From Alphaproteobacteria bacterium (GTDB lineage: Bacteria > Pseudomonadota > Alphaproteobacteria > UBA6615), in assembly GCA_965261975.1 (NCBI GenBank), contig CBDHEC010000050.1:1-64000 (forward strand): a stretch of DNA of 64,000 nt. Direction: 5' to 3'. The notes under the pieces were generated by a model that saw only the letters and a program-made list of their open reading frames with translations, searched no databases and was not told where the DNA came from. Positions 1 to 64,000 of this stretch are shown here, one piece after another; position 1 is the stretch's first letter; each line of letters starts with the position of its first letter. The translations under genes were made by a program, and so were the position numbers.

Positions 1-332
1 TCATCGAGGAGATCGTCGGCGAAATCGACGACGAACACGACATTCCCGTGCCCGGCATGCGCCGCCAGGCCGATGGTACGTATATCGTCGATGGCCGGGT
101 GACGATTCGCGACCTGAACCGAGAGTTCGATTGGGACCTGCCCGATGAGGAGGCCTCGACCATCGCGGGTCTCGTGCTGCACGAGGCGCGCTTTATTCCC
201 GAAGAGGGCCAGAGCTTCGATATCGAGGGCCTGAAGATCGACATTCTGCGGCGTAACGGCAATCAGCTGCGTTCACTTAGAATCACGCGCCGCGCGCCCG
301 AAGCCGACAGCGAAGCGGGCCCGGTGGCCTAG
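1..332 (+). CDS. HlyC/CorC family CBS-domain transporter-associated protein, C-terminal part (5' truncated by window)
   Basis: Frame reads IEEIVGEIDDEHD...YIVDGRVTIRDLNREFDWDLPDEEASTIAGLV, typical of the CorC_HlyC C-terminal domain. Confidence 0.9.
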   Translation, partial: IEEIVGEIDDEHDIPVPGMRRQADGTYIVDGRVTIRDLNREFDWDLPDEEASTIAGLVLHEARFIPEEGQSFDIEGLKIDILRRNGNQLRSLRITRRAPEADSEAGPVA

Positions 333-368
333 TGAAACCTCCGCAAACAAGGCTGACCGGCGCTTTTC

Positions 369-396
369 TTGACCAGCACCGGGGCGGTCCTATAGT
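369..396 (+). promoter_or_regulatory. Putative sigma70 promoter of the DUF2889 gene
   Basis: TTGACC-N16-TATAGT about 37 nt upstream of ATG 433. Confidence 0.5.
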
Positions 397-432
397 CCGG
401 CATCACGATATTCGCCTTTGAGGAACGATCCC

Positions 433-996
433 ATGCCATTGTCGAGCCCGGCCGCGCGCGAGCATATTCACAATCGGACCGTCGAGTGTAACGGCTACCG
501 CCGCCAGGACGGCTTGTGGGATATCGAGGGCCGCCTCGTCGATGTGAAGACCTATACCTTCCACAACAATGAGCGCGGGGACGTCCCGCCGGGCGAACCC
601 GTGCACGAGATGTGGATCCGCCTGACGGTGGACGACGATCTCAAAATCCACGGCGTCGAAGCCACGACCGAGTACAGCCCGTTTTCGGTCTGCAAGCAGG
701 TCGCACCAAATTTCGAGCGGCTCGTTGGGGTGAGCATCGGTCCGGGCTGGCGCAAACGTGTGCGTGACCGGGTCGGCGGAGTCGAGGGATGCACCCATAT
801 CGTGGAGATGCTCGGGCCTGTCGCCACCACGGCATTCCAGACCATCTATCCGCTCAAGAACAAGGAGCAGCCGGATGGCGAGAAAACGTCAACACGCCCG
901 CCGCGCCTGCTGAATACCTGCCACGCTTTTCGCAGCGATGGTCCGAAGGTGAAGGAATTCTGGCCCGACCATTACGACGGGCCTGCCGAGGCGTAG
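433..996 (+). CDS. DUF2889 domain-containing protein
   Basis: REHIHNRTVECNGYRRQDGLWDIEG, GGVEGCTH and LLNTCHAF motifs; GAGGA RBS upstream. Confidence 0.85.
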   Translation: MPLSSPAAREHIHNRTVECNGYRRQDGLWDIEGRLVDVKTYTFHNNERGDVPPGEPVHEMWIRLTVDDDLKIHGVEATTEYSPFSVCKQVAPNFERLVGVSIGPGWRKRVRDRVGGVEGCTHIVEMLGPVATTAFQTIYPLKNKEQPDGEKTSTRPPRLLNTCHAFRSDGPKVKEFWPDHYDGPAEA

Positions 997-1029
997 CAGC
1001 GGCGCTCACGCACCCGGCGGCGGCACCCC

Positions 1030-1338
1030 TTATCCGACGGCGCGTGTCGCCGGGATATAAGGTGCGCGATAGGGTTCGGGTCGTTCGATCATCGTCGGCG
1101 AATGTGCCGGCGCCGAGACACTCTCTCGGGCCCGGATTTCCGCAAAGTAACTGGCGATGAAAACACGGATTGCCGCCGTGCGCCCCAATTCACCCGCATT
1201 GGCATCAATGATAGTGCAGAGGCGATCCACGGTGAGCTGTTCGCGCCCCGCGATATCGGACAAGGCTTCCCAGAACTGAGGCTCCAACCGCACGCTGGTG
1301 CGCAACGAGCCCACTGTGATGTTGCGATTTACAAGCAT
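1030..1338 (-). CDS. Ribbon-helix-helix (RHH_4) domain protein
   Basis: RNITVGSLRTSVRLEPQFWEALSDIA...TAAIRVF matches the alphaproteobacterial RHH_4 pattern. Confidence 0.8.
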   Translation of the reverse strand: MLVNRNITVGSLRTSVRLEPQFWEALSDIAGREQLTVDRLCTIIDANAGELGRTAAIRVFIASYFAEIRARESVSAPAHSPTMIERPEPYRAPYIPATRAVG

Positions 1339-1437
1339 TTTGGCTGCCCTTTCGACCCTCAATGGGGTCAATAAATGACGACTGCCAGCAAGGTAGAACG
1401 GGCGCGGGGCGTTTGCAACACATAGATACTTTTCGTA

Positions 1438-1722
1438 TCATTTTGTTTCGTTCTGGGCCTCTTCAGGAGTTGATGCACGCACGGAAAGCGCATGGAGACC
1501 GCCCTCAAATTCGGCGGAAAGCAGGGCATAAACCGACCTCTGACGGGTCACGCGCGATTGCCCTGCGAAATCAGGGCTCACAACCACAACATCGAAATGT
1601 GTTTCCCCCTCGGGCCGGGCGCCGGCGTGGCCGGCATGCATGTGGGAGTCGTCCCGTACTTCGATTCGCTGGACATCGAGCCCGGCCTCAAGGGCCGCCT
1701 GGATACGTTCTGCGCGATTCAT
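1438..1722 (-). CDS. bolA: BolA family protein
   Basis: DDSHMHAGHAG, ETHF, FAGQSRVTRQRSVY, GLHAL; divergent from dnaJ-cobST as in many Alphaproteobacteria. Confidence 0.92.
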   Translation of the reverse strand: MNRAERIQAALEAGLDVQRIEVRDDSHMHAGHAGARPEGETHFDVVVVSPDFAGQSRVTRQRSVYALLSAEFEGGLHALSVRASTPEEAQNETK

Positions 1723-1804
1723 CAATTTCTCCAACCTTTGGTGTCCCCAACCTATTTGCGGACCCGTTATTGCCTCGGACTGGTGCACCAGACATATTCC
1801 GCTC

Positions 1805-2383
1805 ATGGCAAAACGACGTAAATCCATCGACCTGGACGACCTGCTCACCGAGAATGGTGACAACGGGTCGGACCAGCGCGTATGTGCGCAGGAGGATTGC
1901 GATCTCCCCGGCGAATTCCGGGCACCAAAGTCACGCGACAATGTGCGCGAATATATCTGGTTCTGCCTGGAACATGTGCGCTCATATAACAGTTCGTGGA
2001 ATTACTATGCCGGCATGTCGGAGGACGAGATCGAACTCGACCGTCACGGCACCACTTTCTGGCATCGCCCGACCTGGCCCCTGAACGGCAAACGCCCCGG
2101 CGAAGGCATCCGGGATGATTTCGGTTTTTTCGAATCCGAAGCAGACGCGGCAGCGCGTGCGGCGGCCGACTCGAATACCGCGGGAATGGACTCCGAAACT
2201 ATTGACGCCCTTGGTATAATGAAACTATCGCCACCGCTGACAGCAGACGCTATAAAGCGGCGTTACAAGGAGCTGGTCAAACAGCACCATCCTGACGCGA
2301 ATGGCGGCGACAAGCTGGCGGAAGAACGTCTCAAGACGATCAACCAAGCCTACGCAACATTAATGCAATCGGTCGGCCCCTAA
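1805..2383 (+). CDS. DnaJ (J) domain protein
   Basis: Cxxxx[21 protein letters not shown]-terminal part and C-terminal J domain with HHPD; typical position upstream of cobS. Confidence 0.9.
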
Positions 2384-2429
2384 CGGAGCCGCACCGCATG
2401 ACGAATATTTGACGAAAGTGGACCGGATT

Positions 2430-3437
2430 ATGGAAGCGACTGAATCGATAACAAATGCGGATATGCCCGAAAATCCGGAGCCGGACATCAAGGTGTCGGC
2501 CCGTCAGGTCTTCGGGATCGATTCCGATATGGAGGTCCCGGCCTTCTCCGAGCATACCGTTCATGTGCCCGCGCTCGACGAGAGCTACCAGTTCGACCAT
2601 GACACGACCCTCGCGATCCTGGCCGGCTTTGCCCACAACCGCCGGGTCATGATCCAGGGCTATCACGGCACCGGCAAGTCGACCCATATCGAACAGGTCG
2701 CCGCGCGCCTCAACTGGCCGACCGTCCGCGTCAACCTCGACAGCCATATCAGCCGCATCGATTTGATCGGCAAGGACGCCATCGTCCTGCGCGACGGCGT
2801 TCAGGTCACGGAGTTCCGCGAAGGCATCCTGCCCTGGACCCTGCAACATCCCTGCGCCCTGGTCTTCGACGAGTATGACGCGGGCCGGCCGGACGTCATG
2901 TTCGTGATCCAGCGCGTGCTTGAGGCCGACAGCAAGCTGACCCTTCTCGACCAGAACAAGGTCCTCCGCCCGCATCCGAGCTTCCGGCTCTTCGCGACGG
3001 CAAATACAGTTGGCCTGGGTGACACGACGGGCCTGTATCACGGCACACAGCAGATCAACCAGGCGCAGATGGACCGTTGGAACATCGTCACGACGCTGAA
3101 CTATCTGCCCCATGAGCAGGAAGTCGACATTGTGGCCGCGAAATGTGCCGCCTATGACAACAAGGAAGGCCGCGAGAAGCTCTCCGCCATGGTCGCAACC
3201 GCCGACCTGACGCGCTCAGGATTCGTCGCCGGCGACATCTCGACCGTTATGTCGCCACGTACCGTCATCACCTGGGCGGACAATGCGGAAATCTTCGGTT
3301 CGATCCCGCTCGGCTTCCGGGTCACCTTCCTGAACAAGTGTGACGAGGTCGAGCGCTCGACGGTGGCCGAATATTACCAGCGCTGCTTCGGGACCGAACT
3401 CGAAGACGGCGTGATCGCGCCGGCCCCGACCCAGTAA
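2430..3437 (+). CDS. cobS: Cobaltochelatase subunit CobS (AAA+ ATPase)
   Basis: [41 protein letters not shown]; start uncertain (2409 or 2430). Confidence 0.95.
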
Positions 3438-3444
3438 ATCGCCG

Positions 3445-5331
3445 ATGGCGGGATCAAACAGAGGCGGCAATGACGGGCCGGTCGAAGAGTTTCGGCGCGT
3501 CACGGCCGCGGCCATGCGCGCCATGGCCCGCGAGCCGGAACTAACGGTATCTTTTACCCCTGACCCGCCGGGCATCAGCGGCGAGGAAGCACGCCTCCCC
3601 CTGCCAAACCGTGACCTCCCGGCCGAGGATGTCAGTGTCGTTCGCGGTGAGGCCGATGCGCTGGCGCTCAATCTGCGCCATCACAACGCCGAACTGCACC
3701 AGTCCAGGGTCCCCACAGCCCCCGCCGCGCGTGCTCTTTATGACGCGGTCGAACAGGCGCGGGTCGAGGCGATCGGCGCCAACCGCATGTCCGGGGTCGC
3801 CGACAATCTGAGCGCGGCGCTGGAGATGCGATGCCGGGACAAGGGTTTTGCGCGCGTCACCCAGCGCGACCAGGCACCCGTTTCCGAGGCGGTTGCCCTG
3901 CTGGCGCGCGAAGCCCTGACCGGCGCACCGCCACCGCCCTCCGCGCGTCAGATGGTCGACGTCTGGCGGCCGTTCGTTGAATCCAAGATCGGCAGCGCCC
4001 TTTCGGAACTGAGCAACAGCCTGGACGACCAAATCGCCTTCCAGGACGTGATCCGGCAGATGATCTCGGATCTCGGCCTTGCCGATGAGGAGATGGCCGC
4101 CGATTCCGAGTCCGACGACAGCACGGGCGAGGACCAGGACGACGCCGACGGCGAAAGCACCGGTGAGGGCGAGAGCGACGGCGAAGCACGCGCCATGGAC
4201 GGCGAAGGCGAAGACGAAGAGGCCGGCGCCGAGAGCGAAGAGATGGACATGCCGTTCGAGGATGGCGACGGCGACATGGAGCAGGGAGCCGGCGACGAAG
4301 ACCCCGATGCGCCCGGCCAGCCCTGGCGTCCCCCCGAATACGGTCATAACCAGGGCGAACAGTTCGTCTACGGCGCGTTCACGACGGAATACGACGAGAT
4401 CGTCGAGGCCCCCGACCTGTGTGACCCTGACGAGCTCTCGCGCCTGCGCCAACAGCTCGATCAACAGCTCGGCCATCTGCAAAGCGTCATTTCGAAGCTC
4501 GCAAACCGGCTGCAGCGGCGCCTGATGGCGAAACAGACCCGCAACTGGGAATTCGACCTCGAGGAAGGCATGCTCGATACCGCGCGCCTGACCCGCGTGG
4601 TGACCAACCCGGCACATCCCCTGTCGTTCAAGATGGAAGAGGACACGAATTTCCGCGACACGGTCGTGACCCTGCTGATCGACAATTCGGGCTCCATGCG
4701 CGGGCGACCGATCTCCGTGGCCGCGATGAGCGCCGATATCCTCGCGCGCACACTGGAACGCTGCGGCGTGAAGGTCGAGATTCTCGGCTTCACGACACGG
4801 GCCTGGAAAGGCGGCCAGGCGCGTGAAAAATGGCTCGGCGCCGGCAAGTCCGCCAATCCGGGCCGCCTGAACGACCTGCGCCACATCATTTACAAATCCG
4901 CCGACGCCCCGTGGCGCCGCGCACGCAAGAATCTCGGCCTGATGCTGCGCGAGGGATTGCTCAAGGAAAATATCGACGGCGAGGCGCTACTTTGGGCGCA
5001 CAACCGTTTGCTCGGCCGCTCGGAACAACGCCGGATCCTGATGATCATCTCCGATGGTGCACCGGTCGACGATTCCACGCTGTCGGTGAATGCCGGCAAC
5101 TATCTGGAGCGCCACCTGCGACAGATCATCGAATGGATCGAGACCTATTCGCCCGTCGAATTGCTGGCCATCGGCATCGGCCATGATGTGACGCGCTACT
5201 ATCGCCGGGCGGTGACGATCGTCGACGCAGAGCAACTCGGCGGTACGGTCATGGATCAGCTGGCCGAGCTTTTCGACGAGGAAGACGGGTCGGCGCGCAA
5301 GCCTCGTGGCGGTTCGCGTCGCGTCGCCTGA
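3445..5331 (+). CDS. cobT: Cobaltochelatase subunit CobT (vWA domain)
   Basis: Acidic linker, [16 protein letters not shown] motif, [22 protein letters not shown]. Confidence 0.95.
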
Positions 5332-5396
5332 CGCGCAACCGGCCCACGCGCCATTTCGGCCATGTTTGTGCCGCAGAATACGGCTATAAACCTCAC

Positions 5397-6353
5397 ATGA
5401 TCCGGCTTCTCTCGAGTCTGCTGCTTGCCTGCGCTTTCGCCGCGCCAAACGCGCTGGCCGACACGACGCCCATTGCGTTGCACGAGGGGTTGAGCGGACA
5501 GGACCGCAGCGGCCGCCTGATCTGGCGCGGCGGGATCGAGATGAACTTCGACGATCCGCGCTTCGGCGGCATCTCGGCCATGGAAATAGATTCCGGCGGA
5601 CGCACCATCACGTTGCTCACGGATCGCGGTCACCGGGCCGAACTGTTCCTCGAATATGACCGGAATGCCGATTTGTCCGCCGCCAAGCTGGTCGACCTGG
5701 AACCGGTGATCGGTGCGGTCGGACGCTCGATCGAGGACGACCGCAATTCCGATATCGAAGCGATCGCAAAAATGCCCAACGGCGGCTGGGTCGTGGCTTT
5801 CGAACGCAATCACCGGCTACTTCACTACCCGGCCTCCTTCGCACCGCTGCGCTCGGCCCCCCGCCTCCTGCTGACCCCGCCGGGGCTGGAGCGCGCCCGC
5901 TCAAACAGGGGCATCGAGGCCGCCACCGAGACCGCCGACAAGAAGATCCTGCTGATCGCCGAAGACCTCGCCACGAGCCGTGACTTTACCTTCGCCTGGC
6001 TCGGCAACGGTGCCGACTGGACACCGATGGCCTACACCCTGTTTCCGCCCTACAAGCCGACCGGAGCCGCGCTGCTGCCGAACGGAGACATCGTGGTGGT
6101 CGAGCGCCGGTTCACCCCGCCGAGCGACGTCGGCTCCCGAATCGCGAAGATCGCACGCCGCGGCCTCCGCCCGGGCGCGCCCATCCAGACCACAGAGATC
6201 GCCCGGATCGAGAAACCCTTCGTGACCGAGAATTTCGAAGCAATCGCGGCGCGGTCTGGCGGGCGCGGACAGACACTGATCTATCTCGCCAGCGACAATA
6301 ATTTCTCAGACAGGCAGCGAAATCTGCTGCTGATGTTCGAGCTGCTGCCCTAG
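5397..6353 (+). CDS. Esterase-like activity of phytase family secreted protein
   Basis: Signal peptide, FGGISAM, DIEAI, NRGIEA, ENFEAI, SDNNF motifs; usual neighbour of cobT. Confidence 0.8.
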   Translation: MIRLLSSLLLACAFAAPNALADTTPIALHEGLSGQDRSGRLIWRGGIEMNFDDPRFGGISAMEIDSGGRTITLLTDRGHRAELFLEYDRNADLSAAKLVDLEPVIGAVGRSIEDDRNSDIEAIAKMPNGGWVVAFERNHRLLHYPASFAPLRSAPRLLLTPPGLERARSNRGIEAATETADKKILLIAEDLATSRDFTFAWLGNGADWTPMAYTLFPPYKPTGAALLPNGDIVVVERRFTPPSDVGSRIAKIARRGLRPGAPIQTTEIARIEKPFVTENFEAIAARSGGRGQTLIYLASDNNFSDRQRNLLLMFELLP

Positions 6354-6378
6354 ACAAGTCCGGGGCCCGCGTGCCGGC

Positions 6379-7662
<1,284 letters not shown>

Positions 7663-7681
7663 TCATATACGCTGCGCGCGC

Positions 7682-7708
7682 AAAAAAGCCCGCGAAACGC
7701 GGGCCTTT
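7682..7708 (-). terminator. Rho-independent terminator after rpmB
   Basis: Minus strand: GCCCGCG-TTT-CGCGGGC followed by TTTTTT. Confidence 0.8.
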
Positions 7709-7731
7709 ATCGTGGTCAGACTGCGGTGCGC

Positions 7732-8019
7732 TTAAGCGGCCGCAGCGACCTTCTCGAGATCACGCTTCATGCGGCGCAATTCGCGCGGCAATTTCGAAGC
7801 GGCCGTGCCACGCAGATACGCATCGACACCACCCTTATGCTCGATCGTGCGGATGGCACGCGCGGTCAAGTTCAAGCGCACACCGCGCCCGAGAGACTCG
7901 CTATACAGCATCGTGGATTGCAGGTTCGGCAGGAACCGGCGACGGGTCTTGTTGTGGGCATGACTGACGTTGTTTCCGGTCAGCACACCTTTGCCTGTAA
8001 TGGCGCAGCGGCGCGACAT
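7732..8019 (-). CDS. rpmB: 50S ribosomal protein L28
   Basis: [34 protein letters not shown]. Confidence 0.97.
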
Positions 8020-8117
8020 TGTACTCGCTCCATGAACAGCTAACGCGCCGAAATCGGCGCGAACGGCGGTGTTTTTAGGCGATGGCGGGAGCCCGGTCAA
8101 GCCCGTCCGGCAAGGAA

Positions 8118-9122
8118 TTAGGCGCTGCGAAATGCCTCAAGCAATGCCTGGGCCGCGGCGGAGGGTGTTATCTCCGCATCGGATACCTGCCGTTCGAGGG
8201 ATTCAAGCTTTGCGCGGACGGCGGGATGGCGCTGAAAGCCGGCCAGTAAATGTTCATCGACCTCACCCCACATCCACCGGCGGGCCTGGGCGGCACGCCG
8301 TGTTTCCAGTGCGCCGCCGGCCTCTGCCTGCGTGCGATAGGCCTCCGTGGTCTCCCGGACCTCGTCGATGCCGGTATTCTCAAGCGCCGAACAAGTCAGC
8401 ACAGGCGGAATCCAGTCGGACGCCGCGGGATGCAGCAGGCGAATCGCGTTGGCATATTCCGCGGCGGATCGTTCGGCCGCGGCGGCCAGATCGCCATCCG
8501 CCTTATTGACCACCACGAGGTCGGCCAACTCCATGATGCCGCGCTTGACACCCTGGAGCTCATCGCCGCCGCTCGGCAGCAGCAACAGCAGGAACATATC
8601 GACCAAATCCGCGACCGCCGTCTCGGACTGGCCCACACCGACCGTTTCGATCAGCACCACGTCGAACCCGGCCGCTTCACAGGCGAGCGACACCTCACGG
8701 GTCCGCCGTGCAACCCCGCCCAGGGTCCCTGCCGTGGGTGACGGGCGGATGAACGCTTCCGGCGCACGAGAAAGCTGCTCCATGCGCGTCTTGTCGCCCA
8801 GGATCGAGCCACCGCTGCGCTGGGAAGACGGATCGACCGCAAGGACGGCGACCTTATGGCCGTGCGCGATCCAGTTCTGGCCGAAGACTTCTATGAAGGT
8901 TGATTTGCCGACACCCGGCACCCCCGATATGCCGATGCGCGTGGCGCTCCCCGTGTGCGGCAACAGATGCTCCAGCAATCGTTCCGCCTGGTCGCGATGG
9001 TCTGCTCGGGTCGATTCGATCAACGTGATCGCACGTGCCAATGCCCGGCGATCACCCGCGCAGACCGCCGCCGCCAAGCCGGACGGATCGTCCGTCGATG
9101 GGGTTTTTTCGTTATCCGCCAT
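8118..9122 (-). CDS. meaB: Methylmalonyl-CoA mutase-associated GTPase MeaB
   Basis: [39 protein letters not shown]. Confidence 0.95.
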
Positions 9123-9131
9123 GGCCGTAAT

Positions 9132-9608
9132 CTAGCGCGCCGCCGCAGGGGCCAACAATGCGCTGTCTGTACGCGCGGGCTTGCCATCGACCGGGGATGA
9201 GAGAATGACCGAACTCTGCGCCGGCCCGATCTTGCGAAACCTGGAAATAACATCCTCCAGTTCGGCAATCGATGCGACCGCCACGCGAATGACAAAACTG
9301 TCCTCACCCGTGATGTGATGGCACTCCACGACCGCGTCGAGCGAGCGACACAACCCCGCAACGCGCTGGAAATCCTTGTCCGACACCGTCAGGCGTATGA
9401 ACGCACCGATCTCCTGACCTAGCGCGGCGCGATCCACACGCGCGGCGTATCCGAGGATGACACCCGCCGCCTCGAGCCTGCGTATGCGGTCTGCCACCGC
9501 TGGCGTCGACATGCCGATCCGCCGAGCGATCTCTCGGAACGACAATCGCGCATCCGATTGAACGACATCCAGCAGAGACCGATCGATATTGTCCAGATCA
9601 CCTTCCAT
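9132..9608 (-). CDS. Lrp/AsnC family transcriptional regulator
   Basis: LDNIDRSLL..VQSDARLSFREIA..IGMSTPAV..RIRRLE; ECHHITGEDSF. Confidence 0.92.
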   Translation of the reverse strand: MEGDLDNIDRSLLDVVQSDARLSFREIARRIGMSTPAVADRIRRLEAAGVILGYAARVDRAALGQEIGAFIRLTVSDKDFQRVAGLCRSLDAVVECHHITGEDSFVIRVAVASIAELEDVISRFRKIGPAQSSVILSSPVDGKPARTDSALLAPAAAR

Positions 9609-9776
9609 TTGTCAGGCCACAACCTCCATCTATTGTCACACGGATACCAGAATGTAATATTTTATGTCATATGTTCATCATAATGTACAATTCTATTCCA
9701 TTTGGCATTTATTATTATATCCAACCGACCATTCGTCTACAGGCAGCCCGATTGGCCTGACAAAAGTCAGGCCACA
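9608..9776. repeat. Three copies of a GTCAGGCCA motif flanking an AT-rich spacer upstream of the Lrp gene
   Basis: TTTGTCAGGCCA (9608-9619) is inverted to TGGCCTGACAAA (9753-9764); hairpin TGGCCTGAC-AAAA-GTCAGGCCA (9753-9774); GTCAGGCCACA direct repeat at 9611 and 9766. Confidence 0.8.
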
Positions 9777-9801
9777 CCGTCGGGAGATCACGTAAATAGG
9801 G

Positions 9802-12800
9802 CTATTTGTGCCGGTCGACGGCGCGCGACAGCAGCAGGTAGGCCTTGCCGACGTCCGCCGTCAGCAGGCTGGCGCTGAGCAGCTCGTCCGGGTCGGCTTC
9901 GCCGGCCTGGGTCAACAGGCGCTCGAATTCGCGGAGATACCGGCCCGTCAGCGTCCGGAATACATCATCGTCTTCGTACAACTCGCGTACACGGTTGAGG
10001 GCAATGGGGTCTTTCACGCGGGCAGAGATACGACGCAAAGCCACACCGCGATCACCCTTTGCGAACCGGCGCATCATGTCGGGCGCGGCGTCACCTTCCA
10101 GCAACTCGTCCAGTTCGATACCCAGTGAACCCAGCGTATCGAGCACCCTGTTGACCGTGTGCAGCAACACGCCACGGTTTGAATCGATATATCCCACGCG
10201 TACTTCGTCGGCCTTCCGGCCCGCCTCTTCGGCCGCCTCGATCAGCGCATGCTCCTGCATCCGGAATGTCGATGCGATGGATTCGGACCGCTCGGCAACC
10301 TGGTCTATCGCCAGCTGCATGTCGCGCGCCTGTTCGCGCAGCTGATCGCGCAAGCCCTCGACACGACCTTCCATGCGATCGGCCGACGTGGACAGCTCGC
10401 CCGTGTGACGGCCGAGAGACTGCATGGTGACTTCGGCGCGGGCCACCGCGCTCTCTCCCGTTTCGCGCAATGACTCGGCACGGCCAACCAGCATGTCCCC
10501 CAGTTCGCGCCAGCGCTCGAGGATAGATTCGACCGTTTCCCTCACATCGCGGCTACGCGCGCCCAGAGATTCCTCGGTCTCACCTGCTGCCCGGCGCATT
10601 TCCTCCGTGCTTGTCGTCAGCTCCTCGCGGCGCTGACGCAACGCACCGGCAACCTCCGACAGACCTTCGGTAGCAACACGGGCATTGGCCTCGACCGCCT
10701 CGCTTTCGCGCTGGATAAGATCCCGCACCTCGGCCAACCGGGCCAGGGATTCGGCGGCCGATTGATGCAGCGCTTCGGTGTGCTGGGTCAGGGATTCACC
10801 CAGCGCCTCGGCTCGTGCACCAGCGGTCACACTTGCATTGGTGAGCTCCTGCGATTGGCGACGCAGGGATTCATGTGCGCCGCGAGCCGCCGTTTCGGCC
10901 GTCTCGGAAGCCTCGGTGATTTCAGATGCCCCCACACGCAGCGCCTCGCCCAGGGCCGTCAGGCGGGTTTCAGCGCCGGAGACAATCTCGGACATGAAGT
11001 GCTGGTCGTTCCCGAGCTGCTCGCGCAGACTCCGCAAATGATCGCTCGCCCGTTCGGCAGCCTGATCAAGCGCCTGCGTGCTGTCCCCCAGCGTGTCGCG
11101 AATGGCCGTGATCCGCGCCAGGGACGCATCCGCGGCCGATTCCAGAACATCGCGCTGCGCGATAATTTCATCGCGCGTGCGCTGTGCCCGGCTCATGGTC
11201 TGGGCGAACTCCTCTTCGACCGCATTCGAGTGATCGCCGAGCGCATCACGCGCCTCCGTAGCGCTCGCGCTCACCTGCACGGTCGACGCCGACAGCGCCG
11301 CGGCGGCATCGCGCAATTCCGCCGACAAACGCTCGGCCTCAACGGAAGCATTCCGCGCTACATTCTCCAGCGCGCCGGCCTCGCTCCGGAAGGCATCACC
11401 CAGTGTACGGCCCTTTTCGTCCGCACTCGCGCCCGCCGCCGTCAGATCGTCGGCAAAACCGTGCAGGCGTTCACTCGCGGCATCCACCTGCTCGATGCTG
11501 GTGCGCGCGATACCGGCAAACGCGTCGGCCTGCGCGCGCAAATCAGCCGTCATGCTCTCGGTCTGCTGCTGGATTGTCGCGACACTCGCCCCCAGCGCCT
11601 GTGCCGTCTGGGCCATCTCCGATGCCGCCGCCTCGGTCATCTCACGGGCCTGCGCGCCTGCATTCTGCGTTACTTGCGCCATCTGGTCGGCCATCGCCGA
11701 TACCACCCGGTCCAGCGCGACCCCTGCCTGATCCATCTGGCCGGACATTTCCTGCATCAACCGGTCCGCATGACCAGCGGCATCTTCCGACATCGCGGCC
11801 AGCCTGTCCGACGCACGTGCGATCGCCGCCTCGAACGCAGCACCCGCATCGGCGGCGCGCTGCTCCATGTCCTCGCCCAGGGCACGGCTCCGGCTCAACG
11901 CGTCATCGGACGCCTGCTCAATGACACCCGCGGCCTGATTGCCCGCATCGCTGATCGCGACGCTCGCATCGCCGGCCTGCTTGGTGACCGCATCGACCGC
12001 CTCCTGGGTCCGATCGAGCACCTGCTCCGTGACTGCGCGTATTTCGCCCGCGGCCGCATCCCCTGCTCCGGCAACACGGCCAACCGTGTTGGAAACGGCA
12101 TCCTGAAAGCCGGCTTCGATGGCTTCGATCTGATCCCCCAGCGTGGCGACCAGCTCGCGCACCACATCTGCCGCGCGACGCGACGCATCGTCGATCACCT
12201 CGGCCTCGCCGCGGCCGAGTTCACGGATTTCTTCCAGACTGGCGTTAACCTGCGCGGTCATCTGCGCCAACTGCGCGGCCTGATCGCCGGCCGTCTCGTT
12301 GGTTTTCACCATCAACCCACGAAGCGCTGACGCGATGGCCTCCAGCTCGGCCGCCTCGCGCCCGAACCCGCCGCGCAATTCCTGCAGATGCGCGCGCGCA
12401 TCGTTGACGGATTCCTCCAGCGCCTGCCCATAAAGAACCAGCATTTCGCCGAGCTCGGAGAGCTCCGAATTGGCATGTGTGAAGGGCGCCTCGAGCCGGG
12501 CCACCTGACCCTCAAGCGCAGTCAGCATGTCGCCCAGTCGCTGGCGCCGTGATGTCAGGGACGCCAGGGCAAACAGGATGGCCGGCGGCACCAGCAATCC
12601 GGCCACACGCCGCCGATCTCATGGGGCAAAAGTTGCGGGACCAGCGACCAGCCGACGCTGCGCGCAACAAATATGATGAAGAACAACAACCAGGCGATGC
12701 CGGAAAGGGACAACAGCCATCCGGCGTAGTTCAGACGCCGACGTCGTCTGGGCGGGCCCGCATCCGCCTCCTCGTCGGTCCGGTACACGTCCTCTTCGTC

Positions 12801-12827
12801 TTGCCACTCTTCCTGGGTATCTGACAT
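9802..12827 (-). pseudogene. TipN-like membrane-anchored long coiled-coil protein, frameshifted near 12605 (pseudogene or sequencing error)
   Basis: N-terminal TM segments (MSDTQEEW...LLPHEIGGV) continue in another frame as AGLLVPPAILF; about 900 aa of Ala/Glu-rich helical sequence; C-terminal RYLREFERLL...LTADVGKAYLLL resembles TipN-family termini. Confidence 0.65.
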
Positions 12828-14983
12828 CAGGCCGCTTCGCGCCGGCGCGCCCGGACCATCTCGAGGACCTCCCGCGCGGCAGCCGGAATGTTTGTGCCCG
12901 GCCCATAGATCGCCGAGACGCCGTTGGCACTCAGGAATTCGTAATCCTTCGCCGGAATGACACCACCGCAAATCACAACGACGTCTTCTGCATGCGCCGC
13001 CTTCAACGCCGCGACCAGCTGCGGCACCAGGGTCTTGTGCCCCGCCGCCTGGGTCGAAACGCCGACGATATGCACATCGTTCTCGACGGCCTGCTGCGCG
13101 GCCTCTTCAGGGGTTGCGAACAGCGGCCCGACATCCACATCGAAGCCAAGATCCGCAAAAGCCGTCGCGATCACCTTGGCGCCCCGGTCATGCCCGTCCT
13201 GGCCGAGCTTGACGACCAGCATGCGAGGCCGCCGGCCTTCTTCCTCGGCAAACGTCGCGACATCGGCGAGGACCTCGCCAAAGCCCTCGTCACCCTCATA
13301 GGCCGCGGCATAGACGCCGGAAATCGATTTCACGGTCGCCCTGTGTCGGCCAAAGGCCGCTTCCATCGCATCCGACATCTCTCCCACAGTGGCTCGCGCC
13401 CGCGCAGCATCGACACAGGCCGCAAGCAGATTGCCGTCTCCAGATTGCGCGATTCGCGTGATCGCATCGAGTGTCGCCTTGCAACCGGCCGCATCCCGGC
13501 CTTCGCGCACGGTCTTGAGGCGGGCGATCTGTGCTTCCCGCACCCGACTATTGTCGATGTCGAGGACATCGATCTCTTCGGCCGTATCCGGCTGATAGCG
13601 ATTCACGCCAACGATCACATCGTCACCCCGGTCGATCCGCGCCTGACGGCGCGCCGCCGCTTCTTCGATACGCAGTTTCGGCATGCCGGATTCGACGGCC
13701 TTCGTCATCCCGCCAAGCTCTTCGACTTCATCGATCAGCTTGCGCGCCTCGACAACGAGGGCGTGGGTCAGGCTCTCCACATAATAGGAGCCGGCCATGG
13801 GATCGACGACCTGGGTAATGCCCGCCTCATGCTGCAAAATCAGCTGGGTATTGCGGGCCACCCGCGAGGACGCGGGCGTCGGCAGCGCGACCGCCTCGTC
13901 GAAGGAATTGGTGTGCAGCGACTGGGTGCCGCCCAGGGTCGCAGCCAGCGCCTCGATCGTGGTGCGCACGACATTGTTGTAGGGATCCTGTTCGGTCAGG
14001 GAAACGCCGGACGTCTGGCAATGGGTGCGCAGCATCAGCGAACGTTCATCCTGGGCATCGAACAGGTCGCGCATGGCGTGGGACCACAGATAGCGGGCGG
14101 CGCGCAGCTTGGCGATCTCCATGAAGAAGTTCATGCCGATGCCGAAGAAAAACGACAGACGCGGCGCAAACCGGTCCACATCCAGGCCGGTCGCGCTGGC
14201 GACGCGTACATATTCGATCCCGTCGGCGAGCGTAAAGGCGAGCTCCTGGACCGCCGTCGCCCCGGCTTCCTGCATGTGATAGCCGGAGATCGAGATGGAG
14301 TTGTACCGCGGCATGTACTCGGCGGTGTAGGCGATGATGTCGGCGACGATCCGCATCGATGGGGTCGGCGGATAGATATAGGTGTTGCGGACCATGAACT
14401 CCTTGAGGATGTCGTTCTGGATGGTCCCCGAAAGTTTCTCCGGCCCGACGCCCTGTTCTTCGGCGGCCACGATATAGCTGGCCAGCACCGGCAACACAGC
14501 GCCGTTCATGGTCATCGACACGCTCATCTCATCGAGAGGAATGCCGTCGAAAAGGATCTTCATGTCCTCGACGCTGTCGATCGCGACCCCGGCCTTGCCG
14601 ACATCACCCACGACGCGCGGATGGTCGCTGTCATAGCCACGATGGGTCGCCAGATCGAAGGCCACCGAAAGGCCACGCTGACCGCCCTCGAGCGCCTTGC
14701 GATAGAATGCGTTCGATTCTTCAGCCGTGGAGAAGCCGGCATACTGGCGCACCGTCCATGGGCGCCCGGCATACATCGTCGCCTTGGGGCCACCGACGAA
14801 CGGCGCGAAGCCGGGCATGCTGTCCAGCCACGCGATATCCTCGAGGTCGGCCGCCGAATAGACCGGCTTGATCGCGATTCCCTCGGGGGTCTCGCCGATC
14901 AGGTCTTCGGGTTCGCGGCCGCGCAGTTCCTCGGCGGCACGGGCCGTCCAGTCACCAAGCGTATGTTTCGGGAATTCGGCTAT
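12827..14983 (-). CDS. scpA: Methylmalonyl-CoA mutase (B12-dependent), probable non-canonical ATA start
   Basis: [27 protein letters not shown]12 motif; frame stays open upstream of Met 14818 ([11 protein letters not shown]...[12 protein letters not shown]) to ATA at 14983. Confidence 0.93.
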
Positions 14984-15046
14984 TTTTTCGGCTCTTTGTG
15001 CAAATCCACAGTGGCCGGAAAGTATAGTGCTTGGCCGAGGGCCGGT

Positions 15047-16877
15047 CTATTGATCGCCGGGCGCTTGCTTGTGCATGGCTTCATCGATGCGCAGAAAGCC
15101 GACACGAGCATCGAATCCCCGTAATTCCGCCGATTCTTCGCTGACGCTCCGCTTCGCCAACAACCTGGCGACGGCCGGATCCTCGGCCATGCTCTTCGAC
15201 ACGATGATGTCGCCGCCCCGGCTTTGTCCCTGAAGCCGGGCTGTCATGTTCACCGTGCTTCCGAAATAGTCGAGCCTGTCGTTTAACGTGACGGCGATGC
15301 AGGCACCCTCATGGATACCCACCTTGATCGCCACCAGCCGTCGATGCGTGATCGCGATTGAAATCCGACACGGCCTGCTGGATTTCCAGCGCCGCCGCGA
15401 GCGCCTGCTCCGGTTCGACAAACGCCGCCATCACCGCGTCACCGATTGTCTTCACAACTGCGCCGTCATGCTCGCGCACGATGCCTGTGAGGAAAGCGAA
15501 ATGATCGCGCACCAGGCCATAGGCACGGGCATCACCGATCTCTTCATACAGCGCGGTCGATCCGCGCAGATCGGTAAACATCAACGTCACCCGCTGGATC
15601 GCGACCTCGTCACCGGGCCGGAGCAGCTGATCGGAGAACAAATCTCGAAATGCCTGCATCGCGGTCACCCGGTCCGCCGTCAGGGCGTCGCGCTCCCAGG
15701 CGCGCTCCTCGATGACAAAGTTGCGATCATGCGTCGCCCCATTCACCAGGCGCAGTTTTCCGGGCGCCGCGGGCGCACCAACATCGAGGTTTTCGCCATT
15801 GATTTGCACTTCGGGAAACCCGCCGCCCTCATAGTCGAAATCCGCCTCGGGGCCGGCCTCGAGGGTCCGCACCAGGTAATGCCCGTCCGCAAAGGAGACA
15901 TCGAGCTCCCGCGTGGCACCTGCGGCGACACAAACCTGCGCGACGATATGGGGCGTACTCATCGGCCCGAACAGACAATATTCACCGAACGAAACGGGGC
16001 GTATGCCGGCGGCCGGCTGAAAGCTCAATTCCACATTGCGTGAGAAATCACGGTCATAGTCGATGTTGCAGGTGCCGCAATGAGCACCTGTCGGCATCTC
16101 GTCGAGACCCGAAGAGACCGACTTCGCAACCCGGCAACGCGGGCACAGAATGTCCCAACGCAGATCCAGCAAACCGGCTCGGGTCGCCTCGAGGCATACC
16201 TCGATCGCGTCTCGCGGTCGCACGCCCCATCGCCGCGCCATCGCCAGCGGCCGAATTTTAACGACATCGACCTCCTGTCCCGTGGTCGCATGGTTTGCCA
16301 GTTTTTCGGCGAGGCCGTGGGCGTGCGACGTCGCGTTGATCGCCTCGACGGCGCGCGCGATGCGCTGTTTGCCGGCATCGTCAAACTCAGGCGGCGTCGC
16401 ATCAAAGGGCGTATCGCGCTCGCCCCTGACAAATTCGGCCGTCGAACCGACCAGCGCCGCGAACGTTTTGTCGACCGATTTAAAGAACACGGTGCGCAGC
16501 GCCAGTTCGCACAACAAATTCGCGGCCTCGGCTTCGAGCACATAAAGAACGCGGCTTTTTGAATCCTCGCGACCCGTCGGTTCGATTTTGAGGGTCGCAA
16601 AGAGTGTCTTCAGGGGCCCCCTGGTAAAGTAGCGGCGATGCTCAAACCATTTGTTGGCAACCCAGTTCACCGGCTCCTCGCGCCAGGCAAGCGTGAATGG
16701 CCCTTGCTTTGCCACGGCGGTGAAAAGCACCGATCCGTCTTCCTGGGGTGTTTCTGTGATGTCGTGTTTCGGCAGACCCGCCGCCTCGTTGAACCGGGCT
16801 GTGTCAGACAGGATCGGCCAGACTTCCGCCGGCGGCGCATCGAAGGACCAGACCCATTCGTGACGATGCACCCGCAT
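15047..16877 (-). pseudogene. Class III adenylate/guanylate cyclase with SRPBCC-like N-terminus and DUF5939-like middle, frameshifted near 15340
   Basis: CPRCR..AHCGTCNIDY, FTDLRGST, KTIGDAVMAAF in one frame; IKVGIHEG..LDYFGSTVNMTARL in the next frame. Confidence 0.8.
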
Positions 16878-16973
16878 GGCTTCGCTCCCATGATATATCA
16901 ATAATATATCTTTTAATCCCGCTCTAAACCCGCGGGTCTAACGCCCTCTAATAGATCTTACGCTCTCGGACCG

Positions 16974-17849
16974 TTACCAGATCAAACCCGGCATCGCATA
17001 TCTCGGCGCCTGCCCAACGTCTTCGAGCAAGGTTGCAAGCCTATCGGGCGCTGGTAAAGCCCCGGGTGGCGCACCGAGCCGCTCTGCGGCAATCCCCCCG
17101 ACCATGAACGCGGCATCGATGCCCGCGACGGCGGCACCCGCAATATCGGTCAGGAGGCCGTCGCCGATCATCAGCACGCGCCGACGGTCCGGATCCCCGA
17201 GGTGACGCAATACCGCGTCAAACACCGGCCGATAGGGTTTGCCGTGCCAGGCCACATCACCGCCGTATCGGGTCTCGTAGGCTTCGGCCATTGCGCCCGC
17301 ACAAATTTCCCGCACCGCGCCGCGCAACACCTCGCGATCAGGGTTGGTGCAAACCATCGGCAGCCCGGCCGCCGCAGCGCGCTCCAACTCGGGAATGTAG
17401 TCTTCCAGCACATGACCCGGCGCGCGCGGGCCGGTACAGATCACGAAATCCGCATCTTCGATTTCGGCCGGTGCATCGATGCCCGGATTGTCGAGCATAG
17501 GTCGATGACGATCCGGCCCGATAAACGCGGCCCGTCGACCGAGCTTTGCATGCCAGGGGTCCGTGCGATCGCTGATGGCGTGCCACGCGATTTCGCCCGA
17601 ACAGAAGATGTCTTCATAGATCGTGTCCGGAATTCCGATCTGTCCCAGGACGTCACGCACGCCGGACACCCGAAACGGCGCATTGGAAAGCAGGACAATC
17701 TTGGCTCCTGCATCACCGAGTTTCTCGAGGCACGCCACCGCGCCCGGTAGCGGCTCGATGCCGTTATGCAGGGTTCCCCACAGATCGACGATCAGGTGAT
17801 CGTAGCGGCCCGCGAGGCTTTCAAAACCGGGAAGAAGTTCTGTTTTCAT
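16974..17849 (-). CDS. HAD-superfamily class IIA hydrolase (TIGR01459-like)
   Basis: DLWGTLHNG, LLSNAP, CTNPD, GKPY, IGDGLLTDIAGA. Confidence 0.88.
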   Translation of the reverse strand: MKTELLPGFESLAGRYDHLIVDLWGTLHNGIEPLPGAVACLEKLGDAGAKIVLLSNAPFRVSGVRDVLGQIGIPDTIYEDIFCSGEIAWHAISDRTDPWHAKLGRRAAFIGPDRHRPMLDNPGIDAPAEIEDADFVICTGPRAPGHVLEDYIPELERAAAAGLPMVCTNPDREVLRGAVREICAGAMAEAYETRYGGDVAWHGKPYRPVFDAVLRHLGDPDRRRVLMIGDGLLTDIAGAAVAGIDAAFMVGGIAAERLGAPPGALPAPDRLATLLEDVGQAPRYAMPGLIW

Positions 17850-17976
17850 GGGACAGGTTCATAGTCACGCGATGAGACAGGCGTATGCCATGCCCTGCAG
17901 CGCGAAGGAAGGGGATGAATTCTGTTGTTTGAACGAAGGCCTTTTCGTGCGCGCGCGGCGCACCCGCCCGCCGGCC

Positions 17977-19215
17977 TCAGTCGCTTCGGCTCAACCGGGG
18001 CTCCCCGAAGAGGTATCCCTGGCCATAGTCGATCTCGAAATCGAGAAGCTCGACCACCTGTCGTTCGTCTTCGATCTTCTCGACGATCAGGTCAAGACCA
18101 TCGCGATCGAGCATCTTCTTGATGTCCTCGCGCGCAATATCGCCAATCAGCTCATCGTTGCTGTCGAGAAGGAACGCCTCATCGACCTTCACGAAGCGGA
18201 AATTCTTCGCCGAGAGGCCATGAATATCGAGGTTGAGATTGGTTACCTGGTCGAGCGAGAACCGGAAGCCCAGATCGGCAAGCCGCGCGAGATTCCCGAT
18301 CGTCGCCGGGGGTGCGGTTTCGATATCGCTTTGCCCAAATTCAAAGAACAGCTTCGGTGCGAGGTCCGGATTCTCGGATACGAAGTCCACGAAGTCACCG
18401 ATGAAGGCGGTGTCACCGAGGCTTTCGCGGGAAATATTGCAGAAGAATGCGGTGTCGTAGTTGCGTTTCTGGGTGCGCCGGATCAGCTGCACGCAGCGGA
18501 ACAACAGCATGTTGTCGATCGCGCTGACGAGACCTTCGCGTTCGGCGACGCCGATATACTGGCCCGGCCCGATCACCGTGCCGTCTTCGCTGCGGATACG
18601 CGTGTAGCACTCGTAGTAGCGGTTCTTGCGCTGCGGCAGGCTGACGATCGGTTGCAGATAGACATCCACACGGTCGAGACGAAGCGCTTCGCGCACGATA
18701 TCGATGACCTCGGGGTCGTCGACTTCGCCGAAATCCTCTTCCGATGGCGCGCTGATGGCCTTGCCACCCTCGACGGCGACCAGTTTCGGCCGCTCGGAGA
18801 GCTGCGCCTCACCGGCCACCAGGGCGTTCGCCTCCTGCTTGCGCGAGAACACCTCGATCAGACCCTGCAGAACCTTAACCTCGGCGATCACTTCGGATAC
18901 GCGCTGCTCGCCAGCCCGGCCCGCCTGATCGACGGTCTGGCGCATTTGCAGCGCCTGGGTCTGGGTGCTGAGCAAATCCTCGGCGATTTCGCGCGTCTGG
19001 CGGCGAACGACCGTCAATTCCTGCATGAGCCGGCGGTTACGATCCGACTGGGCGAACATGACATGCGCCATCGCGCAGGCGAGGAACACCATTCCCGCGG
19101 CCAGCGGCGCAACATCCCCCGACAACGCCGGCACGAAAGTCGGGGCGACCAGCGCCACGGCCGTTGCAAGCACGAAATAGGACGCGATGATTATGATATG
19201 CAGAATCAGTGACAT
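17977..19215 (-). CDS. Membrane-anchored degenerate EAL domain protein (TipF-like)
   Basis: Two TM helices, coiled coil, LQPIVSLPQRK..YYECYTRI, FSLDQV in place of DDFG, GQGYLFGEP. Confidence 0.8.
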   Translation of the reverse strand: MSLILHIIIIASYFVLATAVALVAPTFVPALSGDVAPLAAGMVFLACAMAHVMFAQSDRNRRLMQELTVVRRQTREIAEDLLSTQTQALQMRQTVDQAGRAGEQRVSEVIAEVKVLQGLIEVFSRKQEANALVAGEAQLSERPKLVAVEGGKAISAPSEEDFGEVDDPEVIDIVREALRLDRVDVYLQPIVSLPQRKNRYYECYTRIRSEDGTVIGPGQYIGVAEREGLVSAIDNMLLFRCVQLIRRTQKRNYDTAFFCNISRESLGDTAFIGDFVDFVSENPDLAPKLFFEFGQSDIETAPPATIGNLARLADLGFRFSLDQVTNLNLDIHGLSAKNFRFVKVDEAFLLDSNDELIGDIAREDIKKMLDRDGLDLIVEKIEDERQVVELLDFEIDYGQGYLFGEPRLSRSD

Positions 19216-19252
19216 AGCTTCGAGGCGAAGATTGACGCCGAAGCCTTGCGAT

Positions 19253-19270
19253 ATGGTTAACGCGAGTTAA
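19253..19270 (-). promoter_or_regulatory. CtrA-like binding site upstream of the TipF-like gene
   Basis: Minus strand TTAA-CTCGCG-TTAACCAT; spacer is N6 versus the canonical N7, but contains the TTAACCAT 8-mer. Confidence 0.5.
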
Positions 19271-19283
19271 GCCTGTTGCGACG

Positions 19284-20462
19284 CTATTCTTCCCGTTCGG
19301 CCGGGAGGGTCTGTTCGACCAGGTTCGACCAGTAGGTCACGCCGATCGGGATGATCTCGTCGTTGAAGTCGTAGCCGGGATTGTGGAGCATGCAGCCGCC
19401 CGCGGCGGCGCCGTTTCCGACCCACACATAACTGCCCGGCTTCTCGCGCAACATGTAGGCGAAGTCCTCCGACCCCATGCTCGGCACCGGGCTCTGATCG
19501 ATCTTCGCCTCATCTACGATGGACGCCGCCGCGGCCATGGCATGTTCGGTTTCCTCGACGCTGTTGACCGTGGCCGGATAGCGCCGCTCGTAACGCAGCT
19601 CCGCGGTGCCGCCGAAGGCCGCGCAGACGCCATCGGCGATCCGACGCATCGACGGTTCCACGCTGTCTCGAACAGCCTCGCTGAACGAGCGCACCGTGCC
19701 GCGCAAGACAACCTCGTCCGGGATGACGTTGTAGGCGTCGCCGCCATGGATCTGGGTGACCGAGACGACGAGGGAATCGATCGGGTCGATGTTCCGGCTG
19801 GTAATGCTCTGCAGCGCATCCACGACCTTGGACGCCATGACGATACTGTCGATCCCCTGATGGGGCATCGCCGCGTGGCTGCCCTGTCCCTTGATGACCA
19901 GATCAAAAATATCGAACGCGGCCATCATCGGTCCCGATGCAACCGCAAACTCACCCACCGGCATGCCCGGCCAATTGTGCATGCCGTAGATCGACTCCAC
20001 CGGGAACTTCTCGAACAGGCCTTCGTTGACCATTACCTCGGCGCCGCCTTCCGCTTCCTCCGCGGGTTGGAAAACGAAATACACGGTGCCGTCGAACTGC
20101 TTCGTCTCGGCGAGATATTTGGCCGCCCCCAGCAGCATCGTCGTGTGCCCATCATGGCCGCAGCCATGCATTTTCCCCGGCGTCTTCGAGGCATGCGCGA
20201 AATCATTGCCCTCTTCCATGGGCAACGCGTCCATGTCCGCGCGCAGTGCGATGGCGCGGTTGCCCGTGCCGACCTTCAGCTGGCCGACGACCCCGGTCTT
20301 GGCGAGGCCGCGATGCACCTCGACGCCGAAACTTTCGAGCCGTTCGGCCACGAGGGCGGATGTGCGCTCCTCTTCGAAGGCCAGCTCCGGATGGGCATGG
20401 AAATCCCGCCGCCATTCGGTCAGCAGCTCATGGTCACGGGCAATCTCTTCCTTGATGTTCAT
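19284..20462 (-). CDS. M20D family amidohydrolase (hippurate hydrolase-like)
   Basis: HAHPELAFEE, LRADMDAL, MHGCGHDGHT, FQPAEE, GSEDF. Confidence 0.92.
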   Translation of the reverse strand: MNIKEEIARDHELLTEWRRDFHAHPELAFEEERTSALVAERLESFGVEVHRGLAKTGVVGQLKVGTGNRAIALRADMDALPMEEGNDFAHASKTPGKMHGCGHDGHTTMLLGAAKYLAETKQFDGTVYFVFQPAEEAEGGAEVMVNEGLFEKFPVESIYGMHNWPGMPVGEFAVASGPMMAAFDIFDLVIKGQGSHAAMPHQGIDSIVMASKVVDALQSITSRNIDPIDSLVVSVTQIHGGDAYNVIPDEVVLRGTVRSFSEAVRDSVEPSMRRIADGVCAAFGGTAELRYERRYPATVNSVEETEHAMAAAASIVDEAKIDQSPVPSMGSEDFAYMLREKPGSYVWVGNGAAAGGCMLHNPGYDFNDEIIPIGVTYWSNLVEQTLPAEREE

Positions 20463-20497
20463 CGGGGTCCTCTTTTCCATCCGTTCCGACTCAGGCC

Positions 20498-21322
20498 TCA
20501 AAGTACGCGATGCTGCGCGACGGGAATACGTTGCCGCACCTGCGCCAGGTAATCCAGTTCGACGGTCGCGGTCGTGTGCCCGGCGCCTTCACGGGCCTGG
20601 GCCAGCAGATGCCCCCAGGGATCGATGATCATCGAATGCCCCCAGCTTGCGCGTTCTTCATTGCCTTCGTGATAGGTCCCGGTCTGCGCCGCAGCGACGA
20701 TGAAGGTTTGGGTTTCGATCGCACGGGCCCGCAACAGGACCTCCCAATGATCCTTGCCCGTCTGGAGCGTAAAGGCGGCCGGCACCATGATAACGTCGGC
20801 GCCCGCTTCGGCCAGGGCGCGGTAGAGCTCCGCAAAACGCAAATCGTAGCAAATGCTGCAGCCGACCGTGATGTCGTCCGCCTTGTAGGTCACGATCTCC
20901 CGTCCGGCGCCGAAGGTGGCCGATTCCCGATACTCCCTGCCATCCGGTGTCGAGACGTCGAATAGGTGAATCTTGCGGTAACGCGCCAATTCCTGGCCCG
21001 CGCGGTCGAAAGCGACCGTCGTGTTGAAGTAATCATCGCCGGCGCGTTCCACAAAACTGCCGCCATGCACGAACACGCCCTGTCCGCGCGCCATATCACG
21101 CAAGGTTTCGTAGGCGGCCCCACCCGGAGCGCCGAGCGACGGCAGTTCCTCTGCTGCCGCCCGCTTTTCGGCGACCGAACTTCCCATGAAGGCGAAGACC
21201 TCGGGCAAAACCAGCATGTCCGGTGCGTCGGCCTCGATCGCATGCGATGCCAGCATGCGCGCCTGTTCCAGGTTGGCCGCCTTGTCGCTGCGCGTGTTCA
21301 TTTGCAGGGTCGTGATCTTCAT
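20498..21322 (-). CDS. Carbon-nitrogen hydrolase (Nit1/deaminated glutathione amidase-like)
   Basis: LPE, YRKIHLFD, SICYDLRF triad; TGKDHWEVLLRARAIE. Confidence 0.9.
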   Translation of the reverse strand: MKITTLQMNTRSDKAANLEQARMLASHAIEADAPDMLVLPEVFAFMGSSVAEKRAAAEELPSLGAPGGAAYETLRDMARGQGVFVHGGSFVERAGDDYFNTTVAFDRAGQELARYRKIHLFDVSTPDGREYRESATFGAGREIVTYKADDITVGCSICYDLRFAELYRALAEAGADVIMVPAAFTLQTGKDHWEVLLRARAIETQTFIVAAAQTGTYHEGNEERASWGHSMIIDPWGHLLAQAREGAGHTTATVELDYLAQVRQRIPVAQHRVL

Positions 21323-21461
21323 ATTCCCATGCTAGCGCAGCGCAATATGCCTGTCTTGCGATCCACAAATTCACGCAAAGGGCGCACAGCGGCGTTGGCC
21401 TCGACCGAAAAGTCGGCTAGCTAGGACACGCAACCCCATTCGCGTTCGAGGGAGATTCAGT

Positions 21462-22877
21462 TTGGCCACCGGTCGCATCACGCCCGTCATCCTGTCCGGG
21501 GGCTCCGGCACGCGCCTGTGGCCGATGAGCCGCCGGGACTATCCCAAGCAGTTTCTGCCGCTCGCAGGCGACCAGACGATGCTCCAGGACACCGCGCTGC
21601 GTGTCTGCGTGCCCCAGAACTTCGCGCCCGTGCTCGTTGTGTGTAACGAAGAACACCGCTTCATGGTCGCCGAGCAGCTGCGCGGACTGGAACAGGAAGC
21701 GCAGGGAATCCTGCTGGAGCCGGTTGGTCGCAACACGGCACCCGCCCTGACCGCCGCCGCGCTTTGGCTGCTCGCCCGCGACCCCGACGCGATCATGCTG
21801 GTGCTGCCGTCGGACCATGTCGTGCAGAACGTGCCCGCGTTTCGCGAGGCCGCCTACACCGCCGCCGAGGCCGCCCAGGCCGGCTGGTTGGTGACGTTCG
21901 GCGTTGCGCCGCGTGCACCCGAAACCGGGTTTGGCTACATCGCGGCCGGGGGACCGGCCGATGGTATTGACGGCGTGCGCGACGTGGACGGCTTCGTCGA
22001 GAAACCGGACCTCGCAACCGCACAGGGCTTCGTTTCGGGCGGCAACCACTTCTGGAACAGCGGCATGTTCGTCTTTCGCGCCGACACGTTGGTTTCGGAA
22101 ATCGACCGTCTGACCCCCGAGACAGGAAACGCCTGCCGGGCCGCACTCGAGAACGGCACCGAGGACCTGGATTTCTTCCGCATGGACGCCGATGCGTTCG
22201 GTTCGGCGCCCGCGACCTCGATCGATTATGCGGTCATGGAGAAGACCGCGCGCGCAGCCGTGGTGCCGGTCGACATCGGTTGGTCCGATGTCGGGTCGTG
22301 GCGCGCGCTCTGGGAGATCGGCGCGAAGGACAATGCCGCCAACGTCGTGGAGGGCGATGTTGTGCAGGTCGGTTCGCGGGATTGCTACCTGCGCAGCGAC
22401 GGCACCCTCGTCGCGGCCATCGGGCTGGAGGATTTCGTCGTCGTCGCCTCGACCGACGCGGTGCTGGTGGCCCCCAAGGACGAGGTGCAGCATGTCCGCG
22501 ATATCGTCGAGTCACTCGGCAAGTCGGGGCGCAAGGAAGCCGTGACCTTCCCCGAGGTCTACCGACCCTGGGGCTGGTACAAGACCCTCAACACCGGGCC
22601 GGGATTTCACGTCAATCGCATCTCCCTGCATCCCGGCGGGCGCGTGAACCTGCGCCGCCACCGGCACGCTGCCCAGCATTGGATGATCGTCGACGGGACC
22701 GCCGACGTGACCCTGGAGGGGGAAACCCATCAGCGCGAACCGGGGGAATCAATCTCGATTCCGGCCGGCGCGGCGCACGCGCTGGCCACCGCCGACAATC
22801 GCCCCCTGACCCTCATCGAGGTTCAGGCTGGCCCCAACGCCGGCAAGGACGAGTTCGAACGCCTGGAAAACGGCTGA
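21462..22877 (+). CDS. manC: Mannose-1-phosphate guanylyltransferase / mannose-6-phosphate isomerase
   Basis: ILSGGSGTRLWPMSR..PKQF, EPVGRNTAPA, FVEKPD, SIDYAVME, YRPWG. Confidence 0.92.
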   Translation: MATGRITPVILSGGSGTRLWPMSRRDYPKQFLPLAGDQTMLQDTALRVCVPQNFAPVLVVCNEEHRFMVAEQLRGLEQEAQGILLEPVGRNTAPALTAAALWLLARDPDAIMLVLPSDHVVQNVPAFREAAYTAAEAAQAGWLVTFGVAPRAPETGFGYIAAGGPADGIDGVRDVDGFVEKPDLATAQGFVSGGNHFWNSGMFVFRADTLVSEIDRLTPETGNACRAALENGTEDLDFFRMDADAFGSAPATSIDYAVMEKTARAAVVPVDIGWSDVGSWRALWEIGAKDNAANVVEGDVVQVGSRDCYLRSDGTLVAAIGLEDFVVVASTDAVLVAPKDEVQHVRDIVESLGKSGRKEAVTFPEVYRPWGWYKTLNTGPGFHVNRISLHPGGRVNLRRHRHAAQHWMIVDGTADVTLEGETHQREPGESISIPAGAAHALATADNRPLTLIEVQAGPNAGKDEFERLENG

Positions 22878-22969
22878 ATACCGGGCGAAATACCCAAAAG
22901 CTTGCCGGGATCGCCCTGTACGCCTAACGTTCGGGTTGAAACGCACGATAACCCGACAAGGCAAGCACC

Positions 22970-24373
22970 ATGGCACCGTCCGACCGGACCCAATTTGCGC
23001 CCAATTCCGCAGCCGCGCGCGACATCGCGTATTACCTGCATCCCTTCACAAACCCGAAGGTGCATGAGGAAAACGGCCCGTTCATCGTCAACGAGGGCAA
23101 GGGCATCTATGTCTATGACGACCAGGGCAAGGAATATATCGAGGGCATGGCCGGCCTGTGGTGCACCTCGCTCGGCTTCGGCGAGGAACGCCTCGCGAAG
23201 GTCGCCTACGAGCAGATGCTCCGCCTGCCCTACATCCAGGGCTTCACCCACCGCTCGAACGAGGTCGCCATCGATCTGGCCGAGAAGCTGGTCAAGATGG
23301 CGCCGGTGGAGATGGGCAAGGTTTTCTTCACCAACTCCGGCTCCGAGGCCAACGACACGCAAGTGAAGATCGTCTGGTACTACAACAATGCCCGCGGCAA
23401 GCCCGAGAAGAAGAAGATCATCGGCCGCCACAAGGCCTATCACGGCATCACGCTCGCCGCGTCGAGCCTCACCGGCGTCGAATATGCCCAGAAGGGCTTC
23501 GACGTACCCCTCGACCGGTTCCTGCATGTCACCACCCCGCATTATTGGCGCGAGGGACAGGACGGCGAGAGCGAAGAGGATTTCGCAGGCCGGCTGGCCC
23601 AGGAGCTCGACGACCTGATCGTCAGCGAGGGCCCGGAAACGGTCGCCGCCTTCATCGCCGAGCCGGTGATGGGCGCCGGTGGGCTGATTCCGCCGCCCGC
23701 GACCTATTTCGAGAAGATCCAGGCCGTGCTGAAGAAACATGATGTTCTGATGATCGCCGATGAGGTGATCACGGGCTTCATGCGGACCGGCAACATGTTT
23801 GCCTGCGAGACCTACAACATCAAACCGGACCTGATGTCGATCGCCAAGGCGCTGTCGTCGGCCTATCTGCCCATCGGCGCTGTCCTGATGACCGACGAGA
23901 TCTATCAGGTGCTGCGCGACGGCAGCGACAAGTTCGGCATGTGGAACACCGGCTACACCTACTCCGGACACCCTGTTTCTGCCGCCGTGGCTCTCGAGAC
24001 GCTGCGCATCTACGAGGAACGCGACACGCTGGGCCATGTGCGCTCGGTCATGGGCACCTTCCAGGAACAGATGCAGCAATTCGCCGATCACCCGCTGGTC
24101 GGCGAGGTGCGCGGTGTCGGCCTGTTCGCGGCGCTCGAGCTGACGCCGGACAAGGAAAACAAGGGCCTGTTCGACCCGGCGGCCAAGGTGGCACCCGGGA
24201 TGATGGCACGGACCCAGGCCCATGGCCTGATTTCCCGCGCGCTGCCGTCCGACGGCATCGCCCTGTGCCCGCCGCTGATCATCACCGAGGATCAGATCGG
24301 CGTGTGCATGGAGCGGTTCTCAGCGGCGCTGGATGAAACCTGGGCCCATGTGCAGGCCGAGGGGCTCGTCTAA
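22970..24373 (+). CDS. Class III PLP aminotransferase (omega-amino acid/polyamine type)
   Basis: EGMAGLWC, NSGSEANDT, AYHG, IADEVITGFMRTG, AKALSSAYLP. Confidence 0.9.
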   Translation: MAPSDRTQFAPNSAAARDIAYYLHPFTNPKVHEENGPFIVNEGKGIYVYDDQGKEYIEGMAGLWCTSLGFGEERLAKVAYEQMLRLPYIQGFTHRSNEVAIDLAEKLVKMAPVEMGKVFFTNSGSEANDTQVKIVWYYNNARGKPEKKKIIGRHKAYHGITLAASSLTGVEYAQKGFDVPLDRFLHVTTPHYWREGQDGESEEDFAGRLAQELDDLIVSEGPETVAAFIAEPVMGAGGLIPPPATYFEKIQAVLKKHDVLMIADEVITGFMRTGNMFACETYNIKPDLMSIAKALSSAYLPIGAVLMTDEIYQVLRDGSDKFGMWNTGYTYSGHPVSAAVALETLRIYEERDTLGHVRSVMGTFQEQMQQFADHPLVGEVRGVGLFAALELTPDKENKGLFDPAAKVAPGMMARTQAHGLISRALPSDGIALCPPLIITEDQIGVCMERFSAALDETWAHVQAEGLV

Positions 24374-24406
24374 CAGGGCCAAATTGAAACAGAGGGAGCA
24401 GGAACA

Positions 24407-24823
24407 ATGAGTGAAGCAGTCGTATTGGAAGACGCGCCGGGCTACGAGGTTCGCCGCAAGGACGAGCCGCAATTCGTCGAGGGTCGCCGTAATTTCTTCG
24501 AGTACATCGATCTCGGCACACAGGACGCGAGCGACGGCAAGATGCGGGTGCAGATCACCCGCGCGAAGCAGGGCCTCGTGAAACCAACCGGCTGGCATAC
24601 GCATATCTGCGAGGGTCAGTTCGTCTACATGCTCGAGGGCTATCTCGACCTGGCCTTCGCCGATGGGACGGTCCGGCTCGAAGCGGGAGATTCCATCTAC
24701 ATTCCCGGTGGCGTCCCTCACAACGAGACCGGCACCTCGGACATGTTCGATCTGATCGAAATCTCCATTCCGGCGAAAATGGATACCGAGCCGTGCGATC
24801 CCCCGGCGGGAATGCCCGCCTAG
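24407..24823 (+). CDS. Cupin domain protein
   Basis: TGWHTH..QFVYMLEG...IPGGVPHNE. Confidence 0.85.
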   Translation: MSEAVVLEDAPGYEVRRKDEPQFVEGRRNFFEYIDLGTQDASDGKMRVQITRAKQGLVKPTGWHTHICEGQFVYMLEGYLDLAFADGTVRLEAGDSIYIPGGVPHNETGTSDMFDLIEISIPAKMDTEPCDPPAGMPA

Positions 24824-24983
24824 CCTGGCTTTCGCACGTTCAAGCTGTCGCGAATGCTCGTCGCATATCTGACTGCGGCGAGCTGACGCGATGGAAAAAT
24901 CCGGCCTGAATGCTATATTTACGGTGTTATTCGAGCGTCGGCGGCTTGCCCCACCGTCGAGACCGGCTGATGGACCCCGGCTG

Positions 24984-26195
24984 ATGGACTACGAGAAGCA
25001 TTTTGCAAACAATCTGAACGGCCTGCGGGCCGAAGGCCGCTATCGCGAATTCGCGGATCTCGAGCGTACTTCGGGCGATTTTCCGCGCGCGGTCCGCTAT
25101 GTGGATGGCGGCACCCAGGACATCACGGTGTGGTGTGCCAACGACTATCTCGGCATGGGTCAGCACCCGGACGTTCTGGCGGCGATGCATGACGCGCTGG
25201 AGAAATGCGGTGCGGGCGCCGGGGGCACGCGCAATATATCGGGCACCAACCATTACCACGTGCTGCTCGAGGAAGAGCTGGCCGACCTCCATGGCAAGGA
25301 AGCCGCCCTCCTGTTCACCTCGGGCTATGTGGCCAACTGGACGGCGCTGTCGACGCTGGCCTCGATGCTGCCGGAATGCCTCGTCGTTTCCGATGCGCTG
25401 AACCACAATTCGATGATCGAGGGCATCCGCCACGGACGTTCGGAGAAAGCCATCTTCCGGCACAACGACGCCGCGCATCTGGATGAAATCCTTTCGGGCG
25501 TCGACCCGGACCGCGCCAAGCTTGTGGCGTTTGAATCCGTTTATTCCATGGATGGCGATATCGCGCCGATCGCGGACATCGTCGCGGTGGCCGAGAAACA
25601 TAACGCGCTGACCTATCTCGATGAGGTCCACGCCGTGGGCATGTATGGGGAACACGGCGCAGGGGTCGCCGAACGCGACGGTCTGATGGACCGGATCGAC
25701 GTCGTGCAGGGAACCCTCGGAAAGGCCTTCGGGAATGTCGGCGGCTACATCGCGGCGTCGGCGAACCTCATCGACTTCGTGCGCTCCAACGGCGCCGGCT
25801 TCATTTTCTCGACCTCGCTGCCCCCGCATGTCGCGGCAGGCGCGCGTGCGGCAATCCAGATCCTCAAGGCCGACAATTCACTCCGCGAACGCCACCAGGA
25901 ACGGGCCGCAACCCTTAAACGCCGCCTGAGTGCCGCCGGGATGGAAGTCATGCCGTCGGTCAGCCATATCGTGCCCGTGTTCGTCGGCGATGCGGCGCTG
26001 TGCAAGATCGCCAGCGATGAGCTGCTCGACCGCCACGGCATCTACGTGCAGCCGATCAACTACCCGACCGTGCCGCGCGGCACGGAACGCTTGCGCATCG
26101 CGCCGACACCGCTGCATGACGACGACATGATGGATGCGCTGGTCGCGGCGTTCGAGGATGTCTGGACGCGGCTCAACCTGCGTTCGGCGGCCTGA
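24984..26195 (+). CDS. hemA: 5-aminolevulinate synthase
   Basis: [52 protein letters not shown]. Confidence 0.96.
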
Positions 26196-26202
26196 GCGGC
26201 AC

Positions 26203-26742
26203 ATGTATCGCGACAAGACACTCATCCCAACCGAGGCGCTGCGACTTTGCATGCTCGGCACGCTGGCGGTCCAGCCACACACCTATGGTGAGCTGGCCCG
26301 CGAGGTGCGCGTCTTCGCGAGCCGTATCGTCGGCCCGTCGCTCGATGTGATGGGATTGTCGATCGAGGTCCTGCGTGCCGAAGGTCTGGTGCAACCCGCA
26401 ACGGAATTGCCCGATCCGGCCGATGAGGTCCTGGAACTCACCGACGCGGGCCGCGAAGAACTGCGAACGCTGATGATCTCGAACCTGCGCAGCCCCGTGG
26501 ATGGCAATTCCCAGCTCGTCTTTGCGCTGAAACTACGCTTCCTGCATCTGCTGTCGGACAGCGACGCGCAGGACCAGGTCGAACGGATGCGCGAGATCAG
26601 CGAAACCGAACACGCACGCCTCGTCGATCTGAAACAGCGTTATGGCAGTGAACCGGGCCAATTCGATGCCTGGCTCGACCTGGAACTGACCCAGGTCGAG
26701 GATCGCCTGCGCTGGCTGGAAACCGTCGGCCCGTCCGACTGA
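26203..26742 (+). CDS. PadR-like winged-helix protein
   Basis: LIPTEALRLCMLGTLA..TYGELA..LELTDAGR; co-oriented 7 nt after hemA. Confidence 0.6.
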   Translation: MYRDKTLIPTEALRLCMLGTLAVQPHTYGELAREVRVFASRIVGPSLDVMGLSIEVLRAEGLVQPATELPDPADEVLELTDAGREELRTLMISNLRSPVDGNSQLVFALKLRFLHLLSDSDAQDQVERMREISETEHARLVDLKQRYGSEPGQFDAWLDLELTQVEDRLRWLETVGPSD

Positions 26743-26748
26743 CGCCGG

Positions 26749-27303
26749 TTACTCGGCCGCGTCCGGCCAGGCACCCGCGGCCTTCAGTTCCTCAACCGCC
26801 TCCGGCGACCATTCGACACTCGGTGTATCACCCCCGACGATGGCCATGATCGTGCCGCGCGCTTCACCCTCGCGCGCGCTCACGCACTCGAACCGGCGCT
26901 GCATGCCCGGCGGGAATGACACCACGTCCTTCTCGCCCAGGATCACATGATCATCGCCTTCGTCGCCTTCCCACTCGAACTTCCAGGTGCCCTCGGTCAC
27001 AACGAAGGTCTCGTTCGTGTCGTGGACATGCATCATCACCCCCTGGCCGGGGTCTGCGGTCACCCATCCCACGCCGAACCCGGCCTGGAGATGGGAGATT
27101 TTCGGCTTGGCCTCGTCCCCGATGGGGGAGAAGACCTCCTCGCCACCGGCCGGCTGTTCAAAGCCGAGCGCATTGCGGAATGTGCGGTAGTAGCCGTCGA
27201 CCTTCTGGTCCGGCAAGCCGCCGTCGACCGCATCGATCTCATCGAAGCGCGCGACGCATTTGAGCACGTCTTCTTTTTTCGGCTTGTAGACAGGAATCGT
27301 CAT
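26749..27303 (-). CDS. Cupin domain protein (tandem paralog 1)
   Basis: PGQGVMMHVHDTNETF..GTW...SFPPGMQRRF. Confidence 0.85.
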   Translation of the reverse strand: MTIPVYKPKKEDVLKCVARFDEIDAVDGGLPDQKVDGYYRTFRNALGFEQPAGGEEVFSPIGDEAKPKISHLQAGFGVGWVTADPGQGVMMHVHDTNETFVVTEGTWKFEWEGDEGDDHVILGEKDVVSFPPGMQRRFECVSAREGEARGTIMAIVGGDTPSVEWSPEAVEELKAAGAWPDAAE

Positions 27304-27362
27304 CGGCTCGCTCTCCTCCGCGTTGAAATGCCCGAAGAGTATAACAATCACCGCGCGCGGTT

Positions 27363-27376
27363 TTGCTCTGGATCAA
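27363..27376. promoter_or_regulatory. FNR/FixK-like box
   Basis: TTGCT-CTGG-ATCAA, one mismatch to TTGAT-N4-ATCAA, 60 bp upstream of the cupin start at 27303. Confidence 0.5.
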
Positions 27377-27401
27377 TCGCAGACAGGCGTCTGCAGTCGA
27401 A

Positions 27402-27953
27402 CTATTCCGCCGCGTCGGGCCAGGTCCCGGCCGCCTTCAACCGCTCAACAGATTCCGGCGAAAACTCAGCGCCCGGCGTATCGCCGCCGATCACACCGAG
27501 AATCATGCCCTGTTCCTTGCCATCACGGGCCGACTGGCATTCGAAGCGGCGCTGTATCCCCGGCGGGAAAGACACGATGTCCTGTTCTTCAAGGATGACA
27601 TGGTCGTCACCCTGATCGCCTTCCCACTCGAACATCCAGGTCCCCTCCATGACCACGAAACTTTCGTTGGTGTCATGGGTGTGCATCATCACGCCCTGCC
27701 CGGGACGCGCCGACACATAAGCCATGCCGAAGCCGGCCTGCAGATGGTCGATATGCGGCTTGGCGTCGTCGCCGATCGGCGAATAGGTCTCGCTGCCTTC
27801 GGGTTGCTGGAAACCCAGCACATTGCGGAAGTCACGGTGGTAACCTTCTACCGGTTGGTCGGGCAGGCCCTTGTCGGTCGCGTTCAGATCATCAAAACGC
27901 GCGACGCACTTCAGGACCTCTTCTTTTCTGGGTCGATAAACCTCAATCGGCAT
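27402..27953 (-). CDS. Cupin domain protein (tandem paralog 2)
   Basis: PGQGVMMHTHDTNESF; colinear and highly similar to 26749-27303. Confidence 0.85.
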   Translation of the reverse strand: MPIEVYRPRKEEVLKCVARFDDLNATDKGLPDQPVEGYHRDFRNVLGFQQPEGSETYSPIGDDAKPHIDHLQAGFGMAYVSARPGQGVMMHTHDTNESFVVMEGTWMFEWEGDQGDDHVILEEQDIVSFPPGIQRRFECQSARDGKEQGMILGVIGGDTPGAEFSPESVERLKAAGTWPDAAE

Positions 27954-27981
27954 GGCTCTTGTCTCCTCCGTTTTTCGTCGC

Positions 27982-28770
27982 TCAGTACAAATGCTGACCG
28001 CCTGTAATGAATATCTCGGTGCCGGTCACATATGAAAAATCCGGATTGCAGAGCTGGAACACCGCCGAGGCGACCTCGCCCGCGCCGCCCATCCGGTGCA
28101 TGGGAATGCGGTTCACAAGCGGCTCATATTCCTCGCCCACCATCTCGGTCTCGATCTCGCCCGGTGCGACGGCGTTTACCCGCACCCCCAACGCCGCAAA
28201 CTCGACCGCCATCTCCCGGGTCAGGGCCGACAACGCCGCCTTCGACGTCGAATAGGCCGAGCCGGCAAACGGGTGAATCGCATGCCCGGCAATCGAGGTA
28301 ATGTTGACGATCGACGCACCACCGTCCGGCCCGACCGGATCCGCGGCGCCCGTGTCGTCACTTTTCCCGGCCTTCGCCAATGCCGGTGCAAAGCCTCGCG
28401 CGAGGACCAGCGGCGTGAAGAAATTGAGCTGGAACACCTCTCGCCAGTCATCGATCGGGCCGTTCAGGCAACCGAGCCGTTCCTGGAAATTCGTCTTCGG
28501 CGACACCGCGGCGTTATTCACCAGCGCGTTCAGCGGCGTGTCGCCCAGCAACTCCAACGCCTCACCGATAAACCGCTCGACATCGGCCGGGTCGCTCAGG
28601 TCGGTCGGGATGTGTGACGTCCAGTTCGGGTCGCGCTCGCAATGGGCCGGCACCGGATCGCGAGAACATGTAATGATCTGCCACCCCTCGTCGGAGAAGC
28701 GCTTGACGGTCGCGTGGCCGATGCCACGGCTGGCACCGGTCAGGATCAGGCTGCGTCGGCTGTCGGTCAT
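27982..28770 (-). CDS. SDR family oxidoreductase (FixR-like)
   Basis: TGASRGIGHAT, LVNNAA, HPFAGSAYSTSKAAL, PGEIET. Confidence 0.85.
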   Translation of the reverse strand: MTDSRRSLILTGASRGIGHATVKRFSDEGWQIITCSRDPVPAHCERDPNWTSHIPTDLSDPADVERFIGEALELLGDTPLNALVNNAAVSPKTNFQERLGCLNGPIDDWREVFQLNFFTPLVLARGFAPALAKAGKSDDTGAADPVGPDGGASIVNITSIAGHAIHPFAGSAYSTSKAALSALTREMAVEFAALGVRVNAVAPGEIETEMVGEEYEPLVNRIPMHRMGGAGEVASAVFQLCNPDFSYVTGTEIFITGGQHLY

Positions 28771-28821
28771 ACCCTTCTAGGTAATCCACCGGGGCGGCGA
28801 TGGGAAGCCGTCAATCGAATG

Positions 28822-29082
28822 TCAGCTGTGGGGATGGTGTTCCACGAAGTGCCGCAAGACACCCACCAGTTTCGCCGTATGCGCGATGTTTCCGGCCGAA
28901 CGAGCGGCTTTGATGTCGTCGATGATCATCCGCTCTATCCGCGCCTCGCCGTCCGGCGTGTGGCACAGATACTGCCCCATCTCCATGGCAATCATCTCCG
29001 GCACGTGCTCGTGTTCGGCAATTGCCGCGACCTCGCCTTCGGTCAATTCACACAAGGCCAAGCAATCTTCTCGGGTCAGCAT
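28822..29082 (-). CDS. Small hypothetical protein
   Basis: MLTREDCLALCELTEGEVAAIAEHEHVPE; GGAGAG RBS; fills the gap between co-oriented genes. Confidence 0.75.
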   Translation of the reverse strand: MLTREDCLALCELTEGEVAAIAEHEHVPEMIAMEMGQYLCHTPDGEARIERMIIDDIKAARSAGNIAHTAKLVGVLRHFVEHHPHS

Positions 29083-29136
29083 TCCACTCTCCTGTCCGTG
29101 TCTCGCCGAGAATGACAGGATGCCGCCGGACGGAAA

Positions 29137-29150
29137 TTGGGCTGGATCAA
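29137..29150. promoter_or_regulatory. FNR/FixK-like box
   Basis: Minus strand TTGAT-CCAG-CCCAA, 55 bp upstream of the hypothetical gene. Confidence 0.4.
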
Positions 29151-29192
29151 TTGCCGCAGAAAAACGGCACAGGGATCAACATCGCGCGAAAA

Positions 29193-29774
29193 TCAGGGCT
29201 GCAGTCTGGTCTCGCGCCAACCATCGCCGACCCGGTCAAACAGCTGACGGTCATGCAGGCGGTCGGGACGGTCGGTCCAGAATTCGATGCGGGACGGCGC
29301 AAGCCGAAAGCCCGACCAATGCGGCGGACGCGGTACATCGCGACCTTCATATTCTTTCTCGAGACCGTGTACCCGATCTTCGAGAACCGCGCGGCTGTCG
29401 ACCGGCGCGGACTGCTCCGACGCCCAGGCACCAATCTGGCTGCCGCGCGGCCGGCTCGCAAAATAGGCATCCGCCTCTTCATCACGCACCGGCACAGCAG
29501 GCCCGTCGATGCGCACCTGGCGTCGCAAAGACTTCCAGTGGAAACACAGCGACGCGTTGGGATTGCCCAGCAACTCAACGCCCTTGGTACTGTTGAAGTT
29601 CGTGTAGAAAACGAAGCCGTCGGGACCGTGTTCTTTCAGCAAGACCATCCGCGTGGATGGATGCCCGTCGGCGGACACGCTGGCCAGGGTCATCGCCTCG
29701 GGAAGGACCGGCTCGGCGGCGACGGCCTCCCGGAACCATGCGTCAAACTGGGCGAACGGATCAGTCGTGGACAT
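29193..29774 (-). CDS. pdxH: Pyridoxamine 5'-phosphate oxidase
   Basis: RMVLLK, FYTNFNSTKG, SRPRGSQIGAWASEQS, EFW..RLHDR. Confidence 0.95.
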   Translation of the reverse strand: MSTTDPFAQFDAWFREAVAAEPVLPEAMTLASVSADGHPSTRMVLLKEHGPDGFVFYTNFNSTKGVELLGNPNASLCFHWKSLRRQVRIDGPAVPVRDEEADAYFASRPRGSQIGAWASEQSAPVDSRAVLEDRVHGLEKEYEGRDVPRPPHWSGFRLAPSRIEFWTDRPDRLHDRQLFDRVGDGWRETRLQP

Positions 29775-29831
29775 AACGAACACATGCCTTCATGGGAATT
29801 GGAACCATGGGGCGCATCATATCGATGCCGG

Positions 29832-30617
29832 TCACTTTTCGAAAACCGCCTGAACCGCCGAGAGCCGCCCCGCGTCGAAATTTTCCCGCAAGTTGGCAAT
29901 CATCACCGGAAATTCGGGGCCCATGACATCGCGCAACGTCGGCCCGTCGACGCCTTTCGGCGGACGCGCCGCCGCAAGCCAGTCGCGCGCCGCGGCACTC
30001 TCGTCGTGAAAACACCGCGCCGTCCAGCCCGCATTGCATATGACGCGCTGCAGACTGTCGCCATCGACCAGATGACTCCGGGAGGGCTCACTGGCCCAGG
30101 GCACCGGATAGATGAGCGAATGCACCTCCGGGCCGGCCACGACATCATACAACGCCAGCACCCCGCCGGGCCGTGTCACACGCAGAAGCTCGCGATAGAG
30201 CATGTCCCGCTCGCCGATGTTCATCGCCACATGCTCTGTCCAGATCATGTCGAAACTGTTGTCGGCGAACGGCAGATCGAGCGCGTCGGCGGCACAAAAC
30301 CGTGTGCTCTCCTCGTATCCGGCGTGGACGGACAGCTGCTGTGCGATCCGGCAAAAACCGGGAGTCAGATCGATTCCGGTGACGTCGACACCGAACTCTC
30401 CCGCCAGCAGGCGCGCCGGCCCGCCCAAACCGGAACCCAGATCGAGGACCGTCAGTCCCTCGCGAATTCCCGCGTGTCCCGCCAGCCTTCTGGAGGCCGC
30501 GGCACCTCCCACATGAAATTGGTCGAGAGCCGCAAGCCGGTCGATTTTATCCGGGTCGAGGTTCGCCAGCACGCGGTCGGCAACATCCGCACCGCCGTAA
30601 TGATCGCCGCCGCTCAA
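29832..30617 (-). CDS. Class I SAM-dependent methyltransferase
   Basis: LDQFHVGG, VLDLGSGLGGPAR, LPFADNSFD, YPVPWA. Confidence 0.85.
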   Translation of the reverse strand: MSGGDHYGGADVADRVLANLDPDKIDRLAALDQFHVGGAAASRRLAGHAGIREGLTVLDLGSGLGGPARLLAGEFGVDVTGIDLTPGFCRIAQQLSVHAGYEESTRFCAADALDLPFADNSFDMIWTEHVAMNIGERDMLYRELLRVTRPGGVLALYDVVAGPEVHSLIYPVPWASEPSRSHLVDGDSLQRVICNAGWTARCFHDESAAARDWLAAARPPKGVDGPTLRDVMGPEFPVMIANLRENFDAGRLSAVQAVFEK

Positions 30618-31900
30618 CTGCGATCGCTGACGACCCGCGGCCCGCCGTCCCCCGCCATGGCGTCGGCAATCAGGTCCTTGATCAGGGTTCCCATGGTCGC
30701 GTCCCGCGCGGCGTTATACGCGGCGACAAGCTCCGCCAGTGGCGCGGTCCAGCGCGGGTCCTCGTCGTTATCCAGGTAGGGTGCGCCCGGCCCGTATCCG
30801 AGCGCGATGTATAGATCGGCCACGGTGACACCTTCGAGGTCACGGACCAGCACCGGCTGGTCTTCATCCGTGCGCGCGAGATAGCCCGAGCCCTGCAGCC
30901 GTGCCAGGACCAGCCCAAGGCCCGCGCCGTCGCCACCGGTCGCATCGAGCAACCGGTCCTCATCGACCACCTGGTTTTCGCGAGACGCCGCCAGCAGGCA
31001 ACCGATGGTCTGCAGCGCCCGCAGCAGCGCACGCGCCGGGGTCAACGGTCCGAAATCCTCGGCGCGGCGCGTCGCCAGCCATTCGGGCCGGGTTGCCGCC
31101 ACGATGGCCCCAAACAGCACCACCGCCCAGACCAGATACATCCAGATCAGAAAGACCGGCAACGCGGCAAGGGAGCCATAGACACTCTCGAAAGTGCCCG
31201 CATTCTGGAGATAGATACCGAACACCGCCTTCAGCGCCTCGAACAGGATCCCCGCGACGAGCGCGCCCAGCAGGGCGTACCGAACCCCGACACGGCGATT
31301 GGGCAGGGCCAGATAAAGAATTGCGAAGCCGCCCACTGCGAACAGGAAAGGCAGCATGCGGAGGAAGAAATTGCGAATGACACCGAAGTCGAGCCCCAGG
31401 GGCATGAAGTTATTCATCGCGAACGCGGTGCTGACCGACAGGCCCGCACCGAGCAACAACGGCCCGAGGGTCAGCGTTGTCCAGTAGGCGACCAGGCGCA
31501 TGGCAAGTGGCCGGGGCTTCTCGATCCGCCAGATGGCATTGAACGCCGTCTCGATCGTCGACAACAGCATGACCGCCGTCACCGCCAGCCAGACCACACC
31601 CAGCGTCGTCAGCTCGCTGGTGTTCGACACGAAGCGATCGACATAGGTCTCCAGCTCGCCGCCGATGTGCGGCGCGGTGTAGCTGAGCACGATCGAGAGC
31701 AGCTGCTGGGTCATGCCGTCGAAGACGGGAAAGGCCATCATCACGGAAAACGCGATCGCGAAGAGGGGGACAATCGCCAGCAGAGAGGTGTAACTCAGGG
31801 ACGCGGCGGCCACGAGGACGCGATCTTTAGAAAACCGCCGGACGACCGTCCGCGCGAACTGAAGCTCGTCTGTCAGCCTGTTGAGTCGTTTTTCGTCCAT
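30614..31900 (-). CDS. YihY/virulence factor BrkB family inner membrane protein
   Basis: AASLSYTSLLAIVP, IETAFNAIW, YWTTLTLGP, YGSLAALPVFLIW. Confidence 0.9.
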   Translation of the reverse strand: MDEKRLNRLTDELQFARTVVRRFSKDRVLVAAASLSYTSLLAIVPLFAIAFSVMMAFPVFDGMTQQLLSIVLSYTAPHIGGELETYVDRFVSNTSELTTLGVVWLAVTAVMLLSTIETAFNAIWRIEKPRPLAMRLVAYWTTLTLGPLLLGAGLSVSTAFAMNNFMPLGLDFGVIRNFFLRMLPFLFAVGGFAILYLALPNRRVGVRYALLGALVAGILFEALKAVFGIYLQNAGTFESVYGSLAALPVFLIWMYLVWAVVLFGAIVAATRPEWLATRRAEDFGPLTPARALLRALQTIGCLLAASRENQVVDEDRLLDATGGDGAGLGLVLARLQGSGYLARTDEDQPVLVRDLEGVTVADLYIALGYGPGAPYLDNDEDPRWTAPLAELVAAYNAARDATMGTLIKDLIADAMAGDGGPRVVSDRS

Positions 31901-32044
31901 GCGGGCCCTCGTTCGAACTTGCTAAGCCTATCAGAACAAACAAGAAATGCCATCCACACCAACCTATCCGCGTGGCCTTGCCGCACCACCCCTTTGGTGT
32001 AGGATGCCGCACAACGCGGCAAGGGGTCGATCAACGGGGTTTTC

Positions 32045-32887
32045 ATGGACGCTGCATCACAATTAATGGCTGGCAAACGCGGCCTCATCATGGGGGTCGC
32101 GAACGACCGCTCCATCGCCTGGGGTATCGCCAAGATGGCGGCCGACCACGGCGCGGAACTGGCGTTCACCTTTCAGGGTGAAGCGCTGGAGAAACGCGTG
32201 CGACCGCTCGCCGAGTCCGTCGGGGGGTCGATGGTGCTTCCCTGCGACGTCACCGACGAGGCAAGCATGGACGCGGTCTTCGCCGAGATCGAAGCGACCT
32301 GGGGCAAGCTGGACTTCGTCGTCCACGCGATCGCCTATTCCGACAAGGAAGAGCTCAAGGGCAAGTATGTCGAAACCAGCCGCGCGAATTTCCAGCGCTC
32401 GCTCGACATTTCCTGCTTCTCCTTCACCGACGTGTGCAAGCGCGCTTCGGCGATCATGCCGGACGGCGGCAGCCTGTTGACGCTGACCTACTACGGTGCC
32501 GAACGGGTGATGCCCCATTACAACGTCATGGGTGTTGCCAAGGCCGCGCTCGAGGCCAGCGTGCGTTACCTGGCGGTGGACCTGGGCGGCAACGGCATTC
32601 GCGTCAACGCGATTTCGGCCGGCCCGATCAAGACCCTGGCCGCGAGCGGTATCGGCGACTTCCGCTACATCCTGAAATGGAACGAGCTGAACGCGCCGCT
32701 CAAGCAGAACGTCACCATCGACCAGGTCGGCGGCGCGGGCCTCTACCTGCTGAGCGACCTCGGTTCGGGCGTGACCGGCGAGACCCATCATGTCGACAGC
32801 GGCTATAACGTGGTCGGCATGGTCGCGGTGGATGAAGCCGCCGGGGTCGCGGGTCTTCTCTCGGGCCTGAAGCCCGACGACGCATAG
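32045..32887 (+). CDS. fabI: Enoyl-ACP reductase
   Basis: [38 protein letters not shown]. Confidence 0.96.
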
Positions 32888-32919
32888 GCCAGCTTCCAGA
32901 AGACGAAGGAGTCACCGCC

Positions 32920-34038
32920 ATGGCCGGCAACAGCTTCGGCCAGATTTTCCGGTTCACCACCTGGGGCGAGAGCCACGGGCCCGCCATCGGCGTCGTCGTC
33001 GATGGTGTACCGCCGCAGGTGCCGTTTGACGAGACCGACATCCAGGGCTGGCTCGACCGCCGCCGCCCGGGCCAGTCGCGCTTCACGACCCAGCGCCAGG
33101 AACCAGACGCGGTGAAAATCCTGTCCGGCGTGTTCGAGGGCCAGACGACCGGCGCCCCGGTCTCGATGATGATCGAGAATGTGGACGCGCGCTCGAAAGA
33201 CTATTCCGAGATCGCGAGCAAGTACCGGCCGGGTCATGCCGACTACACCTATGACGCCAAATACGGCATCCGCGACTATCGCGGTGGCGGACGCTCCTCG
33301 GCGCGTGAGACCGCGAGCCGCGTGGCGGCCGGCGCCCTTGCCCGAAAAGTCATCGAACATCTCGTGCCCGGCGGAATCACACTCCGCGGCGCGCTGGTAC
33401 AGGTCGGCACCATGGCGATCGACCGTGCCAACTGGGACTGGGGCGTGATCGGCGACAACCCGTTCTGGTGCCCGGACCCCGCAATGGCGGGACAGTGGGA
33501 GGCCTATCTCGACGACATCCGCAAGGCGGGCTCTTCCGTCGGCGCGGTGATCGAGGTCGTCGCCGAGGGCCTGCCGGTCGGGCTCGGCGAACCCATCTAC
33601 GGCAAGATCGATTCCGACCTGGCCGCGGCCATGCTCACGATCAACGCCGTGAAGGGCGTCGAGATCGGTGCGGGCATGGGCGCGGCAGCGCTCACCGGCG
33701 AGGAAAATGCCGACGAGATGCGCATGGACGGCGACAAGGTCACCTTCGGCTCCAACCATGCAGGCGGCGTGCTCGGCGGCATCACCACCGGACAGGACCT
33801 GGTGGTGCGTTTCGCCGTGAAGCCCACCAGCTCGATCCTGACCCCGCGCGACACGGTCAGCCGCGAGGGCGACGACACGGACATCTCCACCAAGGGCCGC
33901 CACGACCCGTGCGTGGGCATCCGTGCGGTACCCGTCGGCGAGGCGATGATGGCCTGTGTGATCGCCGACCACCTGCTGCGCCACCGCGCCCAGATCGGCA
34001 GCTTCGAATCCCAGGCGCCCCACGCGAACCACGACTAG
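32920..34038 (+). CDS. aroC: Chorismate synthase
   Basis: [28 protein letters not shown]. Confidence 0.97.
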
Positions 34039-34139
34039 GCCGTGGAATAGCTGCCATGGCCGGCCGGCATGGCCCGCCGAACCGGGCAGCCTTATACTCC
34101 TAATCGACGAACAACCGCCCGACCTGACGGAGACACCCC

Positions 34140-34766
34140 ATGGCCAAGAAGAAGCGCGAGACCCCCGATCAGCTGCAGCATATTTCGAAACTGCCGATCC
34201 CCGATCCCGACGGGCTGCCGGAGGATCTGCAGAAATACATGCGGATCTGCCAGGAAAAGCTGGGGCTGATCCCCAACGTGATCCGCGCCTTCTCACTCCG
34301 GCCCGAGAAACTCCGGACCTTCATCGGCAAGTACAACGAGCTGATGCTCGGCGAAGACGCCCTGCTGACCAGGCTCGAGCGCGAGATGATCGCCGTCGTG
34401 GTGTCCTCCCACAACCACTGCGTCTACTGCATCACGTCTCACAGCCAGGCGGTGCGTGAGCTGTCGGACGACCCGGTGCTGGGCGACATCCTGATGATCA
34501 ACTACCGCGAGGCGAACCTGACCGAGCGCCAGCGCGCGATCCTCGATTACACCTTCAAGTTGACCTCGAACCCGGCCGAGCTGGGCGATGCGGACCGCCA
34601 GAAGCTGACCGATGCGGGGCTGGGCCCGAAGGAGATCTTCGAGGTGACCGACACCACGGCCTATTTCAACTACACCAACCGCATGACCCACGGGCTGGGG
34701 ATGCTGCCGAACGAGGAGTATTTCGGCATGAACCGCCTGCCCGATCCGGGCCTGCACGGCAAATAA
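34140..34766 (+). CDS. Peroxidase-related enzyme (AhpD/CMD family)
   Basis: EREMIAVVVSSHNHCVYCITSH. Confidence 0.9.
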   Translation: MAKKKRETPDQLQHISKLPIPDPDGLPEDLQKYMRICQEKLGLIPNVIRAFSLRPEKLRTFIGKYNELMLGEDALLTRLEREMIAVVVSSHNHCVYCITSHSQAVRELSDDPVLGDILMINYREANLTERQRAILDYTFKLTSNPAELGDADRQKLTDAGLGPKEIFEVTDTTAYFNYTNRMTHGLGMLPNEEYFGMNRLPDPGLHGK

Positions 34767-34858
34767 ACGGACCGAAACGACTTATCGCGCGAAGTTGTTC
34801 TCCGGCCACGCCGACCCCATGTAGGATGCGACGGTCGAAACCCTGCAGGAGGTATCGG

Positions 34859-35500
34859 GTGCGGACGATTTCAGGCTTCCTCGGCGCGTTGGCGCTGATG
34901 ATCGGGCTTTCCACCGGCCAGGCCGGTGCGCATCCGCATGTCTGGATCGATCTCGAGACGAAACCCGTCTTCAACGCCGACGGAAACGTGACGGGGCTTG
35001 AAGTCGCCTGGATCTTCGACCCGTTCTACACGGTGTTTGCGATCGAGGAGCAACGGACCGAAGACGGTGTCGACCAGGAAGGGTTGAACCGAATGGTCGC
35101 CACGAACCTCCAGCGGCTACGGCCATACGACTTCTTCACCGACATCCGGGCCAACGGCGCGAAGGTGAAGCTGGGCCCGGTCGAGACCTTCAACGCCGGG
35201 CTGCTGGACGACAAGCTCTGGATGCATTTCGTCGTCACCTTCGAAACGCCCGTCGATCCGCGTGGCGAGTCATTGTCCTACGCCGTCTACGATCCGACCT
35301 TCTATATCGAGATCGCCTATGCGGATCGCGCAAAGGCCAATCTCGACGCCGCAAGCATACCCGGCTGCCAGGCGGAACTCGAGGAGGCCAATCCGACGGC
35401 CGAGACGATCACCCTCGCCCAGTCACTGGACGCTGCCGCGACCGGCCCCGACAACCTCGGCGAATTGTTTGCCCAACGGGTTCGCATCGAATGCAGCTGA
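34859..35500 (+). CDS. DUF1007 family periplasmic protein
   Basis: Signal peptide then AHPHVWID, YDPTFY; AGGAGG RBS before GTG. Confidence 0.85.
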   Translation: MRTISGFLGALALMIGLSTGQAGAHPHVWIDLETKPVFNADGNVTGLEVAWIFDPFYTVFAIEEQRTEDGVDQEGLNRMVATNLQRLRPYDFFTDIRANGAKVKLGPVETFNAGLLDDKLWMHFVVTFETPVDPRGESLSYAVYDPTFYIEIAYADRAKANLDAASIPGCQAELEEANPTAETITLAQSLDAAATGPDNLGELFAQRVRIECS

Positions 35501-36447
35501 AGACAGACTCTGCTGCGCTGCGGGGGTTCGCGGTCCCGCTCCTGCTGGCCGTGGGGATCGTGGCACTCTGGCTGGTCGCCATCTACCTGTTCAATGACAC
35601 CTGGCGCCTCGTCCTGTCCGATATCCAGGCCATGCAACGGGACCTGCAGGGCGGCCTCGCCGACGCGACCCGCCTCGTCGCCGAGAACGGCGCCGGCGCG
35701 GCCTGGACCCTGATCGGGTTGAGTTTCGCCTATGGCGTGCTCCATGCCGCCGGGCCGGGGCACGGCAAGATGGTGATCTCGACCTATCTTTTGACCAACG
35801 AGGGCGCGGTCAGGCGATCTCTGATTCTCTCCGTTTTGGCAGCCTTGATGCAGGGTGTGACCGCGATCGTGATCATCGAGGTGGTGCTGACGATCATCGG
35901 CGCCAGCATGCGCGAGGCGACGGGAATTGCGAACAAGCTCGAGATGACCAGCTACGCGCTGGTCGCCGTGCTCGGGTTGATCCTTGCAGGCGTCACCGCG
36001 CGCCGGCTGGTCCAGCGCACGCGCAATCCCCATGCCCATGACGCTTGCGGCTCCTGCGGGCATAGCCACGCACCCGACATGACCCATATAGGCGACAAGG
36101 GATCGCTGAGTGCGCTCGTCGCGGTCATCTTCTCGATCGGGCTGCGGCCATGCACCGGCGCCATTCTGGTGCTGATTCTGGCGAATGTGCTTGGCCTGCG
36201 GTTCACCGCCTGGGCGGCCGTCTTTGCCATGTCCGCCGGGACGGCGCTGACCGTGTCCGCCATCGCACTGGCCTCGGTCTATGCCCGTCAGGCGACCTTG
36301 CGCGCTGCCGAACGCTGGCCCCAGAGCTCGGGAAAACTCCCGGTCATGCTCGATGGTATCGCCTTCTGCGGCGGCATCCTGATCATCGCGCTGGGTATAT
36401 CCCTGCTGCAAAGCGCGGTGACCATTGCAAATCACCCGCTTCTCTAG
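35491..36447 (+). CDS. Nickel/cobalt transporter (RcnA/NiCoT-like)
   Basis: YGVLHAAGPGHGK, His-rich CGSCGHSH loop, GLRPCTGA. Confidence 0.88.
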   Translation: MQLKTDSAALRGFAVPLLLAVGIVALWLVAIYLFNDTWRLVLSDIQAMQRDLQGGLADATRLVAENGAGAAWTLIGLSFAYGVLHAAGPGHGKMVISTYLLTNEGAVRRSLILSVLAALMQGVTAIVIIEVVLTIIGASMREATGIANKLEMTSYALVAVLGLILAGVTARRLVQRTRNPHAHDACGSCGHSHAPDMTHIGDKGSLSALVAVIFSIGLRPCTGAILVLILANVLGLRFTAWAAVFAMSAGTALTVSAIALASVYARQATLRAAERWPQSSGKLPVMLDGIAFCGGILIIALGISLLQSAVTIANHPLL

Positions 36448-37739
36448 CGCGAGAACACGGCCACCAGTTCTACATGCCCGGACCAGACGAACTGGTCGAC
36501 CGGCGTGACTTGCTCCAGCGTGTAGCCACCCTCGGTCAAGGTCAGCGCATCGCGGGCGAAGGTCGTGGGGTTACACGACACGGCGACGACCCGTGATGCG
36601 TCCGACTGGGCGATTTCCCCGGCCTGGGCCGGCGCTCCGGCGCGTGGCGGGTCGAACACGATCGTCTCGATACGTTTGAAGTCTGCCGCCGCCATCGGCT
36701 GGCGCACCAGGTCCCGCACCTCGGCCGTCACCTGACCGCCGAAGCCGGCGGTGCCCGCCGCGCGGGCCAGTGCTGCGATGGCAGCTTCGTCTCCGTCCAC
36801 CGCCAGGACATTCGCCCCCGCGGCGGCCAGCGGCAGAGCAAAGGTGCCCACCCCGCAGTAAAGATCGGCCACGCGTGAGCCCTGGCTCGCTCCAACGACA
36901 AGGTCTGCCAGCACCCGCTCAGCCTCCGCGCTCGCCTGCAGGAACACGCCTGGTGGTATTTCGACGGGAATGCCCGAAAGTTCGAGCAACGGTGTTCGAT
37001 GCAGCGCCACGGGTTCGATCCCATCCCGGCTGCTTCCCTCCCGCTGCCAGGCGATCCGCGCCAATCCCTGTGCGTCGGCGAACATGGCCAGCGCCATGCT
37101 CGCGTCCGGGCCCGGCTCATGGGCCGCCACGATCAGCACGTCGAACCCGTTGTCGGCGACGGTCACCGAAACATCCCAACGCGCACCCGGCGGCACGATG
37201 TCGGCCAGGGTCTCGCGCAGCTTCGGCACCAGCGCCATCAGTTCCGGGTGCAGGATCAGGCATTCCTCCAGCTCCACCACATGGCGGCTGGCGCGGGTGT
37301 GAAACCCGAAGAAGGTCTTCGCGCCCTTCGCGCGTGGCCGGAACGCCGCGAAGGTCGCGCGGCGTCGACCGGCATGGCCGGTCGGGATCAGCGGCGCGAC
37401 AAGGTCGGGATCGAACCCCACCCGCTGGATGGCCGTGGCCACCAGTTCCCGCTTCCAGGCGTGATAAGCGTCCATCCCGAGATGCTGGACGCTGCAGCCG
37501 CCGCAGGTCGCGAAGTGGCGGCATGGCGGTGTGGTTCTTTGATCCGACGGGGTCTCGACCTCCAACAGCTTGGCTTCGAGCCCGTCACCGCGCTTGTTGC
37601 CCGGGCGCACCCGCACCCGCTCGCCCGGCAGCGCGCCGGCGATGTACAGGTGTCCCCGCTCCCGGCCCCCCGGGTTCTTCGCGATCCCGTCGCCGCGCGG
37701 GCCGAGCGTCTCGACCTCGACCGTCACCTCATCCGTCAT
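36444..37739 (-). CDS. 23S rRNA (uracil-C5) methyltransferase, RlmD/TrmA family
   Basis: TRAM-like N-terminus, CRHFATCGGC, FLQA, DLYCGVG, DPPRAG, VSCNP. Confidence 0.9.
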   Translation of the reverse strand: MTDEVTVEVETLGPRGDGIAKNPGGRERGHLYIAGALPGERVRVRPGNKRGDGLEAKLLEVETPSDQRTTPPCRHFATCGGCSVQHLGMDAYHAWKRELVATAIQRVGFDPDLVAPLIPTGHAGRRRATFAAFRPRAKGAKTFFGFHTRASRHVVELEECLILHPELMALVPKLRETLADIVPPGARWDVSVTVADNGFDVLIVAAHEPGPDASMALAMFADAQGLARIAWQREGSSRDGIEPVALHRTPLLELSGIPVEIPPGVFLQASAEAERVLADLVVGASQGSRVADLYCGVGTFALPLAAAGANVLAVDGDEAAIAALARAAGTAGFGGQVTAEVRDLVRQPMAAADFKRIETIVFDPPRAGAPAQAGEIAQSDASRVVAVSCNPTTFARDALTLTEGGYTLEQVTPVDQFVWSGHVELVAVFSR

Positions 37740-38502
37740 AAACCGCCCCGATCAGAAATTCCTTGTTGCCTTCGGGGCCCGTGATCGGGCTTTCCGCTAA
37801 ACCGGTCACCCGCCAGCCGTCCAACCCGTCGAGCCAGTCGCGAATTCGCGTACAGACCGCCTCGTGCAGGGCCGGGTCGCGCACCACGCCCTTCTTGCCG
37901 ACATCGGCCTTGCCGACCTCGAACTGGGGCTTGATCAACGCCACCAGGCGCGCGCCGGGTGCGGCCAGCGCCATGGAAGCCGGCAGCACGACCTCCAGCC
38001 CGATGAAGCTCGCATCGCAGACGATCGCATCCACCGGTTCGGGGACTTGTTCCGCCGTCAGGTGCCGGGCATTGGTCTTCTCCAGCACGACCACGCGGTC
38101 GTCGTTGCGCAGCTTCCAGGCGAACTGCCCGTGCCCCACATCGACGGCGTAGACCCGCGCGGCGCCGCGAGACAGCAATACGTCCGTGAAACCACCCGTG
38201 GAGGCGCCCACATCGATCGCCACGGCACCGGTCATGTCGATCCCAAGTTCGTCCAGCGCGTGGTCCAGTTTGAGCCCACCGCGGCTGACCCAGGGGTGAT
38301 CCTGGCCGCGCAGCTCCAGCGGCGCATCTTCGGCGATATTTTCCCCCGCCTTCTCGACCCGGCGCTCGCCGGAGAAAATCTTGCCCGCCAGGATGAGGGC
38401 CTGGGCCCGCGAGCGCGTCTCCACGAGCCCACGCTCGACCAGCGCCACGTCGGCGCGGGTCTTGGCGGATTTCTTCGACGGTGATGTTTTGTGCTGTGCC
38501 AC
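37729..38502 (-). CDS. tlyA: TlyA family RNA methyltransferase
   Basis: S4 domain, WVSRGGLKL, DVGASTGGFTD, IKPQFE, SPITGPEGNKEF. Confidence 0.93.
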   Translation of the reverse strand: MAQHKTSPSKKSAKTRADVALVERGLVETRSRAQALILAGKIFSGERRVEKAGENIAEDAPLELRGQDHPWVSRGGLKLDHALDELGIDMTGAVAIDVGASTGGFTDVLLSRGAARVYAVDVGHGQFAWKLRNDDRVVVLEKTNARHLTAEQVPEPVDAIVCDASFIGLEVVLPASMALAAPGARLVALIKPQFEVGKADVGKKGVVRDPALHEAVCTRIRDWLDGLDGWRVTGLAESPITGPEGNKEFLIGAVYDG

Positions 38503-38631
38503 CGGAAGGGATTAGCACGATTATCGGGTAACCTCACCGTCATACGCGGACCCGATCAGGACGTTTGTGGTTGCCTTCCAGGACTGTAAGATCGGCCCCA
38601 ACAACAATATTTCGCGACCGGGGGACAATTC

Positions 38632-39555
38632 ATGACGCAACGTATCGGACTGGTGGGCATGGGCCTGATGGGCCAGGCCTTCATCAAGAACATGCGCGAA
38701 CGCCAGTTCATGGTGCAGGGCTTCGACACGGATCCGGCCCGCATGGACCAGCTCGCCGAGGCCGGCGGCCACCCGGCCGACACGCCGGCCGCCGCGGCCA
38801 AGGGCGTGGACCGGGTGATCGTCTCCGTCCCCACCAGCGACATCGCGCGGTCGGTCATCTTCGAGGATGGCAGCGGGCTCGCGGCCGGCGCCGAGGAAGG
38901 CCTGATCGTCATGGACACGACCACGGCGCGGCCCGAGGACAGCGAACGCACGGCGGCCGAGCTCAAGGAAATGGGCATCGCCTACCTCGACTCCGCCGTG
39001 TCCGGCACCTCGACCATGGCCCAGGCGGGCGACCTGGTGGTGATCGCCGGCGGCGAGGAAGCCGATTTCGAGGCTTGCCTCGAGGCCTTCGCGGGCTTCT
39101 CGCGCGCCGCCTACTTCATGGGGCCGTCGGGTTCGGGGGCGCGGACAAAGCTGATCATCAACCTCATTCTGGCGGGTAACCGCCTCGCCATGGCCGAGGG
39201 CATGCTGCTGGGCGAGAAGGCCGGGCTCGATTCCAACAACCTCCTGTCGGTGATCCAGGACGGGGCGTCGAGCTCCAAGACCATGGTCGACAAGGGCCCG
39301 AAGATGATCGATGCCGACTACTCCCAGCAGGGCAAGGTGGCAATCAGCCTCAAGGACTCCCGCCTGATGCAGGACATGGGCCGGGCCCTCGGCGCACCGA
39401 CCCTGATGATCCAGGTCTACTCGCAACTCATGCAGGCGGCGCTCGAGAAGGGCTACGGCCAGAAGGACACGGTCGCCTTCTACGAGATCATGCGCGGCAT
39501 GGCCGGGCTCGAGGAACGCGAGGGCATCGACGACGTGCCGATGGAAAAGGGGTGA
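38632..39555 (+). CDS. NAD(P)-dependent oxidoreductase, 3-hydroxyisobutyrate dehydrogenase family
   Basis: IGLVGMGLMG, YLDSAVSG, GSGARTKLIIN, KDSRL. Confidence 0.88.
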   Translation: MTQRIGLVGMGLMGQAFIKNMRERQFMVQGFDTDPARMDQLAEAGGHPADTPAAAAKGVDRVIVSVPTSDIARSVIFEDGSGLAAGAEEGLIVMDTTTARPEDSERTAAELKEMGIAYLDSAVSGTSTMAQAGDLVVIAGGEEADFEACLEAFAGFSRAAYFMGPSGSGARTKLIINLILAGNRLAMAEGMLLGEKAGLDSNNLLSVIQDGASSSKTMVDKGPKMIDADYSQQGKVAISLKDSRLMQDMGRALGAPTLMIQVYSQLMQAALEKGYGQKDTVAFYEIMRGMAGLEEREGIDDVPMEKG

Positions 39556-39998
39556 TGAGGTCTACGTCGGCAACAATACTTGCCACTTGCCTCTTACTTT
39601 TGCCCTCGTGGGAAGCAAACTCGGATTCGGGAGTATCCACTGTTCACTCTTGTGAGCATGCGCTGACATTCTCTGACGATAGAGGAAATGTGATCCTTCT
39701 CGATCGGAACGGACTAAAAGCACTAGCGGTTGTTCCATCGCCGAAAGGTGAAAACCCGGACAAGAATAACGATACAGTCCGCGTACACATTGGACTTAAC
39801 GAGGAAAACGAGCGACGGTTCGAGAACATGACGAGAAGCAACGTCGGAAGAACAATCAAAATAAGTCTCGGAAAAAAGGTGCTGTCAGAACCAAAAGTCG
39901 CAATGCCCATTTTTGGGGGGACAATGGTCATGTTCGGGGTCGATACCCAGACTGCGGAAGAAATGAAACGAGCCTCAAAGCTAAATTGCACGCCTTGA
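39552..39998 (+). CDS. Secreted protein resembling a stand-alone SecDF P1 head subdomain; low GC
   Basis: Signal peptide; VHIGLNEENERRFENMTRSNVGRTIKISLGKKVLSEPKV..PIFGG; visibly AT-richer than its neighbours. Confidence 0.65.
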   Translation: MMRSTSATILATCLLLLPSWEANSDSGVSTVHSCEHALTFSDDRGNVILLDRNGLKALAVVPSPKGENPDKNNDTVRVHIGLNEENERRFENMTRSNVGRTIKISLGKKVLSEPKVAMPIFGGTMVMFGVDTQTAEEMKRASKLNCTP

Positions 39999-40039
39999 TG
40001 ATCCCTCCACGATTTCGATCACCATGACAAACTAGCCAT

Positions 40040-41212
40040 ATGTCTTCCATCTCCGCCGCCCTCAATATCGAAGACCTCCGCCGCCTGGCGAAGAAGCGCC
40101 TGACGAAAGGCCTGTTCGAGTTCTGCGACCGGGGCTCCGAGGACGACGTCGCGCTGCGCCACAACCGCGACGCGCTGGAGCGGATCAAGTTGCGCTCGCG
40201 CGTCCTCAACGACACGTCTTCAAGGCATACCAAGTCCGAGATTTTCGGCCAGCCCGTCGACATGCCCGTGGTCATCGGGCCGACGGGGCCGGCGGGCTTC
40301 GTCTGGTACCGGGGCGAGACGGCGCTGGCCCAGGCGGCGGCCAAGGCGGGCATTCCCTTCACGGTGGCCAGCACGTCGAACACGCCCATGGAGCAGATCG
40401 TCGAGAATGGCGGCGGCGGGCGGCTGTGGTATCACCTGTATGTCTGGCGCGACATGGAGGCCTCCCTCAAGGCCGTGCCCCGGGCCGAGGCGGCCGGTTT
40501 CGAGGCGCTGGTCCTGACCGTCGATTCGACCATTCCCTATAACCGCGAATTCGACGTGCGCAACGGCACCACCATGCCCGTACGCCTGACCCCGCGGAAC
40601 ATCGCCGACCTGGCGACCCACCCGCGCTGGCTGTTCGGCACCGTCGGGCGCTACCTGATGGCCGACGGCCACCTGCCCCGCTACCTCAATATCGACATGC
40701 CCGAGGGGCTCTCGTCGACGGGCGTGCGCGACTTCCTGTTCAAGAACGACACGCTGGACTGGGAATTCTTGAAGCGGATTCGCGACATGTGGCCTCGCAA
40801 GCTGGTGGTGAAGGGCATCCTCCACGCCGACGACGCCGCCAAATGCGCCGAATACGGCGTGGATGCGGTGGTGATCTCCAACCATGGGGGCATTTCATCG
40901 GATGCGGCCCTGGCGCCCATCGACGTGCTGCCGTCGGTGGTTCGCGAGGTCGGCGACCGGATGACCGTGATCGTCGATTCAGGTTTCCGGCGCGGCTCCG
41001 ACATCCTCAAGGGTCTCGCCCTGGGCGCCGACGCGGTGATCGTCGGCCGCGCGACACTCTATGGAGTCTCGGCCGGCGGCGAGCCCGGTGCGACCCGGGC
41101 CCTGGAAATCCTCCATGCCGAGCTGCGCCGGACCATGGGCGTGCTGGCGCTGAGCGACCTGGCGGACATCACCCGCGATCACGTGGTCATGCCCCACGAA
41201 CTGCCGCTCTAG
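40040..41212 (+). CDS. FMN-dependent alpha-hydroxy acid dehydrogenase family protein
   Basis: NIEDLRRLAKKRL, LVLTVD, LVVKGI, SNHGG, DSGFRRGSDILKGLALGA. Confidence 0.9.
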   Translation: MSSISAALNIEDLRRLAKKRLTKGLFEFCDRGSEDDVALRHNRDALERIKLRSRVLNDTSSRHTKSEIFGQPVDMPVVIGPTGPAGFVWYRGETALAQAAAKAGIPFTVASTSNTPMEQIVENGGGGRLWYHLYVWRDMEASLKAVPRAEAAGFEALVLTVDSTIPYNREFDVRNGTTMPVRLTPRNIADLATHPRWLFGTVGRYLMADGHLPRYLNIDMPEGLSSTGVRDFLFKNDTLDWEFLKRIRDMWPRKLVVKGILHADDAAKCAEYGVDAVVISNHGGISSDAALAPIDVLPSVVREVGDRMTVIVDSGFRRGSDILKGLALGADAVIVGRATLYGVSAGGEPGATRALEILHAELRRTMGVLALSDLADITRDHVVMPHELPL

Positions 41213-41250
41213 GCACCGCAAAACATCCGGAGTATTGAGTTCACACCGCG

Positions 41251-41276
41251 CAATTGGGTCAAATTCGATCCAATTG
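41251..41276. promoter_or_regulatory. 26-bp imperfect palindrome (operator-like)
   Basis: CAATTGGGTCAAATTCGATCCAATTG. Confidence 0.45.
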
Positions 41277-41343
41277 ATGACCGGGAATCGCATTCAGACG
41301 GTATTATGGCGTTCATTTTGTTGAACGCGCTTGGAGTCCCCTG

Positions 41344-41454
41344 ATGCCCCCGGTCCTGACACTCGCCATTGCCGCAACAGCGGCCATCGTCATTGGGGCG
41401 GCAATTCCGGCGCTTGCGGCCGACCGGCGCAAGGACAAGCCCCCACGCAAATAG
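41344..41454 (+). CDS. Putative 36-aa single-pass membrane protein
   Basis: MPPVLTLAIAATAAIVIGAAIPALAADRRKDKPPRK; GGAG 7 nt upstream; hydrophobic stretch plus basic tail. Confidence 0.5.
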   Translation: MPPVLTLAIAATAAIVIGAAIPALAADRRKDKPPRK

Positions 41455-41480
41455 GGCCAGCCGGCGCGCTTTGACGCGGG

Positions 41481-42668
41481 CTAGTCCTTGTAGAGGTAGT
41501 CCGCCGCCTTCAGGAACAGGGTCCGGTTCACACCATCGGAATGCAGGAACGCGGCCGCGTCGCGAACTCGTTTCTCCAGCCCGATCTCCTTCATGAAACC
41601 GCTGCCGCCATGGATTTCCATGGCCCAGGTCGCGATCTGCCAGCCGATCTGCGAGGCATAGATTTTTGGCAATGCGCCGAGCGCCGGATCCCAAGGAACC
41701 GTCTCTCGGTTGTCCGCGGCCCAGGTGGCTTTGCGAATATACGTCCGCGCGACGTCGAGCATCATGTGCATCTCGGCCAGCTGGGTACGGATGCCGTCAT
41801 GCTCGATCAGCGGCTTGCCGCCCTGGATGCGGTTCTTCGCCCATTCCAACGTCATCTCGTAGGTCGCCACCGCATTGCCCAGCACGGACGCGCCGGCATA
41901 GGCGTTACTGGCCGGGAAGAAATCCGCCAGAATCTGGAAGCCGTTGCCGACCTCGCCCACCACGTCGGCGTCGGGCACGAAGCAATCCTGGAAGATCATC
42001 TCGGCGTTGTTGGCCAGCCGCTCGCCCATCTTGTTGTGCACCTGGCCGAGGGAGAATCCCGGGGTCTCGTTCGACAGGATGAAGCAGGTGCTGCCGCTGA
42101 ACAGGTCCTTGTCCTTCTCGGTCTGCACGAAGAGCAGGAACACGTTGGCGCGGTTCGAATTGGACACGAAATGCTTCATGCCGTTGATCTTCCAACCGCC
42201 ATCGACCTTCTCGGCGCGGGTATTGAACGACCAGTCGCCATGCACGAAATAGTTCGAGCCGTTCTCGGGCTCGGTAATGCCGATGGCCAGCAGACCGCGT
42301 GGGTCGTCGCGGAAGCGCGGGATGAAGCGCTGCTGCTGGTCCTCCGACAGGGCCTCCATCATGATCTGCGCGATCTTGAGGGTCTGGGCCATGACGACCG
42401 AGATGCCGATGTCGCCCTTGGCCAACTCCTCGACGACCATGCCCGTCGTCAGGTAATCCGCGGCGATACCGCCCCATTCCTCCGGCAGGGTCATCGTGCG
42501 GATGCCCGCCGCGTCCGCCTTCTCCACGATCTCCCAGGAGAAGCTCTCCTCCGGGTCGGCGTTGGCATCGAGATCACCGGCCACCGGCAGGATTTCATCC
42601 GTCACGAAGCGCCGGACCGAATCCAGGATCGCTTCCTGCATTTCATTGATGACGAAGGGTTCACTCAT
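41481..42668 (-). CDS. Acyl-CoA dehydrogenase family protein
   Basis: LPEEWGG, ITEPENGS, INGMKHFVSN, RIQGGKPL, EIHGGSG. Confidence 0.9.
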   Translation of the reverse strand: MSEPFVINEMQEAILDSVRRFVTDEILPVAGDLDANADPEESFSWEIVEKADAAGIRTMTLPEEWGGIAADYLTTGMVVEELAKGDIGISVVMAQTLKIAQIMMEALSEDQQQRFIPRFRDDPRGLLAIGITEPENGSNYFVHGDWSFNTRAEKVDGGWKINGMKHFVSNSNRANVFLLFVQTEKDKDLFSGSTCFILSNETPGFSLGQVHNKMGERLANNAEMIFQDCFVPDADVVGEVGNGFQILADFFPASNAYAGASVLGNAVATYEMTLEWAKNRIQGGKPLIEHDGIRTQLAEMHMMLDVARTYIRKATWAADNRETVPWDPALGALPKIYASQIGWQIATWAMEIHGGSGFMKEIGLEKRVRDAAAFLHSDGVNRTLFLKAADYLYKD

Positions 42669-42781
42669 AACTTACTCCCAAGGGAACGCGCCGCCAGCGG
42701 GCGCGGGTTTGATCATTTGTTGGCGGAATAGATACCCACGGCAAGCCTGCAGGTCCAGAGGACAGGCGTGCGACGCAATGT

Positions 42782-44704
42782 CTAGGCGCGAACGCCGGTC
42801 GCCTCTTCCTCGCGGCCCAGCGCACACAGAACTTTCGAGACGATCCCCGACGCCGTGAGGCCCGCCTGTTCGTACTGAACTTCCGGCTTTTCATGGTCGA
42901 TGAATATGTCCGGCAATGTCATCGGCCGGAACTTCAGGCCGCCATCCAGCAGGCCCGCATTGGCCAGGTCGGTCATTACCTGGGTCGCAAATCCACCGAT
43001 CGACCCCTCTTCCACGGTCACCAGAACCTCGTGCTCGCGGGCCAGACGATGAACGAGATCGGTATCCAGCGGCTTGGCGAAGCGCGCGTCGGCGACCGTC
43101 GTGCTCAACCCGTGGCTGGCCAGGTCCTCAGCCGCAGCCAGACACTCCTGCAGGCGGCCACCATAGGAAAGCAACGCCACGCTCGTGCCCTCGCGCAAGA
43201 TACGGCCCTTGCCGATCTCCAGCGGTGTGCCGGTTTCGGGCATTTCGACGCCGACACCCTCGCCGCGCGGATAGCGGAATGCCGATGGACGGTCATCGAT
43301 CGCCGCCGCGGTCGCAACCATGTTGACCAGCTCGGCCTCATCGGCCGCGGCCATCAGGACGAAACCCGGCAGGCAACCGAGATAGGCGACATCGAAGGAA
43401 CCGTGATGGGTGGCACCATCGGCACCGACGAGCCCGGCGCGATCGATCGCGAAACGTACCGGAAGTCCCTGGATCGCCACGTCGTGGACGACCTGGTCGT
43501 AACCGCGCTGAAGGAATGTCGAATAGATCGCGACGAAGGGCTTGAAGCCTTCCGAGGCGAGGCCGGCGGCAAATGTCACGCCGTGCTGCTCGGCGATCGC
43601 CACGTCGAAGCAGCGGTCGGGAAATACGTTGCCGAAGATATCCAGGCCCGTGCCCGACGGCATTGCGGCGGTCACCGCGACAATCCTGTCGTCCGCCTCC
43701 GCTTCCTTGACAAGGCTTTCGGCAAACACCTTGGTATAGCTCGGCGCGTTCGACTTCGCCTTCACCTGGGCGCCGGTGACCACATCGAACTTCGACACGG
43801 CATGATACTTCTCGTCGCCACCCTTGTCGGATTCGAAGCCCCGACCCTTCTGGGTCACAACATGCACCAGCACCGGAGCGTCCTGCTTGCTGTCGCGTAC
43901 ATTCTTCAACACCGGCAGCAGATGGTCGATGTTATGTCCGTCGATGGGGCCGATATAGTAGAAGCCCATCTCCTCGAACAGCGTCCCGCCGGTCACGAAC
44001 CCGCGGGCATATTCCTCGGCCCGGCGCGCGGCTTCCTCGAAGCTTTTGGGGAACCGGTGGGCCATGTCCTTGGCCACCCGACGCAGGGATCGGTAACTCT
44101 TGGACGAGATCAGGCGCGAGAGATAGGCGCTCATCGCGCCGACCGCCGGGGCGATCGACATGTCGTTGTCGTTCAGCACCACGACGAGGCGCGAATCCAT
44201 GGAGCCCGCATTGTTCATGGCCTCATAGGCCATGCCGGCACTCATCGAACCGTCGCCGATGACGGCGACGACATTGTTGTCGTCCTCGGCAAGGTCACGT
44301 GCGACAGCCATGCCGAGCCCGGCCGAGATCGAGGTGGAACTATGCGCGGCACCGAACGGGTCGTACTCGCTCTCGGCGCGGCGGGTGAAGCCGGACAGCC
44401 CGCCGCCTTGGCGCAGGGTGCGGATGCGGTCGCGTCGGTCGGTCAGAATCTTGTGGGGATAGCATTGGTGGCTGACATCCCAGATCAGCCGGTCGCGGGG
44501 GGTGTCGAAAACATGGTGGAGTGCCACCGTCAGCTCGACCACGCCCAGCCCCGCGCCCAGATGGCCGCCGGTGATCGACACGGCATCGATCGTTTCCTGG
44601 CGAAGCTCGTCGGCCAGCTGCTTGAGCTGGTCCGGCGAAAAATCCGTCATATCCGCCGGAATCCGGACGGTATCGAGAAGTGGTGTTTTGCTGTTTTCGC
44701 TCAA
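42782..44704 (-). CDS. dxs: 1-deoxy-D-xylulose-5-phosphate synthase
   Basis: [56 protein letters not shown]. Confidence 0.97.
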
Positions 44705-44735
44705 CGGACGGGTCCAATCGCGGCCCTGAATACAA

Positions 44736-45644
44736 TCACACGCGCCGATCGATCAAGCGTTCGGCAGCGGCCCGCAATAAATCTGCCTTTTCCCCAAAGA
44801 AATCAAGGTTTTCGACGGCCATTCGGACATGTCTTTCTGCGATCGCCCGCGCGCCGTCCAGGCCGTGGCGCGAGACGAAGGTCGCCTTGCCACGCGCGTT
44901 GTCCTTGCCGACGGCTTTTCCGGTCTCAGCGGCGTCGCCGATCTCGTCGAGAATATCGTCAGTGATCTGGAAGGCGAGCCCGAAATCGGCGCCGAAATCC
45001 CGGAGGTGTCGGCGTGCCGCCTCGTCCGCCCCGGCAGCCACCGCACCCGCCTCGCAAGACCAGGCAAACAGGGCGCCGGTCTTCATCGCTTCGAGCTGCA
45101 TGATTCCGGCATCGTCTTCAACGGGCTGACGTTCGGCCTGGAGATCGAGCATTTGCCCTCCCACCATGCCGTCAGGGCCGCCGGCGCGTGCCAGGCCGAG
45201 CACAAGTTCGGCGCGGATTGCAGGATCGGCGTGGGTCGCAGGGTCGGCCAGTACCTCGAAGGCCAGGGTCAGCAACGCGTCACCCGAGAGGATCGCCGTC
45301 GCTTCATCGAATTTCTTGTGCAGGGTCGGCTGGCCCCGGCGCAGATCATCGTCATCCATCGCCGGCAGATCGTCATGCACCAGCGAATAGGTGTGCATCA
45401 TCTCAACCGCAGCCGCCACGCGCAGCGCCACCTGACGGTCACCATCGCAGATCTCCGCCGCAGACAGCACCAGGAACGGCCTCAGTCGCTTGCCACCGGC
45501 AAGTGCCGCATAGCGCATTGCCTCCCAAAGGTTGGCAATTTCGTCGGCCTGGTCGGACGGGCAGTCGAGGAGAGCGGCTATCGTCGCGTCGACTTCAGCC
45601 GCGACGGCAGCCAGCGCGTCGGCATAGCTGGTGGACACGATCAA
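44736..45644 (-). CDS. ispA: Farnesyl/geranylgeranyl diphosphate synthase
   Basis: [37 protein letters not shown]; start approximate. Confidence 0.93.
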
Positions 45645-45904
45645 TCCGAGGCGACCGGTTCGGTGTCCGGTGTGCCGTCCGCGCCGAGCGATATCTTCTC
45701 AACCCGCGCCTGCGCCTGTCGAAGTTTCGATTCGCAGTGGCGCTTCAGCGCCGCGCCGCGCTCATACGCGGCGATCGCGTCATCGAGCGCGCTGTCGCCG
45801 CCTTCGAGATTGCGCACGATTTCCTCGAGCTGCGCCAGCGCATCCTCGAAAGACATCTTCGCGATGTCGGCCGGAATTTCGACCTTTGGTTCTTCCTTCG
45901 CCAT
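45641..45904 (-). CDS. xseB: Exodeoxyribonuclease VII small subunit
   Basis: MSFEDALAQLEEIVRNLEGG..LDDAIAAYERG. Confidence 0.95.
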   Translation of the reverse strand: MAKEEPKVEIPADIAKMSFEDALAQLEEIVRNLEGGDSALDDAIAAYERGAALKRHCESKLRQAQARVEKISLGADGTPDTEPVASD

Positions 45905-45946
45905 ATTCAATCCTCTACCGGCAGCAATGCGCGCCGTCAAATCGGT

Positions 45947-46873
45947 TCAGCCCATCAGGGCGCCCACATGGGCAGCCGCAGATTCGCCCAAGGCCGTCAG
46001 ATCGTAGCCCCCTTCGAGAGTCGACACGACCCGACCGTCACATACGGCTTCCGCCAAGCGGCGCAGTTCCTCTGTCGCCCAGACAAAGTCCTCCGTCTCA
46101 AGCGACAGCTGCGCCAGCGGATCTCGGCGATGCGCATCGAAACCGGCCGAGATCAAAATCAGGTCCGGCCCGAAATTCCGCATGGCCGGCAAAACCACGT
46201 CACGCATCGCGGTCCGAAAATCATCCGACCCCGCGCCGGGCCATAGCGGCGCATTGGCGATATTGCCATGTGCACCGGTTTCATTCTTGTCGCCCGTGCC
46301 CGGATAGAGCGGCCATTGATGGGTCGAGGCGTAGAACAGCCCCGGCTCGTTCCAGAACATGGCCTGGGTGCCGTTGCCATGATGGACGTCGAAATCCATC
46401 ACGGCGACACGTTCCGCCCCATGTGCCACGCGCGCATGCTCGGCACCGATCGCCACGCTGTTGAACAGGCAGAAGCCCATCCCCTGGCTCGGCTCGGCAT
46501 GGTGCCCCGGCGGCCGCATGGCGCAGAAGGCATTGTCGGCCGCACCTGACATCACCGCGTCGACCGCCTCCACCATGGCGCCCGCGGCGCGCAGCGCCGC
46601 CTCGCCGGATTTTGGCGACATGAGTGTGTCGGCATCGATCCGGCTAACCCCCTCGGTCGGCACCAGATCGAACACCCTGGCCACATAGTCTTCCGGATGT
46701 ACCAGGGTCAGATGTTCGCGCCTCGCCTCAGCGGGAGTGTGGCGTTCGAGACCATCGAAGGCGGGGGCCGCCAGGACCTCGGCGATCGTGCGCAATCGGT
46801 CGGGTGATTCCGGGTGTCCCGATGCGGGTTCATGTTCGATGCAGACCGGGTGGAAATAGAAGCGGGTCGTCAT
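45947..46873 (-). CDS. Histone deacetylase family protein
   Basis: GHPESPDRL, RPPGHHA, GFC, DFDVHHGNGTQ, SAGFDAH, LEGGY. Confidence 0.93.
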   Translation of the reverse strand: MTTRFYFHPVCIEHEPASGHPESPDRLRTIAEVLAAPAFDGLERHTPAEARREHLTLVHPEDYVARVFDLVPTEGVSRIDADTLMSPKSGEAALRAAGAMVEAVDAVMSGAADNAFCAMRPPGHHAEPSQGMGFCLFNSVAIGAEHARVAHGAERVAVMDFDVHHGNGTQAMFWNEPGLFYASTHQWPLYPGTGDKNETGAHGNIANAPLWPGAGSDDFRTAMRDVVLPAMRNFGPDLILISAGFDAHRRDPLAQLSLETEDFVWATEELRRLAEAVCDGRVVSTLEGGYDLTALGESAAAHVGALMG

Positions 46874-46968
46874 GCGCCGACTCCGGATTGATTGGGCATG
46901 GCGCCATTGTAACGGCCGGAACGCCATGGCGACAGGGACGCGATTTGCACCCTAGCCGTTGGCGAAAT

Positions 46969-46984
46969 TGTGACAAACAGCACG
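46969..46984. promoter_or_regulatory. CRP-like site upstream of the RND operon
   Basis: aaatTGTGA-CAAACA-GCACG (two mismatches to TGTGA-N6-TCACA); TTGACA at 47005-47010. Confidence 0.4.
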
Positions 46985-47092
46985 GCTATATCGGTCTTAG
47001 CCAATTGACATATATTGGCGCGCGGCGTGTTCTCCTCGCCAATAGTGCAACCGACGTGTACAGCACCGTATCGTTCCTGGAGATGTTACGTG

Positions 47093-48682
47093 ATGAACGC
47101 TCGAAAACTTCGAACCGCAACCCTCCCCGGCGCGGCCATATTCGTAGCGGGTGCGTTATTCACCGCGCCCGCCCTGGCCCAGACACCCGAGCTTTCGGGT
47201 CCCGCCCAGGCACTCGATACCAACAGTAACGGGTTGATCGAACGCGCAGAGGCGCGCGGCCCGGCGGCCGCCAATTTCGACACGATCGACCTGGACAAGA
47301 GCGACACCCTCGACGGCAACGAACTTCGCCACTTCTTCGCCGGTGGCCCCCGGCCCGAACCCAGGACCGCTGCCGCCAGCACGCCCGCCGAACCACTTGC
47401 CGGACCGGCGGTGGCAATGGATGCCAACAGCAACGGAACCATTGAGAAGAACGAGGCCCAGGGGCCGGCTGCATCCAACTTCGATACGATTGATCTCGAC
47501 AAGAGCGGCACCCTCGACGGGTCGGAACTGCGCTACTTCTTCCGGGGCGGCGAACGCCCCGGCGGCCCGGCGAAGGCCGACAACGCAGACGCAAAACCCT
47601 CGGGCGGCGCGCCGGGTGGACCGCCACCTGCGCGCGTTGTTCTCGACAAGGTCATCGAAGAGCGGATCGGCCAGACCACCCCCGTCGTGGGCCGTATCGT
47701 GGCCCAACAATCCGGGCCGATCGCCGCGCGCATCGGCGGCGCGGTTGTGGAAATGCGGGTGGACGTCGGCGACCGGGTCGCGACCGGTGACGTGCTGGCG
47801 CAGATCGACCGCGAACGCATGCAGCTCGAGCGCGACCGTTACGCCGCCATCGTGTCGCAGCAGCGCGCCAACCTGACGGCCGAACGCGCCGACCTCGAGC
47901 AGACCCAGAACGAACTGGACCGCCTGGAGGGCATTCGTAAATCGGCCGCCTTCTCGCAGGCCCGCTTTGAAGATGCGGTCCAGGCCGTTGCGTCCCAGAC
48001 CGGCTCGGTCGCCGAAACGCGCGCCCAGTTGGCGCAGGCACAAGCCCAGCTGAAGCGTGCCGACCGAGACCTGACGGACACCGAGATTCGCGCGCCCTAC
48101 CCCGGGGTAATCAGCGAGACACACACCGAAATCGGCGCGTATCTGTCGATCGGCAACCCGGTCGCAACCATCATCAACGACCTGAATCTGGAGGTCGAGG
48201 CGGACGTTCCGACCGCCCGGGTCACAAATCTGAGCGACGGGGATGTGGTGAACATCCGAATTCGCGACGGGCAGACCATTCCGGCGACCTTGCGCGCGGT
48301 CGTGCCGGTCGAGAATCCCCGGACCCGGACCCGGCCGGTGCGTTTCACGCCTGATTTTGCCGGCCTGGACGTACCCCTGGCCGACAACCAGAGCGTGACG
48401 GTCCTGCTCCCGGTTGGTGGATCGCGTGATGCCGTCACCGTATCCAAGGATGCGGTCACCCAACGCAACGGACAAAGCATGGTGTTTGTCTCGAACAACG
48501 GGCGCGCCCAGCCGCGCCCCGTGACGACAGGCGAGGCGACCGGCAGCCGGCTCGTCGTGATATCGGGCCTGAAGGTCGGCGACCAGGTCGTGGTGCGCGG
48601 CAATGAGCGGCTGCGTCCCGGCCAGCGCCTCCAGGATGTGGGGGCCAACGGCGGCGCGACGAACGGCAGCGGCGGGGGCTGA
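47093..48682 (+). CDS. RND efflux periplasmic adaptor (MFP) with four N-terminal EF-hand loops
   Basis: Signal peptide APALA-Q; loops DTNSNGLIERAE, DLDKSDTLDGNE, DANSNGTIEKNE, DLDKSGTLDGSE; then VDVGDRV..GDVLA, helical hairpin, IRAPYPG, GLKVGDQVVVRG. Confidence 0.9.
   Translation: MNARKLRTATLPGAAIFVAGALFTAPALAQTPELSGPAQALDTNSNGLIERAEARGPAAANFDTIDLDKSDTLDGNELRHFFAGGPRPEPRTAAASTPAEPLAGPAVAMDANSNGTIEKNEAQGPAASNFDTIDLDKSGTLDGSELRYFFRGGERPGGPAKADNADAKPSGGAPGGPPPARVVLDKVIEERIGQTTPVVGRIVAQQSGPIAARIGGAVVEMRVDVGDRVATGDVLAQIDRERMQLERDRYAAIVSQQRANLTAERADLEQTQNELDRLEGIRKSAAFSQARFEDAVQAVASQTGSVAETRAQLAQAQAQLKRADRDLTDTEIRAPYPGVISETHTEIGAYLSIGNPVATIINDLNLEVEADVPTARVTNLSDGDVVNIRIRDGQTIPATLRAVVPVENPRTRTRPVRFTPDFAGLDVPLADNQSVTVLLPVGGSRDAVTVSKDAVTQRNGQSMVFVSNNGRAQPRPVTTGEATGSRLVVISGLKVGDQVVVRGNERLRPGQRLQDVGANGGATNGSGGG
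47198..47549 (+). repeat. Intragenic duplication of an EF-hand pair (period 204 nt)
   Basis: GPAQALDTNSNG...NFDTIDLDKS...ELRHFF at 47198 recurs as GPAVAMDANSNG...NFDTIDLDKS...ELRYFF at 47402. Confidence 0.9.
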
Positions 48683-48687
48683 TCGCG

Positions 48688-51600
48688 ATGAACCTGATCT
48701 CCGCGTCCATTCACCGGCCGATCGCGGTTATCGCCGTCGTCATCATGATCATCATGTTCGGCTGGGTGGCGCTGCAGCGCATCCCCATCCAGCTGGCACC
48801 GGACGTACGCCAGCCGGTGATCATCGTCGACACCTTCTGGCCGGGTGCGTCGCCGCTTGAGGTCGAACGCGAGATCGTCAACCGCCAGGAAGAAGTTCTC
48901 AAGGGGATCGAGGGTGTGCGCAAGATCGAGAGCCGCGCGCGCACCGGACGCGCGGATATCACGCTCGAGTTTGCGCCGAGCCAGAACATGGACCGCGCGC
49001 TTTTGCTGGTGGCAAACCGGCTCGACCGGGTGAGCGGGTATCCCGAGGAAACCGACGAGCCGACCCTGCGCACGTCGGGCACCGACGACAATCCGATCGC
49101 CTGGTTCGTCCTGCGCCGGCAGGCCGAGAATGACCGGGATCTCCTGACCTATGGCGATTTCCTCGAAGACGTTGTCCAGGAGCGGATCGAACGCATCCCG
49201 GGAATCTCCGGCGTCAACATATTCGGAGAGACCGAACGCGAGATGCGGGTCATCATCGATCCCGAGCAGCTCGCCCAGTTCCGCCTGACAATCGGCGATG
49301 TCGTGGAACGGCTGCGCGCCGAGAATGCTTCGATCTCGGGCGGTGACGTCGAAGAGGGCAAACGCGCCTATGTTGTGCGCACCGAGGGCGATTTCACCAC
49401 GCCTGAACAGGTTCTCGACGTTGTGCTGCGCTCGGATGCCGGGCAGGCGGACGGCCAGATCGGCCGGATCACACTCCGCGATATCGCCCATGTCGAACTC
49501 GGTTACAAGGAGGCGCGGGCGCTCCCTCACAGGTTTGACGAACGCGCCATGGCATTCAACATGACCCGCGAACAGGGGGCCAACGTCCTGACGGTGATGG
49601 ACCAGGTACATCGTGTCGTCGGCGACCTTGCCGAAGGGCCGCTCAACCGGGTCGGCCTGATCGTCGAGAACGTGTTCGACGAGACACTGTATGTGAATTC
49701 GGCCATCTCCCTGGTGCAGCAAAACATTATCGTCGGCGGCATTCTCGCCGCCCTGATCCTGATGCTGTTCCTGCGATCATGGCGCCCGACCCTCGTTGTT
49801 TCGCTTGCAATTCCGGTCTCGGTGATTGGTTCCTTCGTGGCCATGGCCGCCCTCGGTCGCTCCCTCAACGTCATCAGCCTGGCGGGCATCGCCTTCGCCG
49901 TCGGCATGGTCGTCGATGCCGCGATCGTCGTGCTCGAGAACATCTTCCGACTGCGCCAGGAGGGTCACTCCCGCGCCGAAGCGGCGCGCCTGGGTGCCTC
50001 GCAAGTGTGGCCGGCCGTGCTCGTGTCGTCCCTGACCACCGTCATGGTGTTCATCCCGATCCTGGTCATGGAGCTCGAGGCCGGACAGCTGTTCCGGGAT
50101 ATCGCGGTCGCGATCTCCGTCTCCGTCCTTCTGTCGTTGCTGGTCTCGGTGACCGTTATTCCTGCGCTCGCCAACCGCCTGCTCGTGAACAGCGTGGCCG
50201 ATGGCAAGAAAGCAACGCGCATCCCCGTCCTCGATGATTTCGCCCACGGGTTCGTGACCTTCTGGCAGGATTTCACCCGGATGGTCGTGCGATCGAAATT
50301 GCGTGCGCTGGTCGTTGTCGGCGCCATCACGCTCGCATCTGGCGCGTTCACCTGGGCCTTCGCACCGAAGCTCGATTACCTGCCGACCGGCAACCGCAAT
50401 TTCGTGTTCGGCTTCGTGAACGTGCCGCCGGGATACAATCTCGACACGGTCACCGAGATCACCGAGCGCATCGCGAATCGCACCCGCAGCCTCTGGGCAT
50501 CGGAGACAGGCCCCGAATCCGAGGCCGGTGAACCGCCAAAGTTCCAGCGCTTCATCCGCGTACCCTTTGCCGGCCGCGCCTTCATCGGTGGAACATCCGT
50601 CGACCCGAGCCGTGCCTCGGAGCTGATCCCGGTCCTGCAGAACGCGGGGCGACAGGACCCGGGCGTGCTCACCTTCCCGAGCCAGCCCTCGCTGTTTGGC
50701 CGCTCACTGGGCAGCGGCCGCACCATCGACGTCGACATTCGCGGGTCGGACCTCGAGCAGATTTACCAAGTCGCCTTCGATGTCTTTATCCGCCTGGCAC
50801 CCCGCTTCCCGTTCAGTGACGGCAATCAGGTCCGGCCGATCCCGAGCCTGACCTTGTCCGCACCCGAGGTCCGGGTCGAACCGAACCGCCTGCAACTCGC
50901 CGACAATGGCCTGTCGGCCCGTGCACTCGGCCAGGCCGTCGACGCCTTCAATGACGGTTTGCGGGTCGCCGAAATAACGGTCGACGGCAAGCGGATTGAC
51001 CTGACGCTGACCGGCCCGCCCAACATTATCGATCAAACCCAGGGAATCGGTTCTCTGCCGGTCGTGACCCGGGACGGTCGCATCGTGCCGGTCGAGGGGC
51101 TTGCCGACGTAAAAATCACCTCGGGCCCGACCGAGGTCAGGCGCGCCGACCGCGCGCGTACGGTACGGCTACAGGTCCGCCCGAACGCGGATACACCGTT
51201 ACAGGGCGCATTCGAGCTTATTCAGGAAGAAATCGTCAAACCCATGGAAGAAGCGGGCCTGCCCGAAGGGGTCAGTATCCGGCTGACCGGTACGGCCGAC
51301 AAGTTGCTGGAAACCTGGAACGAACTGGTCATCGATCTGATTCTGGCGATCGTGATCGTCTATCTGGTGATGGCCGTCCTGTTCGAGAGCTTTATCTATC
51401 CGCTGATCATCATGCTCACCGTCCCCGTCGCCGCAGCCGGCGGTATCGCGGGGCTGGCGCTATTGAACATCTGGGTTCTGCAGCCCCTCGACATGCTGAC
51501 AATGCTGGGATTCGTAATCCTGACCGGAATCGTCGTGAACAATGCGATTCTGCTCGTCCACCAGACCCTCTATCACATACGCGAAGATGGCATGACGGCA

Positions 51601-51870
51601 GATGATGCGATCATGCTGGCGACCCAGAACCGGGTCCGGCCGATCTTCATGTCCACGCTCACCTCGGTGTTCGGGATGTTGCCGCTGGTCGTGTTCCCCG
51701 GTGCCGGCTCGGAGCTTTATCGCGGGTTGGGTTCGGTCGTGCTGGGCGGTCTTTCGCTATCGGCCGTCCTCACCCTGGCAATCGTGCCGCCGATGATGTC
51801 GATCACCGTCGGCTGGCGTGAACGAAACCGTAACAATGAGGTGGACGCGAGCCCGTCGCCCGCATCCTAG
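48688..51870 (+). CDS. RND efflux transporter permease (AcrB/AcrD/AcrF family)
   Basis: 1060 aa; WPGASPLEVE, GMVVDAAIVVLENI, GIVVNNAILLV, RVRPIFMSTLT. Confidence 0.95.
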   Translation: MNLISASIHRPIAVIAVVIMIIMFGWVALQRIPIQLAPDVRQPVIIVDTFWPGASPLEVEREIVNRQEEVLKGIEGVRKIESRARTGRADITLEFAPSQNMDRALLLVANRLDRVSGYPEETDEPTLRTSGTDDNPIAWFVLRRQAENDRDLLTYGDFLEDVVQERIERIPGISGVNIFGETEREMRVIIDPEQLAQFRLTIGDVVERLRAENASISGGDVEEGKRAYVVRTEGDFTTPEQVLDVVLRSDAGQADGQIGRITLRDIAHVELGYKEARALPHRFDERAMAFNMTREQGANVLTVMDQVHRVVGDLAEGPLNRVGLIVENVFDETLYVNSAISLVQQNIIVGGILAALILMLFLRSWRPTLVVSLAIPVSVIGSFVAMAALGRSLNVISLAGIAFAVGMVVDAAIVVLENIFRLRQEGHSRAEAARLGASQVWPAVLVSSLTTVMVFIPILVMELEAGQLFRDIAVAISVSVLLSLLVSVTVIPALANRLLVNSVADGKKATRIPVLDDFAHGFVTFWQDFTRMVVRSKLRALVVVGAITLASGAFTWAFAPKLDYLPTGNRNFVFGFVNVPPGYNLDTVTEITERIANRTRSLWASETGPESEAGEPPKFQRFIRVPFAGRAFIGGTSVDPSRASELIPVLQNAGRQDPGVLTFPSQPSLFGRSLGSGRTIDVDIRGSDLEQIYQVAFDVFIRLAPRFPFSDGNQVRPIPSLTLSAPEVRVEPNRLQLADNGLSARALGQAVDAFNDGLRVAEITVDGKRIDLTLTGPPNIIDQTQGIGSLPVVTRDGRIVPVEGLADVKITSGPTEVRRADRARTVRLQVRPNADTPLQGAFELIQEEIVKPMEEAGLPEGVSIRLTGTADKLLETWNELVIDLILAIVIVYLVMAVLFESFIYPLIIMLTVPVAAAGGIAGLALLNIWVLQPLDMLTMLGFVILTGIVVNNAILLVHQTLYHIREDGMTADDAIMLATQNRVRPIFMSTLTSVFGMLPLVVFPGAGSELYRGLGSVVLGGLSLSAVLTLAIVPPMMSITVGWRERNRNNEVDASPSPAS

Positions 51871-51915
51871 CAGCGCCTCGCCTTTGATCGGGGACGGCGT
51901 TACGATGGCACGATC

Positions 51916-52615
51916 ATGAGCGCATCCGGAAACAGCCTCGCAGAAATCCCGTTCCTCGCGCCGCTGAGCGAGTCATCTCGCGCCGCGCTCGAGCAGCGCG
52001 CGCGCTGGGTCCGTTATACGGCCAATGACACAATCATCGACCGCGAGAGCGAATCCCGGGACGTGTTTTTCGTGGTCGAAGGCCGGGTGCGGGTGGTGAA
52101 TTTCTCGATTTCCGGACGCGAGATCAGTTTCGACGAAATGGACCCCGGCGGGGTGTTCGGCGAACTCGCCGCACTCGACGGGATGCCGCGATCCGCCGCT
52201 GTTGTCGCACTGGCCGATACCCTCGTCGCGTCTATCTCGCCCGACACGTTCCTGAACCTGCTGCGCGACCACCCGGACCTCGCCATCGGAGTGATGCAGG
52301 AACTGGCAAAGATCGTGCGAGCATCGACCGAACGCATCATGGACCTGAGCACCCTGGGTGCGCTCAACCGGGTGCATTCGGAGATCCTGCGCGAAGCGCG
52401 CGCCCATGCCGAGGACGGCGCCAACACCGCCCGCATCACGCCCATCCCGGTACATGCGGATATTGCCGCGCGGGTCAGCACGACCCGCGAGACGGTTGCG
52501 CGCGTCCTGACGCGATCTCACCAAACAAGGTTTGGTCAAACGCGAGAAAAATGCCCTCGCCATCCTCGACCTCGAACGTCTCGAGGACCTTGTTGAGGAA
52601 GTTCGGGACTTTTAA
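51916..52615 (+). CDS. Crp/Fnr family regulator with cNMP-binding motif, frameshifted near 52511
   Basis: FGELAALDGMPRSA, HTH TTRETVARVL; removing one base restores ...DLTKQGLVKREKNALAILDLERLEDLVEEVRDF*. Confidence 0.85.
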
Positions 52616-52655
52616 GCCCCTGACTCAACTGCATTTTCGATTTTTTTCCCCGCCC

Positions 52656-52671
52656 TGTGACGTCCGTCACT
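52656..52671. promoter_or_regulatory. CRP-type binding site
   Basis: TGTGA-CGTCCG-TCACT (one mismatch); TAAGTT at 52693 sits where a class II -10 element would be. Confidence 0.65.
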
Positions 52672-52749
52672 GGGGAATGTCCCTTCGCGCATTAAGTTTG
52701 GATCAATGGCGACGGATCATCGCCACACACCAACGAAACGGAGCCGACC

Positions 52750-52839
52750 ATGTCACGACAAACCCGCATCAACGTCGCCGCCCTCCTCCTGGCAGCCCCG
52801 ATGGTGATCGTCGGAATGTCGCTGACGTCCGGCTTCTGA
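52750..52839 (+). CDS. Putative 29-aa hydrophobic small protein
   Basis: MSRQTRINVAALLLAAPMVIVGMSLTSGF; GGAG RBS 6 nt upstream; own candidate promoter and terminator. Confidence 0.55.
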   Translation: MSRQTRINVAALLLAAPMVIVGMSLTSGF

Positions 52840-52888
52840 TTTCAACCGGTGTGATCTTTTCGCACTGATCCAACCTCCTCCTGGACTT

Positions 52889-52923
52889 GCGGCCGGCTCT
52901 CTCGAGACCGGCCGCTTTCTTTT
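52889..52923 (+). terminator. Rho-independent terminator
   Basis: GCGGCCGG...CCGGCCGC stem followed by TTTCTTTT. Confidence 0.75.
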
Positions 52924-52957
52924 CCAGCCTTGCAATGCGGACAACCCGCACGAAGGA

Positions 52958-54424
52958 TCAGAATGTCCAGCGGCGGTTGAGCCCGATCGACAACCGATAA
53001 TTGTTGTAGGTGTAGTTCGTGATCGATGAGACCTGTCGATACGCCTCACCACCGAATGTGAAGGTGAAAGGCTCCCAGAATTCGCCCGCATCGGTAAACA
53101 CGCTGCCCCACGGAATACCGTAGGTCAGCCGTGCACGCCCGCCCTAGTCACGCCGCTTCCGCGAGCTGATCGACGGGTCGCGATCATCATACTGGTCGTA
53201 GTTGACGGTGAGCGATGTGAGCAAGAAATCGCCACCGCCGAACAACATCGTATGGCTTACCCCGAGGTCGCTCTGTTCGGAGGAATTGAAACTGCGGGCC
53301 GCAATATTTCGGGTCTGTGTAAACGTGACCCCCTGCCGCTGCCGCGGGGTCAGAATCTGAGACATTCCCAACTTGCCTTCATACTCACGGCCGCTGCGTT
53401 CCGTCGCGGTCAGGCTGTTGGTGATGTTGTTGTAGGACTGATACTTCATCGTCGCACCGGCGAAGACCGACCAGGTGTTGGACAGCGCATAGACCCAGTC
53501 GACCGTCGCGCCCGCCGCCGTCAGATACTTCTCGCGCGAAAGATCAATGCGCTCGTAGAGAAGGCGCGGCGTGATGGTCGACGGCGCAAAGTCCAGTTCG
53601 TATCCGAAGTCCGCGGTGATGGCGCGCAGATCGAGATCATCCTGCTGAATCTGTTCGCCCTGGTACAAAACCAGCCCACCCAGCATCTTGTGCTGCTTCT
53701 GCAGGCCGAGGTCATGCTCGAATGACAGCTGCGCCAAACCGTTCAGCGCCAAATCGTCCTGACGCGAAGAACTGCCGGTCGTGCGGGTCGGCAAATCGGC
53801 GGCGAGGCGAATCTCTGATTTCGGGGACGCGTTGCGGTTCCAGTCATACTGGGTGGCAAAATTCATCGCGAAGGTGAAGATCGTCTTCTTGCGGCGTGAC
53901 GCGATCTGATCGAGATACTGATCGATCTGGCGGCGCAGTTTCGGATCCAGTTCAAGTTCCTTCAGCGAGACCAGTTCACGCTCGGCCTCGTCGAGGTTAT
54001 CGAGACGAAAAAGGACGATCGCGAACAGAACCCGCACGACCGCCAGGTCCGGGCGGATCAGAAGAACACGTTCCAGCGTCGCGCCCGCACCGCGCACATT
54101 TCCGTCGCGGATCTGGGTCAACGCATACCGGACATTGAGTTCGATATTGTCGGGGTCTTCCAGGACCTGCTGGTACGTGACCGGTGGCCCTTTGCTGAAG
54201 GCCTCCAGATCGAGTGCGTCCTGGGCCGTGCGGTCGACCTCGCGCTGGGACTCGATCGATTCCCGGACATCGGTTTCACGCGATTCCGTATCCGACTGCT
54301 GGGCATGCGCAGGCCACGCGATCATGATCGCGCCGACAATCACCCATCCATAGCGGATACCGCACCGCGCGTGCTGAAACACACGCAATGGCAGACTTGG
54401 CACTCGAACCAACGAAACCCCCAA
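52958..54424 (-). pseudogene. TPR plus outer-membrane beta-barrel protein with an in-frame TAG at 53144-53146
   Basis: Signal peptide (PAHA-Q), TPR-like helices, alternating beta-strands; after the TAG the frame continues GGRARLTYG...YRLSIGLNRRWTF* with a terminal Phe. Confidence 0.75.
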
Positions 54425-54495
54425 CGTATCGGGGTATTAAGCATGATGCGCCAAATCGGGGCAAGCGCGAGAGGCGTCTCTAACCCCTTGAGAAA

Positions 54496-55704
54496 TCATT
54501 TCATTTCTGCGACGTGAACGCCTTTCCAATCCTCGGGCGGGGGATCGAAGGAGTAGTGGAAAATACGCTCGGCATAGAGATCATAGAAACCCGTAATAGC
54601 CCCGGGCATTTCCACGCAAACATTGAGCAGGTCCTGCGCCTTGTCCCAGTCGCGGGCCCGATAGGCATCGAGCATACGCACATGCTCGCGTTGCAAGGCC
54701 TGAAATGCCTCGCTGGCCGCCTCGCGGGCATCCCCCACCAACGCATAAATGCGAACCGCCTCTCGCTTGCCCTTTACGGCGATCAGGTCGAGCTCAAGGA
54801 AGGCGAAACTGTCGGCCACCTGAGATTGCGTGGATTCACCGACAATTATCGGCGTCGCATAGGGCTGTGACTGCCCTTCAAGCCGGGCGGCGAGATTGAC
54901 CGCATCGCCGAGCACCGAATAGTCGAAACGCTGATCCGACCCCATATTCCCGACAACGCATTCCCCGGTGTTGAGCCCAACCCCAACCGCTATGGCAACC
55001 GCATCAGGATTTTCCGCGAGGCGCGCCTCATTGACCCGATCGAGCGCGTCCAGCATGGCCAACGCGGCATCACAGGCATGGGCGGCGTGTGCCGGATCGT
55101 CAATCGGCGCATTCCAGAACGCCATGATGCAGTCGCCCATATACTTGTCGATGGTGCCGTCGCGATCCAGGATTTCGGCGGTCAGCGGCGTGAGCAGGCG
55201 GTTGATCAGGGTTGTCAGCGCCTGCGGATCATCACGATGTTCCTCGGAAATGGATGTGAACCCCCGGATATCGCAGAACAGCAATGTCATCTCACGGGTC
55301 TCGCCACCCAGCCTGAGCCGTTCGGGCTGATCGGCAAGCTGTTCGACCAGCGCCGGCGACAGATACTGCCCGAAGGCCGTGCGAATCTGGCGGCGCTGCG
55401 TTTCGGATTGCAGATAGGTGATGAGCGAACTCGACAGATAGACCATCAGCACAACCAGCGCCGGAAATACCGGGTCAATCAGAATTCCGGCGCCGGAAAA
55501 AGCGAACCACCCCGCCGCCACCCCGGCCGTGATCGCCGCCAGGCATACAACCGCACTGGCCGCGACACCGAGTTTGGGAAGCAAAAGCACCAGAAAAATA
55601 CCCAGCAGCGCGAATGCCGCCAGTTCCGCACCCAGGGTCCAGTCGGGACGCGTCAGAAAACTGCCGTTCAGGATCTGCTCGACCAGCTCTGCATGGAAAT
55701 CGAC
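54496..55704 (-). pseudogene. Class III adenylate cyclase, CHASE2-type but N-terminally truncated
   Basis: FCDIRGFT, DKYMGDCIMAFW, DYSVLGDAVNLAARLE intact; upstream VDFHAELVEQILNGSFLTRPDW resembles the end of CHASE2; similarity stops near 55705 with an in-frame TGA at 55768-55770. Confidence 0.75.
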
Positions 55705-55983
55705 CCAAACACGATCAGCGTCGTCACGCTCAAACGATCCGTGGCATGATCTGTCTGGGCGGCCGTATCATCCTCCGCGGTCATCTGTTCGCGTTTCGGG
55801 ACAAACCCGTTCCCCATCACTTGTCCACTCGACACCCCCGCCGAATTCTAGATATAGCTCTTGGGAAGGCATGTGGCTGTAACGTAATTGTCAACGCGCG
55901 TGGCATGATGATCCAACGCCCGAACTTGTGAGGGCGCACATAGAACAAGGCCCCAAGAAGATACGAGATCACACACCCGTCGA

Positions 55984-57456
55984 ATGAACACCGTCCCCGC
56001 ACACGCACAAACACTCGAGGCGCTCGAAGCGCGCGTCCGCCATGAGCTGACGCTGCTCGACCACCCGAAAGCCGAATGGGTCCCGCCGCGCAAAGACGCA
56101 TCGGGAAAGCATGTCTACGACGTGCTGGTTGTCGGCGCCGGCCAGAGCGGCCTAGGGACCCTGTTCGCGCTGGGTCGCGAGAAAGTGACGAATATTCTGG
56201 CTGTGGACCGAAGCCCTGCCGGCCGCGAAGGCCCCTGGGTCACTTATGCCCGCATGCACCAGCTGCGCACCCACAAGGACATCACCGGCCCCGCGCAGGG
56301 CATCCCGTCACTGACACCGCGCGCCTGGTACACAGCCAAATACGGCCCCGACGCCTGGGAGGCGTTGGTCCGGATTCCACGCACGGACTGGCAGGAATAC
56401 CTGAACTGGTATCGGCATATCCTCGACCTGCCGGTCTGGAGCGAGACCGAGGTCGGCCCGCTTACCGCGGCCGAACCGGACAATCCCGACAGCCTGATCC
56501 GGGTGCCCCTGACGGCGACAGGGCCGAACGGCCACACCGAAAGCGTCCTCGCGCGTGAAGTCGTGCTCGCCAACGGGCTCGAGGGATGCGGCGAGTGGCA
56601 CGTCCCCAAGATCGTGACGGACAACCTGCCCGTCGATCGCTACACCCAGGCCAACACGGAATTCGACCTGTCGCCGCTTCGCGGCAAACGGGTCATCGTG
56701 ATCGGCGCGAATGCCGGCGGATTCGATTCCGCCGCGGCGGCGCTGGAAGCCGGCGCGGCATCGGCCGACCTCCTCGTGCGGCGGGACGAAATCACCCGGG
56801 TGAACGCGCATAAACCCATCGATAGCGTTGCCTGGCTCAAGCATTTCGGCGATCTCGACGACGCCACGAAGTGGCGCCTGATGGTGCATGTGATGCGGAA
56901 CAATCAACCGCCGCCGCAGGACACGTTCGACCGAGCCGCGAACATGCCGGGTTTCCGCATGCGCGAAGGTGCGGGGATGACGGCAGCGTATATGGCGGAT
57001 GACGAGGTGATTATCGAAACGGCTGCGGGCGACAGGCTGCGGGCGGATTTCGTCATCGCCGCAACCGGCTTCGCCAACGATTTCAGCCTGCGGATCGAAA
57101 CCTCCGAGATCGCCGACAAGATCGCGCTCTGGCGCGACAGCTACACGCCGCCGGACGGCGAGGACTGGGCGCCGATGGGGACCTACCCCTATCTCGGAAA
57201 ATCCTTCGAGTTCACAGAGAAAACGCCGGGCACCGCGCCTTGGCTGCACCACATCCATTGCTTCTCCCTGGGCACCAAGCCGAGCCTCGGGCTGTCGGCC
57301 GCCTCGGCGACCGCCATGCGCTATGGCGTGCCCCGGCTGGTCCAGGCGCTAACGCGCTGCCTGTTTCTCGACGACGCGGCGCATCACGCCAACGCAATGC
57401 TGACCTTCGATGAGGAAGACCTGATCGTCACCTCCAGAGAGGCCGACAACGCCTAG
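55984..57456 (+). CDS. FAD/NAD(P)-dependent oxidoreductase (HpyO-like monooxygenase)
   Basis: LEALEARVRHEL, DVLVVGAGQSG, EGPWVTYARM..LRT, VIGANAGGFD, ATGF. Confidence 0.8.
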   Translation: MNTVPAHAQTLEALEARVRHELTLLDHPKAEWVPPRKDASGKHVYDVLVVGAGQSGLGTLFALGREKVTNILAVDRSPAGREGPWVTYARMHQLRTHKDITGPAQGIPSLTPRAWYTAKYGPDAWEALVRIPRTDWQEYLNWYRHILDLPVWSETEVGPLTAAEPDNPDSLIRVPLTATGPNGHTESVLAREVVLANGLEGCGEWHVPKIVTDNLPVDRYTQANTEFDLSPLRGKRVIVIGANAGGFDSAAAALEAGAASADLLVRRDEITRVNAHKPIDSVAWLKHFGDLDDATKWRLMVHVMRNNQPPPQDTFDRAANMPGFRMREGAGMTAAYMADDEVIIETAAGDRLRADFVIAATGFANDFSLRIETSEIADKIALWRDSYTPPDGEDWAPMGTYPYLGKSFEFTEKTPGTAPWLHHIHCFSLGTKPSLGLSAASATAMRYGVPRLVQALTRCLFLDDAAHHANAMLTFDEEDLIVTSREADNA

Positions 57457-57467
57457 CTCTGGTGCCT

Positions 57468-58076
57468 TTAGCCGGGGATATGGGCGAACGCTTCTTCGGG
57501 TACGAAATCGAGCTGACCCGAGCCGCCGGGCTTGAGCCAGTAGAGCTCCAGGGTCGAGGTGACGCGTTTCTCGAAGTAAAGCAGTTGCAGCGGATACCAA
57601 CCCGGTGTCGTGATCTCGACGGGCGTGAGTTCCGAGAAACGGTCGCTGTGGACATCGGGATCATACACGACACGGACGCCGCCGATCTTCAGGTCAACGC
57701 CGTCGTTGGACCGCATGGCGATCGTATATGTGCCCGCCGCGGGAAAGTTGATGTAGCCGCGAATATCCGCGCCGACCTCGTCCGCGCGCCCGCTGGTCAG
57801 GACATCGCCGTCACCCACGAAATAGTCGAGGATCAGGATCGGTTCACCCTTCACCCCGTCCTTGTATTTCGCCCAATCCTCTATCTCGCGCGTGTCGTTG
57901 AACACGCCGAAATAATATGTGACCGCGAGCCCCGGTTTCAGGTCGGCTGCCGCGGGCTGTGGCGTAGCCGGTTGCAGCCCGGACACGAGATCGGCAGCGA
58001 TCCCGTTCGACGCGCCAAAACCCAGACTACCGGCCATAAACGCTGCGGCGATGATACCGGTGAAACGAGCCCGCAT
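57468..58076 (-). CDS. Secreted PA14 domain protein
   Basis: Signal peptide, PGLAVTYY, GYINFPAAGTY..SNDG, GWYPLQLLYFE. Confidence 0.8.
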   Translation of the reverse strand: MRARFTGIIAAAFMAGSLGFGASNGIAADLVSGLQPATPQPAAADLKPGLAVTYYFGVFNDTREIEDWAKYKDGVKGEPILILDYFVGDGDVLTSGRADEVGADIRGYINFPAAGTYTIAMRSNDGVDLKIGGVRVVYDPDVHSDRFSELTPVEITTPGWYPLQLLYFEKRVTSTLELYWLKPGGSGQLDFVPEEAFAHIPG

Positions 58077-58378
58077 CAGTGGCCCCCGTCAGGGTTGCCA
58101 AACGTCCAGTTCCAGGGACGAATTTCGACTTCCGTGAACAGACCGGCCAGGGAATAGGGGTCGTCGGCAGCGAAATCACGCGCCTTCTCAATGTCGTCCG
58201 CCTCGACAACGATGAGCGAACCCGTGACACGCGATCCGTCTTCGCTGGGGGTTGGTCCGGCCAGATGCAGCTTCACGTCCTTGCCGTGTGCACGCAGATA
58301 GTCGAGATGAGCCTCGCGCGTCTGGTTGCGCAACTCGATGCCGTCTTCCCTGTCGGTATTGACGATGATGAAATGCAT
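58076..58378 (-). CDS. YciI family protein
   Basis: LRNQTREAHLDYL, AGP, GSLIVVEA, DDPY..GLF. Confidence 0.9.
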   Translation of the reverse strand: MHFIIVNTDREDGIELRNQTREAHLDYLRAHGKDVKLHLAGPTPSEDGSRVTGSLIVVEADDIEKARDFAADDPYSLAGLFTEVEIRPWNWTFGNPDGGH

Positions 58379-58416
58379 GAAACCCTCCCTCTCCTGTCTG
58401 TCTCGCTCTCGTCGGT

Positions 58417-59626
58417 TTACTTCACCCGTTCGAGCACGGTCGCGATACCCTGGCCGACACCGATGCACATCGTGCAAAGCGCATACTTGGCATCGCGCTC
58501 CTTGAGCTCGTAGGCCGCCGTGGTCGCCAGACGCGCGCCGCTCGCCCCGAGCGGATGGCCGATCGAAATGGCACCGCCGTTGGGGTTCACGTGCTCTGCA
58601 TCGTCGGCGATCCCGAGATCACGGGTGACCGCAAGAGCCTGCGCCGCGAAGGCCTCGTTCAACTCGATCACATCGATATCGCCGATCTTGAGACCGAGAC
58701 GTTCCAGCAGCTTGTGGGTTGCCGGTGCCGGCCCAAAGCCCATGATCCGCGGCGGCACACCTGCGGTCGCCGTCCCGACAACGCGGGCGATGGGCGTGAG
58801 GCCATATTTTTCCACGGCGTCTTCCGACGCGATGATCATGGCGCACGCGCCGTCATTCACGCCAGACGCATTGCCGGCCGTGACGGTCCCGCCTTCGCGG
58901 AACGGTGTCGGCAACTTCTCCAGTCCGGCCATATCCGTGCCGGGTCGCGGATGTTCGTCCGTATCGACCACCACCGGGTCGCCGCGGCGCTGGGGCACCT
59001 CGACGGGCACGATCTCCTGCTCGAAGCGCCCGCGTTCCTGGGCCGCTTTCGTGCGCTGCTGCGACCGGAACGCCAGCGCATCCTGATCGGCGCGCGATAC
59101 CTGGAATTCCTCAGCCACGTTCTCCGCCGTCTCCGGCATCGCATCGATGCCGTATTCCGCCTTCATCTTCGGATTGACGAAACGCCAGCCGATGGTCGTG
59201 TCTTCGACCTGATTGGTTGCGCGAGAACGCGCTGGTCGCTTTGGGCATCACGAAGGGTGCGCGCGACATGCTCTCCACACCGCCGGCAACGACCAGGTCG
59301 GCCTCACCGGTACGGATCGCGCGCGACGCCGCCGTCAATGCCTCGAGACCGGAGCCGCAAAGCCTGTTCACCGTCGCGCCCGGAACATCGGATGAATATC
59401 CCGCCAGCAGCAGCGACATCCGCGCCACGTTGCGGTTGTCCTCGCCCGCCTGGTTCACGTTGCCGTAGTAGACCTCGTCGACCTTGTCCCAATCAACGCC
59501 GGGATTGCGGTCGACCAGCGCCTTCATGGGAATCGCGCCCAGATCATCCGTCCTGACGCTCGACAGGGAACCGCCATAGCGTCCGAACGGCGTGCGTACC
59601 GCGTCACAGATATAGGCTTCCGGCAT
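58417..59626 (-). CDS. pcaF: 3-oxoadipyl-CoA thiolase (PcaF/PaaJ type), frameshifted near 59215
   Basis: NQAGEDNRNVARM, NRLCGSG in the first frame; DTTIGWRFVNP, NEAFA, GHPLGASG, CIGVGQG in the second. Confidence 0.85.
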
Positions 59627-59818
59627 TGTTTCTCTCCTGTTTTCAGCCGCGAAACTATTGCATACGAGAATGCCCATACATAGGCCGCCAGGCCAAGCGC
59701 GGCCTGCCGGGGTTCGCCATGCGAACCCTCGATAATGGCCCTGGTTCCGGTATCTCGCGGTCTTGTGCCCAAGAGAATGTGATCACACGCGGCCCGGTGC
59801 CGACCCTATGTTGAGTAC

Positions 59819-61222
59819 ATGGGAATTGTTTCACGAATGCTGCAGACCGCCGCTCTCGCCGCGGCGATAACGCTCACATCTGCCCCGCCGTCCGTCGCCC
59901 AGGGCGCCAGCTCCCCTGTCCCCGGGTCCGAGCTCAGCAATTCCGAAGTCCAGACCCTCGCGCGCCAGATACTTCAACTCGGCACATTGGAGCGCAACGG
60001 CGTGATGGCGCGCCTGGTAGACCGGGGAGACACCGACGTGGTCCCCGCATTGATCCAATCCCTGCGGTTTCTGGGCCAGGACCCCTGGTCGATTGTAGAC
60101 GCATTGAAGGTCCTGACCGGCGAAGATCATGGCACGCGCTGGTATGACTGGGTCCTGTGGCAGGAAGGACGACCAGACATCACCCCGTTCGAGGGCTTCG
60201 ATGAGTACAAGTCCTGGGTCTACTCGCATATCGACCCGAACCTCGGCGCATTTCTCTATGCCGACATCCCGCACACGATCAGGCTCGAGGAAATCACCTG
60301 GGGTGGCGTCATCAAGGACGGGATCCCGGCGCTGGTCAATCCGACGCTGATTCCGCCTTCAGAGGCCAGCTACCTCACCCCCGACGAGCTGGTGTTCGGC
60401 GTCGAAATCAACGGCGACGTGCGGGCATACCCGCTTCGCATGATGGACTGGCACGAGATGTTCAACGACGTGATCGGCGGCGTTCCGGTCGCGCTCGCTT
60501 ATTGCACCCTGTGCGGCTCGGGCATTCTGTTCGAGACCGATGTCGCGGGTCGCGAGGCACCGTTCGAATTCGGCTCGTCGGGATTTCTGTACCGGTCCAA
60601 CAAGCTGATGTTCGACCGGGAAACGGACACGCTCTGGAACCAGTTCACGGGCAAGCCTGTCGCCGGGGAACTGGTGGGGTCGAATATCGAGCTCAAGGTC
60701 CGCCCGGTGGCCATCACGAGATGGGCCAAATGGTTCGCGCGTCATCCCGACACGACGGTCCTGTCGCTGGATACCGGGTTCGACCGCGACTACACGCCGG
60801 GTAGACCCTATGCGTCCTATTTCGACAGCCCCGACCTGATGTTCCCGGCCCGCGTCAACGATACCCGCCTTGCGGCCAAGGACTATGTCTTCGCGCTGCG
60901 CATGGGCGACGCAGAGAAGGCCTGGGCGCTCGACCTTTTCAAGGATAAGCCGGTGCTGAACGACACCATCGGCGGCCGCTCGATCGTGCTCGTCGGCGAC
61001 CCCGACTCCCGCACGGTTCGGGCGTATGAGACAGGCGGCAGCAACTTCACGGCCCATGACAGCAGTACCGAGACCCTCGTCTCGCAAGGCAACGACTGGC
61101 GCATCACCGAAGCCGAACTGATCTCCGGCAGTGGTGAGACTCTCGCCCGTCTGCCTGGGCATATCGCCTATTGGTTCGCCTGGCAGAATCTCCGACCCGG
61201 CGCCGAAACCCGTTTCGAATAA
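59819..61222 (+). CDS. DUF3179 domain-containing exported protein
   Basis: Signal peptide, GGVIKDGIPAL, RAYP..WHE, YCTLCGSG, SGFLYRSNKLMFDRET, YWFAW. Confidence 0.85.
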   Translation: MGIVSRMLQTAALAAAITLTSAPPSVAQGASSPVPGSELSNSEVQTLARQILQLGTLERNGVMARLVDRGDTDVVPALIQSLRFLGQDPWSIVDALKVLTGEDHGTRWYDWVLWQEGRPDITPFEGFDEYKSWVYSHIDPNLGAFLYADIPHTIRLEEITWGGVIKDGIPALVNPTLIPPSEASYLTPDELVFGVEINGDVRAYPLRMMDWHEMFNDVIGGVPVALAYCTLCGSGILFETDVAGREAPFEFGSSGFLYRSNKLMFDRETDTLWNQFTGKPVAGELVGSNIELKVRPVAITRWAKWFARHPDTTVLSLDTGFDRDYTPGRPYASYFDSPDLMFPARVNDTRLAAKDYVFALRMGDAEKAWALDLFKDKPVLNDTIGGRSIVLVGDPDSRTVRAYETGGSNFTAHDSSTETLVSQGNDWRITEAELISGSGETLARLPGHIAYWFAWQNLRPGAETRFE

Positions 61223-61339
61223 GGGCTGATCACCAGGCAAAACCACATTGCATGGCAGGCCTCGCAGATCGCGACTCCCGCTGACCCAGGCTTTGGTCTA
61301 GGCTTTCCCCCAACGCGATGAAACAAGCGGGGGAAACCC

Positions 61340-61942
61340 ATGAAAACCACGAATTTCACGCCCGAGGAAATGGAGGCGCGGGTCGCGCGCTTCAAGTCGC
61401 TCAAGCCCCAGAGCAGCAGCTACGACGCCGAGGTCGGCATCCCGCAGGAAGTCTACGAGATGATGACCGCGCGCACGCTCTATCTGCTCATGTCACCGGA
61501 AAACCAGGGTGGGCCCATGGCGCAACATCCGGCGGTGACAACGGAAGACAAGATGAGCGTGATCATCGCCGAATGCCCGCCGGGCGACGGCCCCCTGCTC
61601 CACGCCCACCAATTCACCCGCGAGACCTTCTTCTGCCTGAACGGCCGGTTCAAGATTCAGTGGGGCGACGAGGGCGAGAACGAGACTTTCCTCGACCCGC
61701 TCGACATGATCGCCGTGCCGCCCGGCGTGGTGCGCCGGTTCGAGAATGTCAGCGACGAGACCGCGCGCCTGCTGGTCTGGATCAACGGCGATTCCGAGGA
61801 AGCCTTCAACGACATCGACCACCCGCAGATCGAGGCGGACCGGCTGGCCGAGAAGTTCGGCGACGAGACGCTGGAGAAACTGCGCGGGATCGGCGTCAGT
61901 TTCGAGGCCGGCGTCGAGGATGGGCGCGACGCGGCCGAGTAG
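61340..61942 (+). CDS. Cupin domain protein
   Basis: EEMEARVARF, PGDGPLLHAH..TRETF, VPPGVVRRF. Confidence 0.85.
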   Translation: MKTTNFTPEEMEARVARFKSLKPQSSSYDAEVGIPQEVYEMMTARTLYLLMSPENQGGPMAQHPAVTTEDKMSVIIAECPPGDGPLLHAHQFTRETFFCLNGRFKIQWGDEGENETFLDPLDMIAVPPGVVRRFENVSDETARLLVWINGDSEEAFNDIDHPQIEADRLAEKFGDETLEKLRGIGVSFEAGVEDGRDAAE

Positions 61943-61965
61943 CAGCCGCCGGGAACCCAAAACAA

Positions 61966-61991
61966 AAAAGGGCGCCATATGGCGCCCTTTT
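61966..61991. terminator. Bidirectional rho-independent terminator
   Basis: Perfect palindrome AAAAGGGCGCCATATGGCGCCCTTTT between convergent genes. Confidence 0.85.
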
Positions 61992-62013
61992 CCATATCCA
62001 CATCAGGGAATGA

Positions 62014-63189
62014 TCAGCTCTCGACCCCGTCCCGGGCTGCAACCGGCTCCGCCGGAATACCCGTCGGGTTCTCCTTCCAGAAATCCTCATTGCAGTCCAA
62101 TGTCGCGAACGGCATCACCATGGCCGGATTGAACGGTACGGGCTCTTCACCGGCGGCGATCTTCTGCGGCCATTCCGGATCGGCCAGCGCGCCCTTGGCG
62201 ATGGCAACGAAGTCCCCCTCTTCCTCGACGATGGCGCGATCGGCCAATGCGGGATCATGCAGCTTGCCGTTGGCGAACACGGGCAGGCCCGAATGGCGTC
62301 GCGCGAGACCCGACAGGGAGTGATCGGTGCCGAACACATGGTCGAGGCCCAGATGGGCGCTGCAGTCGAAGAAGTCGATGCCGGTCGCGGCGATCGACCC
62401 GAACACCACCTTGGCGTCGTCATCTCCGCCCGGCCAGACATAGGTCAGATCGTTGACCTTGGTCTGTGAAATTCGCACACCCACCGGCACATCCGGGGCC
62501 GCATCGCGCACCGACTGCATCACCTCGCAATGATATCTCACGCGATTCTCGATCGGCCCGCCATATTCGTCCTCGCGCAGGTTGGTGTGCACCGTCAGAA
62601 ACTGGTCAGGTAGATAGCCGTTGGCCCCATGGACCTCGATACCGTCAAAACCGACCTCGACCGCGCGCCGCGCGGCATGGCCGAAATCCTCGACCACCTG
62701 GGCCATCTCCTCGCGGGTGATCTCCCGCGGGGTCTGGAAGCCGGTGCCCGCGCCGCGGTAGCGCGGGATCTGCTCGCCGATGGGGGTCACGGCCGAGGCC
62801 GAGATCGAGCCTTCAACCCAGTTATTGCCCTGGTTGATCGCCCCGCAATGGAAGATCTGCATGAAGATCGGCACGCCCTCGGCATGCACCGCATCGACGA
62901 CCTTGCGCCAGCTTTCGGCCTGTTCGTCCGTCGCGATACCCGGCTGGTAGGTGTAGCCCTGGCTGTATTTGAGGTCGATATAGACGCCCTCGGTCATCAC
63001 CATGCCCCATCCACCGCGTGCGAAACGGCCGTAATACTCGGCCATCTGGTCGGTGACGATGCCATCTTCCGTCGCGCTGGTGCGCGTCATCGGCGAGACA
63101 ATACAGCGGTTCGGAAACTTGACCCCCTTGAGCTCTCCCGCCTCGAAAATATGCGGGTGCTTGTCCACACCCGGTCCACTCAACGTCAT
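62014..63189 (-). CDS. NADH:flavin oxidoreductase (Old Yellow Enzyme family)
   Basis: SPMTR, GFDGIEVHGANGYLPDQFL..TNLREDEYGG..ENR. Confidence 0.92.
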   Translation of the reverse strand: MTLSGPGVDKHPHIFEAGELKGVKFPNRCIVSPMTRTSATEDGIVTDQMAEYYGRFARGGWGMVMTEGVYIDLKYSQGYTYQPGIATDEQAESWRKVVDAVHAEGVPIFMQIFHCGAINQGNNWVEGSISASAVTPIGEQIPRYRGAGTGFQTPREITREEMAQVVEDFGHAARRAVEVGFDGIEVHGANGYLPDQFLTVHTNLREDEYGGPIENRVRYHCEVMQSVRDAAPDVPVGVRISQTKVNDLTYVWPGGDDDAKVVFGSIAATGIDFFDCSAHLGLDHVFGTDHSLSGLARRHSGLPVFANGKLHDPALADRAIVEEEGDFVAIAKGALADPEWPQKIAAGEEPVPFNPAMVMPFATLDCNEDFWKENPTGIPAEPVAARDGVES

Positions 63190-63229
63190 TGTTCGTTCCC
63201 TCCGGAAATCTTCCTTGCGGCCGTTTAGT

Positions 63230-64000
63230 CTACTTTTCGATCGGTACGCCGACGAGGCTGCCCCACTCGGTCCACGAGCCGTCATAGCTGCGCACGCTGT
63301 CATAGCCGAGCAGCTGGGTCATGGTGAAATAGGCCAGGGTCGCACGGTGGCTGAGGCGGCAATAGGAGATCACGTCCTTGTCGGGCGTGGCCCCCCGCTC
63401 TTCCAGCAACGCCCGCAACTCGTCCTCGTCGCGGAACGTCATATCGTCGTTCAGGAACTCGTCGAAAAAGAGATGCTTGGCACCCGGGATACGCCCGGCG
63501 CGTTCGGCCCCCACATTGGGCGCGCCGATCATGTTGACCCGCTCGCCGTTATATTCCTCGGGGGAGCGGTGATCGAGCAATGCGGTCTTGCCGCTGGCCG
63601 CGACATCATCGAGGCGCTCGATAATCTCGGAGAAGCGCACCCGCATGTGATCGTTGCGGACGGAACCCGGCGTGTAGGCCGCAGGCGTCGGCGTCGGCAC
63701 TTCGGTCGTGGTCGGGCGCCCTTCCTTCTCCCACAACACGCGGGCACCATTCAGAAGGCGCACATCCTTGTGACCCAGATAGGTGAAAACCCACCAGCCA
63801 TAGGTGCCGAACTGCACCGGGTCGCCGTAACAGACAACGGTCGTGTCGTTGGATATCCCGAGTTCGCCGCAACGTTTTGCAAACAGTTCCGGGGACGGGA
63901 AGTCGCGGATGTCGTCGTCCCACAGAAAATCCTTCCAGAAGAAGCCGTGGGCGCCGGGAATGTGCCAGACGTCATAGGATTCCGTGCCGGTCCAGTTGAA
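63230..64000 (-). CDS. Sulfurtransferase (tandem rhodanese), 5' truncated by window
   Basis: HIPGA, LDHRSPEEYNG, GRIPGA, YCRLSHRA, YDGSWTEWG. Confidence 0.9.
   Translation of the reverse strand, partial: FNWTGTESYDVWHIPGAHGFFWKDFLWDDDIRDFPSPELFAKRCGELGISNDTTVVCYGDPVQFGTYGWWVFTYLGHKDVRLLNGARVLWEKEGRPTTTEVPTPTPAAYTPGSVRNDHMRVRFSEIIERLDDVAASGKTALLDHRSPEEYNGERVNMIGAPNVGAERAGRIPGAKHLFFDEFLNDDMTFRDEDELRALLEERGATPDKDVISYCRLSHRATLAYFTMTQLLGYDSVRSYDGSWTEWGSLVGVPIEK

Follow-up and report, generated by a model that had tools for sequence, protein, structure and literature searches.

The question raised by this locus is what two pairs of EF-hands are doing at the front of an RND efflux adaptor. The adaptor gene (47093..48682, forward strand, ATG start, 529 amino acids) lies in the window, by which we mean the whole stretch of 64,000 nucleotides that was analysed. 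A sequence-only reading of this DNA had proposed that metal binding by the EF-hands regulates the pump or delivers its substrate. The features discussed are listed in Table 1.

Table 1. Features of the adaptor-permease locus and its neighbours (positions are those of the window).
Feature	Position	Strand	Remarks
dxs	42782-44704		Beyond the ispA-like gene; Pfam
ispA-like gene	44736-45644		Follows the histone-deacetylase-family gene; Pfam
Divergent histone-deacetylase-family gene	45947..46927	-	Pfam
Sec-type signal peptide of adaptor, aa 1-29	47093..47179	+	Read from sequence
EF-hand pair module 1, aa 34-85	47192..47347	+	Canonical loops 47216-47251 and 47288-47323; pLDDT about 85
Linker 1, Pro/Ala-rich, aa 86-101	47348..47395	+	56% Pro+Ala+Gly; predicted disordered
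EF-hand pair module 2, aa 102-153	47396..47551	+	Loops 47420-47455 and 47492-47527
Linker 2, Gly/Pro/Ala-rich tether to membrane-proximal domain, aa 154-179	47552..47629	+	69% Pro+Ala+Gly
RND periplasmic adaptor core, including stop codon	47630..48682	+	Membrane-proximal, beta-barrel and lipoyl domains plus alpha-hairpin
AcrB-type RND permease, 1060 aa	48688..51870	+	ACR_tran 671.7 bits (Pfam)
Crp-like regulator, cNMP-binding domain and HTH	51916..52596	+	Pfam; 45 nt 3' of permease

It could be argued that the EF region and the adaptor are not one protein at all, the host genome being a draft of 59 contigs in which a chimeric assembly or a mis-called gene may occur. Against this, the gene is a single open frame without stops, preceded by a GGAG 11 nt 5' of the ATG, and the nucleotide composition is even across the adaptor region. 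The same architecture, with paired loops, is found in 120 of the 120 homologue clusters listed (46 with one pair, 71 with two and three with three), which were drawn from NCBI, ENA, JGI, Tara and Logan on contigs of up to 5.3 Mb, some of them chromosome-sized, and again in 23 species-representative genomes. These comparative data refute the chimera, to which we give practically no credence and which the sequence-only reading had itself named among the things that would refute it. A literature search found no description of an EF-hand/RND adaptor fusion, and the sequence-only reading likewise knew of no characterised example.

The first 29 residues of the adaptor have a basic n-region and a hydrophobic core, followed by an Ala-x-Ala site preceding Gln30, and the Ala-x-Ala-Gln pattern is also present in orthologues. 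There is no lipobox, since the whole protein contains no cysteine. Adaptors are reported to be anchored in the inner membrane via a transmembrane helix or lipidation (PMC4446572); here there is no cysteine to be lipidated, and the hydrophobic stretch is followed by Ala-x-Ala. Unlike the usual adaptors, this one is therefore apparently unanchored, with a signal peptide that looks cleavable, as had been noticed before; the alternative is that it serves as an uncleaved signal anchor.

Behind the EF region lies a complete MFP, again as first claimed. The adaptor matches the RND_mfp model TIGR01730 with 196.6 bits (NCBIfam, cut-off 94.9), residues 186-513 aligning to positions 5-319 of the 322 in the profile, and it also matches HlyD_3, HlyD_D23 and Biotin_lipoyl_2 (Pfam). 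AlphaFold2 predicts a four-domain core, mostly with pLDDT values of 85-97 and with an alpha-hairpin of 41+40 residues (aa 240-280 and 289-328). The fold was compared using Foldseek, which identified AcrA, MacA, TMexC1 and MexA at E values of 1e-26 to 1e-24, while the nearest solved adaptors by sequence are TriAB (6vej, E 2.3e-35) and MexJ (20yy, 1.4e-22). With TriA/TriB and the MexJ-type adaptors, which share the fold of AcrA, MexA and MacA, this protein has in common the four-domain core, the long hairpin and a gene placed directly 5' of an AcrB-type permease. It differs from them in having two tethered N-terminal EF-hand pairs and in having no outer-membrane factor gene beside it: no TolC-like gene is present on the contig, and the OEP (PF02321) matches in the genome are all on another contig, which bears out the earlier remark that no TolC gene is adjacent.

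The permease ATG begins 5 nt past the TGA of the adaptor, and the gene passes the Pfam superfamily model ACR_tran. No second full-length ACR_tran gene was found in the genome (3.03 Mb, 94.6% complete, 59 contigs). The permease scores 319.8 bits against the HME model TIGR00914 (cut-off 701.45) and the adaptor 121.1 bits against the HME adaptor model TIGR00999 (cut-off 319.3), and with both cut-offs missed a heavy-metal efflux RND system of the CusCBA/CzcCBA kind was rejected. The multidrug HAE1 models (NF033617, NF000282 and TIGR00915) are not reached either, the best being NF033617 with 577.1 bits against a cut-off of 1250. The nearest solved chains of the permease are nevertheless of multidrug type, and for the TM4 region all of the 60 matches listed, out of 80 at E <= 0.001, are multidrug-type, with none named as a metal pump. 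In AcrB and MexB the proton relay consists of an Asp-Asp pair in TM4 and a Lys in TM10. On alignment to MexB, the TM4 Asp-Asp becomes Asp-Ala in this permease, and TM10 has Asn-Asn where MexB has Lys-Asn; both replacements are conserved among its orthologues.

These results bear on one possible function, namely that the EF-hands capture a metal and hand it over to the pump, the candidates being Ca2+, a lanthanide, and toxic mimics, Cd2+ and Pb2+ for example. The model for this would be the heavy-metal RND adaptors, which are reported to bear extra metal domains, N-terminal in CusB and C-terminal in SilB (PMC4446572), and the metal transfer described for CusCBAF (PMC6235853). As in the adaptor studied here, the extra domain of CusB and SilB is reported as a small metal-binding domain at a terminus, which brings it close to the membrane-proximal domain and to the permease (PMC4446572). 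However, CusB and SilB belong to HME systems, whereas both the permease and the adaptor of this pump fall below the metal-pump cut-offs and its nearest solved permeases are multidrug-type. In addition, and unlike the domains of CusB and SilB, the module of this adaptor is an EF-hand pair of the canonical, oxygen-ligand kind, which varies in copy number and is also carried by non-transport proteins. We consider metal hand-over to be quite improbable.

The histone-deacetylase-family, ispA-like and dxs genes form the conserved chromosomal context of the pump: among 80 related loci, a homologue of the deacetylase-like gene lies 5' of the adaptor in 46, and in 78 the gene after the adaptor is a permease homologue, the exceptions being L049 and L080, the latter at a contig end. 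A Crp-like homologue directly after the permease is found in 7 of the 80, and no terminator-like site was found between the permease and the Crp-like gene. A scan of positions 46800-52800 found no promoter-like sites and three terminator-like sites, all within the permease gene, compared with a mean of 3.8 after shuffling. A conserved block upstream was noticed by eye, and is a candidate Crp-type operator.

The EF region itself consists, as originally described, of two duplicated pairs on linkers rich in Pro, Ala and Gly. There are four 12-residue loops (aa 42-53, 66-77, 110-121 and 134-145), all with Asp at position 1, Asn or Asp at 3, Asn or Ser at 5, a hydrophobic residue at 8, an acidic one at 9 and Glu at 12. 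Position 6 is Gly in three of the loops and Asp in the second; a Gly at this position is usual in EF loops and not strict. The two modules are 75% identical, and in the adaptor, as in the homologue clusters, the loops of every pair start 24 residues apart. In Pfam the adaptor exceeds the cut-offs of EF-hand_6 (PF13405, 37.8 bits, cut-off 25), EF-hand_1 (PF00036, 35.3 bits, cut-off 25.4) and EF-hand_7 (PF13499, 32.9 bits, cut-off 30), its best EF-hand stretch being aa 130-152, in module 2. The ligand columns show no variation across 38 aligned modules. Within a set of 39 modules, the invariant positions are 1, 3, 5 and 12 in the odd loop and 1, 10 and 12 in the even loop; at position 9, 77 of the 78 loops have an acidic residue. 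The invariance of the ligand positions therefore indicates that metal binding, most likely of Ca2+, is under selection. The loops look metal-competent, in keeping with the earlier suggestion of Ca2+ or lanthanide binding, their ligand positions being invariant or conservative throughout these 39 modules, and each EF pair would be expected to bind two Ca2+ via its canonical Asp/Asn/Glu loops.

When module 2 was folded alone, it was predicted as a compact unit (pLDDT 88.3) with a short bridge joining the loops, the predicted beta bridge strands being residues 16-17 and 39-40 of the module. In a Foldseek search with this 52-residue model the top rows are all EF-hand-pair Ca2+ proteins, none at E <= 0.001. 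Both linkers are disordered in the AlphaFold2 model, where pLDDT drops under 50 for aa 90-98 and for aa 158-175, and linker 1 differs in length and sequence between homologues.

By sequence, the only solved protein matched by the EF region is lanmodulin (6mi5 and 8fns, E about 3e-7), and the LanM model NF053806 gives 55.5 bits with an E value of 5.8e-15. Lanmodulin is likewise exported and has compact EF-hands, and its 12-13-residue spacer between neighbouring loops is found here too. This likeness speaks in favour of a lanthanide as the metal handed to the pump. However, the LanM score does not reach its cut-off of 135, and the 24-residue loop spacing is not specific to LanM, because small exported EF proteins with the same spacing are present in the sampled Alphaproteobacteria. 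A Pro at loop position 2 is a hallmark of LanM, and is visible in the aligned LanM rows; it occurs in none of the four adaptor loops, and in 0 of the 394 loops of the 120 homologue clusters listed. For lanthanide enzymes of the XoxF type (PQQ dehydrogenase), the best match to TIGR03075 in the genome, which is 94.6% complete, scored 34.1 bits, far short of the cut-off of 480. Moreover, lanmodulin is one four-site domain, whereas the adaptor carries two separate pairs on disordered linkers, and Foldseek ranked LanM only 38th, with a TM score of 0.36. Membership of the lanmodulin family was rejected on the missed cut-off, the missing Pro and the lack of a PQQ alcohol dehydrogenase over cut-off, and the same three results weaken the lanthanide option of the sequence-only reading and count against hand-over of this metal.

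Among 80 species-representative loci, modules are present in 23 and absent from 55, and two could not be read at the 5' end. In the EF-less orthologous adaptors the core is preceded only by the signal peptide plus a short linker. A FastTree phylogeny built from 64 permeases unites the EF-bearing rows in a single group of 23 (SH-like support 98), a count that includes L014, where the EF region reads as a stretch of N, and the remaining 40 rows are all EF-less. On this tree the EF fusion thus has a single origin, as a clade inside an orthologous pump family. The clade consists of Alphaproteobacteria, many from seawater metagenomes according to the record titles, one of which names Defluviicoccus. 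Its modules are kept in every readable member, down to 61-66% permease identity. The number of pairs is much less stable: it changed between one, two and three at least five times on the permease tree, and the four copy-number labels need nine changes where the minimum is three. It is often the neighbouring modules of a single protein that resemble each other most, more closely than orthologous modules do (100% in L023, 98% in L018 and 94% in L016). The TM4 motif of the permease is identical in 23 of 23 EF-bearing and 40 of 42 EF-less rows, and since the fusion arose once, any differences between the two sets of permeases are inseparable from descent. That EF-less orthologues share the permease motifs speaks against metal hand-over.

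The module is also found on other carriers. From a search with a module profile the best 150 representatives were taken, of which 50 match over the full profile length; these comprise 18 adaptors, three DctP proteins, two MBL-fold proteins, one multi-EF protein and 26 short unclassified proteins, so that adaptors make up 18 of the 24 that could be classified. On the DctP (TRAP solute-binding), MBL-fold and dienelactone hydrolase proteins the module is N-terminal, and one EF-bearing genome has it on both a DctP protein and a dienelactone hydrolase as well as on the adaptor. In the host genome and in four of five other EF-bearing genomes it is confined to the adaptor. Six-frame translation of the 3.03-Mb host genome gives 27,736 open frames of 60 aa or more, of which the adaptor is the sole one with two or more canonical loops, and no further module copies were found there. 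A module that also heads DctP, MBL-fold and hydrolase proteins is hard to reconcile with the earlier idea that it delivers the pump's substrate, and its presence on non-transport enzymes tells against hand-over of any metal. A second, unrelated adaptor, P0143, has three such modules at its C-terminus, which, judging by the solved adaptor fold, would also emerge from the membrane-proximal domain. P0143 is a singleton: among 40 matches at E <= 1e-10 only P0143 itself has modules, and its closest relatives have no EF-hand Pfam entries.

A second possible function is that the pump responds to calcium, with Ca2+ occupancy altering the fold of the EF-hands, or their contacts with the membrane-proximal or porter domain, and so tuning assembly or activity. 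In solved pump assemblies the adaptor has its membrane-proximal end beside the permease, and by the model fold it is there that the modules would hang. The retention of the modules across the clade, their invariant ligand positions, the predominance of this adaptor among the carriers and the independent C-terminal fusion on P0143 all point in this direction. There are also precedents in EfhP of Pseudomonas aeruginosa and CaBP of Caulobacter vibrioides, EF-hand proteins that bind Ca2+, are exported by Sec or face the periplasm, and have been reported to act as Ca2+ sensors (PMC9132961, PMC4053335, PMC13171946). These are separate proteins, whereas the module here is fused to the adaptor and to other enzymes; the comparison with them is at the level of generic EF-hand similarity. 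On the other side, the module is portable to unrelated carriers, the permease motifs are the same in EF-less orthologues, and a variable copy number on disordered, unconserved tethers disfavours a fixed allosteric geometry. The Ca2+ affinity of canonical EF loops usually lies in the micromolar range, against about 10 mM Ca2+ in seawater, and this would leave a calcium switch no dynamic range in the marine members. A calcium-responsive pump is therefore unlikely, though it retains some plausibility. The bolder form of the proposal, in which the tethered pairs are a built-in cation sensor whose occupancy by Ca2+ or a competing metal controls assembly or activity of the sole RND pump, we regard as somewhat more doubtful still. 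The gating function inferred in the sequence-only reading thus fares poorly in the face of disordered tethers, changing copy number, EF-less orthologues and other carriers.

The reading that we tentatively prefer, at a little short of an even chance, is that the module is a portable, probably constitutively Ca2+-loaded periplasmic appendage, with a role independent of its carrier, and that the pump works as it does in the EF-less orthologues. The starting point is a genuine, vertically inherited two-gene pump, with a TriAB/MexJ-type adaptor and an AcrB/MexB-type permease. In one lineage a portable EF-hand-pair module was gained between the adaptor signal peptide and the membrane-proximal domain, and was afterwards duplicated in tandem. 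In marine hosts the Ca2+ of seawater would keep the EF sites filled all the time, and with the sites permanently filled the modules should be constitutively folded, tumbling independently near the inner-membrane end of the adaptor, with no switch. The favoured role is that of a Ca2+-triggered folding unit, which would aid or stabilise the exported protein during its emergence from the Sec channel, or would dock it to a periplasmic partner common to the different carriers. It is from the distribution of the module only that we infer this generic role: its occurrence on unrelated periplasmic proteins makes a general calcium-loaded appendage likelier than a calcium switch for the pump. There are points against an appendage. 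The EF-less orthologues show that this pump can do with neither an anchor nor a tag. The module is found far more often on this adaptor than elsewhere, and its clade-wide retention fits a pump-related benefit; the C-terminal modules of P0143 and the extra metal domains reported on metal-pump adaptors (PMC4446572) count on the same side.

What the locus adds can be seen against the usual description of periplasmic adaptors, with four domains and a lipid or helix anchor. To our knowledge, extra metal-binding domains have been known only in heavy-metal pumps. Here, a clade of Alphaproteobacteria has a conserved RND pump (the sole one, in this genome) whose apparently unanchored adaptor carries one to three EF-hand pairs of canonical type. 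Regulation of the pump by the modules, if it occurs, would amount to a new way of controlling efflux, and if the cation-sensor reading is true, it would be the first tripartite-type pump with an adaptor directly metal-gated by an EF-hand domain. If, as is more likely, the module is a portable Ca2+-loaded tag, it would represent an undescribed periplasmic use of EF-hands in bacteria, and would provide a small Ca2+-binding unit that is modular by nature and is a relative of lanmodulin.

The adaptor gene runs from an ATG at 47093, preceded by GGAG 11 nt upstream, to a TGA at 48680-48682, and encodes 529 residues. A TTG start at 47015 was rejected, as it adds merely 26 non-conserved residues and is used by no homologue. 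The protein contains no cysteine and therefore no lipobox. Its two EF-hand-pair modules are 75% identical, and each has two canonical 12-residue loops whose starts are spaced 24 residues apart. The protein scores above the Pfam cut-offs for three EF-hand models as well as HlyD_3, HlyD_D23 and Biotin_lipoyl_2, and reaches 196.6 bits on NCBIfam TIGR01730 against a cut-off of 94.9. Of the 27,736 six-frame open frames in the whole genome that reach 60 aa, no other holds at least two canonical EF loops, and thus the loops are no chance pattern. AlphaFold2 gives a model with a mean pLDDT of 81.3, in which both modules (about 85) and the core, with its hairpin of 41+40 residues, are confident, and both linkers fall below 50. 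Foldseek groups this model with AcrA, MacA, TMexC1 and MexA (E 1e-26 to 1e-24), and a sequence comparison puts TriAB (6vej, E 2.3e-35) and MexJ closest among solved adaptors. The sequence-only reading had described a cleavable-looking signal peptide without lipobox, two EF-hand pairs, linkers, a complete adaptor core and a permease starting 5 nt past the adaptor stop, and all of these are confirmed here. The review PMC4446572 has adaptors normally anchored by a helix or lipid; unlike these, the whole orthologue group described below apparently has no such anchor.

Features of the adaptor protein and of the genes around it (residue numbers are those of the adaptor)
Feature	Location	Strand	Remarks
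Histone-deacetylase-family gene, ispA-like polyprenyl synthetase, dxs	42782-46927	-	upstream of pump
Adaptor gene	47093-48682	+	
Signal region	residues 1-29		two Arg and one Lys, hydrophobic stretch, Ala-x-Ala site before Gln30
EF modules 1 and 2	residues 34-85 and 102-153		52 residues each
Pro/Ala/Gly-rich linkers	residues 86-101 and 154-179		between modules; after second module
Complete adaptor core	residues 180-529		
AcrB-type permease gene	48688-51870	+	
Crp-like cNMP-binding regulator	51916-52596	+	45 nt after permease
TPR protein, 426 aa	53144-54424	-	between Crp-like gene and cyclase; TPR_19 over Pfam cut-off
Class III nucleotide cyclase	54496-55590	-	near Crp-like regulator, downstream of pump

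The fusion is not peculiar to this contig. A homologue search of 90% clusters found 1128 proteins at E <= 0.001 from 8000 scored candidates, and paired EF loops stand ahead of the adaptor core in all 120 of the clusters listed (one pair in 46, two in 71, three in 3). Their sources include NCBI, ENA, JGI, Tara and Logan, with contigs of up to 5.3 Mb, and where a name is given it is 'efflux RND transporter periplasmic adaptor subunit' or, at JGI, 'RND family efflux transporter MFP subunit'. With one genome taken per species, 536 stretches encode a relative. Among the best 80 of these, 23 carry EF modules; in 55, cultured Kiloniella species and Magnetovibrio-labelled genomes among them, the core is preceded by just a signal peptide and short linker; and two are unreadable (L014, with a run of N, and L082, with its 5' end cut). 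Of the 80 loci, 78 have a permease homologue behind the adaptor (all but L049 and the contig-end locus L080) and 46 have an HDAC-like gene upstream of it, mostly with ispA and dxs; the TM4 motif is identical in 23/23 permeases of EF-bearing loci and 40/42 of EF-less loci. Since they have these features in common, the two kinds of locus are orthologues. The HDAC-like gene is absent from all 13 EF-bearing loci of a second sub-clade (L016-L027 and L033) and from L030.

In a midpoint-rooted FastTree phylogeny of 64 full-length permeases, the EF-bearing rows, with L014 included, cluster together as 23 sequences (local support 98). L028, which branches off just outside this group, has no EF modules, and neither do the remaining 40 rows; this argues for a single real change in EF presence, and the second change counted on the tree is an artefact of L014. 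An even sample of 401 genomes from the class yielded strong module matches (E <= 6e-13) in 6, that of the window among them; these matches all lie within open frames of 446-557 aa, and 8 further genomes have weak matches only, in small frames of 129-292 aa. The fusion is therefore real, old and restricted to one clade. It is worth adding that two of the weak matches, L092 (G076, 164 aa) and L094 (G374, 158 aa), are small exported four-EF proteins that look lanmodulin-like by eye, L094 having Pro at loop position 2.

Across 39 modules, the first loop of each pair has invariant Asp, Asn, Asn and Glu at positions 1, 3, 5 and 12, with position 9 always acidic; in the second, Asp at 1, Gly at 10 and Glu at 12 are invariant, and position 9 is Asp in 38 of 39. 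Mean column identity is 74% in the modules against 45% over the whole adaptor alignment, and the modules are thus at least as constrained as the core. Glu at position 12 with Asn at 3 and 5 is the ordinary Ca2+ pattern of EF-hands, so on these residues Ca2+ is most likely the ligand. Folded alone, the module is predicted with pLDDT 88.3 and a short bridge linking both loops. Foldseek with this short model gave nothing at E <= 0.001; EF-hand-pair Ca2+ proteins fill its top rows, with lanmodulin in 38th place. The only solved protein that the module sequence picks up is lanmodulin (6mi5, 8fns; E about 3e-7), but the adaptor scores 55.5 bits on the NCBIfam LanM model, far below the cut-off of 135, and none of the 394 loops in the 120 homologue clusters listed has the proline that lanmodulin carries at position 2. 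No PQQ alcohol dehydrogenase scores above its cut-off in the genome of the window.

Position 2 of the second loop is Cys in 21 of the 39 modules, paired with a second Cys a few residues past the exit helix, which suggests a periplasmic disulfide staple in one EF-bearing sub-clade. The two-Cys pattern is seen in L016-L027 and L033 and in proteins P0097-P0121, and also in the DctP- and MBL-borne modules. The modules of the window adaptor have no Cys.

The sequence-only reading had gone further and proposed a calcium-gated pump. The fusion on which it was built stands, but the behaviour of the module disfavours the gate. The tethers of the modules are disordered, and neither their length nor their sequence is fixed among homologues. 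Copy number (one, two or three pairs) has also shifted repeatedly within the clade, the permease tree needing 9 changes among four copy-number labels where the minimum is 3. In several proteins the modules resemble each other more closely than their orthologues (L023 100%, L018 98%, L016 94%), a sign that they were duplicated or converted recently; the two modules of the window's lineage are older and position-specific.

The module is moreover portable. A profile built from 38 modules and searched against 1.84 billion representative proteins gave 5664 matches at E <= 0.001, of which 641 reach E <= 1e-10. Among the best 150 of the 5664, 50 match the full profile: 18 adaptors, 3 DctP-type TRAP solute-binding proteins, 2 MBL-fold proteins, 1 multi-EF protein and 26 short unclassified proteins (at most 213 aa, some visibly fragments). 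One of five other EF-bearing genomes searched has the module at the front of two further proteins, a DctP protein (67.6 bits) and a dienelactone hydrolase (47 bits), and in every carrier read (P0134, P0226, P0227, P0233, P0241, L112 and L113) it directly follows the signal peptide. That the same module heads such different proteins argues against a pump-specific switch. In favour of a pump-related role, the adaptor is by far its most frequent carrier, and the sole one in the window's genome and in the other four; the module is retained in every readable clade member; and P0143 (617 aa, a singleton cluster on one 105-kb contig), an unrelated, helix-anchored-looking adaptor, has three related EF-pair modules at its C-terminus, which in the adaptor fold also exits from the membrane-proximal domain.

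The permease scores 671.7 bits on ACR_tran and is the sole full-length match in the genome, a 3.03-Mb draft made up of 59 contigs and 94.6% complete, the two others being short and weak (30.8 and 25.6 bits). NCBIfam scores and solved relatives place it outside the heavy-metal family, and it is an atypical multidrug-type pump. TM4 (49915-49920) has Asp-Ala where MexB and AcrB have the Asp-Asp proton-relay pair, and TM10 (51538-51543) has Asn-Asn in place of the Lys-Asn of MexB. Both changes are kept in EF-bearing and EF-less orthologues, so the pump family as a whole may couple protons differently. That EF-less orthologues share the permease motifs speaks against a pump-specific switch. As the sequence-only reading noted, no TolC gene is adjacent: OEP/TolC-family matches sit on another contig. 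In the best of these (G000:C51:101340-102741, L002-L004), the likely outer-membrane partner, the gene is split over two overlapping frames, of 370 and 159 aa, by a frameshift or else by an error of assembly; C51:170495 holds a second, weak match.

Around the pump, the intergenic region 46960-47050 upstream of the adaptor contains a block conserved in the four closest relatives. Within it lie two possible operator or promoter elements: the inverted repeat CCAAT-N8-ATTGG (47001-47018) and, near 46969, a stretch containing TGTGA. No terminator-like site separates the permease from the Crp-like gene, and such a regulator follows the permease in 7 of the 80 related loci. The 426-aa TPR protein also has a weak SlipAM-like match, under the cut-off.

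Full-text searches, with subscription journals largely outside their reach, found no description of an EF-hand/RND adaptor fusion and no paper combining 'EF-hand' with 'membrane fusion protein' and 'RND'. In PMC6610971 'EF-hand' and 'periplasmic adaptor' are separate proteins, and the one efflux mention in the lanmodulin paper PMC13128445 is of vesicle-mediated efflux of rare earths. Judged by title, further papers deal with a Xanthomonas mutant screen, an RTX toxin and transcriptomes of Rhizobium bacteroids. The literature found on bacterial periplasmic EF-hands, within the same reach and in the portions available, includes several items on stand-alone EF-hand proteins or lanthanide biology, and the adaptor fusion is absent from those portions. 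PMC4446572 does describe extra metal domains at the N- and C-terminus of heavy-metal pump adaptors, a parallel that favours a pump-related role.

Seawater contains about 10 mM Ca2+. Typical EF sites would thus be saturated in marine members, leaving little room for signalling. The predominance of adaptors among carriers, the retention throughout the clade, P0143 and the heavy-metal adaptors keep two other readings alive: that the tethered modules regulate the pump, which we consider unlikely, and that they hand over metal to it, which seems very improbable. Our preferred reading, held tentatively, is that a portable Ca2+-binding EF-hand-pair module was fused once to a housekeeping RND pump's adaptor, which apparently has no anchor, and has been conserved there. 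It would most likely serve as an appendage permanently loaded with Ca2+ rather than as a gate.
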